Source: Paraphysomonas bandaiensis (taxonomy: Eukaryota; Protista; Chrysophyceae). From it: a stretch of 64,000 nt of DNA. Location: positions 186,001-250,000 of the forward strand of contig CBFFRP010000097.1 of the NCBI GenBank assembly GCA_965644295.1, given 5' to 3'. Each line of letters starts with the position of its first letter. The stretch's first letter is position 1. The position numbers and the translations under genes were made by a program. Under the pieces are notes generated by a model. The model saw nothing but the letters and a program-made list of their open reading frames with translations. It made no database searches and was not told the origin of the DNA. Shown here one piece after another: positions 1 through 64,000 of the stretch.

Positions 1-1
1 T

Positions 2-1534
2 TTGATATTTACACCTCAGTCGCTGACCATGGCGATGTATGGACTCCAATGTATGGGTTCTGGCCATAAGGAGGTCGTTGATATTGTTGGAATTCTTGCT
101 TCAGGTTTCAGGCGGATGCTGAACGATCCAGATCGGAATGAACTTGATTGGAGACACGTAGCGACTGTGCTGTACGGCCTAAAAGGAATGAGTAGTGACC
201 CTCCTCAGGTCAAAGCAGTACTTGCCTCAGTGATACAGTTAATGTCACGACTTGAGAAGAGAAATCTATCTCCGGAGATAAGAGACATAGCTATGTGCCT
301 CACAGGTTTGCAATCTATGAGCACCACGTCGATAGAGGTTCGCGATTTATTTGTATCACTGGTTGGCCTGCTCAGCTCGACACAAATTACCTCAGCCTCG
401 TTGGCAACTTCAGCGTCTCTCCGCTCCCGCCCAGTGTCGCCTTGTCAATACGTTGCCATGTGCCTGCAGAGTATCGGATGCCTGTCTGAGGACGAGGAGT
501 CGTCGAGGCGTCTTCTACCGGTATTCACTCACCACCTCCTGGAATCTTATGCTCCCCCGCTCTCGGTGCCCACCATTGCCGTTAGCGTATATGCACTACG
601 TAATCTTACAGTTAGGAACTCACACGATGAGGTTGCACATTTAGCACACGCTCTTAGTTATAGGGTGAGGGAAGCGGGTCGTATTCAGAGCATTGATGGT
701 AGTAAAGGGCGAGTAGATAGTCTCAGTGTCAGGATATTGGTAATGGGACTTAAGGGACTGAGCAGTGAATTTGCGTGTGTGCGTTCTCTAGTTGATGCTG
801 TCGCAGAGCTATTAGAGAGCACGGACTATATTAAACAGAAAGACGTAGTAAGCTCGTCAATATCCATGCTTCGACTTCCATATTCTAGTGAGACTTTCAG
901 CATGCCTTCTCTTTATGGTATGCAGAATCTCGTGAGCGAGCACGAAGAAGTACGCCGCTTGATGCAGGCAGTAAATGTAGTTCTTAGGAGTGAGGATACT
1001 GTTGCATTTTCAGGAGCACAAGAAATAGCCATGATGCTGTACGGTATGAAAGGGATGTCTTCGCACCACAAAGAGACGCTAGCGTTAGTCACCACTGTTT
1101 GTGAGATGTTACGCAAAACAGGCCCTTGTCAATTCAGTGCGCAAGAAGTCGCAATGTGTTTTTACGGATTGCAGAGCATGAGCAGTGACAGTAGAGAGGT
1201 TAGGACACTTTTAGAGGCAATCACAGAAAAAATTAAACCTGATGATGAGGATATTCTTTATAGCCATAGCAACAGAAGTTGTGGAAGTGTTATGGATGCC
1301 CAGGCAATTGGAATGAGTTTATATGGTCTCCAGAATATGAGGAGTGACAACATTGAGGTTCGAAATGCACTTGTAGCGATTGCAGATAGGATTAGTGAAT
1401 CATCTAGCCACATTTGTTTATCATCGCACGAGAGGACGCTAGCCATGCGGGGATTGCAGAACTTGTCAATGGACTACGCATGTGTGAAGGAGCTCTATGA
1501 TATAGTTGACCATTTGTCGAGCTCTTCCCAATAG
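2..1534 (+). CDS. Alpha-solenoid helical-repeat protein (about 11 degenerate repeats, OPR/HPR-like), 5' end outside window
   Basis: Open frame from the window edge to TAG at 1532-1534. Recurrent motif xQ[E/A][I/V]AMxLYG[L/M][Q/K]xMSSdxxEVRxLL, e.g. AQEIAMMLYGMKGMSSHHKET, AQEVAMCFYGLQSMSSDSREVRTLL, AQAIGMSLYGLQNMRSDNIEVRNAL. Confidence 0.7.
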   Translation: MIFTPQSLTMAMYGLQCMGSGHKEVVDIVGILASGFRRMLNDPDRNELDWRHVATVLYGLKGMSSDPPQVKAVLASVIQLMSRLEKRNLSPEIRDIAMCLTGLQSMSTTSIEVRDLFVSLVGLLSSTQITSASLATSASLRSRPVSPCQYVAMCLQSIGCLSEDEESSRRLLPVFTHHLLESYAPPLSVPTIAVSVYALRNLTVRNSHDEVAHLAHALSYRVREAGRIQSIDGSKGRVDSLSVRILVMGLKGLSSEFACVRSLVDAVAELLESTDYIKQKDVVSSSISMLRLPYSSETFSMPSLYGMQNLVSEHEEVRRLMQAVNVVLRSEDTVAFSGAQEIAMMLYGMKGMSSHHKETLALVTTVCEMLRKTGPCQFSAQEVAMCFYGLQSMSSDSREVRTLLEAITEKIKPDDEDILYSHSNRSCGSVMDAQAIGMSLYGLQNMRSDNIEVRNALVAIADRISESSSHICLSSHERTLAMRGLQNLSMDYACVKELYDIVDHLSSSSQ

Positions 1535-3019
1535 AAAATATATCAATAGAAATATTTTAGGTTTAAACTATATTCACTAATTTTTAATTTCGGTTAAGTT
1601 TTGAAGGTGGATTTTTCTAGTTTCAACTGGATATGCATCCTCAGGGATGCGATATCGTAATATTTACCTCGTACGATAAATGTAAATGTGCTATATCTAT
1701 TACATATTTTGGTTGTTTGGATATACGTAGTATGTCGTATGTATGTAGGTACTAGGTATATATGACTATTGTAGTATAGCACTATGCCTTCTTAGTAAAT
1801 ATCGGAAGTCTAACCATTCAGCAAACTGCAATTGTCAATACGGAATATTTTTTTTATAGCCACACAGTTTCGCTGCCAAGACATCGCGATATTGATATAT
1901 ATTGCATTGTATTTTAAGCTAGCTGCACAAACTGACAACACAATAGAGTTGCACGAAGAAGTGTTTGTATGGCACAACCACGATCGCACCATCAAGCCAC
2001 AAAAGTCAATTAAATAGTATATTGGACTCATATATGGTCCAGTAACCTCTCAGATACAAATTACAGTAAAATAATAATTCAATACTTTGATATAAAACCT
2101 GGTGAAATTGTTTTACCAGGATTTGGTATTACCTCGATTTGGTGCTGCATCAGGATCTTCTTGCAGGGCTGCAAGATGTATTTGACTCGTAGGAATAGCA
2201 ATAATTCTAGACGATATGGGTTCATGTTTCTACGCTGCGGTGTTCTACTCCTGAAGTAGAATATTTCCAATGTTCAGGAAAGTAGTTATATTTAAATCAT
2301 GCGTTAACACTGTTTCTTTCATTGCAAAGCGTGGAGTTATGGAAATGGGACAAGAGGACATAGTTTCCCAGGAACTGTAATACACGTTAGACGTTTAGTA
2401 GTATCAAGTGTTGCATTAGCAACTTTGTACGACTAAAGAGATTCGATATGAAGCAAGCTACGGTAGTTGGAGTCATAAGTACTTAGTCAAGTTCTCCAGA
2501 TGACATCGGCGCTGTCCAAAACAAAGTAACTGTAGAATTACATGAGTGTTGCTTCATATTGTGTAGTGTTTATTTGGAGCATGTAGGATAAACTATATCT
2601 TAAAAACATTAAATTCTATATAACATAATATATCAAGTACCAGTACATGCCATTACGATTAACGGTTACTAGTTACCAGAATCTAGTTAACTTGGGGGGA
2701 TAGAACTATACTTGGATATTTAAAACAGGAGACCAAATTAATTACTTCTGAATTAAATGTAAAAATGAGCTATTTTAAACATTACTCTCGGGTTCAATGA
2801 TTCAAGCTAGTGAAATACTAGTAGTGTATAATGTATAAGCAATAAACAGGAATTACGAATGAACTGTGATATAAATGTATAAATATTTTAATCTTGCAAA
2901 AGTATTATTCTCATATAATGGATATTTAATAGCAAATTATTAAGTACTGATGAGCTAAAAGGTAGTATCATATATATTATATACCCTCCTAGCAATATCT
3001 CAATAGTTTGATACTCATA

Positions 3020-3212
3020 CCAGGGCCTGTTAAAATAAAAGCCCATTAATGGGTGTCAAATTCCCCGCATATATAATTCGTCCCATATGTAATAATATCA
3101 GTATACGGACCCTAGAGGTATGATACGGTTTAATAGAATTTAACATCCATCAATAGAATTGACAGTACATAATCGGAAAATGGTACTGTAATATATTGTT
3201 CCCTAGCCCTGG
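3020..3212. mobile_element. Short putative MITE (about 190 bp)
   Basis: Ends read ta|CCAGGGC (3018-3026) and GCCCTGG|ta (3206-3214): a short perfect inverted repeat with a possible TA duplication around AT-rich non-coding sequence. Confidence 0.35.
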
Positions 3213-4212
3213 TATATATTATATATACACAGAGATGCATTGCAGCTATTATATGAGTATCTGCCTCAGGCCTCCACATGACTGATGCATTCTTCACTGT
3301 CATACATAACAATAGAAAGGGAAATAGAAACAGAATGTATGTCTAAGGGAGGAGGATGTAGTGACTATTTTGATAAAGAGGAAAGCATCAAAACAAGACG
3401 AAATAAAGGTGTTAATTTGCAGGCATTCATTGAATGAATAAACGCTGTCCGACCAGTAGGGCGTTTTATATCACTATGTATATTGAGGGACAGGAAGAGA
3501 AGCTCTCAGTGATGTCTCGCCATATCATAGTCATCTGCTTCCGAGCAATGCCCCACCAGTACTACACTTTGACTTGTAAGCACTATCAGATATCATGAAC
3601 ACCCCCATGTGAACAAGAATCTCCTCTACACGCTGTGTACTAGTCTTAGAATAAGAGCTGAGGGTGGAGTGAGAGGGCACTAAGACACCCCTCAATATTC
3701 TGTATGCTTCATCAAGTGGAAAGTATTTCAAGTTTATTTATAATGGATGAAGAACACTGTCTGCTCACTCACTGGGCGAGCCTGCTGTGGACATAATGGA
3801 TACAGGAATCCTTCGTATAGGCCCGTATATGGTATATACAGCAGTACATGTACACCAGTACTATGTAGGCTCTCGACATCACTGTACCATATACGTACCT
3901 ATAGATCTATATCAAAGTACGATAAATCTGTTGCTGTACACCTCTGTAGAATATACGAGGGCGGAATGTATTCTATTCTGTATTTTACGGATGACGTTCT
4001 GCAGAACAGTGTGGACATTGAAGGCGACTACAGAAAGATGCACTCCGAGTGCCGCCACGTTTAGTCGAATTTTCTAAGAATGTGAGATCTAGTTTGATAC
4101 TCTCCTCATCCAGATCATAATTATTTGCAATCTGAACGCAATAGAGTGAAGTTATTCAATACAAAGTGTACTCAACGAGCCTCATAATCAAAGCGCATCT
4201 TAATAAGAAACG

Positions 4213-4506
4213 ATGGAAACTGTAAAGGATCACTACAACGCTGCAAAGGAGACTGTGTCCAATGCAGTCAACGAATACTCAGATAAGGTTGAGCAGCATA
4301 AGGACGAGAGGGAGAAGGAGGAGAGAGCCGAGGAGCTGAAGGACCAGAATCAGGAGTATATTGATAAGGCGAAGGATACTGCTCAGAGTGCTGCTGAGAC
4401 AGCGCAAAAGACAGTCGATACGATTGCAGACACGGCCGCTAAGACAGCAGCATCTGCTGAAAAGGCTATGAATTCTGATAATGATAAAGAACAGAGTGGG
4501 AAATAG
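4213..4506 (+). CDS. LEA-like hydrophilic stress protein (97 aa)
   Basis: ATG-TAG ORF rich in A/E/K/D/T, no Cys/Trp/Pro, with amphipathic segments (KAKDTAQSAAETAQKTVDTIADTAAKTAASAEKA) typical of LEA proteins. Confidence 0.65.
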   Translation: METVKDHYNAAKETVSNAVNEYSDKVEQHKDEREKEERAEELKDQNQEYIDKAKDTAQSAAETAQKTVDTIADTAAKTAASAEKAMNSDNDKEQSGK

Positions 4507-5893
4507 AATAGTGTTGAAAATATATTCGTAATCGATTCCAAGCGATTAGTCATAGTATCAACTCCAGTTATCATTGAAGTATATAACTTAAGTAACATGA
4601 CGTTTTAATGACATGTACCAGTATCTAGAATTTGTTTATATTTTAGAATGTATGCTGCTGGATGTATTACTGTTGCTTGTTGCCTACAATTACGTAATAG
4701 TTTTCCCTCCATTAGGTAAAGGCTAAAATGATTAGTATATGCTACAGGTTATTACAGTAATATCCGTGCCGAATATGACTAGCATGAACTACACGAATTT
4801 ATTCGATCTTATCAACAATTGCTCTGTCATTGATGTGTAAAGTGTGTCACCCCATCAATATAGAACTCACTGTATGCACCTTGCTTGCTTCCAATAAGTA
4901 AGCTGAGTTGTACATACTACTGAATATGTTGTACGGATTTCAGAATAAGTTGTTTTATGCCTTTGTACCATAAATATATACTATTTACATAATCACAATG
5001 ATTTATTTACTGTGCGCAATACTACTACGCACGAATGTGGTACTTTGTACTTTATTTACTGCTCTTATTGTACTGTAGCTATTCATTTTATCTATTGCCT
5101 ACTAATTTAATCACGATGACACAATCGTGCATTTAGCTTTATTAATCACGCAGCCACTTGCATTACGATGGAAGTGTTGAGTTTTGCTGTTTAAGCAATT
5201 AAAATCTGTAATTCTAAGGTGTTGGAATTATGACCGTTAGTCGAAGAATACAGTAGTGATGAGCTGTATTATGAGAAGTGATATCATGACGATGTAAAAT
5301 CGTACTAGAAATGAGTGGTAGTAGAGATAACGTGATATATCGCTTATTATATTTATTATAATCTTATCTTATCTTAACTTGATTTAATGAGTGAATACTC
5401 GTCCAGTTAACTTAGTAAATCATCCAATTGTGTCATATCTTGACAGGAAGGGCCAAGTGGTGACTAGCAGCTACGGCCAGGGCTGCGTAAAAATTAATTG
5501 AATTGTTATCGTGCTTGTAATGAGTAACTAAGTTAATTCGACAATAATTGTCACAATTAAGTTGCAGTTTATAATTGCGCGAGCACAATTCCATAACGGA
5601 ATGTCAGCAAGGTACACACAACTAATAATAATTTGATGTATTTATAAGTATATTTTTACTTCATCTATGAAATAATTTTAAAAAATTACTTCACCAGGCA
5701 AGTTTAATCACGTTTATATTTCAGCACGACAGACTTCCTAGTACACAGAAATAAACATAGGGCCCGATCTATTTTTTTTAGAAAAATGTAGTATCTTCCT
5801 TCCTTATAGTGCAGTTAGAGGCACCTCATACCGCATTCATTAATAGGGAAATCTTGAATGGCAGCGCCAGTACATTTTGCAGCACCTCTTCGT

Positions 5894-7366
5894 CTAGTGC
5901 TTTCTCTTCCGAGTACTTTTCTTGTGGTCATCCCACTCCTTTTTCATAGTTTTCTTAAACTCAACGAAGTCCATATCGGAGGCCGGGTAGAAGTGACCCA
6001 CAACCTTGTTAGCTGTATCCAGGTAGTCGAAGTACTCGTAATGCTGCTTATCTGTACCATCATACTGGTAGCACTGGATAGTAATGCAGCTGCGAGACTT
6101 GTCGTTGTTCACCAATTGGTGCGTCTGATTGAGGTCAGGCGACAGGTAGGTAACCTCGCCCTCTGTGAATTCGGTAATAGCGAAGGGTGTGTCGTGCGCG
6201 AAGGAGAGCATCGAGAAGAGTTTGACAGTGATGGTTCCGTGCAGCACGCGGATGATAGCGTTGGCGTCACTGTGGTTGTGGATCGGCGAGTAGTGCCCCA
6301 CAGGCCAGATCTCCATCACATACGGAACTCCAGGGGAGTTGCCCATGTTCTGGCCGAGGGTGATGCGGAGGTAGGTACCCAGCGGGTCGGGGGCGCCAAA
6401 CTCCGACTCCTTCCGCCGCAGTTCCTCATAGCACCACATCGTCGGCGTCTTGATGCTCCGCTCGACGGCCTCTGTGAACTCGGGGAAGTCATCCGTGTTC
6501 AACACAAATTTCTCGCCAGACACATTGCCATAGAGTTGCTGGCAGGCTGGGTTGAGGCCGGCGGGTACAGTTACAGCCGCAGTCGCTGCATCATCCATAG
6601 ACATTGCATCAGAAGGCACAATGCGCACTGGAGGCTCGATGACCACTGGGTCTCGGAACACGATTAACGATTGCACATCCTGGTTTACTTCTATGTGTTT
6701 GAGGTGGCCCACCCATGACTGGAGAGGATCTCCAGGAACATCGGCCTTGATACTGGACCTCGCCAACTCAGTACCAATTCGCATTTCACCCTTTCCGTAA
6801 CGAATATACTTGCCCGCTGAATCCAAACTAAACCAATACGCAGTGTTTAGATCCATATCAATACCCACTTCAGTGTCACAATATGTTAAATCCAGCTGCG
6901 AACGGATCCCATGAACATATTTCCACATACGAACTGTTCCCCAAAGAATTTCGATTTCGTAACTATCACTCAGCAATGATTCATCACTCGTTTCTTGGCG
7001 AAATTTAACACAGAATTCATTGTATTTCTTCAGTTTGATTGCAACTGTACCCTGTCCATGAACTGGAAATAATCCACTGGAGTGCAAATGAGAATGACGA
7101 CACTCTGCCTGTCTCAGAGCAACAAATTTTCTCTTATGCTCAATACTTCTTTGCATGAGAAACAATAATCAGTAATTAACAAGAAAATTGCAACAAAATG
7201 TGATCAAATAATTGCAACAATACCTCCTGCTGAATTGTGAGAGCGACTGGAAGATACACTGCTGTGCTGGAGTGTGTATGTGCAGGTCTTACAAGATTTT
7301 CTAGCTACTAAAAATTGTGTGATGGATGTTGAAGTTATCATCCACCAAACTGAAAAATCTTGTCAT
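5894..7366 (-). CDS. Cysteine dioxygenase-like (thiol dioxygenase) cupin with long N-terminal extension; 5' exons uncertain
   Basis: Cupin metal motif EIWPVGHYSPIHNHSDANAIIRVLHG, third His in NQTHQL, and TIQCY. Main exon is ORF 5894-~7150. A GT donor at 7223 suggests a further upstream exon; the start near 7366 is tentative. Confidence 0.7.
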
Positions 7367-7546
7367 TTTCTCTGTATACTGCTGTACTCCGCTCTTTTTT
7401 TCAGCCCATTGCACAACTGTGTACAGCAGTATCTAGAAACACCTCCACATGAATGATTGTATAGTGTGTGTGTTGTACACAGCATACAGCAGTGTATCTT
7501 ATGAAGGAAATGCAGAAACCCTCAGTATAATCCAGGTGACCCCTAT

Positions 7547-7692
7547 ATGCACCGCTTGCTGGTTTTATCTCTACTTTCCTTACCTCGAAATAGTCTCGCA
7601 TCTTCTCACGGAGGGTTCATTGCTAAAGCTATGAGTTCTTATCCAGTATTGTGCGATGAGAGTGTCATGTCTCCGGTATACAACACACGCAT

Positions 7693-7728
<36 letters not shown>

Positions 7729-8570
7729 CAGGACATTTCCTTACATATGATTATGTATGTATGCGACTATAATATTCTAGTGTATAACCACACACCGTAT
7801 CATAGTATATGACTCGTACCTTACATATGAATACGGTACTATGTTTAACGCAGAGCCTGCAGTGATTGTGTTATTATAATATTTATGAGTAAAAACGACT
7901 CATTTGTGTTTGTGTATTGTAGAAAGCTCATGGCACATGCCCCCGACCGGTGATGGACAATTTAAAGTGGGGGTGTGATTTTAAGACGGCCGATAACATA
8001 TGTTGCTTTAACCGTCACTACGCGGAGCACTCTGGTTACTTTGAATCCAAGACGTCATTTCTCTCGGAAGTCGACAGGAATGAGGAAACGACGTACTATG
8101 ATTCAGTCACAGGGAAACCTCTATTCATTGCGCCCCGCGGGAGGAACTTCGATCAATTTCTTCAGGTTGTGGTACACGATGCATCACATATATTTATCAT
8201 CGTTGCTTGTATAGGAATCACGGGCTCACGGGTGGCCAAGTTTTCGGGATGAAGAAGTAAGTTTTTTAGATACTATGATAGGATTACAACTGTTTTCTGC
8301 GATTTCGTTGGTGCAGTCCTTGAAATAATATACGGAATTATGTTTATGTTTTAGGTCGTTTGGGAAAACGTAAGGTGTTTGCCGAATGGCGAAGCTGTTA
8401 GTGTCGATGGCACACACCTTGGACACAACCTACCAGATGGAAAAGGAAACAGGTTAAGTTTCTCAATGCCGTACTGTAGTCGTTGATTCTTATGAAATTT
8501 TGCGTATAGGTATTGTATTAACTTGGTTTCTGTGGCCGGCCGACCGGAAGGAGCACATGACGAAACCTAA
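7547..8570 (+). CDS. msrB: Methionine-R-sulfoxide reductase B (MsrB/SelR)-like protein, 5 exons
   Basis: Hand-spliced exons 7547-7675, 7923-8165, 8215-8256, 8355-8452, 8510-8570 (all GT-AG) give HGWPSFRDEE, GTHLGHNLPD and RYCINLVSV, the three MsrB signature motifs. Hydrophobic N-terminus MHRLLVLSLLSL. Confidence 0.8.
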
Positions 8571-9159
8571 TGGCTACAGATGCTATTTGAAGGGTTATGT
8601 GACCTATTTTCCCACGTAGATTGGACTTGTGTATGCGTGAGCTCCAAGTTATATACAATTCGTACGTATTACGATAATAATAATTTTGACATGGTTGGGT
8701 ACTTATCGCAATGATACGCAGTCCTATATGTATGATATCTTAGTATAGAGTAAAGGCATATTCGTGTCCACGGTGTAGATAGAGTGTAGTCTGTGACATT
8801 TTACAGATTGAAGTGTAAGTCATTAATGTTAAGACCTCTGACAAAACAAGTTAATAACTTGTGGCTTGTTAGTGCGGCCTTGCAATGATATTGAATTTCA
8901 GTTAGCATGCGCCTACTACGAATATCTGCTACTACTACTACTACTACTACTACTACACACGAAAGCAGTACAGAGTAATAAGTAAAGTACTTGTAGGTTA
9001 CAGCTAGTTCGAGTATGTCTCATCACAAAACATCGTTACGTTTATACATACGAAATAAAGGATTTAGAATAAAATTAAGTAAAGTAATGAAATAGTGATT
9101 CCCTTGTATAGAATATTGAAAATATATTTATACGACTACTACCAATATACTTAAAATAT

Positions 9160-11027
9160 TCAAATTTTCGATAAGAATTCAGTTTGATAAATTAACTTGT
9201 GTAATGTCCTCATCATCTCCGCACTAACTATATAGTGAAACGAAACGCTCCTACTGGAGCAGCACTCCAGACCACGCTTCATCGAACGAGTCATTCGTCG
9301 AAACCATTCGTGCGAAGCATCGTATTCGTCTTGTGGCGGCAGCGGATGAAATATCTCACGATTATCGTAAGTACTTGTAGTAGATATAGGATACACCCCG
9401 AACTATTAACAGAAAAAAATAAGTAAAATTGCCTTCTGTAAGTACACACTGCTTCACCTGGGATAAGCACGATGCAACTAAAACGTCTTCTTGGTTGCAG
9501 TAGAGGCTCGGCATACATACATCACCACTGTCTTCACTATTTACCACTAGTGCATCGTGCAATGTAGCTACCGCCGGTCTATTTAGTACATATCCTGCCC
9601 CACCAGAATTAAATCTTATGAACGAGTTGAGCTTGAGCTCCCTGCCAATGTAAACTGGAGTTGAGCCGTTGGGCCCTAATAAAGCACACAATATTAGTAA
9701 AAAACAAATCCGCAGTACTATACCAACCTGAGGCCCTACGGATATAATCAGAAGCAAGGAAATCTCTCAGGTTTTCAACAACCACAAACATATCATCTCC
9801 TCCAAGCAGAAAGAAGTCATACTCATCGATGAGTCGAGAAGATGCCACCACAGACCATATCAATTGAGTTTTTTGCCACATTCGGCTTGAACTTTCAGTC
9901 CACTGATCCATCTTCTGTGGACTCACTCCCAACGCGCTGATTGATATATCGGTTTCTTCAGTAAACGCCAAGTATCCGTCACATCTTCTGCCCCACGTTT
10001 CTCGTATTGCTTGTATTCGTTCTCGACGAGAGAGTAGAGTGTAAGTCATACAAAGAATACGAGGGCCCACGTCGTTATTATTTGACAAAACCTCAAGGTT
10101 GGCTATCACTTCGAGACCATTTTCCCCAAAGAGTTCTCGTGCAAATGGAAGAGAAATAGGAGATTCATCAGTGGTGAATGTTTCCTTGGAGAGTCCACTT
10201 GCAACATCTGAAATCATATTCATAACTGTTTCCGTCATATTATTAGGATAAACCCGGCGCCATACACACTTAGATCTCTCTTCACATGATATACCTCTCC
10301 CGTCATCTATTCCCTGTTCACAAAACGTACAAACAGATGGTTTAAACTTATGTGTTCTATCATGTCGATAATAACCAATGTTATTTAGCACTTGTAAGAG
10401 GGAACAGTGTCTCATCGTTTCATCAGGGTCGTCCCATCGAACATTCGGAAAATTTGACTGAAATATATTACGAGAAAAGTTTACAACTAGTGGCGGATAA
10501 GGTACTATTTCTAGTACATGTTGAAATACTTTCCAGGATGGGTTGGTCAAGTTACTACCGATAAATACGATATCAGCAGCAGTGATTTGTTCCACTGCAA
10601 CATCAACCCCATTCAATACTGTAGAATTTTGCATAAGCATTGCAGCTCTTGCAGATATTGTGGAATTAATGACGGATATAGTCTTCATTATCTTTATTCC
10701 CAAATCATCATACTCTTCACCCCCACCGCTATCATCTTCACTCATAAACAGAGATGGAGTCGTTAAGATGGGCAACTGAAACTCATTTATGTATTCACAT
10801 GACTTGTTTACAATCAACGGATCACCTGTCAGGAATACAAACGAGCTGCTGCCAGCACATGGACTGCATGCAAACCTCTGCAGATACGATATATCAGAGG
10901 CTGGAATGAAGGGGTGCACCACTAAGATGTTTAATGGGCGAGAGAGGGCGTTAACGCAACATAAGAGCAGGAGGATGAGTCTCAGATGAGAGTACGAGAC
11001 ACCGGTACGATTAGAACACCCCTCCAT
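9160..11027 (-). CDS. C1GALT1: GT31 glycosyltransferase, core-1 beta-1,3-galactosyltransferase-like, with N-terminal extension; introns near 9680-9730 and 9400-9450
   Basis: RILCMTYT, AIRETWGRRCDGYLAF, GDDMFVVVENLRDFL, FNSGGAGYVL, EDVLVASCL, FHPLPP, CCSxxSVSFHYI. N-terminal hydrophobic anchor LRLILLLLCCV. Confidence 0.8.
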
Positions 11028-11322
11028 CGACACGATCTTCCACTCTCGTTTGCACAATTCACCAGGTAACAGTTAAGGAGTGAACCACTACACTGAATAC
11101 ATAGTAGTATGTACATGTAGTATGTATGTAGGTACTGTGGGTAGGTACTCCATGGTACTGTACTGATATATGGAGGTAGGTACTCCTGTAGGTACGTACT
11201 TGTGGTATATAGATCGGTCGGTATACAGGTACTGCACTGCATGTGCATGGTGTAGAATATGTGGATATGGTCAAACATCATCATGATCTTATTCTCACAC
11301 ATCCATCACTTCATAACTAAAC

Positions 11323-12099
11323 ATGTCAACACCATGCAAATTTTTCCTCGCTGGTAAATGTACCAGAGGCGATAATTGTCGTTTCCTTCATGAGAAGGGT
11401 CCGTCATCGTCATCCCCATCAGTGTCTCCTGTCATAATTAATGTCCCCCCCGGGGCCCGTGTATACAGTATAGATGTAGAGTGTGCTGCTACATCGACCG
11501 GACATAATGGAAGATCTGTTTGTTCGATAGGTATGGTAGGGCCGATGGGAGAGCCTATTGCGAATATATTAGTCAAGTCAGATGATGTGGTGTCGTATCT
11601 GACCCCTCTAACTGGCGTTACATCTGAAGCTGTGCAGCAGTTTGGAGTATCTTTTAATGATGCCGTCGCACAAGTTCGATCATTTCTAGGGCCGAATGTC
11701 ATATTAGTAGGACAGAATATATTGAAAGATGTCCAGTGGCTAGGGCTGCAAGAAGGAGTGGATTACGCATCCTTGATTGACCTCGTTGCTCTTTTTCGAG
11801 TGTGGAACATTAAACGAAACGCATGGACAAACTTTTCTCAAGACCATGTTGCCCGCGTATGGTTAGGTATTGGTGATCGAGCTTCTCATAATGCACTTGA
11901 AGATGCGGGTATCTCGATGGCACTTTTTAACTGTTATTATAGTGTTCAACATGACCCTCATAGACTCCAAGAAATGCAAATGGTTACTTTGAATACTCCA
12001 ATTCAGCCAAGTTATGCCTCACGAAATGGCTCTATAGATGGTTGTTGTTTAGGTCATCGGAAAACCTGTACATGTGATGATGCTTTTTACATATCTTGA
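11323..12099 (+). CDS. CCCH zinc finger fused to a DEDDh 3'-5' RNA exonuclease (REX4-like)
   Basis: CKFFLAGKCTRGDNCRFLH (C-x7-C-x5-C-x3-H); ExoI SIDVEC, ExoII ILVGQNILKD, ExoIII HNALEDA. Single exon. Confidence 0.85.
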   Translation: MSTPCKFFLAGKCTRGDNCRFLHEKGPSSSSPSVSPVIINVPPGARVYSIDVECAATSTGHNGRSVCSIGMVGPMGEPIANILVKSDDVVSYLTPLTGVTSEAVQQFGVSFNDAVAQVRSFLGPNVILVGQNILKDVQWLGLQEGVDYASLIDLVALFRVWNIKRNAWTNFSQDHVARVWLGIGDRASHNALEDAGISMALFNCYYSVQHDPHRLQEMQMVTLNTPIQPSYASRNGSIDGCCLGHRKTCTCDDAFYIS

Positions 12100-12556
12100 A
12101 TCTATATTGCCGAGATAACTTATCTGACCTTACGTGGACGGGTACCGCCCTATCAGTATATTTATGTTTGAATACTTGGCGTAGTTTACAACAATTAATG
12201 TTTCCGTATGGTACAATATACAAAATAATGTTGTGATATAGTATAAATGATAAGAAACTGAGATATCATATTTGTACATAAAACTGGAGAGCTATTAGGA
12301 TTATAATTTGAAAAGCGAAAGCGTTACTTCTTAAGTCAAAATGAACTTGATTATATTTATATCTTAACTCTTATTTGAACAAGATCTAGCCTTAAACCAA
12401 CAACACATAGGATGAGGCAATGGGTTTGCTCTCCACCAGCAAAACTCAACATGTTCGCGCAATTATATACGCATTATTTGCAAGCAGAACGGTCGCACAC
12501 AAGGAATCCGGGATGTACTACGCATTATCCTATCATAGCTACTTATCGAGCCATTA

Positions 12557-12746
12557 CTAGGAGACGTTTTTCGAAAAAGCGGACCAATCCGGTCCCACTT
12601 ATGTTTTTGTGTTGTTTGTTTTCGTATGGAACAAAGCAGAACAGAGTGCAGAGCTTTGAAATGACAACATTTTTTTAGGACGAGTGGGACCATCAACGAT
12701 CCGACAAGTGGAGGGCTGGTCCACTTTGTCAAAAAATGTCTCCTAG
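12557..12746. mobile_element. MITE with 30-bp imperfect terminal inverted repeats
   Basis: Left CTAGGAGACGTTTTTCGAAAAAGCGGACCA vs reverse complement of right end CTAGGAGACATTTTTTGACAAAGTGGACCA (26/30). Inner inverted motif GGTCCCACT/AGTGGGACC. CTAG at both ends may be the target duplication. Confidence 0.7.
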
Positions 12747-13124
12747 GAGCTTCTAATTAATTAAAAACGTCCCGGCAATTATAATGGCATTACCATTAAT
12801 GGTTACCTGGCCCTGCTAGGAAGATCATATATATTTATGAATAACTATAAATTATACTTATAATTATGTGTTAAAAATGTTTCATTGCAGCAAAAATTTG
12901 TTAACCAGAAGAGTTACTAAAGTACACAGAAAGAGTTCAAATTATTATTATTCTCGATTGAAACACAGTATTTTTCCGGGACGAAACAGTGGATGCATAA
13001 TAAATGTATGATATCCAACACTACTGCACTGGATAGTACACTCATCATCCCAAATATAACTTCGGTATCCGTTTTCTGGAGATTGTCACCCTAAAAAGTA
13101 ACTTCCATATCCAGCCTCAAAATT

Positions 13125-14924
13125 TTAGCAGTGGTAATTGACATGATTATCGTCACCAACAGCAAGTCCGTCACTATCGATAACATTGTCGATACCGGAT
13201 CCACTGACGCCATTCAGAAACACGCTCACAGTCTTATCAATTTTTATATTCTTCGCACCAGCAGTATTTATTCCTATTGGAGCTCGAGAAGCTGCATCTC
13301 GAAAGTACGAATAGCATCCCATTCCAGTGGCAATATGTCCGTCCACATTCTCTCCCAATTTGTAACAAGAGTGATCCCAGGTAGAATCAAGATAATCGTA
13401 CATGATTTCAGCTTGAAAAAAGTACGTAAGCCCATTACTTCCATTCCAAACTACGTTGTCTTCAATAGTATGTTCTACTGCAAGACCATAGGCGAATACA
13501 TTGTCAGCATTAACAATGAGTCCATTGAAAACTGGGTTTTCGGAATTGTAAGTTAGACCATCCACTCCATGGTCAGCACGCCACAGCCATGTATTGTCAA
13601 TGACAGTATACCCACTCTGAATTAAAATCATCGTTCCAACTGGTCCAACTCCTGTGGAGGGCCCACCAACGCGGGCAAACACATCAGTTAGTACTGTTGG
13701 ATTTGAGGCGACTCCGATGTAGGCGCCTGATTCTCCAACTTGAAGCATCGCCCCATTCGTTTCATAGTGACCAGCCTCCAGAAGAACCCCTGCAACACGA
13801 ACCCCTGGAACATCAGATATACGGATACATGGTTCTCCATTTGACGGCGCAATGAGAGTTGCCAAACCCAATCCTAGAAGGACTTGGTTCTCATTGGGAA
13901 TAACCAGAGATGAATCGAGAGAGTAAACACCAGGAGACACCACCACATGCAATCCAGCCGACAGCTTGGCATTTATAGTTTCCGAAGAGTCCCCTGGCTG
14001 AGTTACATATACATCCGAGAAATCAATTATCTTCGCGCTAGGGTATCCCGTGGAGGTCCATGATAAGCCAGAGCTATCTGTTTGTGGAGATGGGACAATT
14101 AACTTGTACGACTTGCCGCCATCAAGTGTGGTTACGTAGGGCTTCTCAGCAACCAATGGAACAGTGGGCTCCACTGCAATTGATGCTTGAGAGCTCTCAG
14201 TATTGCTTTCTCCACACTGTGCGGCAGGGGCACCATTTACCCCTACAAACACACCATTCCATACTGGAGCTTCGAATCCGCCACCACTACTTGAGCTTCG
14301 GATCATAAATTGCTGTTGCGATCCGAACTTTGTCCGGCCTCCAACATCAACACCAGAACCCCAACCACCAGACGCATAACCAGCCGCACAACAGTACTGA
14401 GATAAGTATTCAAAAAAGAGTAGGTCGTTATCCACTTTGACATTGCGAAGAGGGGCGGCTTGGGAGACAACCCATGACATCCCAGTACCAACCTCCCAGG
14501 TATAATTGGACATAGAATGAAAATTTTCAGCAGAACGCCAAAATGTTGTTAACGCACCAGTTTCATAAGATCCACATGCCTCTTCAGCATACACACCTTT
14601 GCCACCATCGAACACAGTGTCTGTGGGTGCCATACCTAACCCATAGGCCGATGTGTAGTATCCGATAGGGACATCAAGATCTCTATAGGTACCCGGCATG
14701 AATAAAAACGCAAATCTTTCACTTGAAAACTCGCCATTATTACATGAGGTACGCGGGTCACCGCCATTGATAGCATACGCAGCCCCCACAACTCCCTCTA
14801 TATCAGACGATGACATATCAGGTGAAAACACACTCACAGTGGACGGCCATACAGGAGGGTTCGGTTCAAGACCACCCAGAACACTACCAATTAAGGTGAT
14901 AATAAATAAAGAGAAGTATATCAT
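13125..14924 (-). CDS. Secreted bacterial-type GH55 exo-beta-1,3-glucanase (laminarinase)-like protein
   Basis: Signal peptide MIYFSLFIITLIGSVLG. Motifs ERFAFLFMPGTY, GYYTSAYGLG, FWRSAENF, SQAAPLR, GYASGG, SQQQF, WLWRADH, YGLAVEH and FFQAEIMYD match actinobacterial GH55 beta-helix enzymes. No introns. Confidence 0.75.
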   Translation of the reverse strand: MIYFSLFIITLIGSVLGGLEPNPPVWPSTVSVFSPDMSSSDIEGVVGAAYAINGGDPRTSCNNGEFSSERFAFLFMPGTYRDLDVPIGYYTSAYGLGMAPTDTVFDGGKGVYAEEACGSYETGALTTFWRSAENFHSMSNYTWEVGTGMSWVVSQAAPLRNVKVDNDLLFFEYLSQYCCAAGYASGGWGSGVDVGGRTKFGSQQQFMIRSSSSGGGFEAPVWNGVFVGVNGAPAAQCGESNTESSQASIAVEPTVPLVAEKPYVTTLDGGKSYKLIVPSPQTDSSGLSWTSTGYPSAKIIDFSDVYVTQPGDSSETINAKLSAGLHVVVSPGVYSLDSSLVIPNENQVLLGLGLATLIAPSNGEPCIRISDVPGVRVAGVLLEAGHYETNGAMLQVGESGAYIGVASNPTVLTDVFARVGGPSTGVGPVGTMILIQSGYTVIDNTWLWRADHGVDGLTYNSENPVFNGLIVNADNVFAYGLAVEHTIEDNVVWNGSNGLTYFFQAEIMYDYLDSTWDHSCYKLGENVDGHIATGMGCYSYFRDAASRAPIGINTAGAKNIKIDKTVSVFLNGVSGSGIDNVIDSDGLAVGDDNHVNYHC

Positions 14925-14999
14925 GATTACGGATTTAAAGATACATACATATCAATAGCTTCACGTGGAATGATGATGATGATGATGATGTTGTCACCT

Positions 15000-15121
15000 C
15001 GTATCGGCAGTCAGCATCTCATTTTGCGGAAATAAATTGAAACAAAATTCTTCTATATTACTGAGCAATAACTACGGCTGGAATACACATAATTATTGTC
15101 TCAATATTAGATGCCGATACG
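15000..15121. mobile_element. 122-bp MITE, copy 1 of a dispersed repeat
   Basis: Perfect 10-bp terminal inverted repeat CGTATCGGCA...TGCCGATACG; a related sequence lies at 57145-57259. Confidence 0.65.
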
Positions 15122-15351
15122 CTCTCTAGTACAAGAACTGCCTGTACGACATACAGTTGTACATACAGCAGTATACGGTATATGCATACCTACCTAGCTA
15201 GGGGAATACCTACCTACCTCTTACATACGTACATACCAATCTACATGCATACACATATATGTAGGAGCTTGACGAGGATCTTTGCAGGTTGTGATACGAC
15301 TTTGATCAAGATAATTTTAAACAGCAATACGTTCCACTTTACGTTATTTTG

Positions 15352-16956
15352 ATGATCGAGAGCATCGATATATCTCATAGGCGGAATGCAGTTGTGGATA
15401 AGAACATCGTGTATTTATTTATGCTGGTGTCTGCTTCCTACATGCTGCCATGGACCGCTATAGGGTCATTGTTACACTACTTTGCAGGAAAATATGGCGA
15501 CAAGTATTTTGTTTTTCTTAATGTTGCTTTTTACGGTAACTTATACGGTATCTGCGTATGTGGTGTACTGATATATATATACAGGAATTGGACTGCCGTT
15601 GTCGTACAGTCAGAAAAAGTTTGATATATATTTTGATGCTATTTATGGATCCAAGTTTCTTTTTCGAAGACGTCTTTGGATTTCTATGTCGATACTCTTT
15701 GTTTGTCTTCTTTGTGGTCCGTTTACAGGTGAAATAGGCACTCTTGGGATTGTAGTCGTTATCGGACTCTGTACGTGGTCCAGTCATGGATGCGCTACTA
15801 CTTTAGCCAGTATAGTTAAAATGAATAGTAGCACTATGCAGCAGATAGGATTTGCTTTTCCTGGTATATTCAGTGTGATAATGGTGATGACCCTCAATAT
15901 GGAAGGGGATGTTTCTAGCACACGACTCATACTCTTCTACTATATCACAGCTGCACTTGTTTTACCTGGGCTGTTCGCGTGGGTAAGAAATCATGAAGGA
16001 CTGATATGTGATATCTAACTATGAAATTCTACAGATTATTTTGTGTCGGTCCAATTTAGTTAGGAGTGCATTAGAAGCAAAGGACGAGTCGATGGGTGGA
16101 ATGGTCGTACGCACAGCTGAAGATCTTGGGGTACCAGTTAAGACAGGACCATCAGCATATAGCCCTCTTGTTCTTGAGGATTGTTCCGAGGAAGAAAATG
16201 CCACACAAAAGACTTTAGATAAGGAACAGCAATATCGGAAGCCATCGTTAGTGGAAATTCTATTCTCATCCAACACTACAACAGTGCTTGACGACTCTCG
16301 GCGGCTACTTAAGACCCACCCCAGTCTCCTCAAGCATGCATTTGATGACGAGAGCATTACTACCTCTATATCCACTCATAGATGGACTCTTTTCTTGACC
16401 ATATCAATATCAATTTTGCAGGGATCACTACTTTCGTACACCTGCGGGTGTACTCTATGGGGGGAGGCCCTCCCACCTCTCCTGTACTTCGTTAGGATAT
16501 TTGCCGATCTTCTTGGCAGACCGCTCGCACTGCTTCCAAAACCCCCATTTCTTGAATCAATAAAGGGAGTTCTTTGCGGGTCCATCGTGCGAGTGTTAGC
16601 CTCGTTGTACTTTTTCTACACCATCCATAATATATCCCCCAATCCGGAACATCTTCATAACACTCTAGAACAATCCCTAACGCTTGTCATGTTCCAGGTA
16701 CGTCATAATTCTTTACTTACCACATATGTTTATTGGAATTTTTCAATAGGCAGTTTTTTCTGCACTGTCTGGGTATTTTAATTGCCTCACATACGAGTAT
16801 GCGTCATCTGCATTCTCTACAGACACAGAACGCCTCGTCGCAGCACAATATTTAAATCTTACGTTTCAAGCTGCATGTACTGTGGGTGTATCGGCTGCTA
16901 TCACGATAGTCATTATTGTTGAGTACTACAACCCTTGCACACATGGGGTATGCTGA
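15352..16956 (+). CDS. Equilibrative nucleoside transporter (SLC29/ENT)-like multi-pass membrane protein, 4 exons
   Basis: About 10-11 hydrophobic segments after splicing (introns near 15536-15584, 15982-16033, 16698-16749). ENT-like motifs SYMLPWTAI, IFADLLGR, ALSGYFN. Stop TGA at 16954-16956. Confidence 0.6.
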
Positions 16957-17797
16957 TAGGTTGTATAATCCAGTTCACAATTTCAATGCATATAATTCGT
17001 CATCTTGGCTAATACAGAATCTGTTTCAATATGTATTTTGTAGATATCGTATGTATTAGCAATTATTGATCGACAAAGCATTATAGTATTACCCTATATA
17101 AAACTCTGATCGCATGTCATTATAAGTTATGGAATTGGCCTCGTGAAATATTATAAATTGTTCAAACCAGTCAAGTTCTAATTGATGGGTAGGTTGTGTT
17201 ATTTTTTTGAATGGAAAGAAGTTATGTTTTGATGAGGTGAGTAACGTAAACACCTATCGAAATAATATAGTATAAATCTGACAGTAGTTCCTATATTTAT
17301 CATATTTTGGTGGTACCGGTCTAATAGCACACAAGGGACGAAGTAGAGAAATATAAAATGGAATAGTATTAACTTATGAACTATGAACTACTTCTTAACT
17401 TCACCACTACTTAAATTCCATATACAGTTTCATACATATAGTATATGAATGACGACGATGTTGAGCTAATACTCACTATCTTCACAACCGAGCGTTACAT
17501 AATAAAGGTACAGAGTATAGTTGTAGTACATGGCATAACCAGCCTCCCCGTGTAGTAAAACTGCCTCTTCGGTCGTTCTATGAGTAGATCTTTCTCTGTG
17601 CTTCAATAAATAGACTATAGTGATGTTGTCGGAGTCCATATATCACAACTACATTGTCGTAAATAGAGTTCAACCTTAATGATGTAGCCTGATACTCTAC
17701 CCCAAGGAGGCGAAGGATGATGACACTCAGAGGGCACAAGATGTCCATAGATGTGGTATGGGTGCATTGAAAATGCTGTATATTGTGACGAAAAATC

Positions 17798-19224
17798 GGT
17801 GTGCCCCCACTCTATCGAAACCAACTTCATCGATTTCCACTTCCTATATTCCCACTTCCTATAAATCCCACTTCCTATAAAAGCTGGAAAACCCGGATTT
17901 CCTATATCCATATATATGTGTCCTCACAGTCTTCAAGGGCACGAATTGCCGTTGTTGGTAGAAGTCCAATATCAGTGCACGATATAAATATTCCACCTGA
18001 TTCTCCATTGAGGAATTTGCCTTCGTCTAATGAACTCTTCTTACGTCATGTTGGAGATTTGCGTGACAGTAAGTGTCTTATTTTCCATACAGATGCCTTT
18101 TTTTGAGAGGTTGTGTGGTGCAAATATGGTGTACACCGACGGCACATTTAAAGTTATGCCAATAATTTTTGGAAACAGCGGCCAGCTCTTGACTATCCAT
18201 TTCATAACTGGAGAAAGATCAATGCCGGGTTTGTATGCCATACTACCAGGAAAATCAAAAAAGGCATCTGTATGGAAAATAAGACACTTACTGTCACGCA
18301 AATCTCCAACATGACGTAAGAAGAGTTCATTAGACGAAGGCAAATTCCTCAATGGAGAATCAGGTGGAATATTTATATCGTGCACTGATATTGGACTTCA
18401 TGAGGTGAGAGAATCATGAGTTCTAAAATGCGCAAATCCACGAGCAGCAACGTATTCTGGTGACGTAAGCTCAGGATTTTGCAATGATATGGCCATCGTA
18501 CGATATGCATCGACAACGCCATTGGCAAAATGAGCAAGAAACTGGGCCTTTGCTTGCCTATTGATATAGACTATCTCCGTCACCTGGCATGGAGTCTCAA
18601 GATTTTCAGCTTCAGTTTCTTCGTAATCAAATACCACAGCTGTGTGGGGCTTGGTCACTCGAATGTCAGTGTCTTCTGACTCTCTTGTCGATACGGCCCG
18701 GCCCGTGCACGCATCCCCAGCCTCACATACCCAATATACTTTGTACCGTCCATCAACAGTTTGCTTCAGAGAATTCCGAGTGTACACATGTCGTTGCCAG
18801 TACAATAGACGCCTCTGTTTGGACGATAGCAATGGTAATTGTTTGTTGAACATTGTGACTATGTATCCACAATGAGATTATAGATGGAATGGTATGTTTC
18901 TGTACCATTCCCTCTATATGAGATTGGTATCCATGTCGACAGTGTTGCTGAGGATCAAGCCGTGTCAGGTGACAGTGTATGCCTATGGACGGAGTGTTAT
19001 GTGAGCGATACGCCTCCAGCATGCATTGGACCCACCATGATAGCCGTTGACCATGGTAATTGAGGTACAGGAATTCGACGAGAGAAAAGTGGGGTTTTGA
19101 GCAGTTTATAGGAAATGGGATTATAGGAAATGGGATTGTAGGTTTTGGGATTATAGCAAAAGGGCATTATTTTTATAGGAAGTGGGTTTTATAGGAAGTG
19201 GGTTTATAGGAACTGGGGTGGGAT
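17798..19224 (-). mobile_element. Internally deleted and rearranged Mutator-like (MULE) DNA transposon
   Basis: Flanked by the direct repeat CGAAAAATC (17789-17797 and 19225-19233; 9-bp TSD typical of MULEs). Inverted subterminal arrays CCCACTTCCTATA / TATAGGAAGTGGG. FLYWCH-like Zn finger ORF on minus (18853-18398: YWVCEAGDACTGRA...KPH) and MULE DDE N-terminal motif YTDGTFKV...QLLTIH...LYAILPGKS on plus (18105-18262). Confidence 0.85.
17961..18399. repeat. 143-bp perfect inverted repeat with about 153-bp spacer inside the MULE
   Basis: 17961-18103 (GAAGTCCAATATCAGTGCACG...CAGATGCCTTTTTT) is the reverse complement of 18257-18399; both translate PISVHDINIPPDSPLRNLPSSNELFLRHVGDLRDSKCLIFHTDAFF. 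Confidence 0.95.
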
Positions 19225-19491
19225 CGAAAAATCCTGCTTTTTATTTTAATTTCAAGAGTTTTTTGGCTAACCATAAAAGAAAAGTTTATTTTATTTCAGT
19301 CCAATATTTTGGTTGTGTGAGTGATATGAGGTCGCTCATTGGTTATGTATGGAGCATGATGTCACTATACCACATGCTGCTGTACCTCTCATATATATAG
19401 CTGCTATACATGCATATATAACACAAGGCAACAGCTGTGGGGGCATATATAATAATATAGAATGGACAATTAACATACACATGTCTAATGT

Positions 19492-20836
19492 ATGTCTGTT
19501 ATTGCAAGTGTGAAAAGTTTGGTTATAAATAAAGTGGTTGGGAGGCCGAGATATATCAGGACCATGCCAGTGAAAGCACGCGACCATACAAAGAAAAGGA
19601 AACGCGATCCAACCACTACAGAGATACCTAGAGAGGATGCTGAATCGAAGACAGTTGATTCCTATACTGTTTTGAACCAACTGACATGGAGAGATCTTAA
19701 TATATCGCCGAATGAAATGACACCGTGCTACACACTAGTCACTGGCCAGTGTTTTAATTGGCAGAGAATCGACAACAGCAATGTATGGGTGGGAGTGATT
19801 GGAAAGCGTCCTTTTGCTTTGCGTCAGGAGCCAACTACAACGTTTTATGCGTGCTTACAAGAGGGGGTTGATGATAGTGAACAGCGTGTGATTCTTCAGG
19901 AATATTTCCAACTGAATCATTCCATTTCGGAACTTTATGAAGAGGTTCGTACTACTAAAGGTGATGCTTAATTATTGTTAATGTCTTTATAGTGGAGTAC
20001 TCAGTGCCCACGAATGAAAATTGTTACGACATGCATACCTGGTGGGTGGTGATTGATTTATTCATTTGAAGTTGATGTGAAGTTCAGGAGTCAGAGTGGT
20101 AAGACAAGATCCGTGGGAATGTCTAGCTTCATTCATATTTTCATCTAATAACAACATTAAAAGAATAACGAAGGGTCTACAAGGGTTACGGGCCCAGTAT
20201 GGTGAACATCTTTGCACTCTTCATTGGACAGCAAGTGATGACGCATGGCGAGTGTCAGAAGACCCTATATTAGATGGGGCAGAAACAGAGCGTATAGTAC
20301 CTTTGTATTCATTCCCCTCTGCAGCTGCTCTCCTGGCCAATTCTTCAGAGGAGAAATTGCGCGCATTAGGAATGGGATACCGTGCACGGTTTTTGATTGA
20401 GAGCAGTCGCCACGTTTGCGACATGGGCGGCGAGCAATGGCTGTTGAACATGAGGTCACGGGAACGTGAGGAAGTGCAAAAAGAACTCATCACTCTCTGT
20501 GGTGTTGGTCTGAAAGTTGCTGACTGTGTGGCACTGTTTTCCTTAGACCAAGCAGATGCGGTACCAGTTGATACTCATGTATGGGATATCGCTATTAGAG
20601 ATTATGCACCATCTCTGGCAGAGGCGAAGAGTCTCACACCTACTGTATACAGCCGTGTGGGAGACATATTTCGAGAAATATTTCCTAAGAAAGCTGGATG
20701 GGCACATAGCGTTTTATTTGCAGCAGAATTACCAGAATTCAGATCGCTTTTACCTAGCGACGTGCAAGAGGAAATGAAAAATTTTGTAGTAGAGCAGAAA
20801 GCAAAAAAACAAGCTCTTAAGAAAAAACAAAAATGA
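19492..20836 (+). CDS. OGG1: 8-oxoguanine DNA glycosylase/AP lyase, 3 exons
   Basis: TLVTGQCFNW, GVRVVRQDPWECLASFIFSSNNNIKRI, LGMGYRA, helix-hairpin-helix LCGVGLKVADCVALFSL, VPVDTHVW, AGWAHSVLF. Introns near 19945-19992 and 20043-20087. Confidence 0.95.
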
Positions 20837-20994
20837 ATATACGACATGTACTAAATATAATAAATTTATAGTCCTATTATAATGATATACAGATTCATGG
20901 ATATTATGTACTGAGGTCTAGGGAGGACTAGTGTTTTTACTATAGTAAGTCCGAGCTGTGTATTTGTTCAATACGGGTCAGTGTATGGTCTTAA

Positions 20995-22330
20995 CCACAC
21001 TCATTAACCACAGTCAGTAACCACACTTATAAGCAGTACTATATTTACGTTCATATCTATTAAATTTATTGTATTACTCTACTAAATAGTACTATCAGAG
21101 AGTGTGCTTGCATACACATACAAATCGTTTGCTAGAGTTTGACAATAACCAAAGTACTCAAAATCTTCGGAATCGACATTCATTATATGACGATATGCGT
21201 TGACAGTGTTTTCTATTATACAACAAAACATAAACGAGTTATGCTCTCCCGCCTCACCCAAACGCCCATTGCCACCATCCCTGTGTGGTCATACCGTCAT
21301 ACACTCTGTTTGATTTGCTTGTTGTATTTGTCATAGGCATAAAACAGCTTGTAATAGTCATCAATCACAGGAATACATATATGATGTCGAGACCTTGGTT
21401 GTCCGCCTCGTGTACGCATTACTTAATACTGTGTGTTGCTTCCCATCTTTCCTATGAGCGTGCACAACTATTTGCTTCTTTCTTTTGTTCTATACCCCTT
21501 CCATTTTCCCCACATATCAACTCCGTGCTGCACCAATCGTGTCTACGCAGGAATTGCTTCGGATTAATAATCCCTCAACGAATACTCTTAAACTTCAAGG
21601 AGACATCTTCAGAGTAGAGCTTGTCAAACGTAAAGTTGGCAGTGAATGTTTCGGCAAATAGTATGCCAAACGACGTAATCGTAGGATAATTTCTTCTGAA
21701 CTCTTTTCGGTATTATTCCAATCCTTAACACAGTGGACGGACCTTCTTCTGGACACCAGTAAACACGAATTGTTCGCCATACATACGAATCCAAATAGCA
21801 CGCATCTTATATCTTACTCACAGTGAACAGCACAGAGTTTCCTTTGTTGAAAACGAGGTGCTCAGGATCTATATCTCGAGCAATTGTCGTGACAAGTGCA
21901 GGTGTAACAAACTAAAGAAATATGCTCAGGAGCGTTAGCCTTCGCAGCTCTAACGTTGGATATTGACTGAGAAGGTCTGAATCTGGCAAATGAAACGATT
22001 CATGTCTCAAACCAATCCGCTTCCACTGTTTTTGAACCTTCTTCGACTCAGCCCCTATTTTGGCTCGTTGTGCAGCCTTCTCTATGCGCTCTTTAGTATT
22101 GGATCTGCTCTCCTTTGGAGACATCTTTAAGTATAAGAATGAGTCGAATATAATGAAGTTACCTGCACATCATTTTGCCCTGTGATTGGGTCACTGGGAG
22201 TGCTGTCCGCTGCTGTCATATGAATTCACATACTTCCTTTGAGTCCAGTCCGAATTGACTGTTACGTTTTTTCCGTACATAACAACAGTGTTTTTTGTGC
22301 TGTGAAGGTGAGTGTGGTTTTTGAGTGTGG
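20995..22330 (-). mobile_element. Degenerate piggyBac-like DNA transposon
   Basis: TTAA|CCACACTCATTAACCACAGTCA ... TGAGTGTGGTTTTTGAGTGTGG|TTAA, i.e. a TTAA duplication plus CC-initiated imperfect TIRs. Stop-riddled minus-strand frames (LLSIFL*FVTPALVTTI..., KMLAIWIRMYGEQ) loosely resemble a PGBD N-terminus. Confidence 0.55.
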
Positions 22331-22334
22331 TTAA

Positions 22335-23686
22335 AACCAGTAACAATTAATTAGTGAGAGGTATCCAATTATAATAGTTGCAACTAGTAATCAAGTGAAT
22401 AAAGAATTGATCTTTATAATAGTAAAACAATGTTGTGATTATTAGAGTGTAAGTAATGAACACGATAGAGTGAAAATTATGAATAACAATATAGAACGTA
22501 CTATCATGCACAACGGAATAGTTAGAAGTGTAACTGATAATGACGACGTTATGATGACGATAACGTATCTTCGACAGATACTCTCTCTAATTCAGTTCAT
22601 GGTATATTTCATTGAACATTATAACTCACAGATACAATCATGTATTAAGCTGAATCCTAATAAAGTGTCCAATAATGAATTAATTAGTTGGCTATTATGA
22701 ACTAGATCTCCTCCCAAAGATGCCTACTTTCACGCAGAAACATCAACATTTCCAGGTGTCTATGAGTCACTCGCGAAAATCAGTCAGAACAATCATAGCT
22801 TTGCTATGAAAACATGAAAACCTTCATAAATATTGGTAGTGCTATACAACGATGTCGCGTAGGCAGGTTATTGCGTGCGCTTTCGGCTGCCTTTAAGTAA
22901 ACAAATGATCCTGCCTTCCTTATCATCTTTCTTTCCTTCGTCGAAGTCACCTTCGTCAGTAGATATAGTTTTCTTCTTCCATACCACCAAAATAGTAGAT
23001 AAACTGTTCTCTCTAAATCTGCATTTTCAGGAATTTCCGCGTGTGTACCCAGGTGAAATTTAATCGTCACAGTGTACCCGGACGGCAAGCTGTTCTTCTC
23101 TTCTTGATTGTAATAATTTACAGACTATATCAATCCTTTCTAAATTAGACAAACGAAACCTTTCACTGGCATGATCCACTCCTTTTTGGATTAATCACAC
23201 CCACGCAGATGAGTTTACAATTCCTTATGTTCTTTATTTTAGTAGCAGGTGGTAGTTTATTTTTGCATTTTTCAACTGGCGTATCGGTATGTGTATAGGT
23301 GGACTAGATTGCCACCATGTCGGAGTACCCGTCAGTTGCAGTAAATAAATAGGAACAAGCATTACTACTCCATTTGTGTTATACCCATACACTACCGGTA
23401 ATACATACGTAGCAACCTCCACGACCTACTATACTTGAATACTTCTGCAATCAGCTTCACACAACTATCATTAACAAGGATATACCCTATTTCTTCTTCG
23501 CTAATACAGCTATACAGAATACAGATTAAGATGATATATAATTAAACCAGCCAACTAATTGGTGAGAGATATCCAATTACAATAGTTGACATTTTTTTCA
23601 AACCAATTAATTTTATGGGCAATTCAACTAATTGGTAGATATTTCCTACTAAAAGAAAACCCATTAATTATTACGCAAGCCTGGTT
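22335..23686. mobile_element. Probable second decayed transposon-derived segment abutting the piggyBac-like element
   Basis: 33-bp direct repeat with 3 mismatches at 22348-22380 and 23556-23588, each preceded by AAACCAG. The right end resembles the CAGGG-type terminus at 5477. Only broken ORFs inside. Confidence 0.3.
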
Positions 23687-23962
23687 CAAGGTTTAATAAC
23701 CGCTGTAATTGTCGTGAGGAGCTAATATTTCGTATTCTATACTGTGCGTAGTGGAGAGTGAAAAAATAAGAGGCGAGTTATATATCTCTTCCTATCAAAT
23801 TACAAGTAACAAGCGAGAATAAACACTTACAACATATATTAAACGGTTATAACTATACAATAGTATAATAGCTAATCAACGCTCACAATTATCCTTTAGT
23901 AGCTGCTCTTAACGTCTCATTTAGCTGTTTCTTTCCTATTCTATTACTATTTTCCAACTGTA

Positions 23963-24779
23963 TCATTGATGATGACCATGGACTACGTGTCTATTCAGAG
24001 TATCATAGAGTGACACCCTTCCACCTTCCACACTTTCTTCCTCTTCTCGGCTACTGCACTCAGAGGGGCGCTCTGCTCTTCCTAGTCCCACCCGGCCTCT
24101 TGAATTGAGCCGAGTTTTATTTATCTCTAAGAACTGCTGAAGAGCAAATGATCGTTCCAGCACAGTTTCGATCTTAACCATAGCCCGTATGTATTCTTGC
24201 AGTGCTTGCCTCCGCCTTATAATAAAATCTTCGTCGAATCTATAAAATTATAAATGATGGCTGTGACTGAACTATAACATAATTAAAGCAACCTGTTCAT
24301 CCACCGACGGACAGAGAGCCAGCCTTTCCCAGGTAAAGAAGGTAACCAAGACGGATCCACCCAATCCTCTGCAAGTATTTTATTGTGAAACGCCACAAAG
24401 TCACTGTATCGACGTTTAAGAGTCCACGCGCGACCATTCTGCCATAGCTACAACACAATAAATGCAAAGTATTAGAATTTAAATACCATTACCTCAATAA
24501 CGTATTGCGTGTGTCCAAGTGTCTGAAACAAACCATGACTACAGTTAGATACCCATAAACAATACATACTCTAATATTTTTGTGTCTCGGAATGCTGACT
24601 GCTAACTGAACTTGTTGAGGTTCAGCAGTTCCATCTGCCCATGTTACTGTTCGTCTTAATGTAGATTTCCTGGAACTCCCGGTGTCAATAGTACTATCAT
24701 CAGCAGCAAATGGAGGGGCCGGCTTGCTTGTGCTAAACTCATGTGGTTGGCTCGATGAACTACATTCAGAATCTGCCAT
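23963..24779 (-). CDS. PX (phox homology) domain protein, 4 exons
   Basis: Spliced product reads GHTQYVIE/LWQNGRAWTLKRRYSDFVAFHNKI...LPSLPGKGW.../FDEDFIIRRRQALQEYI...LQQFL, the canonical PX RRYSDF, PxLPxK and RRxxL motifs. Confidence 0.85.
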
Positions 24780-24916
24780 AGCTACGTAACACAGTCCGTG
24801 TCAGGCTGTCATATTTTCGTCAAAAACATAATTAAATTCGTAAACTTTATGCAAAATATGACTTTAAAGACTATGCTAGAAATACGTTCATGTCTACTGC
24901 AGATAAATGCAGAACG

Positions 24917-25120
24917 GTATGTATGTATGTATGTATGTATGTATGTATGTATGTATGTATGTATGTATGTATGTATGTATGTATGTATGTATGTATGTAT
25001 GTATGTATGTATGTATGTATGTATGTATGTATGTATGTATGTATGTATGTATGTATGTATGTATGTATGTATGTATGTATGTATGTATGTATGTATGTAT
25101 GTATGTATGTATGTATGTAT
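24917..25120. repeat. (GTAT)n microsatellite, about 51 perfect units
   Basis: Directly visible; source of the spurious MYVC/YIHT ORFs. Confidence 0.98.
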
Positions 25121-26779
25121 TCTGGTACGAAATGGTCACCGTATAGCAGTGAATACTGTCGTTGTCTACATCCATGTCGTTTGTGTTGGTAGAACAAGAA
25201 GATCTTAACAAGATTACGACAACACCCCACTAACTGATAGCTATGTCTTATTAACTGTGTTCGAATGAAGTTATTTATGTCAGAGCACAGGAGAAGTTAT
25301 GCCTTTTATTAACGTTATGGTTGAATACATCTATCGGAAATACAAAGAGATATCACAGCTTTAAAGAGACACCTTGTATCATGCTATACATGATTGCATC
25401 GTTTCTTTGTATCACCCGATTATTCTTCACCCATGAAGACGCTCACAAGCCCTACATTGATCCTATTTTTGTACTATTGAATAGGAGCAGCTTCAGGATC
25501 ATAAATTACTGCTATAATTTTCGCCAAGTCCCAAGAGATACTTTCCGATATCTTGTTATGGCAACTTGTGATTATGATTGTGTCTGTGGTCTGGAATCGT
25601 CTCACAATAGTGTAATATTGAAAGATGCCGGGTAAATAATATTTAGATGATGCTGGGTATGTCAATTTCACAAACGAATTAATTCCATATCACGGTGTGA
25701 TATACAATGTGTCGGAGTGGATAGAATCCGATCAATGCCCCCTAAAGAAGACATATTTAAAAATCCAATTTTCTATTCTAGTGCAAATATACCTCTACCC
25801 ATTTTGCCTTCAGTGTTGTCTTGTCATGTGTGCCTCCATGCATGTGACGTAGATCCTGCTTGTAGATCGAACTGCGAATCAATTATTTACGTGGTGTGAT
25901 AGGATTGCACCAACAATGTGGCAATCTTGTTATGTGAATAACAAATAAAGAAATAGTCATGTGAACAACAAAGTGAGAATGTCTTTTTCAATACAGAACG
26001 GTATATAATTCAGTGTTAGCATTCAGCCTACAACACTTCTAAAGAAAAAATATCATATAGAGAGCTTTGTAAAGTGTTGTTACTATATACTACAATATGA
26101 TATGCATTAGCACTGATCGCTTCATACTGTTGTGTTTTGCTGTTGCGTTGAGAGCAATTCGACGGTATTTGAATTACGATCGTAACAAGAAGGATACAGA
26201 ATGCTGTAGTGATTTAGAGTATAGTATGTACGATTGAGATGATAGGGATAATAGGATTAATTTTAATATATTAAATGTATATATGAACTGTATATATTAA
26301 CTCGTCTCTATACAAAATCAGTTAGATTGATCGTAATTTATAATTCAAGCATTCATAAAATTTAGCTTTAACGCTTAAACCAACCTAACATGCCCATTTC
26401 TGATACATACGCAGTAGTGTAAATAGTGAGACCCTTAACTGGTAGACAATTTCATTATATTATAAATTATAAATAACTGGTGGTAGTGCGTAGTAGTTTG
26501 TTGTTTGTTCCTGCTGTTTGCACTCTACCTGTACTGTTTTATGTATTATATATTATATAGGACAGCACTACTATGTCAAACACAACACAAACGCATGCTA
26601 TGTTTGGTGCCCTTTACAGTTGGCCGCACAACATAGAACATGTAAAATAGAAACTTAATTTGCTACTACTCTGAGCCGCACTGACTACTCAGTTAATAAT
26701 AAAAACGTATTGGCCACAAGCGCCAATAAAAATATACAATTGTATGTGCAACACATCATATAGTTATACAAAACAATGT

Positions 26780-28894
26780 TCAATAAGCAGGAGGATCTTT
26801 CCCTGAAATCATAATATTTGGTGTCAATATTGGTTGCACGGTTCTCCCTAATTCGACTGTGCCACTATGCTGTCTATCACTGTGAAGTACATTACTAACT
26901 TCGCTTATACTACTTGTTTCGCTGGCTATATCGTGCAATTCCTCGTCCTCATTTAACCTAATAGAAATATAGATTATATTAACAATGATAAGAAGCTACA
27001 GGTGACCTGACAAAGTCTTGTCGACGGATTACTGTATCATCTGACTTCCCAGTAAAAAGATACCGAACTAAGCGTTGTATAGGGGTCACAAATCGTGCTC
27101 TTAAAGAGGTTTCTTCACCCCTGGGTCCACGCACTTGAGTCAACAAGATTACCTAAAAGATAAAGAATCTACCTGACGCTGGCAGAACTGTCATCAATAC
27201 TTTGCTCGCAATCTCGCAAAGTTAATGCAATCTCAGCGTTACGAATCAAACCTATTCCTCTAACTTATAATTCGTAAGCACATATGGAATGCAGATACCG
27301 TCAGAATCCAGGTCCAATCGATCGAAGGTCCTACAGGCCATGAGAATATCCTGCAATTGATTATATACAAGTAAAGTAAATTTATTCATTTGCATGTGTC
27401 GAACCTTGTTGGAAATTTTACCCATCATATGCAGAAGCCCTACTACAAACTCAATCTGAACATCGATTAAAGAAAGAGGACTCACTACAGCGAAGGAGCT
27501 ATTACCTTAGATGTCTCGTCCTTCGGTGTGGCTTTAAGGCGGGGGTTTGTCTCGAAGAATTCGCTATCGCTGATTCGAGATAGAGACTGCCAATACACCA
27601 TTGTTGTCAAACAGTGAAATTATCTGTGGAAGTACTGACCGCAGCAGAGAGGTGCTCGTCGAACTGATTCATAACAGTACGCTCATTCCGCTTATATCGC
27701 ATAGCAATAGGAAACTACAATGATTGATATCAATAAGGACTGAAATATGCAAATTTCTCAAATCAGACCTTGACAAGCTCGGTCCATGCCACAGTCATGA
27801 GGACACAACCCACTGAACAGAGTTTTAGGTTGAAGGAAAGTATAAAAATATTATTTATGACGAACCAACGCAGTAAATGATTGTAAACCCCTTTCCAGCT
27901 GAAGTTTCCGGTGCAATATCGCCGTACCCCACTACATACATGATAGCAGGCTCAGCAAGTCATACATAAATTTCTTGTAGTGCACGTCACATGTAAACAC
28001 CTGTAGTTATTGTAACACAAGCCCAGTAAAACGAATCTACAGCATGCCACCCTTCTACAAAGTGCATAACCACAGAGCCAACAACCAGTAATATCAACAC
28101 CAGGAACGCAGAGGAGATAGCATTGCGACGCAGTTGCTGTACACGGGATGCCGTTGTCAATATCAATGAATCAGTTACAGTATGAATTACGTACCTCAAA
28201 GTCGTCATCAAAAGATTGGAGATGTATCCTCTTGACGTGCTCGACAGACATATCTTCATCCTGTTCAGACATCTCCACCGTGTCATATGGCAATACAACT
28301 TCTTTATCCATCGCTTTGGCAGATTGAAGGCGACTTGTCCCATTAACCACAGACACAGCGCTTGTATCGTATTCAGTATTGGCACTCCCAGTGCTCGCCG
28401 GCGGGAAGAGTTTCTTCTTGATGTGGTTAAACGCTGATATTCTAATTGCAGATATCTTGTCCATAAAAGTGAGTATTCTAGTACGGTGCATTGCTCGCAT
28501 TCTCTGATCATTGTCGATAATTATTTCTCCCATAATTACCATAAAATAACCGATGAGAATAAGACCAAGCAGTATGAAGAAACATGTAAATAGCTTTGAA
28601 GCATTAGTTTCTACAAATGAGCATATTACATCTATATATATATGGTGATCTCTTACTCGGAACAAACTCGCCGTATCTGAAACAGAACTTGTAAGAATCA
28701 TTACACTAAATATCAAAAACTTACCCTACAGTAGTGAAGGTTACCACCGCAAAATAAAGAGAATCAAGAAAAGAAAAATGATCTCGAATAAAATGAAAAT
28801 AAGATACGCCAATAAGGACATAAACCACAAATAAGAATATGATGTGTGGTATTTTGGATGTTGATTTATTGAGCTCTCGAACAGTTAGAACCAT
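26780..28894 (-). CDS. Two-pore-domain potassium channel (TPK/KCO-like) with C-terminal EF-hand, multi-exon
   Basis: Pore 1 FLDSLYFAVVTFTTVG/YGEFVP; pore 2 VDSFYWACVTITT/VGYGDIAP; four TM helices; EF-hand-like FDRLDLDSDG. Start and end are approximate. Confidence 0.85.
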
Positions 28895-29455
28895 TATAAC
28901 AATCAGGTGAGAATTCACAGACTATGTTAATCACCTCACCAGTAGAATACTTGGACCATATAATAATAGGTTTCAGTTAAACTACACTATAATTGTGACA
29001 CAGTTAGAGTGCGTTAATCTATAAGCCAAAATTTTAAACAACCCTATCTTGAAATAGCTTATCACTTTACTTGTCAACTGACCAATAATATACCCATCTT
29101 TGTGAATACGGCAGTGTCATTCGTTAATTAGTTACCTATAAAAAATGTTCTTTGAGGCGATTTGATGGTTCTTTGTATACAATATACGGGCAACAGTCCG
29201 GCTTCCAGTGTCTCATATCACCGTATATTTTTTTATTCGCTCAGATCATATACATACACACTGCTGTTCACACTGCTGTACATGGAGAGTACATGCATAC
29301 ATCACAACATATCACTCACCTGGTTCAGTATATTAATAAGAGTGATTTGTTTGTAATTAGTTATCATCTCTGGCTATATCTCGGTCTTATTGCTCTTCAC
29401 AACATATTCAAGTGTGTCCTGTAGCTGTTAGTAGATTAGAGCTGTCTATAGCACT

Positions 29456-29889
29456 ATGAACACACGAAATAATTATGGCAGTACAACCAGTAAAGCAGAA
29501 ACAATGACCATTTTGGAGGATAGTTCTCGACTGACACACGAAAACGAAGAACTTGGTCGGAATTGTATCTAATTAATGTTTGTTTTTCATTTTATTTGTA
29601 GCGTCAAACGTTATGGGCTCAATGAGCAGGCAACGGGCACAGTTGAAAGAAATAGATGGTAATGTAAGTTATATTTACACCATTTTTCATCCATTGTGAT
29701 TCACGTTGTCGTATTCGTTAGTTGGGCGCTATGACTTCATTGTCATCTTCAGCTAGTGTTACACTAAGAAGTATGCAAGACAAAGCTTTCAGTAAGAAGA
29801 TGTGGCTATACTTTATAATGATATTGTTGTTAGTCGTGAACTTATTTTTAATTATTCGGATGTTTCGTAATCATGGTAGTTTGTATTGA
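29456..29889 (+). CDS. Small tail-anchored SNARE (Qb/Vti1-like SNARE motif plus TM, about 110 aa), absent from the ORF track
   Basis: Exons 29456-29555, 29602-29663, 29722-29889 (GT-AG) give ...ILEDSSRLTHENEELASNVMGSMSRQRAQLKEIDGNLGAMTSLSSSASVTLRSMQDKAFSKKMWLYFIMILLLVVNLFLII...; heptad coiled coil with central Q and a C-terminal TM. Confidence 0.7.
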
Positions 29890-30183
29890 TGTACCTCGTA
29901 ATCGTAAAATAAATCAGATATAGTAGTAACTGTTACCTTCATTTCTTGTGAGCTGATGGAGCAGAGAATTTGTTGCAACTATGAGATGACTACAACGTGG
30001 TTGATATATAGAATATTCTATTGCTAAGAGCACTTGTCGTTATATTTTTTGTAAACTAGCGTATTTATAGTGTTTACCAGAGATCCATAATGTTCGTAGT
30101 AGCACTTACAAAATATAGTGGTACTAATCAAATCAAACAAGTATACCTCAAATGACAAATAGCGGTATTATATTCTTAACCCA

Positions 30184-32199
30184 TTAGAGTGATTCACTTA
30201 ATAAATCTTCACTATCTTTAACACAAAGCCCATGCCTTCCCCTCATATACCACCAAGTACCCACGACAAATATTAAAATGAAGCCTATACTGGCACCTAT
30301 TGCAATCAGAACTATTTTCGTATCCGAAAGGCTAGATTCATCATTGTTGTGTTTATTCTTGTCATAAACGTTGATTGGAGTACTCTCATACGAAGTGATG
30401 TTGGCATCTCGAAGTTGCCAAGTGTTCACGCTCTGAAATGTACACGAGCAGGTCGATTGCGCCGGACATTTTGTAAATAGCTGGACGTTAGTAGAAGTAG
30501 AAGGGGAGGCAGGATAGACTCTCCGCGTTGATGCGCGAGCACCATTGGCAATGAAACTTTCTATCACGCTATGGTCTACTAACACTCGGAGTTCTAAATT
30601 TCCTTCAGCATCCACGTGCACAGATGTTCCGGTGCCGACAGGGTAGGTACTGCTCAATGTGCGGTTCACAGCAGCTGATATGTTAGAACAAGAGTTTGAA
30701 GGATCTACGAATAGAAGAGCGTAACCGGCTGCTCCATCAGGACTGTTCTCACCACTGGCAGTTACGAACTGAACTCCTACTTCTGTGTACTCGTGCGTCT
30801 CCTGCCCAGATAAGTCATCTGAGGTTCCAGAAAAGTCAACAGAAGAGAGGACACGAATCCCACACGAATCTCCCACGCGCATGTCCCCCACTGCAATTCG
30901 AACGGTAATTTCCAACTGATTCCCAACAGTGCTGGGTAGAACTGTGAATGCCGTATTTATCGTATCGTTCGATGAACTAGAAACATTTATCGCAGGATAG
31001 CTTACATGACTGCTGTCTATGCGCAGGCTATCTACGGCGGATTGAAGTGGTGGAGTACGCAGGTACCACGGCCCGTTTACCTCCTCTACGTACGCTTGCA
31101 TGACCCTTGGGAGGGACATAGCTCCGGCCCATCCGTATGGATCCCCACTGCCATCAACCGGCCGCTCCTCTGGTAGCCAGCCCCACAACACCCGCCCCAC
31201 AGAGGGCACATAATATGTCTTGGAAGCGTAAAAAGTTCCTACATCAAGAGCAACTAGAGTACTTCGGTTCATAGCGGAGTTCCATTGATCACTGTTCACA
31301 TCATAGCCACTAATGTCGCCACCAGTAGAATTTAGAGGTGTATATTTACCAGTGAGGTAGTAGTCTCTGGGGGAAACTCCCCATGGCTGGGAGTAGGATG
31401 GCCCTGGTCCAATAGAATACTTTAACACCCATGTAGTATCGTCGTCAGTGCCATTCAACGGGAATAAATCAGGACACTCCCACATAACCGCACCGGCTGT
31501 GTCTGTTAGAATATATCCATCATTCCGCCACTCTGACCAGGAGCCTGGTTCTTGAGATCCAGAAGCATTATATACTGATGAAAATACCACTACACCGCTT
31601 TCACCACTACAAGGGCAACCATCTGATTTTTGAGTAGCGTAGGCCATGCACCATCTATTCTCACCAGAAGTACCACAGGGATAAGCTTCAGTTGGGTCCC
31701 TTCCCGGTGGAATACTGGCGCTTTCATTTGGAGAGTATATGACTGGGTTAGATTCATACCATGTCCAGTTCACGTATTTGGGGTCAGACATATTAGTCGG
31801 ATACGCTAATAACTGCATATCATTGGTAGGGACTGAGGCAGAGAGCCACGGTACACCAGGACTATTGCCCTGGGGAAGCCATGTAGCTGATCCGGAGTAA
31901 ACACCGGGAATAGAGCCATCGACCTGTGTGTACCACACATCAGTGTAATTTAAGGCGGTTGGGAGAATTTCCCAATCTACGAGGTCGCTTGATACGGCAT
32001 GTCCCCAAACTCTTGGTGTGAGATACTGGTAGAAGAGATGGTGTAATCCAGTAGAAGTGTCAAAAAAAGGTCCATTAGGATCATTCATCCAATTCGATTC
32101 TGGTATGAAATGAAACTTTGGTTTATTTTCATCGACAGATAACGCAACACAAGATAAAAACATACACACATGTTTGATGCTATGCAATAAAGAGGGCAT
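30184..32199 (-). CDS. GH32 beta-fructofuranosidase/invertase with signal peptide and C-terminal transmembrane anchor
   Basis: WMNDPNG, WGHAVS, SGSA, RDP, WECPD, FYASKT and beta-sandwich VDHSVIESF. TM IVLIAIGASIGFILIFVVGTWWY. Intronless, 671 aa. Confidence 0.92.
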   Translation of the reverse strand: MPSLLHSIKHVCMFLSCVALSVDENKPKFHFIPESNWMNDPNGPFFDTSTGLHHLFYQYLTPRVWGHAVSSDLVDWEILPTALNYTDVWYTQVDGSIPGVYSGSATWLPQGNSPGVPWLSASVPTNDMQLLAYPTNMSDPKYVNWTWYESNPVIYSPNESASIPPGRDPTEAYPCGTSGENRWCMAYATQKSDGCPCSGESGVVVFSSVYNASGSQEPGSWSEWRNDGYILTDTAGAVMWECPDLFPLNGTDDDTTWVLKYSIGPGPSYSQPWGVSPRDYYLTGKYTPLNSTGGDISGYDVNSDQWNSAMNRSTLVALDVGTFYASKTYYVPSVGRVLWGWLPEERPVDGSGDPYGWAGAMSLPRVMQAYVEEVNGPWYLRTPPLQSAVDSLRIDSSHVSYPAINVSSSSNDTINTAFTVLPSTVGNQLEITVRIAVGDMRVGDSCGIRVLSSVDFSGTSDDLSGQETHEYTEVGVQFVTASGENSPDGAAGYALLFVDPSNSCSNISAAVNRTLSSTYPVGTGTSVHVDAEGNLELRVLVDHSVIESFIANGARASTRRVYPASPSTSTNVQLFTKCPAQSTCSCTFQSVNTWQLRDANITSYESTPINVYDKNKHNNDESSLSDTKIVLIAIGASIGFILIFVVGTWWYMRGRHGLCVKDSEDLLSESL

Positions 32200-32571
32200 G
32201 ACAATCTCAGTATACTCTCGAAGGGTTGGTAATAAACAAAATAGGCGATATAATAAGTAGCAAGATCCTCTCGGAAGGGCATAATGATATGCAATTGCAA
32301 GAAAAGCGGCTATCGTGGGGTCTAAATATCAGTAATATTCAGACTGGAATACTACAATATCGTAGTAATATTTAATACTCGACATGCAGAAACCAGCACT
32401 TCTCAGTGCTTGACCAGTGTAAAAATCAGCTTTTTCGAATTAAGTAAACTCTGCGAATCCGTATTCTGTCGCTCATATGTGTATTTGCAACACATGCATA
32501 TTGTACATACACAGCAGTACAGTAGAATGTATATATGCAGAATACAGAATATATGTACCTACACACAGACG

Positions 32572-32706
32572 TACATACATACATACATACATACATACAT
32601 ACATACATACATACATACATACATACATACATACATACATACATACATACATACATACATACATACATACATACATACATACATACATACATACATACAT
32701 ACATAC
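32572..32706. repeat. (TACA)n microsatellite, about 33 units
   Basis: Directly visible perfect array. Confidence 0.98.
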
Positions 32707-32849
32707 CAGTGCTTGGGATGGTGGAGTGGCTGTGTGGTGTATTGTTAATTGTTATATACACTAACCTCTAGTCGAGAGCACATAAATTTATACTCTCGAT
32801 ATATAATTACAACTGTGAAGTTGGCCTGCATTGAGAGTGTCTTTGCACC

Positions 32850-33865
32850 ATGTTCTCTCGCGGTTTACTGGTTCGAAATATATTAAAGGTTGAGCCCCAC
32901 CTCGGCGTATGTCGTATCGCCGTTGCGAACTTCAGCAATACGTCAAAGTTTCCTATTAAGCAAAAGAGGAAATTTTATGGCGTTAGAGACCCTAGGTTGC
33001 CTAAGCCTGATGCCCCTCCTACTGAGATGCCATTGGATATTGATGAGTTCATTAGAAATATTGACACCACACTTACTCCTGAACAGCAAGCTAGAGTGGA
33101 TAAAATAAAGCAATCATTTGCAGGACCGAAAGCAAAGAGATGTAAAAACTAAACGTCTAATATTAAGCGTAATTTAATTGGGTTTGTAGCGCTTTATCGT
33201 GATGTGGCGACCCCTAATGAAATGGCCAAGGTAACAACAAACTGTCACTGCGTATTTTCCATAGTAATATGCACTACTCCCAGCTCGAGTATGACGGCTT
33301 TCCAGCTAAAACAACTGAGAATGCACAAAAACTTATAGACTATGCATTGAGTTTTCTTCCTGAAAGTAAGTTATAACAATATTATATTTAATATCGACAC
33401 CAATGTTTTTTATTGTTGAGTGGATACCGTATTTCTTTTGATATATCTCCCTGGAATTTGCAAATGCTGTGCTCTTGTGTAATATTCATACAGAGGCTGG
33501 CCCTAGACGATCTCGACACAAGAAACGCATGGAGAAAAGGATGCAACAGATGAGGGTCTGTTAGTATATTTAATGATGTTTTCCCTAACATTTGATTGAA
33601 CAGGGTGATCACAAGCGAAGAAAGATACAAACCAAGGCTGCTATTGCCAAAAAACGGGTATACACATATCATTTACATATTGTTGTTTAACTTTTACACG
33701 TGGACCGAATAGGAGAAATTTTTAAAGCAGGCAGCATTGGTGAAGCAGTACAAATTGCAGGCGGGAATTCACGTACCCGAGAAATTCTTCGAACCGAAGT
33801 TTAAGACCTGGAAGGAACGAAGGGAGGCAGAAGCAGCACAAAAAGCAGCGCAGAAAGCTAGCTAG
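32850..33865 (+). CDS. Basic protein of unknown function with mitochondrial-type presequence, about 6 exons
   Basis: MFSRGLLVRNILK...RIAVANFS presequence-like start. GT-AG joined exons give AGPRRSRHKKRMEKRMQQMR...KRRKIQTKAAIAKKR...KERREAEAAQKAAQKAS*. The K/R richness is compatible with a mitoribosomal protein (unverified). Confidence 0.6.
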
Positions 33866-34339
33866 ATCATGCAATATTAATCTCGTAACTGATGCGTACT
33901 GTATTTTTGTGCTCATGAGGTTTGAATGCAGTTCTTAAGTAAGCATGTGGTTTGGAAAACATATTGAATTGTTCGTACAGTTTACTTATCTTGAGTAGCA
34001 ACAATTACTAATTTCAAAATATATACTACAATAATATACTATGAAGCGACAATAGCGTAATTAGTTTCCTCATAATAGTAGTGAAGACATGAAGACTGCT
34101 TGTAGTTGAGCAAGGGATAAGGACATCTTTCAACGGGTCATGCATTGTACGGAAGTGAGAGGTAGATTTGGCGAGGCCATCAGATCGGTAAATGTACAAA
34201 TAATCGAGGATCAGTAATGTGGATGGAATGAGAGCATGAATGAAATTCTTCTTATCTAAGACCTGATAGTATTGATTGGTAGAGAGAATATTATTGTAGC
34301 ATTGACCCCAACAAGACCACATGCACTGATAGTGGCTAC

Positions 34340-35230
34340 CAGCTAGATTATTTAAAGTGCATGTTCCTTGTTGTTGGCTGCACCCATGATTCTATCACTC
34401 AAATACGAGAATCAGCTGAAAGACTTCACACCTTACGGGGCGAGACACTACCGCCTTGGATCACCCCAGTATCTAAGATCATCTCCAGTAAAGCGTGGGG
34501 CTCATCCCTCTCTTAGGTTGAAAGCTTCTGGACAGGCAACTCAACTCGAAGCAGTCTGTGGCTCACATATCCACTGCAGTCTGACCTCGCGTGGAGTACG
34601 CACTCATGACAATACGGTGGTTAGTATACTTCAACCACTATTTTCAGCAGCCAAACAGATTCTCCAAAATTGCAGCCAACGCTACGCTGATTCCTCGAGG
34701 GTTCCACACGTGCTTCCTCCTAAAACATGTAGTAAGCCGCGAATCCGGCAAAGACGACCGCCGGTCCCCCGACTTGTAGGAGTGAAAAATTTATATATTC
34801 AACTTCTCCCTACTAGGTCAACAGCTCCCTCCATAAGTCCACCTTTAACTATCACCACACAACCCATTAGTCCCCACTTCTGACCCAATTGTCTCTAAGC
34901 AGAGAATCTCAGCTGGGCGAATGACCACTTTCTGTACACTTTTAATACTTTCACGCCCCACACAGGCGAACCCCACCAGCTATCTTTTCCTCGGAACGCT
35001 ATCCTCCCATCTACATAACTCTGATCCTCCCTCAAGCTTCGCTGACCCATACCCCCTGATTAACCACACCTCTTGACAATGAAAGACTATCATCAGTGGG
35101 CAGTTCTCACACTTACTTAAAGACTCATCACAATCCTGATGTGAGGTATACAGCTTGCTCACTGCATTTGCTTTGAGCGATAGAGCAAAAGTAGTTGCAC
35201 CTCGGAGTGTAAACAACATTTTTCTTGTAA
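34340..35230 (+). pseudogene. Decayed retroelement-like coding relic (possibly DIRS/Ngaro tyrosine recombinase)
   Basis: GC-richer, stop/frameshift-broken frames with ENLSWANDHFLYTFNTFTPHTGEPHQLSFPRN and ...LLTAFALSDRAKVVA, loosely like retroelement tyrosine recombinases; followed by a direct repeat. Catalytic motifs are not cleanly visible. Confidence 0.25.
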
Positions 35231-35282
35231 TAAAAGTGTTAATAAAATGTTATTATTATAATATTGTAAGTACTTGTACATA

Positions 35283-35630
35283 CATACACAGTCACACCAT
35301 AGGGGCAAAGTCAGTTTAAATGAATAGTGTATATGGTCACGGTTACAGGGCACAGGGTCAAAGACCCCCCCCCTCTCACTGTGTGTGTTTCGTGCTTGCG
35401 GTGACCCAGAAGCGTCCTCCATAGAATCAAATAGTAGGATATCAGAGTTAAATTATGCATACACAGTCACACCATAGGGGCAAAGTCAGTTTAAATGAAT
35501 AGTGTATATGGTCACGGTTACAGGGCACAGGGTCGAAGACCCCCCCCTTTTCACTGTGTGTGTTTCGTGCTTGCGGTGACCCAGAAGCGTCCTCCATAGA
35601 ATCAAATAGTAGGATATCAGAGTTAAATTA
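35283..35630. repeat. Tandem duplication, 2 x 173 bp (period 175)
   Basis: 35283-35455 and 35458-35630 are nearly identical; differences only at CAAAGA/CGAAGA and in the C/T run. Confidence 0.95.
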
Positions 35631-36064
35631 GTTAAACTACTAGTTAGTTAAATTACTTTGCAATATTAGTTCTGACTCTTACATGCCTATCAGAACTATT
35701 GTAGCCAACATGCAGGAATGATAAAAGTTGACAGAGATATGATAGCGAGTTGCACATGTTCTCCTCTATAATATATATTACAATAAAAAGTCGAAGTAAT
35801 ACCTGAACCAGGTGAAATTTTGCTTATTTTACTGTAATTCGTATCTGAGAGGTTAAAGATAAAGAAGAGTCACTATAATAGTTATTATTAGGAGTATTTA
35901 TTGCGTTACAAGTTGCCCCTCCTGCTACTTGTGTTTTGTAATATAACCAAAATATCAATACCTATAAATACGATTAGTAGTAGCAGTCAGTACATTACAT
36001 GGCATTCAGGAATTATATAAAGCAAAAAATACGTTATTATTGTAAGGATACAACACATCCACTT

Positions 36065-37469
36065 TTAATACGGTTGTCTATACGATGACCTCGATGTGGT
36101 ACTCCACATTGAATATTCATCTTCTTTCTTCACCAAATGAGACCTTGGTTGAGAATGAATACCACCTTTAATTCTTTGAGCCTTTATTCCTACATAGGCA
36201 TGTGCATCGAAAACAGGACCCGAATAGGCTCCTTGTTTTTTTGTTGTGTCCCAAACTAAACTCTCCTGTCCTAGTAGCGACTTCACATCATTTCCACTTT
36301 CATACATGCGGAACAACTTCGACTGTCGGACTGTACTACGAGTTCCTATTACATTACCGGTGTTCTGTGTGCCACCAGATATACCTCTGTTGTGAAACGC
36401 AGATCTCTCAGACATCCTATCAGCTACTTTCCTCCTAGCGGAAAGACTAGTTGGAGTCGTCTGTAGAGCGCTATGCAAATGGCTGTACTTTTCAGGAGTA
36501 GGTTCACCATTATTGCATGACCTATCTCTGTATGCATCTGCAGAAATGCCACCTCCAGAATTCTCTGTGGAAGAAACACTTGCATTATGATATCCTGCCC
36601 TAATGTTTTTCTTCCTATATGCATCGTGTACTTCATTACATTCGCGCTCACCAAATAGAATCTCCTTAGTCTCTATAGCGTTGGCCAAGGTATCTTTTAG
36701 TGTATTAGTTGACTTCCACTCGGAACGTGACGGTGTGCTTTGATTGGTTAATAGTTTATCAGGAACTCCATCGACACACACAATGCTTCGATTCCACTCT
36801 GGTAGTGGCGCCCCTGGTAACGGTTTAGGTCTGTTTTTATATTCCGCATCGTATTGATCAAATAAACGCAACATATCTCCCATCTGAGCATGACTACGAT
36901 CCTGTTGACCTGCAGCTAGATCTCGTGCAGTTTTCTCATCCCTTGTTATCATGTCACTTCGAGCACCCGCTTCTAAGAGTAGCTTGACCAGATGGGGATA
37001 GTTAACTGCTTTCATTATTACATCACTCATTATTACAATAAAATTATAGTTTACATTTTGCCGCCAAATGTAATGCCGTGTACCCCTGCTCTCCAGGTGT
37101 ATTTATATCACATCCAATACTGATTAAGTACTTTACAATGTCTGTGCGATTGTACTGAACTGCGTGATGTAACGGAGTCGGCCCTCGACCATTGACTCCA
37201 CCATTAGGTCGCCAGGCTGTGTATCTTCTACGCTCAAAATCAGCCCCACATTCTACAAGATATTTAAAAATGGGGAGAGAGCCTATCCAAGCGGCATGAT
37301 GGAGTAGCGACTTTCCCGTACCAGCAGACTTGGCAGCAACCTCACCTCTAACCCAGGAGTCAGTGCATGTCATGTTAACATTTCCACCAGATTTAACAGC
37401 ACGTACAACTTCTTCTATATTTCCTGAGCTCACAGCGTTCCAAAGTATATCATCTTTACTATTGAACAT
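36065..37469 (-). CDS. Ankyrin-repeat protein with low-complexity C-terminus, 2 exons
   Basis: GKSLLHHAAWIG, GPTPLHHAVQYN, GYTALHLAAK/FNYPHLVKLLLEAGA; intron 37006-37054. Confidence 0.88.
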
Positions 37470-38115
37470 TACACGATCTTTATAATAAACACAATACTAT
37501 TGTGGCATGAGAAACTATACATAAATGATAGCCAGTTAATATCTATTGAATGTAGTTGTTTTATATCGCTCAAGCGGTGTGATTGTTTAAGGGAATATGA
37601 AAACATATCCAGATGGAACACATCTACATGGAATAGAGATACGACACTCTATCGAGATCTCATGTAACGTTTATTTATATGAACAGAGCAGACAGCATGT
37701 ACAGCTGTATATCTTCATAACAATACAGTACGGTATACGTATACTGTATACCAGGAGGAGTACAGAATACGCTACCCTACAAGAAGGGCTCCTTCAATTC
37801 TCCTTCAACCACAAGTTCAAGTTACAAAAAGTAGTACTTTTCAACCTTTTTCATTCCAAAACTATGGGTTTATAGATAAGGAGTTGTGTTTTCTCCATTT
37901 TATAGCAGTGTATATTGCTTGGTGTCATCACAGAAGTATCAACGAACACAGCAGACAGCAGCAGGGTATTGTATCCTGGTCCATATATATCACATGTGTG
38001 TTCTAGGCGGAGAACACAGTCTTGAGTTCATACAATTTATATTGACGGTATAAATACTTCGATCACTGGTTCTTCGATCATAAAAGAGGGTTTGGATTAA
38101 CTTATCGAGATAACA

Positions 38116-39882
38116 ATGACCGCAATGACCTCCTTGTGTGTGAATGAGTTACGTATCATACAGAATGATTTCGAGACCTATGAAATTCTGCATACTCCAC
38201 TAGGAGCTGGTGGTTTTGGTACTGTTTATCAAGGGGTTCGGAAGTCCGACAATAAATCCGTGGCTTTAAAATTCTTTGGATACGGCAATAGAGCACCAGA
38301 TATCAGTGATATAAACAATGAAATAGTACTGATGTTCACTCTTGCTGGAGTGGAAGGTTTAATTTCCTTGTTATTAGAATTTCTTAAGAGTTCACTATAC
38401 ATTCAGGGGTTATTCAAATTGAATCGATATTCTACGATTCTCCTCTTGGTTTGTTGCCCAACAAGCAAAAAGCTCTACAGATCTCATATCCAGTTATTGT
38501 CATGGAAAGTTTGACAGGAGGAGATTTGTTGCATCATATTGATTCACGAGCACGAATTCATCGGCATATATCTGAAAAATATCTTGCTGCCACATTTCGG
38601 AGTGCTATGCTGGCGTTGGACAGTATACACAAGCGATTCTACATCCATCGTGAGTACTTTCAGTAGACATATGTTGTTTTACCTTCTTGCAGGTGATATA
38701 AAGCTAGCCAATATATTAATGGTTAATGATTCGGATTATTCGCCAGTAAAACTTATTGACTTTGGGTCGTTGACTCAAATTGATCGGGCAACACATACAG
38801 TAATTTCCAATGAACCGTATGGTACTCCCCGATTCATGGCCCCAGAATCTCTTGGAAAATTTAATCGAGAGTACTCACCCGCTACTGATATATGGCAAGC
38901 AGGATGTGTGTTGTTCTAGTAAGTATATTATATGTATATATCTATTACGCACTGTATGAAAACGGTGCCAGATTAATATGTGTGGATTGTACTGCTTCCA
39001 ATGTTTGTACTTCATCTACGCGTATTATACTGCACTGTTTTTGAACACGTTCGTGTAGTATGCTTTGTGCAGAACCACCATTTGCCACTGAGAAAGATAT
39101 CAAATCTGGGAGATATAACACTGAGGTCAGTACTGAGTAGAATTTGATTATGAATAATATATTTCACACTTCTCTAATATGCATTTCTACAAAGTACTTA
39201 ATTGCTTTTATTTTGACCATGACACATTGTACACGTTGGATTTCCCTTGTAGACATCGCAATGCTAACCCAACATTTAGAGCTCTACTCATCCTTGTCTC
39301 TCCGATCCTGCTAAAGATCTCATATCACGAATGCTGGCGGTGCATTCCCGAGACCGCATTTCAATGGCGGAAATTTTATCGCATCCTTGGGTAGAAGGTC
39401 ATGCCCCAGACGAACCACTAGGGCAAGAGTATTACCAGAGGGTGAAAGCCCTAGCGGTACGGCACAAGTTGAAAAGTATATTCGAGCCATTGGATTTATC
39501 AACTGAAGAAGTTCATCTTGTAGAAGGTGCCCAATCTGAAGAAAAGCGAATTTGCGACTTTACTGGACGTGATATTAATGCGGAGGCTCAATATTATTTT
39601 CATCTTTTTGATACGGACCATGATGGTTGGGTTAGTAAAGAGGATCTTCAAGCTGGGATCAGGGCTATAATAACTAGAAACAACGCGCTTCATCATTTAG
39701 AGCATGACGAACACGCCTCAGACGGGAAGTTGAGACTAACTCCATTCGTAAAGCTTTCTATTGATGAGATGTTCGAGGTAATGGATGCCGACCACTCCGC
39801 TAAAGTAAATTTTAGTCAGTTCTTAAACTTTTATTCAATATGTGTCATGCCATCTGGGAAGCGGCATAAAAACATGGAGTGA
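38116..39882 (+). CDS. Ca2+-dependent/CaMK-group Ser/Thr kinase with two EF-hands, multi-exon
   Basis: LGAGGFGTVY, VALK, IH/RDIKLANIL, DFG, GTPRFMAPE, DIWQAG, RISMAEILSHPW; EF-hands DTDHDGWVSKEDL and DADHSAKVNFSQF. Confidence 0.9.
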
Positions 39883-40145
39883 TAGTATGAGCAATGAACA
39901 CTAATCATAATGTAATAAAAAGCAGACTATTTTTATATCTGCTTGGGGTTATCACCGTCAAGTAAAAAGTTAAATTAACGAAGGAATGCACCTAACTTAC
40001 AACACTTAAATTACATTCGAGATTAATAAATTTAGACCTCATACCTTAAAAACATTTAATACACACACAAACTTTTCTGGTAGTAAAATACAACTGTGAT
40101 TTATCATTGTTGGATTGTAATATCCATGAAACTACTGTATCAATG

Positions 40146-40853
40146 TCACTTTTTCGGTCGAGGTGAGGTTCTTGATAATGGTATATGCGCAGCTGAAACA
40201 ACTCCCTGCATATAGGTAGGCTCAACCTCTCGATTCATAAACGTATGAATACTTCCAATCATAATAAAGAATATAATAAAGCCTAAAACTACGAATGTTG
40301 CTATCCATCCTCGAGACACGAACCCGTCTTTAAAGAGTGTTTTAGAATTGTGAGAAACTGCGCCCAGTGTTGGCGCCAAAGATGGTTGAGGTGACGGAGC
40401 GGTTGACGGAGGTTTACTTGGACGAAAAGTAGGTGCTTTAGTGGGGCGCCTGGTAGGACGACGTGTGGGAGAATAGGTAGGGAAAAAAGTAGGAGATTTA
40501 ATCGGTTTACGTGTAGGCTTGCTTGTTGGAGACCTTGTGGGTTTCTTGGTGGGAAAAGTTGTTGGATTTTCTGTCGATACGATCGACAGTGTTTCATAAA
40601 TGTTACTGAATGGTACAATAGAAGGTGCGGATGATGATTCCAATGCTATTGTATGAATTGGTTTTGGCCGATGTGTTGTGGGGTTTAAAGTCGGCGCAGA
40701 ATACTTAGAGGTCGTACTCACAGGCATTATATCAGATACTTCATTGGTATTATGATAGTATAGGGCGGATGACTGAAAGTGGGAGTGAATTTCTCCAAAA
40801 GATGGAGTAATTGATAACCCCAATACAATAAGAGTGTATGCTACCACTATCAT
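40146..40853 (-). CDS. Pro/Thr/Ser-rich (mucin-like, PTxxPT repeat) type I membrane protein
   Basis: Signal peptide, PTTFPTKKPTRSPTSKPTRKP...PTRRPTRRPTKAPT stalk, TM WIATFVVLGFIIFFIMIGSI. Confidence 0.75.
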   Translation of the reverse strand: MIVVAYTLIVLGLSITPSFGEIHSHFQSSALYYHNTNEVSDIMPVSTTSKYSAPTLNPTTHRPKPIHTIALESSSAPSIVPFSNIYETLSIVSTENPTTFPTKKPTRSPTSKPTRKPIKSPTFFPTYSPTRRPTRRPTKAPTFRPSKPPSTAPSPQPSLAPTLGAVSHNSKTLFKDGFVSRGWIATFVVLGFIIFFIMIGSIHTFMNREVEPTYMQGVVSAAHIPLSRTSPRPKK

Positions 40854-41287
40854 GCTGTGTAATGGGGCTGTAAGTCTAATGTTTAAAGCAGATCAGCTGA
40901 ATATCAACACACACAAGATATTTATCTATGCAACATGTAACAGAAAACGTGGCTGTACAGTGAATATTCGCCATGCGAACTCCAACATCAACATATGCTG
41001 CATGAGGATATTATGCCATTCCAAGCACTGTCCTGACTCTACATACATCTCTGTATACATATGAAATAAACTGAAACACATTCACAGCGAATCATATACT
41101 ATTCATCATATATGATTGGATATGTGTACATATGGTGGAGAAATGACGACCATACCTTGTTGAGACCGTTCACATTGTTGTCCACTTGCCTTCCTGCTGT
41201 ATAAGTTGACAGAGAACGGAGATATCATCTCTCTGTTCCCGTCACTATTCGTGCAACGTATTGTAGCATCATTTTGAAGTCGGACTG

Positions 41288-42811
41288 ATGAAACTCAACA
41301 ACATCGGATGCTGTGCGTGCCAATCTACAGGACTGCGTCAGGTGAAAGGTGGACGATCTGCAATATTTCAATATAAGAAGAAATGCGAGGCCGCTAAATC
41401 CCAAAATAAGCCTCTTCCAAAGCAGCCGAAAAGAATTGTGAATTGCCATGACTGCAATGGTTTAGGAATTGTTAGTGGCTCTAACACAACTTTCAAACCT
41501 GCATTCAGCGGTAAAATTGCGGTTATTGGAGGTGGTATTGGTGGCATTGCCTTTTCTCTGGCTGCACTTCATCGAGGTTTGAATGTGACTGTTTATGAAA
41601 AAGATATTGCATTTGCAATTCGATCCCAAGGCTACGCACTAACGATGCAGCAGGGATTCACTCAACTCCGTAAACTCGGATTTGATATGGATAAACTACG
41701 AGAGATAGGATCGACGAGCACAGGACACATTACGCTTAGTCATCTTGGAGATATTGTAGGTGTGACGGGCAGAGAGCGGTGGGGAACCTTGGATGATGCA
41801 AGCGCCAAGCGATTCAATATTCAGCTGCCCAGGCAGTTACTCCGGCAGGAATTGTTCAATGAATTACCACAAGATACGGTACAGTGGGGAAAACAGCTTG
41901 TTCAAATAGATGATAGTGAACAAATACTACACTTTTCAGACGGAACTACTGCAGATTATGATCTCGTCGTTGCGGCAGATGGAATTCGTTCTTGTTTCAC
42001 TAGTCACCTACCTTTGTCATACTTAGGAGTTATGGTGGTGCTTGGTCGAGGAAAAGTGTCTACTCCTAACAAGCTAAACTTAGGCGTGGATAAGATTTGG
42101 CAGAGCGTAGATGGAGTTACTCGGCTCTATGCGATGCCATTTGGTAAAGCTGGTGAAACGATGTGGCAACTATCTTGGCAATGTTCCGAACAGGAGGCTA
42201 TCAATTTATCTCGTGGTCAGAAGGTGGCCGGAGAAGACAGAATAGTAGATAAGAAAGTTCTCGGTGAATTACTTTTGAGTGAGGCCTTGCGCCGTACTGA
42301 AGGTTGGCACGATCCTTTACATGAGCTACTCACATCTACTGACCCGGGAGAAATTACCGGTTATCCAGCATATGACAGATGGCCGGTACCAATGTATGGT
42401 CCGGATAATCTTCGTCCTCGTGTAGCTGTGTTGGGTGATGCGGCACACCCTCTGAGCCCTTTTAAAGGGCAAGGTGCGAATCAAGCTTTGATCGATGCAG
42501 TGGAATTGGCAACTATTCTTGCTTCAGGAATAACAGAGGAGGGGACAGAGAGACCGCATTCTATTGCCAGTGGCCGACGAAATCGTCAGAGAAGTTTAAG
42601 TTGTAGTTCAGATAATAGTATTGGAAGCGAAGTAGATGTTGAAGCGCTTCTGCAGACATACCACGTTCGAATGACAGAACGAGTTCGAATTAAAGTTGAA
42701 GCAAGTCGAGAGGCATCAATAGTTTTACATTCACCGAGTGTACTGGTAAAAGGGGATTGTACTCGAGGAAAAGCTCGTTGCAGTGATGTGGCGAAATATG
42801 ACAGTGTTTAG
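41288..42811 (+). CDS. Group A FAD-dependent monooxygenase with N-terminal CxxC...CxxCxGxG zinc-finger-like segment
   Basis: IAVIGGGIGG, VVAADGIRS, LGDAAHPLSPFKGQGANQALIDA; N-terminal CCACQSTG and CHDCNGLG. Single exon. Confidence 0.9.
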   Translation: MKLNNIGCCACQSTGLRQVKGGRSAIFQYKKKCEAAKSQNKPLPKQPKRIVNCHDCNGLGIVSGSNTTFKPAFSGKIAVIGGGIGGIAFSLAALHRGLNVTVYEKDIAFAIRSQGYALTMQQGFTQLRKLGFDMDKLREIGSTSTGHITLSHLGDIVGVTGRERWGTLDDASAKRFNIQLPRQLLRQELFNELPQDTVQWGKQLVQIDDSEQILHFSDGTTADYDLVVAADGIRSCFTSHLPLSYLGVMVVLGRGKVSTPNKLNLGVDKIWQSVDGVTRLYAMPFGKAGETMWQLSWQCSEQEAINLSRGQKVAGEDRIVDKKVLGELLLSEALRRTEGWHDPLHELLTSTDPGEITGYPAYDRWPVPMYGPDNLRPRVAVLGDAAHPLSPFKGQGANQALIDAVELATILASGITEEGTERPHSIASGRRNRQRSLSCSSDNSIGSEVDVEALLQTYHVRMTERVRIKVEASREASIVLHSPSVLVKGDCTRGKARCSDVAKYDSV

Positions 42812-44180
42812 TGTATATTCTATGAGTTACATTGCGTGAAATACAAATTATAACAGTGCGTGGTGATGCGATTATACTCATAGCTATGTGAGGTTATTTG
42901 TGAATATGGCACCTCACTTTGTATTCGAATAGCTAATATTCTGAAATACTACGAAAAATTATGCAGTAGAAATTTTACAATGTTGCGAAATTAATAAAGA
43001 CATTATTTTTAATATTTTATATTGTGGTAGACATTCATGGAATGATGTAACAGCAAGATACTTTTTTATATATTATATATTGTGTATCTAGTTTAGTATT
43101 ATTGTGTAACAGATTGCGTACGAAACCTTCCTAATTTAATGAGTTTCTTACTTTTCATGCGACCGCTCTGTTCTGATTCTGACGTATATGTGGCACATAT
43201 CAATTGCAGTTTTTCTTCTGTGGATCGACTGCCAAACACCACACTTTTATGCAAGCATTGTAAGACTACTGGTTGTAAAGGAGCATAACGTTAAGTAGCT
43301 TGTACATTAATCTTGAGTTTTAGCGGTTGAGTTATCGAATGCAGTTCACCATTTGATTGATTCGATTCCGTTTGGGGTCAATCGTTTGGAAGGACTAGGC
43401 TTCTGTGCTGCTGGACTTGACGGAACTTCTTCATTCCTCACAGTCCTCATCTTCACGACCATCAAGCATTGCTTGAACCTGTCCTCTGCCATCTCAGACA
43501 TAAGGTAATATATTTTGAGTCTTATGACATACTTCGCAATGCATCAACTAATGCACTTGCTTGCTCAGTAGAAGACACAAGTCCTAGTTTAACAGTTGAT
43601 ACCTCATCATCACCTTTGGCGCATCATTGTTACCCCAGGTACTAATAAGACTCATCTTGTTTTATTACTTACACAACTGTCAGGATTTACTTACTCGGCA
43701 ATATGCATCATGACTGCATCCATTTCAACCAATCTGCAACAATTCTATGCAACATGGACGAATCAGAAATGTTCTTTATGTAATACTTATTTTTGGTTGG
43801 TTAACAAGAAAAATAACTGGGTGTGTGTATGTACGATAGTTGGGACTGAAAATCAGTGCCAGTATTTTTGTACCCACGACAGTCATATGATTACAATGAA
43901 CCAATGAACGATTTGGATGACCACTTCACTGTGAATGAAGGAAAGTTCATACTATTCCGGTTACTATCACTGCTATGATTGCTTAGTTGTATGTAGTTGC
44001 AAGTAACTACGATAGTGTATTTTTTTATTACACGCAACTTTTGATATCAAAGACTAGAAGTGAACTTCCACTTCATTCTGTTAGCCAATCACAATCAATC
44101 GATATCAATATCATTCTTCATAGTCTTGTATTGGAATATATACACATTTATCGTATATGTCTTTCTATTAAATCATAATT

Positions 44181-47100
44181 ATGTCGTATGATAATCACGT
44201 TGGTGTGTCATTTGTAAATGCAAGAGATATCCTTGTTAATGCGGTAGAATCGGCCTTGTCAAGTAATCATCAATGTCAGCATGTGCCTGAGACATCTGAC
44301 CGGTTATTTATGGTATGGATGCCACTTGCTAGTTCGATTCTATTGGCTATAGCTGCTGCGCTTGATGATACATTTCTAGCCGGTCGTGTCTTTTCATTGG
44401 TGCTGTTGAGTGTATCGGTGATTCTGAATTTGTATGTGACCAAGCGGTATAATGAAACTGAGAGCGAAGAACTTCGCAATCAGCTCTCTGATATCATATC
44501 ACAATACACTGCAAGTATTGCTGCGCACTCGAATGTCGAACATGAACAAATGAAGACACCAAAGATGATTAATTCCGGGCATGCACATGTATCTATAGTG
44601 GCTGTCTATAGAGATGGGCACTGGCAACGTATTCCCACTCTTCTTTTGGTTGAAGGGGATATCATCGCATTAATGGCAGGGGACATCACGCCAGGTGAAT
44701 TAGAGGAGCTTATTTCTGACAGGGATCATCACACAATGCCAGTATCCCCTCGTGATATGCATACTCATGGGCAAAATTCTTTCATGCGGTCATTTTCGAC
44801 CCCAGCGGAAAATGTAATGGCTGCTCCATTAAGCACTTACTCAATGAAACGTGGATGGAAGCTGGGTAAGCGGTTACACAAGGGGATTAAAATTCCGATT
44901 CGGGAAGAGAGGCGGAAATACGCATCTTATGACCCCAAACGGGACGATAACTCCCGCGATGTAGTAGCCCCAAGCGTATCCGGTAATACAGGCCTTAACC
45001 ACGACAGGGAACGTAGTGGATCGTACTGCAGTGAACGGGGTGGAGATGACCATCACGATCATAGCGAGTCTAAGCACAGTGAAAAGTCCCAGAGACAACG
45101 AAGCGGATCTTTCAATGGAAGCGTGCACCAATGCGCTAATAGGCCCTTGAAGGATATCCCTACGTCTGACACTAAAAATTTACGTGGTGGAATAGAACAC
45201 ACACGCTCTAACCCTCAAGTACACACATACTCTCATGGTGACAGGCATAAGCACAGCCGGGCCATCAACAGCCAAAGCGTCGAGTTGCTGACTCTCTCTC
45301 GAGACATGCGGTGCTTTATAATGCGAGAAACACCAATTGTCGACTATTGTCTAAAGGCCCTGGAGTCAAACCGCCCGACTCGAAAGAGTTACTTGCGTTC
45401 GCTATTCTTGGAGATATATAAGGAGTCCTGGAAATTGCTCTGGGTCGTGTGTGCATTGGTAATAATGAGTGCGGCAGTAAGACTGGCCTTAATTTCTGAA
45501 GCTCGGGCGCAATCCACACATATTGCCACGGTAATGTTTTTCTTCTGCTACGTTCTTTTCATGCGAATGCATGTAGTTTCTTTGGTATACTAACCTATAA
45601 ATTGTTCGTACCCTAGTGTCACGCAGCTTGTCGTTGCACTAACTGACGTATTGAATAACAGATTGTAATTGTGCCATTGGCGGTTGTGCTGCTTTCATTT
45701 TTTCCAGTTTCCATGCCGGTGACAATGCTTTTGATTGAAGCAGTTACCACTGCTAATGTACTTGCCACTACTGAAGCCCTGATCAACGGGGTGGATGATG
45801 GTGACGACGATAGCAGTGCACCATCAAGTAGCTCTAAATCTTCGAAGCGAAACGGGTTTCAATCGTCCGGTACACCGACGAATCTGAAAAATACGTATAA
45901 TCGACGTGTAGCCGACCCGCCTACAAAACAGGTAAAGAATAGCCACAGAAACTCACCCGGAGACGATGACAGTTCTAGTGAATCGTCTACTGAGCGTGAC
46001 GAATTTTTAGATGAAGATATAGACGATCGGTAAAACTCAATAGGTGTTTCATGTCATCACGACGTCATGTATCGTTTACGTTTAGTGCGGTCAAGATTGC
46101 AGATCAAGCTTCCTACAACATTCCATGGGGACGACAGATGTTGTACACCCTTAAAGTGCTCGGCACGCGTCTACAACTACGGCTTTTGGAGGGTTGTAAA
46201 TTGGATGGATACCCGTGGTCAATGACGTACACCAGCGATTCCGATTCGCAATCCTCGCCACCAACTAGCCTTCTCCCTATCCCCCTTGCGAGAACTCGTT
46301 TGATTGAGGTGATGACTGTACCCTTCTTGCTTTGTGGAAAGCTTCATTTAATCGATTTTGTAGGTTCTAGGGGCAGTGACGATGGTGTGCTTTATTGATG
46401 ATGATATCGTGTGTGAGGGATTTTCTGTTTCCGAGGAAGTATTTTTATTGAAGAATCGAGAACTACCTGTGGCTCCAATCGATGTATAGCTGTAATATTT
46501 TTTTATTATATATATTTTTATTCCATTTTCCTCTTTTGTGAGCAGAACACACCGGGTGTGCAACACGGCATTGTTCTCGACCTCCATGCTAATCCACAGG
46601 TATATATAGTTGCACTGTCGATGAATGTGGAAGTTTATGATAGTTATAACATGTACGAATAGGCCACTGGGAGTCGGTTTGAAAACCCAAGGTGGTGGAC
46701 ACATTTGTCTTCGTTGAAGCCTATCGGGCTAAACTCCATGCTCACCTACGCCCCGTGCTTTGTGGAGAAATCTAAATCATATTTTCGCAATCAAGACAGT
46801 GTATATGCAGGTTAGTGCGAAGTATTTTTCTATATATACCTTTATCACAGGTGGCACTTATAAATAGATGAGCTTCCACGACCTGATATGAGCCGAAGTG
46901 TTACGACGTCTACTATCATTGCACCGCCAGACAGACATAGAGTAGAAAGCTCACTCGTGGACCATGTCAAGCGTAGTATACCCCTAGAATGTCTAAGGTG
47001 TTTCATGTTTACAGCGTATTTTATATATATACATTATCTTGTATACTTGGCAGCCACTGTTGTCGTCACCTGGTCAAATCTTTCAAATGTACATTTCATT

Positions 47101-50100
47101 GTCGATGTTGTTACGACGTGTGTTGTGTTGTTAGGGAGCTTGCTGAAGAAATTGGATTCGTGGAGGCCGATATAGAGAACTTTAAGCGTTTACTTGAGCT
47201 CAGTGTCGTTGCTCCTCGATTGGGTGATATTCGGCTAATGGAAGATACACATGCGTGGGGACAGGTATATAAAGGGGTATACGAATACCTGTGTTTAGAT
47301 CTTATATCATGAATTCTACGTTACATTCGATTCAGTAGTTTAGTTTACTATTTTTAGAATTGTATGCAGTTTCTGAATTATATTCCAGGAAGAAACCCGA
47401 CGACGAGGAAATTTAGACCCTCATGTGAACGCCGTTGTTGCGGAAGACTCTCGGAAAGGTGTGTGTTTGGGTGTTATGAATGACGTTATATAAGTGGAGT
47501 TGGGGAATGCTGTGCATTATCTAGGGGGGTTGCAATTGATGTCGCATGGCTATCCTCCTCTCCTTCTCAGTTACTGCAGGTAATTTATATTATTCCTCTG
47601 TGTGGACGACAATATCTAATCTCGTTCCAGAGAGTATTGGGACGGCGCGAATATTTCTCCCTTAACATCTGAAGACCGTAATCAGATATTGGGAGTGTAC
47701 GAGCGATGGGACCTTGAGGACTTCGATGTCGTTGCCTTGGCGTATTCACCAGTTCCTATTACTCTTCACGTAAGCACGGTTTCGAAGTAGAAGTATTTCC
47801 TGCAAGCATGTTGTGCTGTATATATTGATAATTACAAGGATGTATCGCTAGCACTTATTTTGTGTTTGAAACATGCTATTTTTATCAGGAGCAAATATCT
47901 TCCCATAATTCGCGGAAGAATATGCAATCTTCTGAAGCAAGAGATAACAATGACTCTGTACATAGTGGGGAGGGACGGCAAACGTCAGGGTGCACACTCT
48001 TCTTTGTTGATTCGTGTACAGAGCGGCAGTTGCATAATTATCGAAAACGCGTTGCAGTGATGTCAGCTAAAGAAGATAGATCTCCGGAACAACAGAAAAC
48101 AGATGGCAGCAACGACTCACCTGAAAAATCTTCTCCAGGTGCAGAAATTTCATCTACAGGGATTGAAGAGAGGAGACTGTCATCCGGGAGTGCAAGCAGT
48201 AGCGAAATGCGGCGAGTAGATTCAAGTGAACAGAGTAATATTCAAGCGCAAGGACAAAGCGAGGAACTTGAGCTCAATCGTGGTCAATCTATTCTTGAAT
48301 TATCAACGCAAAGAGTGGACTCATTAAGCGAGGGAACTACATACCCTCCACTGACTACACCTTCTCCACTGCGGCCGGTTTCTCTAATTTGTCCCCCTCG
48401 GCTGGACTGCATCGAGCACATGCATTTAATTGAGGATGTCGCAGAGGTGAGACAAACGTGCGTGAGCGCGGGGTATGAGAGTACCTTGAGTGCCCAGTAC
48501 AATATTCTCCCTGAAGAAAGAACTAGTGCAGATTTTATACTCTGCGAGGTGCAGAGTGAACCAACTCGATCCCCTCCGCATAGGCCTGATAGCGCTGACG
48601 ATAAAACTGGGATGCCTATTACTACAGCAGCGAGCATGGTTAATATGCGGGATTTGCATTCAGTGACGGAGGAAGTTGAATTACCTCTGAAGGTAGCAGA
48701 GAGCTCAAGAGCTACCAGCAGTGAGATGGAGATGGATTTTGGAACGTTCGCCGTTCCACCACAGAGCTGGGCAATGACGGGGGTCGATACAACCAAGCGA
48801 CGAAGACATGTGCGGTCGTCAAGTGACCAGTTGAATGTGCGCAAAAAGAGTTCAAACAACACTGTGCTTGGTTTGATGTATTCAAACATTGCAGCTTCAG
48901 TTTACGCATCTCAAGGCTATAGTCCTACGTTATCTACGGATGGGTCTATATTTCTCTCGGAGGATAGTCCGGGCACTGCGAGCCCACCAGCGGTATATTT
49001 TCCGCCTGATATATCACCACGGACGAATATTCCCCGGGAGCGAATACGGCCTGCTGACTCTTTCGATATCAATGGCTACAATTTAATAAGCGACGATTCT
49101 GTGGCGGACGACACCACTTTTCCGTCAAGGCGAAACAGTGATGAAATTCGAAGGAATAGTTTAGATACTATCGACACCGAGCTTTCTGATCATGATAATC
49201 GGTTACTGTCTTCTAAGATTGATGGAGATTCTTACGAGAAGAGCAAGGACAGAGCGAAATTTAAAAAGTCTTTTTCACTTGACCACGGCCTGCACGGTTT
49301 GAATGTTAAGAAATCAAAATCTAGCACAGATATGAATACATTGATGGAGTCCTCCGTCGGAACAGAGAAAGTTAAACCAAACACTAGTGACGTATTGCCC
49401 CCTGTATACAAAGCGATTTCTGAGCCCAGCGTGGCCCGCACTCAGTCCGTCCCAGCCAAAGCCTTTACGGCTTCCATGAAGCGAGCTTCGCAGCCAAGTC
49501 CCGCCAAAAGTCACAAACCCAGCTCCACAACTGCACCAAAAGGCTTATCGGAGGCAGTGTGGTCTATTTTACGACAACAGGTACTAGGATTATCATCAAT
49601 ATTCCTCGAGATGTTAAGTCATACCTCTGCGTAGGTCTTTCTTGGTATGACTGCATCATCTGTTCCTGTTCGTCATGTGGTACGTACTGCGAGTTCAACA
49701 CTGAGTGTTCACTCCTTTATGTCACACTCTTAGATGCCAGAATTTGTGGAAGATTTAACAGAGGCAGGGGTTCGGTTCGTGTATTTCAGTCCGAGAAATA
49801 TGCGAAGGTCCAAAAAAGTTGCTGAAAAAATTGGTATTTATTCCATTTAGTTGATTGTATTCAGTCAACGACTATGTAAAATGTAAATATAATATGACAG
49901 TGTATAGGTCTTCAAACTGATTGGAACTGTGCTATATCTCTCCGACCATTAGACTCACCGGATACTCACGACCCGCATAGATTTATAAGCAGTTATGCTG
50001 ACTGGGATGTCATGGCAAAACTTCCTCATGGAATAGATGTATGTGCTCTTAATTTAAGCTCTTGCGATGTCGTATAATTGCGAAAAAATATGTAAGCGTG

Positions 50101-52069
50101 TAATGTATAGTTTTTTCAATGTAGGCTATTAAGAAACATCTAAGGGAAATAGACAACGTCCCTCTTCTGGTGTCGCTTTTTACGGATGCGACTCCATCAA
50201 CTATTCAGTCAATGGTGGGGATATTTAGGGAACATGGCGAAGTTGTCATGTCAATTGGCAGTGCTTATAGGTGTGTAGTATATCTGTTTTGAATATTTTA
50301 TGGTAGCTTTTTCTTGGCTGTACTTACTACACTTATGTCTCCCCACAAGTCTAATATTTCTTGGATTGAAGGTCATACAATCAAGCGATATACAGCGTGT
50401 CTGATCTTGGAATAGCTGTGGATATGCTTCCTGGCGAACATAAAGACTTACTTAGCTCATCTGACCATATTGTATCGGCATTTCCTGTTTTCAGCTCGTC
50501 GTCTCTTTGCCAAGCTGATCTAACTTTGATGTTTCGTCTCGTCAGCCTGAATACTTCTACTTTGCTACAGAGCCCTCCAAGTAGAGAGAGTCAAAGTGAT
50601 ACTGCAACTTCACCTCGCATCAACTCCGATGAGAATGTTGTATGTCCAGAAGTATTCAATATATCATCTGGCACTGCATTTGAAGGCCTGGTGGAAAACA
50701 TGGAGGAAGGGGGTACCTCTCGGCAGAAAGCGTTTGTCCCGAGTCTTGATATTTTGTCATGCACTGGGTGCTTTGGGATTAGCGGGCATCAACGGGATGG
50801 TTCCACCGCTACATATGCGATGAAGTGTACCAGTGATGAGTTAAAAGAAATGGATCTACGAGGATTGTTGGAAGCCATTCGGAAAGGACGGGTATTTTTA
50901 TTGAATGCGAAACAGGTACACCAGTGCAAGAAGTTGGTGTGAACCAGCTTTAACATTTGCGGACAGGTTCTTGCGTTGTTATGCATTAGCTGCCTATCTT
51001 TGGCACTTTGGGGTGTGTATTCTCAGGTAGTGTACAAATTTGCATCCTGGCGACTTAATATATAATATATTGAGCAGGCAATACCACTATCGATCCCTCC
51101 CATTCCACCCCCTCCAATGGCCCTTCTCTTTCTTTGTGTACAACTACCGTGCATATCATTGGCAATGTTTTTTAGTCCTGCCGTTGGGGATGACCATGTA
51201 ATGCGTAAGACTCCCCGCAAGAACAACCTGATAAGGTAAAATACATGGAATGCGTAACTTCTATTTTTAGTGTAATATTTATTTGATCAGAAAACCAAGA
51301 GATATATCTCGTTTTCAGAATTATTTATCGGCAAGGCTGTCCACTGTTTGCATATCTGTGTTTGTAGGTAAGATGAATTGTGTGATTTAGTGCGTGCTAT
51401 ACGTTCGAGTATGTCACGTGCGTAACACATGTGCAGTTGGATGGATAGCTACAAGTTCCAAATCAGAGTTAGACGTCGGCCGTAATGAAAGCGGTGAACT
51501 TTCCTCTTCTCACTGGACCGAAAGGATGGCAACCTATCGTGACATTCTCAGCAATGGTAATCTTGACAGTGATGGTAGGGCACATTTTTTGTTTGTTCAG
51601 GTGTGGCATTTGCCTTTTCAATTTTGTGTTGCATAATATTTGGTCAGGACATGATGAGCTGCCAGTTTTTGCTTTCTATAGTAGCCCAATCGGCTACATT
51701 GCTTCATCGGGGGCAGAGTATTTGGCAACTTCCTTCACCAATTTCCCATCCAGAATACTATGTTATGGTAATTGTGTGTCTGGCTTTGCAAGGTGGAGTT
51801 GTATATCTCAGGTAAACTATTCTTCATGCACTGACCTCTGGAGTTGAAATTATGGGTTTTGTTAACACAGGGCACTTGGTCGTAGAGGTGGAGTGGAACA
51901 ATTTCTTGAGGCGGACTGGCAACTATGGGTTGCTATGACTGCCCTACCAGTGCTTGGTCTAGTCATTGGATTTGTCGTAAACTGGTATGATAATTTTAAT
52001 TACCGTAGATACTTGAAGTTCCTTAGATTAGAATTCGACACAAGATTAGGAATGTTCAGTCCGCGGTGA
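44181..52069 (+). CDS. TMEM94: Transmembrane protein 94 (P-type ATPase-like), about 20 exons
   Basis: VYRDGHWQRIPTLLLVEGDIIAL, LGAVTMVCFID, WWTHLSSLKPIGLN, EYWDG, Q/VFLGM, AGVRFVYFS, AEKI/GLQTDWNCAISL, AKLPHGI, IDNVPLLVSLFTDATP, and the C-terminus LEFDTRLGMFSPR*. Confidence 0.88.
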
Positions 52070-53189
52070 TGGTTGTTATGTCATATATTAGTAAATTTGA
52101 AACCAAGGCCGTGCATTTTCGAACGTGTTTATTATTAAATGCTTCACAAAGAGTAGATTTTGAGTATTTTCTCCTGTTCAACATCTTTATATGATTCCGT
52201 ATGTTTTCTTTAAATATAGGGGATCTATTATTCAACCTAGTCAAATTGGTTAAATTACCTAGTCACACCAAATTGGTGTAAAAACCTAGCCAAGTAGTTG
52301 AAAAGCCTAGTCATTTAATAATTCAGTTTACAATGACTAGGTTGACTAGGTGTTTTAGGGTATTCTCCTAGCATACTCTAGCCATCAATTAATGAAAATG
52401 CAACCATTGTACATATGCAAATGCAATATATCAGATTTCATCTTTGGAAATAGAAGTTTACGATGCGGGGTTCTAGCAGCATTTGTATATGTTAAAATCT
52501 GTATACAATGCTTTCTTGGGGCCTTACGTACTTAATAATAAGTGTACACTGTACACAATCCACAATCGATGCTTCTTTAATTTACATTGTGGCAGCTTTA
52601 ATCGATACAATCGCTTGAATATCATTCATGAAATTATTATTGCATAAGCAATTACGCGTTATTATGTGTAAAATGTAAAAAACATCAACAACATAGTTTT
52701 ATACTTCTTTCATATTAACCTCTGACAAACTTGCGTATCTTGAATCGTCATGATATAAACAATAAACATACCTATTCCTACAAGAAGGCCCAGTATAAAA
52801 CTGCACATTCGTGGGGGGATTTCTCAAGGTCTATATTAGTAGACCAAACATTACAAACATGGATAATAATTTTCTTAGAAGTACATCTGAACATTAACAA
52901 AGGTATATTTTAAAACGCCCTCAAAATAGTTGACTTATCTACAATAAACTTTACAACTGCGCACCGTCTTTTCTACAAAACATTTCTTACTTGAGATACT
53001 TAGAGATAAGAAGCACTCTGTCAGTATCACTAAAACGTTCAAATGGACAGCATTTAAAATTGCAATCGTAATTAATTCAAGAAGCAATAGTTTATAGTGT
53101 TGCTATATGCTCTCACATGGTATCATAGCAATTCAAAATAAACACTCTTCGCGAGGTCCAAACACAACACAATTACTAAATTTTTGAGT

Positions 53190-54476
53190 TTATTCATTGT
53201 TAGGCTGCTCACTCTGCTCCTGTGGCTGTTGCAAAGCCTGATTCTGCTGAGGATCACCTTGCTGAGGCATCATTTGTTGTTGAGGGTAACCTTGCTGTGG
53301 CATCATCGGTTGTTGTTGTGGATACCCTTGCTGAGGCATCATTTGCTGTTGTTGAGGGTACCCTTGCTGAGGCATCATTTGTTGTTGAGGGTAACCTTGC
53401 TGTGGCATCATTTGCTGTTGTTGTGGATACCCTTGCTGAGGCATCATTTGCTGTTGTTGAGGGTACCCTTGCTGTGGCATCATTTGCTGTTGTTGAGGAT
53501 AGCCTTGTTGAGGCATCATCTGTTGTTGAGGATAGCCTTGCTGAGGCATCATCTGTTGTTGAGGATAGCCTTGCTGAGGCATCATCTGTTGTTGAGGGTA
53601 TCCTTGCTGAGGCATCATTTGCTGTTGCATGGGTACCACTTGACCAGCACTGTATGTCCCCCGCACAACCGGTTGTTGTGTGACTATTGTACCGAGTGGC
53701 CCGGCATTGTATTGCATTGGTAAGACATCCACAACAATGCCTTTCATATATTTACTGTCATCCGTTGCAATTAATGAGTTTGATTCAGTCAAGGCGTTCC
53801 AACATTTAATATCTTTTCCGCTCCAATTGTGTGCTTCGAAATACTCTTCGTTAAGTGCACTTGTCGAACATGGGTTTAGGATAATACATTGAATTCCGTT
53901 CATTTGGCCTTCCGCCGCAGTACCAAGAACAGCAATTAGTTCATTCACAGAAAATGTTCCTTCCCTATACCGAATACGTGGCTTGCCAATATTAGCTCCA
54001 AAAAATTTTGAGCCGTTTGCACCATGGCGCTCTAGTAGTTGTCTCAAATTAGGATTATCCTCTGATGGATCACAACTGAAAAACTTTCCACCTTCTTGTC
54101 CACCAACATCCTGTTTAACATACACTTTCATAGAATACTGTTCAGCAGGAACAAACACAGGAGGACCAGCAGGGTCACAGAGAAGAAAATTGCACTGTTT
54201 TGTTTCAGTAAACATATGCTCCCACTCATAATACGTCTGTTCATTGCCGTCAGCATCAGTTCTTTTCTTTTTTACATGTTCTTCACAATCAATACGATAA
54301 TAAACACATGGTTGATTGGATACAGGAGCAATTACAGGGTTTGATGCAAGCACAACTCTTCCAACCACAAATTTTGAATCGCCTGCCTTAATTTCAGATG
54401 ATTTCACCACTTCCATATTCTCAAGTATAGCCTTCACCTGACTGGCTTCATCCATACAACAGAAGAAACACCCCAT
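53190..54476 (-). CDS. Putatively N-acylated protein with a GIDE/MUL1-like beta-rich domain and a C-terminal ([11 protein letters not shown])n tail
   Basis: Start MGCFFCC (ATG at 54476). VVGRVV...[11 protein letters not shown]...WE...NFLLCD...[19 protein letters not shown] resembles GIDE-family domains. 11 Q/P/G/Y/M repeats at the C-terminus. Confidence 0.7.
53250..53630 (-). repeat. Coding minisatellite of 33/36-bp units (11 copies)
   Basis: Units such as TTGTTGAGGGTACCCTTGCTGAGGCATCAT repeated in tandem; encodes Q3-4MMPQQGYP. Confidence 0.95.
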
Positions 54477-55008
54477 GCTTTTAGTCTCGTCCACAAGTAT
54501 GTGGGGATCGTCTAAACAGGTTATATGGATGATACTATTGCTTAATATACTCACATGCATAGCCCTGTATGTAACTGTCGTCATCGTGCCTAGCGATCGT
54601 ATGCTGTTTTTTTATACCTATTTTTCATACCTACAAATGTAGATTATATGTGGAAATCCCTGATTTTTATGTTGAGAAAAGGGTCTCTGAAAAATGGACC
54701 CCACAGAATTTTATATCCCATTCTCTGGTGTGTACTTCTGTATTAGTGTACTGGTGTACCCACAGAGTACATCTAGATATACAGAAAAGTGAGTGTATAC
54801 GGGTATACCGTATACAGTACAGAGTATACATAAGAGGACAGAGAAAGGGCCCGTGTGTACCTACAGCTCCATATGTAGACATGCGTATGTTCCACAGTCT
54901 ATTGTCCTCTAGTCCTCCATGCTCCTCTAGTTCTCCATCTATATATAGGGGTCCATTCATGTCTACTTCACCAATAGAAACAACAACAATCATTCCTTAT
55001 TGTAAACT

Positions 55009-55460
55009 ATGGTTACAACTATCTCTAACGTTCCTCAGGGGAAGCAACAACTGGGACAATGCAGTGTCCCTCACTGCGCATCTGCAAAACAAGAGGCCAA
55101 AAGACGAGCGAAATGTGAATCTTCACGTTGCAGTCGACAAAAAGGTAAAGCTGATTTGGAGTATTTCAAAAGACGCATTAATGAATTACAGCGTGATAAT
55201 CAGTATCTTCGTTCCTACATCGCACATCATCGCCTCTCTCGTCCATATGAAAGCACCGTACAATATCCGAGAACGGTGAGCTGCTCTTCTTAACATGTAA
55301 AGTATTAATTGTATTCTCACAGAATAATACAACACGTAATGAGTGTGAGGATGAACAAGCACTTTTTAAGAATGGTTTGGACATAACTGATGATGATTTT
55401 TGGGACGCTGAAGGTGGAGCTGAATATTTATATACAACGGACAGTCATAATAATATATAA
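55009..55460 (+). CDS. Small atypical bZIP protein, 2 exons
   Basis: KRRAKCESSRCSRQKGKADLEYFKRRINELQRDNQYLRSYI: basic region plus F-L-L heptads. Intron 55276-55322 (GTGAG...CAG) adds an acidic tail ITDDDFWDAE. Confidence 0.55.
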
Positions 55461-55928
55461 GTAAATTTTTCAATATGTAATAAACAACGATAGAAACGTG
55501 CTTATTCTACTGTCGTATTGTTTATGGAATTTATCTATGCACCTATTTGCGTTGTGTGCTCCGATTATTGTTGATTTTTTCATGCTTGGTGCGGCCAATT
55601 ATAGAGTGTAGAATATCGGGAGATGACTTCTATAACTGTTCTAGAGGTTTAATATAATAAACGTAAACTAAACTGTCTAGTTACTGTACTTGTAGCTGTT
55701 GGTATATTGTGCTTGCTTAACGAGGTGATTTCTATAGAATATATAGTATTAGGTATTAGTAGCACTAAAAAAGAGAATCCTATTTCCAACTAATAGAGCT
55801 ATCAGAGTCATCCTGTTTATGCAACACAGTCAATTAATAATATTAATATAGAACATGTTATTAACAAATTTATTGCTATGAAACACTTGAATATTGAAAC
55901 ACTACCAGTACAACACACACACCACACA

Positions 55929-56969
55929 CTACTTCGCTTTCTTTTTACGTTTCTTTTTAGTGACAGGTACTTCTTGTGCTTTTTTGACACAAGGATAACC
56001 ATCAAGAGTTGTGAAAAATCTCTGTGGTGGATTTGTATCCCGCTTTCCATGTGCAGCAAGCGCCTGAGCATCTTTCGGTCCACCGGGTCGGCATAAATAC
56101 TTAACAATGTCCCGCTGTCCACATGCAGCGGCAAATGTAATGTGGCCTTCAGTGCCATCCTCGAAGTCATTCTCATCTTTAAGTACAGCACCCTTGTCAA
56201 GCAAATATTCTAAAAACTCTTCATGACCACCCTTTATAGCGCACATTATAGGGTCAAACCCGTCGGCCGAAACAACGTTGATATCGACTCCTTTCTCTTC
56301 TACAAGGAATAACACGATATACTCGTGCCCACAGTACGTGGCCAGCTGTAATGGTGTCCACGGTCCACCTCCAGGAGGATTAACATCAGCTCCATATTCG
56401 CAGTACATCTTCAGTTTTTCAAGGTTTCCTGTCCGGCAAACGATATCAACCATTCTTCTCTCCTCCTCTAGGGCAAGTGCAAGAGCTTCAGCAGCAATAT
56501 CCTCATTCAACACACTCAAATCACAAGGCTTCATGAAGTTCTTGACAATATCATCTTTCTTTTGTTTCATATATAACGTTATTCCGCCACTATCTCCTGA
56601 ACTTATGAAATTAAAAAGCAGGTGGGGATTTTCTTGAGGATTTTGAATCTCAGTCTGGATTTCTTTGAAAAATACATCTTCTGGCCAGGTAGTATCCCTT
56701 CCACCCGGTCGTTTTCGAGTGAGGTTATGTGACTCATATGTAATTTCAGTAAACCATACTCGGACCCTATCAGACACATACAGATCGAATGCAAGTTTGC
56801 TGGGATATAACTTCAGTCGCTCTGGTTTCTTTGGGCCATTCCGTTTTTCATATTGAGTATAAGCAGGAATTATTTTACGTCTTGAAAATACGAGATATGG
56901 CACAGTGGATAAATCATTATGGACTTGTTGTCCAAAGTATGAGACATGAAGCTTATGATCTAGAGTCAT
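55929..56969 (-). CDS. Ankyrin-repeat protein with C-terminal basic NLS-like tail
   Basis: WTPLQLATYCGHEYIVLFLVEEKGVDIN, GFDPIMCAIKGGHEEFLEYLLDKGA; ends TKKKRKKKAK*. Confidence 0.85.
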   Translation of the reverse strand: MTLDHKLHVSYFGQQVHNDLSTVPYLVFSRRKIIPAYTQYEKRNGPKKPERLKLYPSKLAFDLYVSDRVRVWFTEITYESHNLTRKRPGGRDTTWPEDVFFKEIQTEIQNPQENPHLLFNFISSGDSGGITLYMKQKKDDIVKNFMKPCDLSVLNEDIAAEALALALEEERRMVDIVCRTGNLEKLKMYCEYGADVNPPGGGPWTPLQLATYCGHEYIVLFLVEEKGVDINVVSADGFDPIMCAIKGGHEEFLEYLLDKGAVLKDENDFEDGTEGHITFAAACGQRDIVKYLCRPGGPKDAQALAAHGKRDTNPPQRFFTTLDGYPCVKKAQEVPVTKKKRKKKAK

Positions 56970-57139
56970 ACTACTCAACAGTGAACCTCTTATATGATAT
57001 GCTGGAGTAGAAGGAGAGATATGTAGGTCATATTATGCTGTTAGAGGAGTGAGTATTCCAAGTATAGTGGTATAGTGATACAGTGGTGAGGATATATAGA
57101 ATATAATGAGCTCTCAGTTAAGCAGTGAGATGAGTATAA

Positions 57140-57299
57140 CAGCCCGTATCGGCAGTCAGCATCTTATTTTTCGGGAATAATTTGAATCAAATATACTCTA
57201 TATTACTGTAATACAACTACGGCTGGAATACAGGCAATTATTGACTCAATATCAGATGCACCTTTGAAGAAATATATACGCCTGCTATTTATAGGGCTG
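57140..57299. mobile_element. MITE, copy 2 of the 15000-15121 family
   Basis: 57145-57259 aligns colinearly with 15000-15114 (CGTATCGGCAGTCAGCATCT...CTATATTACTG...AACTACGGCTGGAATACA...AATTATTG.CTCAATAT.AGATGC). Outer CAGCCC...GGGCTG inverted ends. Confidence 0.6.
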
Positions 57300-59017
57300 G
57301 AGAATAGACCTCTCGTATAGCCGGATAGATGCCCGTTATACGGGTTACGTTAGATGTGTTTTATCTGCATCATATACCATATAGCTGTACATGTATATAT
57401 ATATTTGTGTGGGCTGTGGACAATCAGTGTACAGCCAGGTGTGCACTTAAAACCAGTCACAGTGCTATAGGGAGCATGCTAGACTATGTCCTGTTGCTCC
57501 ATAACAACCACCATACTAAACTATGATAAGGCTACATTATTATCATTACGGATAGCATCATACACGTGTAGCCGTGTTAAGCTGATGCTTATCTGCTACA
57601 CATATATACGGATCTGAGTCGATAGAACACACTGTCTCAATGAACTGTTACAAGTAGGTAGAATACATGACACGTACAGATCAATAATACACAATGGAAT
57701 CAGTCACAGATGGAGACGCCGAGGCACTCACCGTATTATCAGTAAGTCGCCATGGTGCTTCTGAGCAACACTGCGACGTGCTAGTAAGTCACATATCCTG
57801 AAGATAGGAATGAGAGTTCACAAATATACATTTGACAAACTCTCATCTGCCACCTCTATAATCTACCCCAAATATTAGCTCAACACTTTCGTCTTGTCAT
57901 TTTTATTAGAAAGCTGATAATTGGCAAGCAAGCTATCTTACTTTGGTTTCAAGTGCTGAACGGGACGAAGGTTGAGTGTCACATAGATCACAATCTTATT
58001 ATGTAAGCGTGACTGGCGGCAAATCAGCAATAACACACTGTAAGAGTTCCTTTAGAAGGCACAAGTTCCTGAAGATTTAATGCGATACATTATTTTCCAC
58101 ATACTTGTACCACAAGGGTTATTCTTAAAGCTAACTGTATCCACATAGCAAGGTTATTTTTGTCTCCTAATGCATCTGGAAGGCTAATAGAACTGTCAGT
58201 AAAAATGTGTTGCACAAGATACCCAATAAAACAGTGTTTGAGTTGGGGAAAGTGTTGAGGTACAGTCCAAGATTAACAAGATTAACAGAGATCGTTCGCA
58301 CTGTGTGAGAGGCAGACGAAGAAACTGTAGATAGTGAAAAGAATTCCCTACTGAGTAGATGTTTTATCGTAAAAATATAGTCGTGAATGTCTTATTATTA
58401 TCAATAAATGTATATGTTAGTTTCATAAATCGTCTACGGCGGGGTCGCGAAGATGGTTGCTTGTGAAGCTGTTGAAATGGTGGGCTATATAGATGACTGG
58501 AACCGCTATGCAAAGAAACAGTGTGATAATTTGTATTGACGGGAGACGGGAGAACTCATGGCACATGTCATCCACAGAAGATTATCATATAAATCGCGCT
58601 CAGTTAAAAAGCCGTCATAGCTCTTCATTGTAAGGGTAGCAGGGGTACCTATGGTTGCTGATTTTGTTGCAGTTGTACATACTCTCTCCCAGGACTTCGT
58701 GCATAAACCAAGGCTCTCCCAACCTATAAATGCCCTCATATGTACCTAACTCGAAGTGCTTTTATTCACACACACAGCTGAAGTACACTTCATATACTCA
58801 GGACAAGCATTTAAATTCAAATTCGACAATAATTGCTAATAGAAAAGAAATACTTGTCGAACTTAAGCTCGTTATTACAAACTACTACACTAGTGCTTAC
58901 GCCATCTTAAAGTTCATTTTCCAGTTGGATAATAAGGACAAGTAGAAATAACATTGACGGCTATCAGATGATGAAACCACAAAGCTTGGTAAACTGTTTT
59001 ACATACTATCCACTACT

Positions 59018-62000
59018 CTATGCATCATCGTTGTAATTGTGCGTCTTCGGCTTAGATCCACTGCTGGAGCTATATGGGAGAAAGAATTCGTCCTCTTTAG
59101 CTGTAGTCGCCACATTGCCGCTGACAAGGTTATTGTAGAAGCCATTAACTTGCGTGATAATCTGGCGAGCTTCCTCGGCACTAGTGGGCTCTTCTTGCGC
59201 AAGCTTATTCTGAGGCTTGCCATCTGAAGTTTTGTAGTTCTTGAGCCAGTCCACGAGACGGGAGATCGTGCCAGGCTTAACACGATCCAAATCATATACG
59301 CTGTGTACTTGATGGAAATGAGGATCAGAAGCCCTAAGCACGATAATCTTGTGGTCGGTCTCTCCCTCATCAATTAGCTCCATAGCACCAAGAACCTTGC
59401 AAGTAACCACCGCTCCCATGGGAAGAGCTCCCTCTCCAATTTCAATAGCATCGATGGGGTCGTTGTCTCCCTTGGCACCAGTCATGGCATCCACATGAGT
59501 GGAGTCCTCCCAGGTTTGAGGAAGCAGACCGTAATTGAAGAACGGTGTGCCGTAAGTGTAGTATCTTGGGGCATTGTTCTTTACATCTTGCATGATGGGA
59601 TTGTGTGGTTCCGTCTTGCTCACTTCCATCTTGGCAGTGGAGTACATCGGGATTTCTACAACAAAGTTAACCTCATGCTGGCTTTCGTCGGCCCACAACG
59701 GAATATCGTGCCAAGGCGACACAACCTTTCCTTCGTGGGTAATATACAGCTTGTAATCAGTTGTGCCGTAGTTGCCTTCATGTTTGGTAGACCTAGCGGT
59801 ATGGGGAACAACATTCTGGATGCTGTATGGAACCCAATCGGGACTGTCAACATTCTGATAATAATCACACACTATTTCCCAACCGGACTGAACCATGAAT
59901 CCGGGAGGGACACAGTTCTCCGCTAGAAGGTCACTGGGGATGGTTTTACCATTACTGACATCGCAAGGTACAGCTCCGGCTTTAGCAAGGGCACGCATCT
60001 TTGACCCGCTGATAGATATGAAATCATCCGGTCTGGAAGGGTCCATATCCTTCATGACATGGTCACGCTTGTCGTAGTACACTTTTCCAAAAGGAAGAAT
60101 CTCCATTGGCTCCTGTCCGGGAGACATAGTCAGGACATATCTGCCGTGGTTACCATCGTAGAGGTCGTCATCAGGATGCGAAACAGCTAGTTCACTGCCT
60201 TTCATACCAGCAGGATCACGGCCAGCAACGAAGAATGAAGCGCCAGCGTTCCTTCTGCTCTTGGCATGGAAAAGAACCTCAGTGGGCCCGGCGTAGATCA
60301 TGGGGGCTGGCCAGATCGCCATCACGGTCGTCTTGGGGTCGAGCATTCCCTCTGCCAATACAGCCTCGTGTTGCTTCACACGCACGTCTAAGGGCACGTC
60401 ATCGCTCTTGGTCCATCCGCCGAGGGGTGACAGCCAGAGGATAGGGTTGTTAAACCCACGCTTCAGAAGCATTTCACGGCCTGTTTTCATGAGGTAGGCA
60501 TGACCCGCGTGAGTAGGGTTTCTTGTCTGAAAAGCAAACACAGCGTCTGCATTCTTGTTCTCGAACTGCTTCATTACCTCCGTGGCGGTCAGGCGCCACT
60601 TATCGAGACCATCGTTGTACTGGATACGTTCAAGCAGTTCAATTTCTCCTCCGATTAACCAGTCGCCACCGGAGTATATATGCTTTATGTACGGATGCCC
60701 AGGATCGATCACTCCAAAGATACGGGACACAATTTCCTCCTTTCTATTGACATAGATTTCCGGGTTGCGAAGAATGGCAAGAGTATTTCCATGTTTACCA
60801 ACAAGTGCGACGGCTCCCTTTCCAGAAGATTCTATCGCTGTCTTAGTATACTCAGTACAGGGAAGTACAATGGGAACAGACATGGACACTCGTTTAGGAG
60901 GGGTGCTGGTGAAGTCCTCCATATCGGTCTTCTTGCTATATATGCCCTTGGTGCCCGTTAGATTGTGGGGGTCCACAAGCATGGAATTGAAGTGCATGGT
61001 CTGTAGCAGTACGCCCTCACGCATAAAACCACGCAGAGGGGCAGCCCAACCCTCACCAATAGTCTGCAGCCAATTCACATCAATGTCCGTAAGAAGAGCC
61101 TTAGGAAGAGTCTCTGCCTCAGCGCGGCGCTGCTTCACCAAGTGCGGAGGAATATGGAGGTCAACAATCTCATCACCATCAGGGTAGGGTAATCCGTTGG
61201 GGAGAGTAGGGCCACCCACAAGTACTCCTTCCTGACGAAGCCGGCGCATGATGACATCTACACTTTGTTGGATAGTCATGTCATGGTTCTTAATCACAAG
61301 GTCGGCATTAGTGGGGGCCTCGTACGGATCATCGACACCTAAAGAACGCAACATAAGATGGAGCTTTGTATATATGTGTACCCCAAATACCAGTAAAATG
61401 CTTGATCTCGCCAGCAGCAACTTTTTTGTACAGACCCTTGGGGTCTCTGTCCTGCACCACAGTAAGCGGCACGTCCATAAACACCTCAAGAAATTTAATG
61501 CCCTGCTCATCGTGTCGCTTGCGAGCCAAGTCTCTGTCCTCACGGTAGGGCGAGACAAGGGACACAATTGTTATTGTACCGGCATCCGAGAACAGACAAG
61601 CCAGCTCACCAACACGACGAACGCTTTCAGCACGGTCAGATTTAGAGAACCCTAGATCACGATTAAGACCAGTGCGAATATTGTCCCCATCAAGACGATA
61701 GACGCTCTTGCCGTAACGGGTGACCAATTGCTCTTCCAACAAACTAGCGATAGTACTTTTTCCACTGCCAGACAATCCAGTCATCCATAAAGTAATTCCT
61801 TTCTGATCAAGAGCAGCATAGCGGCGTTCTCTGGGAAGATGGCAGGCTTCCTGTGATCCACCTTCACCGGCTTCTATGCACTCAATGATATGTGGTTTGG
61901 ACTGGGATAAAATCTTTTCACGGTATGCACCGATATCAAAATCTTCCATATTGAAAGAAGCAGAAGATGTGTGAATAGGATTTGCAGTAGAGGTCATGGC

Positions 62001-62300
62001 AACTTCATCACAGTTCGCGTGTCCTCCGGCTCTGGCCAGTACATACACAATAGCTGACAGCACCATACTGTATACACCCCATTACACATATATCCATATA
62101 TATGCATATGCGACAAGATACTTACAATCCGATACATATATCTCGTTTTTTGGTGAATTCATCACTATCGTGAGCACGGCCTCCATGTCCTGGTGCATCA
62201 GGGTTCTATATCGATACATACACATGTAAGTATCGCCATATATAGACATACATCACACTATACACACCGTTGAAAGCGGGTTATACTCATACCGCGGCAT
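59018..62300 (-). CDS. PAPSS: Trifunctional APS kinase + ATP sulfurylase + inorganic pyrophosphatase (PAPS synthase fusion) with N-terminal signal-anchor, 4 exons
   Basis: Exons 62300-62268, 62205-62126, 62067-61391, 61338-59018. APK: WMTGLSGSGKST, LDGDNIR, RDPKGLY, FTG/VDDPYE. ATPS: QTRNPTHAGH, GRDPAG, ISGSKMR. PPase: SPWHDIPL, NYGLLPQTWE, GDNDPID, DEGETDHK, YK. Confidence 0.95.
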
Positions 62301-62931
62301 TCTCTTCAGAGGGTATCTGATCCTGCAACTTGATGTGCAATATATACCCACAATATAATGATCTACTTCTTATAAATAAGTGAAGTAAGTAGATCACTCC
62401 ACACTGCTATGTATATATGTATGTATGTACGTAAGGTATGTATGTATGACTACTGGTGGTGTGAGCTGTTGATATATTCCACATGCTGTAGATTCCATAT
62501 AAAAAAAAGTAGAAGTCATTTGAAAACCATTCATCTTGAAAAGCTTTCTTTCAGTTTTGATATCACTATGAATGGGATATGAAATACAGAGTATACTGTA
62601 GATGGTATACCCGGCCTCTTCCTCATCATTCATTCATAAAAAAAAAACATCCTTCATCTTTATACGTATGTAAGTGTATATAAGCGTATGTTTCTATATA
62701 TAGATATCTCCATCCATCATCTCCTCCTCCTGTAGGTGTCAGTACACACCATAGTATAGCAGTAACACATCGCCATATGTACACCAGGAGGGAGTGGTAG
62801 TCGACATCTATAGATTAAAGAACAGCATCTCATCACTACTATAGTAACAAGCATTCATATGACTGAATGAGTCATATATTATTATAGCAGTACATCTATA
62901 CGAGGATATATACAGTCAGTCTATCATATAT

Positions 62932-64000
62932 ATGGAGTCACAAACAGGAGATTTAGAAGATTGGCAAGAATGGAACCCATCCAAACTATCATTTGTTGGT
63001 CATATGATTGCAGGAAGTTTTGCTGGTTTAGCAGAACATGTATCTATATTTCCACTCGATACACTTAAGACGAATATACAGTGTGAAAAGTGTGGTTCGA
63101 GTAGTCCGTTTAAAACTTTGAGTTGTGCTCAACGAATTGTTAAGAATGATGGGATATTGCGCTTATGGCGTGGTGTTGGTGCCATGTTTTTAGGGTGTAT
63201 TCCAGGTACAATATTTTTCTGTCATGCTGTTTTGTTAATATAGTTGTTTTAGCACATGCTGCTTACTTTAGCCTTTTCGAAACAATGAAAACTGGATTGG
63301 GTGCAGATAAGGAAGGACATTTTCCATTGGAGGCGGCACTTTGTGGTGCAGCTGCAACATTCGCTCACGATTTCATCATGACACCTTTTGATGTTGTCAA
63401 ACAACGTCTACAATTAGGCTATCACAAGAACCTCTTGGATTGCGCTCGGTCTATACTTTTTCGTGAAGGTCCCAAAGCATTATATCTGTCTTTTCCAACT
63501 ACTGTCGTAATGAATTTACCTTACGGTTGCATAATGGTCTCAACCAATGAATCAGTCCGGAAAGTACTGAATCCTAGTGGTGGTTACTCGATGCAAACGT
63601 CAATGTTGGCAGGGTGTATATCTGGTGCTGTGGCATCCCTAGTCACAACACCGTTAGATGTTGTGAAAACTCGTTTACAAACTCAGAATTTGGTATCCCG
63701 ATCTGTGTCATCAAGTACGATCTCGAGACCTCAAAATGCATTAAATACATTCGCAACGCCAAAGTTATACCCTAGATATATGGTTTCTGTTACTTCTCCA
63801 GAAAAGATTCCGTTTGAAGGGAGTATGCATGGAACACCAAGATATAGCACAATGAGACAGACAATACGACGTATCATTGCAGAAGAAGGGTACTTGGCAT
63901 TTTGGAAAGGGGCTCTCCCTAGAATGATGGTTCATGCTCCTTCGGTTGCCGTATCTTGGACTGCTTACGAGCTCGCGAAATCATGTTTAGAGAATGTATA
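62932..64000 (+). CDS. Mitochondrial iron carrier (mitoferrin, MRS3/4-like SLC25), runs off the window end
   Basis: DWQEW...HMIAGSFAGLAEHVSIFPLDTLKT, GCIP/AHAAYF, HDFIMTPFDVVKQRLQ, SFPTTVVMNLPY, TTPLDVVKTRLQ, PSVAVSWTAYE; intron near 63206-63252. Confidence 0.92.

What the first reader, a model, noticed from the sequence alone, without database searches (positions are those of the whole stretch)
62010..62300. Hidden micro-exons give the PAPS synthase fusion a Golgi-type signal anchor
Seen: two short exons missed by the ORF track (62300-62268 and 62205-62126, GT-AG introns of 62 and 58 nt) splice in frame to give MPRYEYNPLSTNPDAPGHGGRAHDSDEFTKKRD-ICIGFMVLSAIVYVLA-RAGG..., then a ~75-aa stem and the APS kinase domain. 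Known: PAPS synthases are normally soluble (cytosol, nucleus or organelle), and PAPS is imported into the Golgi by SLC35B-type transporters. A short tail with KKR before a ~16-aa TM plus a stem is the classic type II Golgi enzyme layout; YNPL fits a YxxL sorting signal. Inference: the whole sulfate-activation chain (ATPS, APK, PPase) may be tethered in the secretory lumen, making PAPS where sulfotransferases use it and bypassing PAPS import. I do not know of a described case.
Basis: partly seen in the sequence, partly recalled or inferred. Interest (0 to 1): 0.8.

Follow-up and report, generated by a model that had tools for sequence, protein, structure and literature searches.

The report
Membrane-anchored PAPS synthase fusion, conserved
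Two tiny expressed exons give this alga-like protist's only sulfate-activating enzyme (APS kinase + ATP sulfurylase + pyrophosphatase) a conserved membrane anchor, which suggests, without proving, that activated sulfate (PAPS) is made inside the secretory system and not in the cytosol as reviews state.

Summary
RNA contigs from three independent studies carry exactly the proposed joints (62268|62205, 62126|62067, plus 61391|61338). A DNA run is unspliced. Transcripts reach 62368-62397, past an in-frame stop, so ATG 62300 is the start.

The exons encode a 33-aa tail (MPRYEYNPL...KKRD) and a 16-aa hydrophobic segment. Both are conserved across ochrophytes: chrysophytes, brown algae, diatoms, eustigmatophytes and dictyochophytes. 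Oomycetes, pelagophytes, chlorarachniophytes and a diplonemid have different tail+TM sequences at the same position. Soluble two-domain PAPS synthases have none.

Indirect evidence favours catalytic domains in the lumen:
- N-flank K+R is 3.7 versus 0.55 for the C-flank in oomycetes.
- Cysteines are very scarce, but one Cys pair is invariant and sits in an insertion absent from soluble PAPSS.
- Ochrophytes keep one invariant N-x-T sequon; other sequons are about 9-fold depleted.

Against the "bypass import" idea:
- This is the genome's only detected ATP sulfurylase.
- The genome also encodes a soluble-looking APS kinase, a PAPS reductase-glutaredoxin fusion, a SULT-like enzyme and a PAPST1-like transporter.
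- APS/PAPS must therefore cross a membrane either way.

Golgi residence is untested. I found no paper describing the anchor; the papers read call the fusion cytosolic or plastidial. Lumenal reading about 0.6. This is a new variant of a known kind.

The parts
62301..62397 (-). 5' untranslated leader. Transcript contigs end at 62390, 62368 and 62397. It has no ATG and an in-frame stop at about 62372-62370.
62268..62300 (-). Micro-exon 1 (33 nt). It holds start codon ATG 62300 and residues 1-11, MPRYEYNPLST, the conserved extreme N-terminal Y-x-Y-x-P-L motif.
62206..62267 (-). Intron 1, 62 nt, GT..AG.
   Evidence: Joint 62268|62205 in RNA contigs of 3 runs and absent from the DNA run
62126..62205 (-). 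Micro-exon 2 (80 nt). It encodes residues 12-38: the rest of the tail, the KKRD flank, and the first residues of the TM segment (TM starts at 62139).
62068..62125 (-). Intron 2, 58 nt, GT..AG. It interrupts the TM-coding segment.
   Evidence: Joint 62126|62067 in RNA contigs of 3 runs
62034..62067 (-). Second part of the 16-aa hydrophobic segment (residues 38-49, ...MVLSAIVYVLA), followed by the invariant Arg.
61803..62033 (-). Stem, about residues 50-126. It has a variable linker with a conserved Cys57, then the conserved module FDIGAYR...PHIIEC(101)...QEAC(113)HLPR leading into the kinase.
61391..61802 (-). APS kinase domain, main part, with the P-loop GLSGSGKS.
   Evidence: Pfam PF01583, 185 bits
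61339..61390 (-). Intron 3, 52 nt, GT..AG, inside the APS kinase domain.
60626..61183 (-). PUA-like domain of ATP sulfurylase. It contains the invariant sequon N389-L-T at 60964-60956, within a lineage-specific insertion.
   Evidence: Pfam PF14306; sequon 54/54
59960..60601 (-). ATP sulfurylase catalytic domain (QTRNPTHAGH motif). Directly after it lies a roughly 20-aa insertion with the invariant pair Cys722 (59965-59963) and Cys739 (59914-59912).
   Evidence: Pfam PF01747, 187 bits; Cys pair
59144..59665 (-). Family I inorganic pyrophosphatase domain. The stop codon is at 59020-59018.
   Evidence: Pfam PF00719, 122 bits

Best explanation
The gene encodes a 1036-aa single-pass membrane protein. 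Its parts, in order, are a 33-aa cytosolic tail with a Tyr-based motif, a K/R-rich flank, a 16-aa uncleaved signal-anchor, a stem, and then APS kinase, ATP sulfurylase and inorganic pyrophosphatase.

Shown: the exons are expressed and spliced as proposed, and the tail+TM architecture is conserved in one clade of triple-fusion enzymes.

Inferred: the anchor inserts N-in/C-out (type II). The whole sulfate-activation chain would then work in the lumen of the ER/Golgi system, using imported ATP and sulfate, with the fused pyrophosphatase removing PPi where no cytosolic PPase is available. PAPS would feed the many anchor-bearing sulfotransferases directly.

Because this is the only ATP sulfurylase found in the genome, PAPS/APS would also have to be exchanged with the cytosol, with SLC35B-type carriers as candidates. 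This parallels plastid or Entamoeba-mitosome PAPS production rather than a true bypass of transport.
For: Expression and splicing: (three studies).

Start codon.

Conservation: the ochrophyte TM is exactly 16 aa in 52 of 55 sequences, with signature xCxGFxxLxAIVYVL[AS]R. Pelagophytes, oomycetes, chlorarachniophytes and Diplonema have unrelated TM sequences at the same place. Anchored fusions form one side of a branch against soluble PAPSS, with SH-aLRT 93.

Topology:
- K+R in the N-flank versus the C-flank is 3.66 versus 0.55 in 29 oomycete sequences and 2.6 versus 1.3 in ochrophytes.
- Distant homologues lack a consistent -3/-1 cleavage pattern.

Signs of an oxidising compartment:
- Oomycete proteins have a median of 4 Cys per about 1014 aa.
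- After the TM there are only a stem Cys and the invariant pair C722/C739. This pair sits in an insertion missing from soluble PAPSS.
- Cys content is 0.76% here versus 2.12% in other long open frames (>=250 aa) of the window. It is 0.73% versus 1.57% for anchored versus soluble homologues.
- Some stems carry CPxCP-like repeats.

Exposure to the glycosylation machinery:
- One invariant sequon is present in 54 of 54 ochrophyte sequences.
- Other N-x-S/T motifs occur 13 times, against 117 for the reversed tripeptide.
- Controls give 58 versus 55 and 54 versus 40.

Precedent: ATPS, APK and PPase together inside an organelle in Entamoeba mitosomes (PMC3149026).
Against: - No direct localisation or topology data exist.
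- This is the only ATP sulfurylase hit in the 62.6-Mb assembly.
- The genome still encodes an intron-bearing stand-alone APS kinase without any TM, a PAPS reductase-glutaredoxin fusion without a signal, and a soluble-looking SULT-type sulfotransferase. A cytosol-facing enzyme would serve all of these most simply.
- A PAPST1-like carrier is present, as in organisms that import cytosolic PAPS.
- In ochrophytes the 15-residue net charge difference across the TM is about 0.
- Sequons are not depleted in oomycetes.
- The Cys and sequon statistics rest on related sequences, so they are not independent samples.
- A lumenal supply of sulfate is hypothetical.
Confidence: 0.6

Rival explanations
1. Cytosol-facing tether. 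The hydrophobic segment anchors the enzyme on the cytosolic face of ER/Golgi, or of another endomembrane. PAPS would be made in the cytosol next to SLC35B-type importers and remain available to cytosolic PAPS reductase, APS kinase and sulfotransferases.
For: - This is the sole ATP sulfurylase.
- Soluble-looking APK, PAPS reductase-Grx and SULT-like genes are present.
- A PAPST1-like carrier is present.
- The strongly conserved TM sequence could be a protein-protein contact, for example with a carrier.
- The papers read take the fusion to be cytosolic (PMC4220642).
Against: - It would require translocating a 30-100-aa charged tail whose membrane-proximal flank carries 3-5 K/R, against the positive-inside rule.
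- It gives no reason for sequon depletion with one invariant sequon.
- It gives no reason for the near-absence of Cys apart from an invariant pair.
- The conserved Tyr motif at the N-terminus would be lumenal and unexplained.
Confidence: 0.25
2. Cleaved, N-extended signal peptide. The 16-aa segment acts as an h-region, and signal peptidase cuts after VL[A/S]. This would release a soluble lumenal or secreted enzyme.
For: - In ochrophytes, -3 is Val and -1 is Ala or Ser throughout.
- 16 residues is short for an anchor.
Against: - The tail and TM sequence are too strongly conserved for a discarded peptide.
- Pelagophyte, oomycete, chlorarachniophyte and diplonemid homologues have 19-25-aa segments without a consistent -3/-1 pattern.
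- There is no C-terminal retention signal, so a soluble form would be lost by secretion.
Confidence: 0.07
3. Organelle targeting. This would be either a bipartite plastid or periplastid presequence, as Patron et al. read the Thalassiosira pseudonana model, or a mitochondrial intermembrane-space anchor, by analogy with Euglena's mitochondrial sulfate pathway.
For: - PMC2275785 describes a signal peptide plus a transit-like region in T. pseudonana.
- Diatom stems are Ser/Thr/Ala-rich.
- PMC2275785 places Euglena's sulfate assimilation pathway in mitochondria.
Against: - The hydrophobic segment follows a 33-aa acidic/basic tail, so it is not an N-terminal signal peptide.
- The residue after it is Arg, not Phe/Trp/Tyr/Leu.
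- The stem here contains Asp and Glu.
- The same architecture exists in plastid-lacking oomycetes and diplonemids.
- The tails are acidic, unlike mitochondrial presequences.
Confidence: 0.05

Closest known systems
APK-ATPS-PPase triple fusion of stramenopiles and haptophytes (Patron et al. 2008, PMC2275785; Prioretti et al. 2014, PMC4220642)
   Same: It has the same three domains in the same order. The window protein is an orthologue: 82% identical over the exon-4 part (772 aa) to MMETSP transcript P0001, and it sits in the ochrophyte clade.
   Different: The papers read call the fusion cytosolic, or plastidial in T. pseudonana. The conserved tail plus TM segment is not described in any paper I could read. 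Many public gene models start inside or after the TM because the micro-exons were missed.
Metazoan PAPS synthases PAPSS1/2
   Same: They share the APS kinase-ATP sulfurylase fusion that makes PAPS for sulfation.
   Different: Soluble-type homologues (P0168, P0194, P0229, P0343) lack the tail, the TM, the PPase domain and the insertion with the Cys pair. They have more Cys and no sequon depletion.
Compartmentalised sulfate activation in Entamoeba mitosomes (PMC3149026)
   Same: ATP sulfurylase, APS kinase and inorganic pyrophosphatase sit together inside a membrane-bound compartment.
   Different: The organelle is different (mitosome matrix), the enzymes are three separate soluble proteins, and localisation there was shown by immuno-EM. 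Here it is only inferred.
Type II Golgi enzymes, including lumenal nucleotide-sugar interconverting enzymes such as UDP-xylose synthase (from general knowledge)
   Same: The layout is the same: a short cytosolic tail, a basic flank, a short TM, a stem, then a catalytic domain that would make an activated donor in the lumen.
   Different: Those enzymes interconvert imported nucleotide sugars. De novo ATP-dependent activation of sulfate in the lumen has, to my knowledge, not been described.

Membership tests
APS kinase-ATP sulfurylase-pyrophosphatase triple fusion (PAPS synthase type) | APS kinase domain with an intact P-loop | tested here: met
   PF01583, 185 bits; GLSGSGKS present
APS kinase-ATP sulfurylase-pyrophosphatase triple fusion (PAPS synthase type) | PUA-like plus ATP sulfurylase catalytic domain with the QTRNPxHxxH motif | tested here: met
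   PF14306, 117 bits; PF01747, 187 bits; FQTRNPTHAGH present
APS kinase-ATP sulfurylase-pyrophosphatase triple fusion (PAPS synthase type) | C-terminal family I inorganic pyrophosphatase on the same polypeptide, in the order APK-ATPS-PPase | tested here: met
   PF00719, 122 bits. One RNA contig spans all domains.
APS kinase-ATP sulfurylase-pyrophosphatase triple fusion (PAPS synthase type) | Catalytic activity (sulfate to PAPS, PPi hydrolysis) | not testable with these tools
   Needs an enzyme assay
Type II (N-in/C-out) signal-anchor protein of the ER/Golgi | A single N-proximal hydrophobic segment and no other TM | tested here: met
   16-aa core, Kyte-Doolittle 2.62. The next-best 19-residue window scores 1.56.
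Type II (N-in/C-out) signal-anchor protein of the ER/Golgi | More K/R on the N-terminal flank than on the C-terminal flank | tested here: met
   Ochrophytes 2.6 versus 1.3; oomycete orthologues 3.66 versus 0.55. The net 15-residue charge difference in ochrophytes is about 0.
Type II (N-in/C-out) signal-anchor protein of the ER/Golgi | The anchor is not cleaved | tested here: inconclusive
   Ochrophytes have V-L-[A/S] before the invariant Arg; distant homologues have no such pattern. No SignalP or mass spectrometry was available.
Type II (N-in/C-out) signal-anchor protein of the ER/Golgi | Catalytic domain in the lumen | tested here: inconclusive
   Evidence is indirect only: Cys scarcity with an invariant pair, sequon depletion with an invariant sequon. 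The metabolic context argues the other way.
Type II (N-in/C-out) signal-anchor protein of the ER/Golgi | Golgi residence | not testable with these tools
   Needs microscopy or fractionation
Bipartite plastid-targeting presequence of complex-plastid algae | Signal peptide at the extreme N-terminus, followed by a cleavage site with an aromatic residue or Leu at +1 | tested here: not met
   A 33-aa charged tail precedes the hydrophobic segment, and the next residue is an invariant Arg.
Bipartite plastid-targeting presequence of complex-plastid algae | Restricted to plastid-bearing lineages | tested here: not met
   The same architecture occurs in oomycetes and Diplonema.

The most novel reading that the evidence does not exclude
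In stramenopiles, chlorarachniophytes and diplonemids the default site of sulfate activation would be the lumen of the endomembrane system. A type II-anchored APK-ATPS-PPase would make PAPS there. Where it is the only ATP sulfurylase, as in this genome, all activated sulfate would be exported from the lumen by SLC35B-type carriers running outward. That includes the supply for cytosolic PAPS reductase and sulfotransferases. The pyrophosphatase fusion would then be explained by the lack of soluble PPase in that compartment.
Probability: 0.4. Interest if true: 0.85.

Novelty: new variant of a known kind. Interest (0 to 1): 0.72.

Why it matters
Reviews place PAPS synthesis in the cytosol, nucleus or plastid and treat Golgi sulfation as dependent on PAPS import. 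A conserved anchor on the main, and here the only, sulfate-activating enzyme of ochrophytes, oomycetes, chlorarachniophytes and diplonemids has three consequences:

- It gives a testable reason for the long-unexplained pyrophosphatase fusion.
- It revises the 'cytosolic' and 'plastid' assignments in algal sulfur-metabolism reviews.
- It bears on how brown algae and diatoms supply the large PAPS flux needed for sulfated polysaccharides.

It also shows that many public gene models of this enzyme are truncated at the 5' end because of micro-exons.

Tried and rejected
- **P. tricornutum N-glycoproteome (PMC8678454 supplement).** The PAPSS fusion B7FXQ3 is listed. However, the reported site N721 in DTN(1)SDG is not a sequon, and the table also lists mitochondrial proteins and other non-sequon sites. 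I do not count it as evidence.
- **Literature searches.** Searches for a membrane-bound, Golgi or TM-bearing PAPS synthase in algae, and for the Phaeodactylum gene identifiers, found nothing relevant. Bradley et al. 2009 is not held, so I cannot exclude that it mentions the N-terminus.
- **Sulfite reductase domains PF01077 and PF03460.** Both gave no hit. This is absence in a draft assembly, not proof.
- **Earlier notes of the scan.** They contain only the same reading of the same stretch.
- **A soluble isoform from an alternative downstream start.** Contigs show only the full 5' end, and downstream Met62 is not conserved in the orthologue N-termini. Contigs cannot exclude a minor isoform.
- **Not run.** I did not run structure or complex prediction, because the tools return no coordinates and so could not measure the Cys-Cys distance. 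No TM or signal-peptide predictor was available.

Full report
**1. The observation**

On the minus strand, ATG 62300 opens a 33-nt exon. A 62-nt GT..AG intron follows, then an 80-nt exon, then a 58-nt GT..AG intron. The reading frame then continues into the long ORF at 62067. A third 52-nt intron (61390-61339) lies in the kinase domain. The spliced CDS is 3111 nt and gives 1036 aa.

I laid contigs of four public runs on 59000-63400. Three RNA-type runs from three different studies each hold one contig with exactly the joints 62268|62205, 62126|62067 and 61391|61338. One of these runs is a declared polyA metatranscriptome. The DNA run X18 covers the stretch collinearly with no joint.

The RNA contigs reach 62390, 62368 and 62397. 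That 97-nt leader has no ATG and carries an in-frame stop. ATG 62300, which has an A at -3, is therefore the first start codon.

**2. What the gene is**

Pfam finds APS_kinase (185 bits), PUA_2 (117), ATP-sulfurylase (187) and Pyrophosphatase (122). This is the APK-ATPS-PPase triple fusion known from stramenopiles and haptophytes (PMC2275785, PMC4220642).

The best database relative is a complete MMETSP transcript, P0001, at 82% identity over the exon-4 part (772 aa). Next come Ochromonas danica and Ochromonadaceae sp.. In a quick ML tree the window protein is sister to P0001 plus Ochromonas, inside a fully supported ochrophyte clade.

**3. The anchor is conserved, not a local accident**

Among the hits, 55 full N-termini carry the same three elements:
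- a tail beginning M-P-x-Y-x-Y-x-P-[LV];
- a [KR]-rich flank;
- a hydrophobic segment that is exactly 16 residues in 52 of 55, with signature xCxGFxxLxAIVYVL[AS]R.

These come from chrysophytes, Ectocarpus, the diatoms Corethron and Thalassiosira, Nannochloropsis and Florenciella. Many genome-derived models instead begin 'M[IL]LSAIVYVLA...' or further downstream.

Other lineages keep a tail and a TM at the same position but with unrelated sequences:
- Pelagophytes (Chrysophaeum), followed by heptad-like stems.
- 29 full-length oomycete proteins (Pythium, Phytophthora, Saprolegnia, Aphanomyces and others).
- Chlorarachniophyte transcripts and Amorphochlora.
- Diplonema papillatum.

Soluble two-domain PAPS synthase-type proteins have no such segment. 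All anchored or triple-fusion sequences fall on one side of a branch against those soluble forms, with SH-aLRT 93.

**4. Which way does it face?**

Nothing here measures topology. Four indirect lines point to N-in/C-out.

(a) Positive-inside rule.
- In oomycetes the 12 residues before the TM hold 3.66 K/R on average, and the 12 after it hold 0.55.
- Chlorarachniophyte tails carry RR..R..RPK before the TM.
- In ochrophytes the count is 2.6 versus 1.3 within 8 residues, although the 15-residue net charge difference is about 0.

(b) The extreme N-terminus keeps a Y-x-x-hydrophobic motif: 44 of 55 ochrophytes, and LYASV in oomycetes. This makes sense as a cytosolic sorting signal.

(c) Cysteines.
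- The model has 10 Cys in 1036 aa. The catalytic part has 0.76% Cys, against 2.12% in the other long open frames (>=250 aa) of the window.
- Anchored homologues average 0.73% and soluble homologues 1.57%.
- Oomycete proteins have a median of 4 Cys in about 1014 aa. After the TM they keep only one stem Cys and the pair equivalent to C722/C739.
- That pair is invariant in every triple fusion examined. It lies in a roughly 20-residue insertion that soluble PAPSS lacks.
- C101 and C113 are invariant in ochrophytes.
- Some stems carry CPxCP-type repeats.
- Few free Cys plus invariant close pairs is the pattern expected of a protein that folds in an oxidising lumen.

(d) Sequons.
- In 54 ochrophyte orthologues, N389-[LIVT]-T is present in all.
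- All other N-x-S/T motifs together occur 13 times in 9 alignment columns. The reversed tripeptide S/T-x-N occurs 117 times in 44 columns, not counting one invariant column.
- Soluble homologues give 58 versus 55, and other long open frames of the window give 54 versus 40.
- Selection against sequons has no obvious cause in the cytosol.

Caveats: the sequences are related and therefore not independent, and oomycetes show no sequon depletion (5-9 per protein).

**5. What argues the other way**

- The 62.6-Mb assembly has a single ATP sulfurylase hit, and it is this gene.
- It has a second, intron-bearing, stand-alone APS kinase with no hydrophobic N-terminus.
- It has a PAPS reductase-glutaredoxin fusion without a signal (NCBIfam, 235 bits).
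- It has a SULT-like sulfotransferase without a TM.
- It has several anchor-bearing sulfotransferases.
- It has about nine UAA/SLC35B-family genes. The nearest Atlas clusters for one of them (G000:C119) are PAPST1/SLC35B2, a feature-based lead scoring 0.97.

So cytosolic APS/PAPS is needed and a PAPS carrier is probably present.

A cytosol-facing tether would satisfy this context most simply, which is why I hold it at 0.25. Organelle-made, exported PAPS does have precedents, however. Plastids are one (general knowledge). Entamoeba mitosomes are another: they concentrate ATP sulfurylase, APS kinase and inorganic pyrophosphatase together (PMC3149026).

**6. Other readings**

A cleaved, N-extended signal peptide fits the V-L-[A/S]|R pattern of ochrophytes. 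It does not fit the strong conservation of tail and TM, nor the distant homologues.

The plastid reading proposed for T. pseudonana (PMC2275785) fails for three reasons. A charged tail precedes the hydrophobic segment. The following residue is Arg. The architecture also occurs in plastid-lacking oomycetes and diplonemids.

**7. Literature and novelty**

Patron et al. 2008 and Prioretti et al. 2014 treat the fusion as cytosolic, or as plastidial in T. pseudonana with a caution about the gene model. Mueller and Shafqat 2013 mention only the triple fusion. No search returned a paper describing a membrane anchor or lumenal PAPS synthesis. Bradley et al. 2009 could not be read.

I class this as a new variant of a known kind: a known enzyme fusion with an unrecognised, widely conserved membrane anchor and a probable new compartment.

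**8. Verdict**

- Exons and anchor are real (about 0.97).
- Lumen-facing type II enzyme: 0.6.
- Cytosol-facing tether: 0.25.
- Cleaved signal: 0.07.
- Organelle targeting: 0.05.
- Golgi residence specifically is untested.

Noticed in passing
window 62784-63400 (+ strand): The divergent neighbour is a mitochondrial-carrier-like gene starting at ATG 62932. RNA contigs begin at 62784-62836 and show a 47-nt GT..AG intron (63204-63250). The two genes share a divergent intergenic region of about 390 bp (62398-62783).
   Followed up: partly
L001 (G000:C371:147810-151217), minus strand: A stand-alone APS kinase (Pfam, 201 bits) with at least one intron and the N-terminus MSTNSSSNSNLFWHGG..., without a TM. 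The only ATP sulfurylase found in the genome is the anchored fusion, so its APS source is unclear.
   Followed up: partly
L014:1195-2607 (G000:C146): A PAPS reductase fused to a glutaredoxin domain (471 aa; NCBIfam phosphoadenylyl-sulfate reductase, 235 bits), yet neither sulfite reductase domain (PF01077, PF03460) was found in the assembly. The fate of the sulfite is unexplained.
   Followed up: partly
L008:1183-2502 (G000:C119): A UAA-family carrier of 440 aa. Its nearest ESM-Atlas clusters are 'Adenosine 3'-phospho 5'-phosphosulfate transporter 1' (0.97). It is a candidate PAPS carrier, and the direction of transport is unknown.
   Followed up: partly
P0158 (Amorphochlora amoebiformis) and P0157: These triple-fusion relatives have a kinase domain without the P-loop (GITLWVTARD / GATVWVTSRD in place of GLSGSGKS), so the APS kinase domain may be inactive. 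They still keep the invariant Cys pair.
   Followed up: no
L036/L033 (G000:C254) and L034 (G000:C253): Inositol-monophosphatase/PAP-phosphatase family genes. One has a weakly hydrophobic N-terminal segment and one has a C-terminal TM. They are candidates for a membrane-bound PAP phosphatase.
   Followed up: no
window 62404-62451; L001:2165-2583: Long CATA/TACA-type (TATG/TACATACA) simple repeats lie in intergenic DNA and next to introns. They generate spurious ORFs such as MYVCMYVC... The reads tool skipped 62404-62451 as a repeat.
   Followed up: no
public protein models P0004, P0009, P0021, P0031, P0065, P0087, P0088 and others: Many database models of this enzyme begin inside or just after the TM segment (M[IL]LSAIVYVLA..., MLARA...). 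This points to the same missed 5' micro-exons in other genomes, and it would produce false 'signal peptide' or 'cytosolic' predictions.
   Followed up: partly
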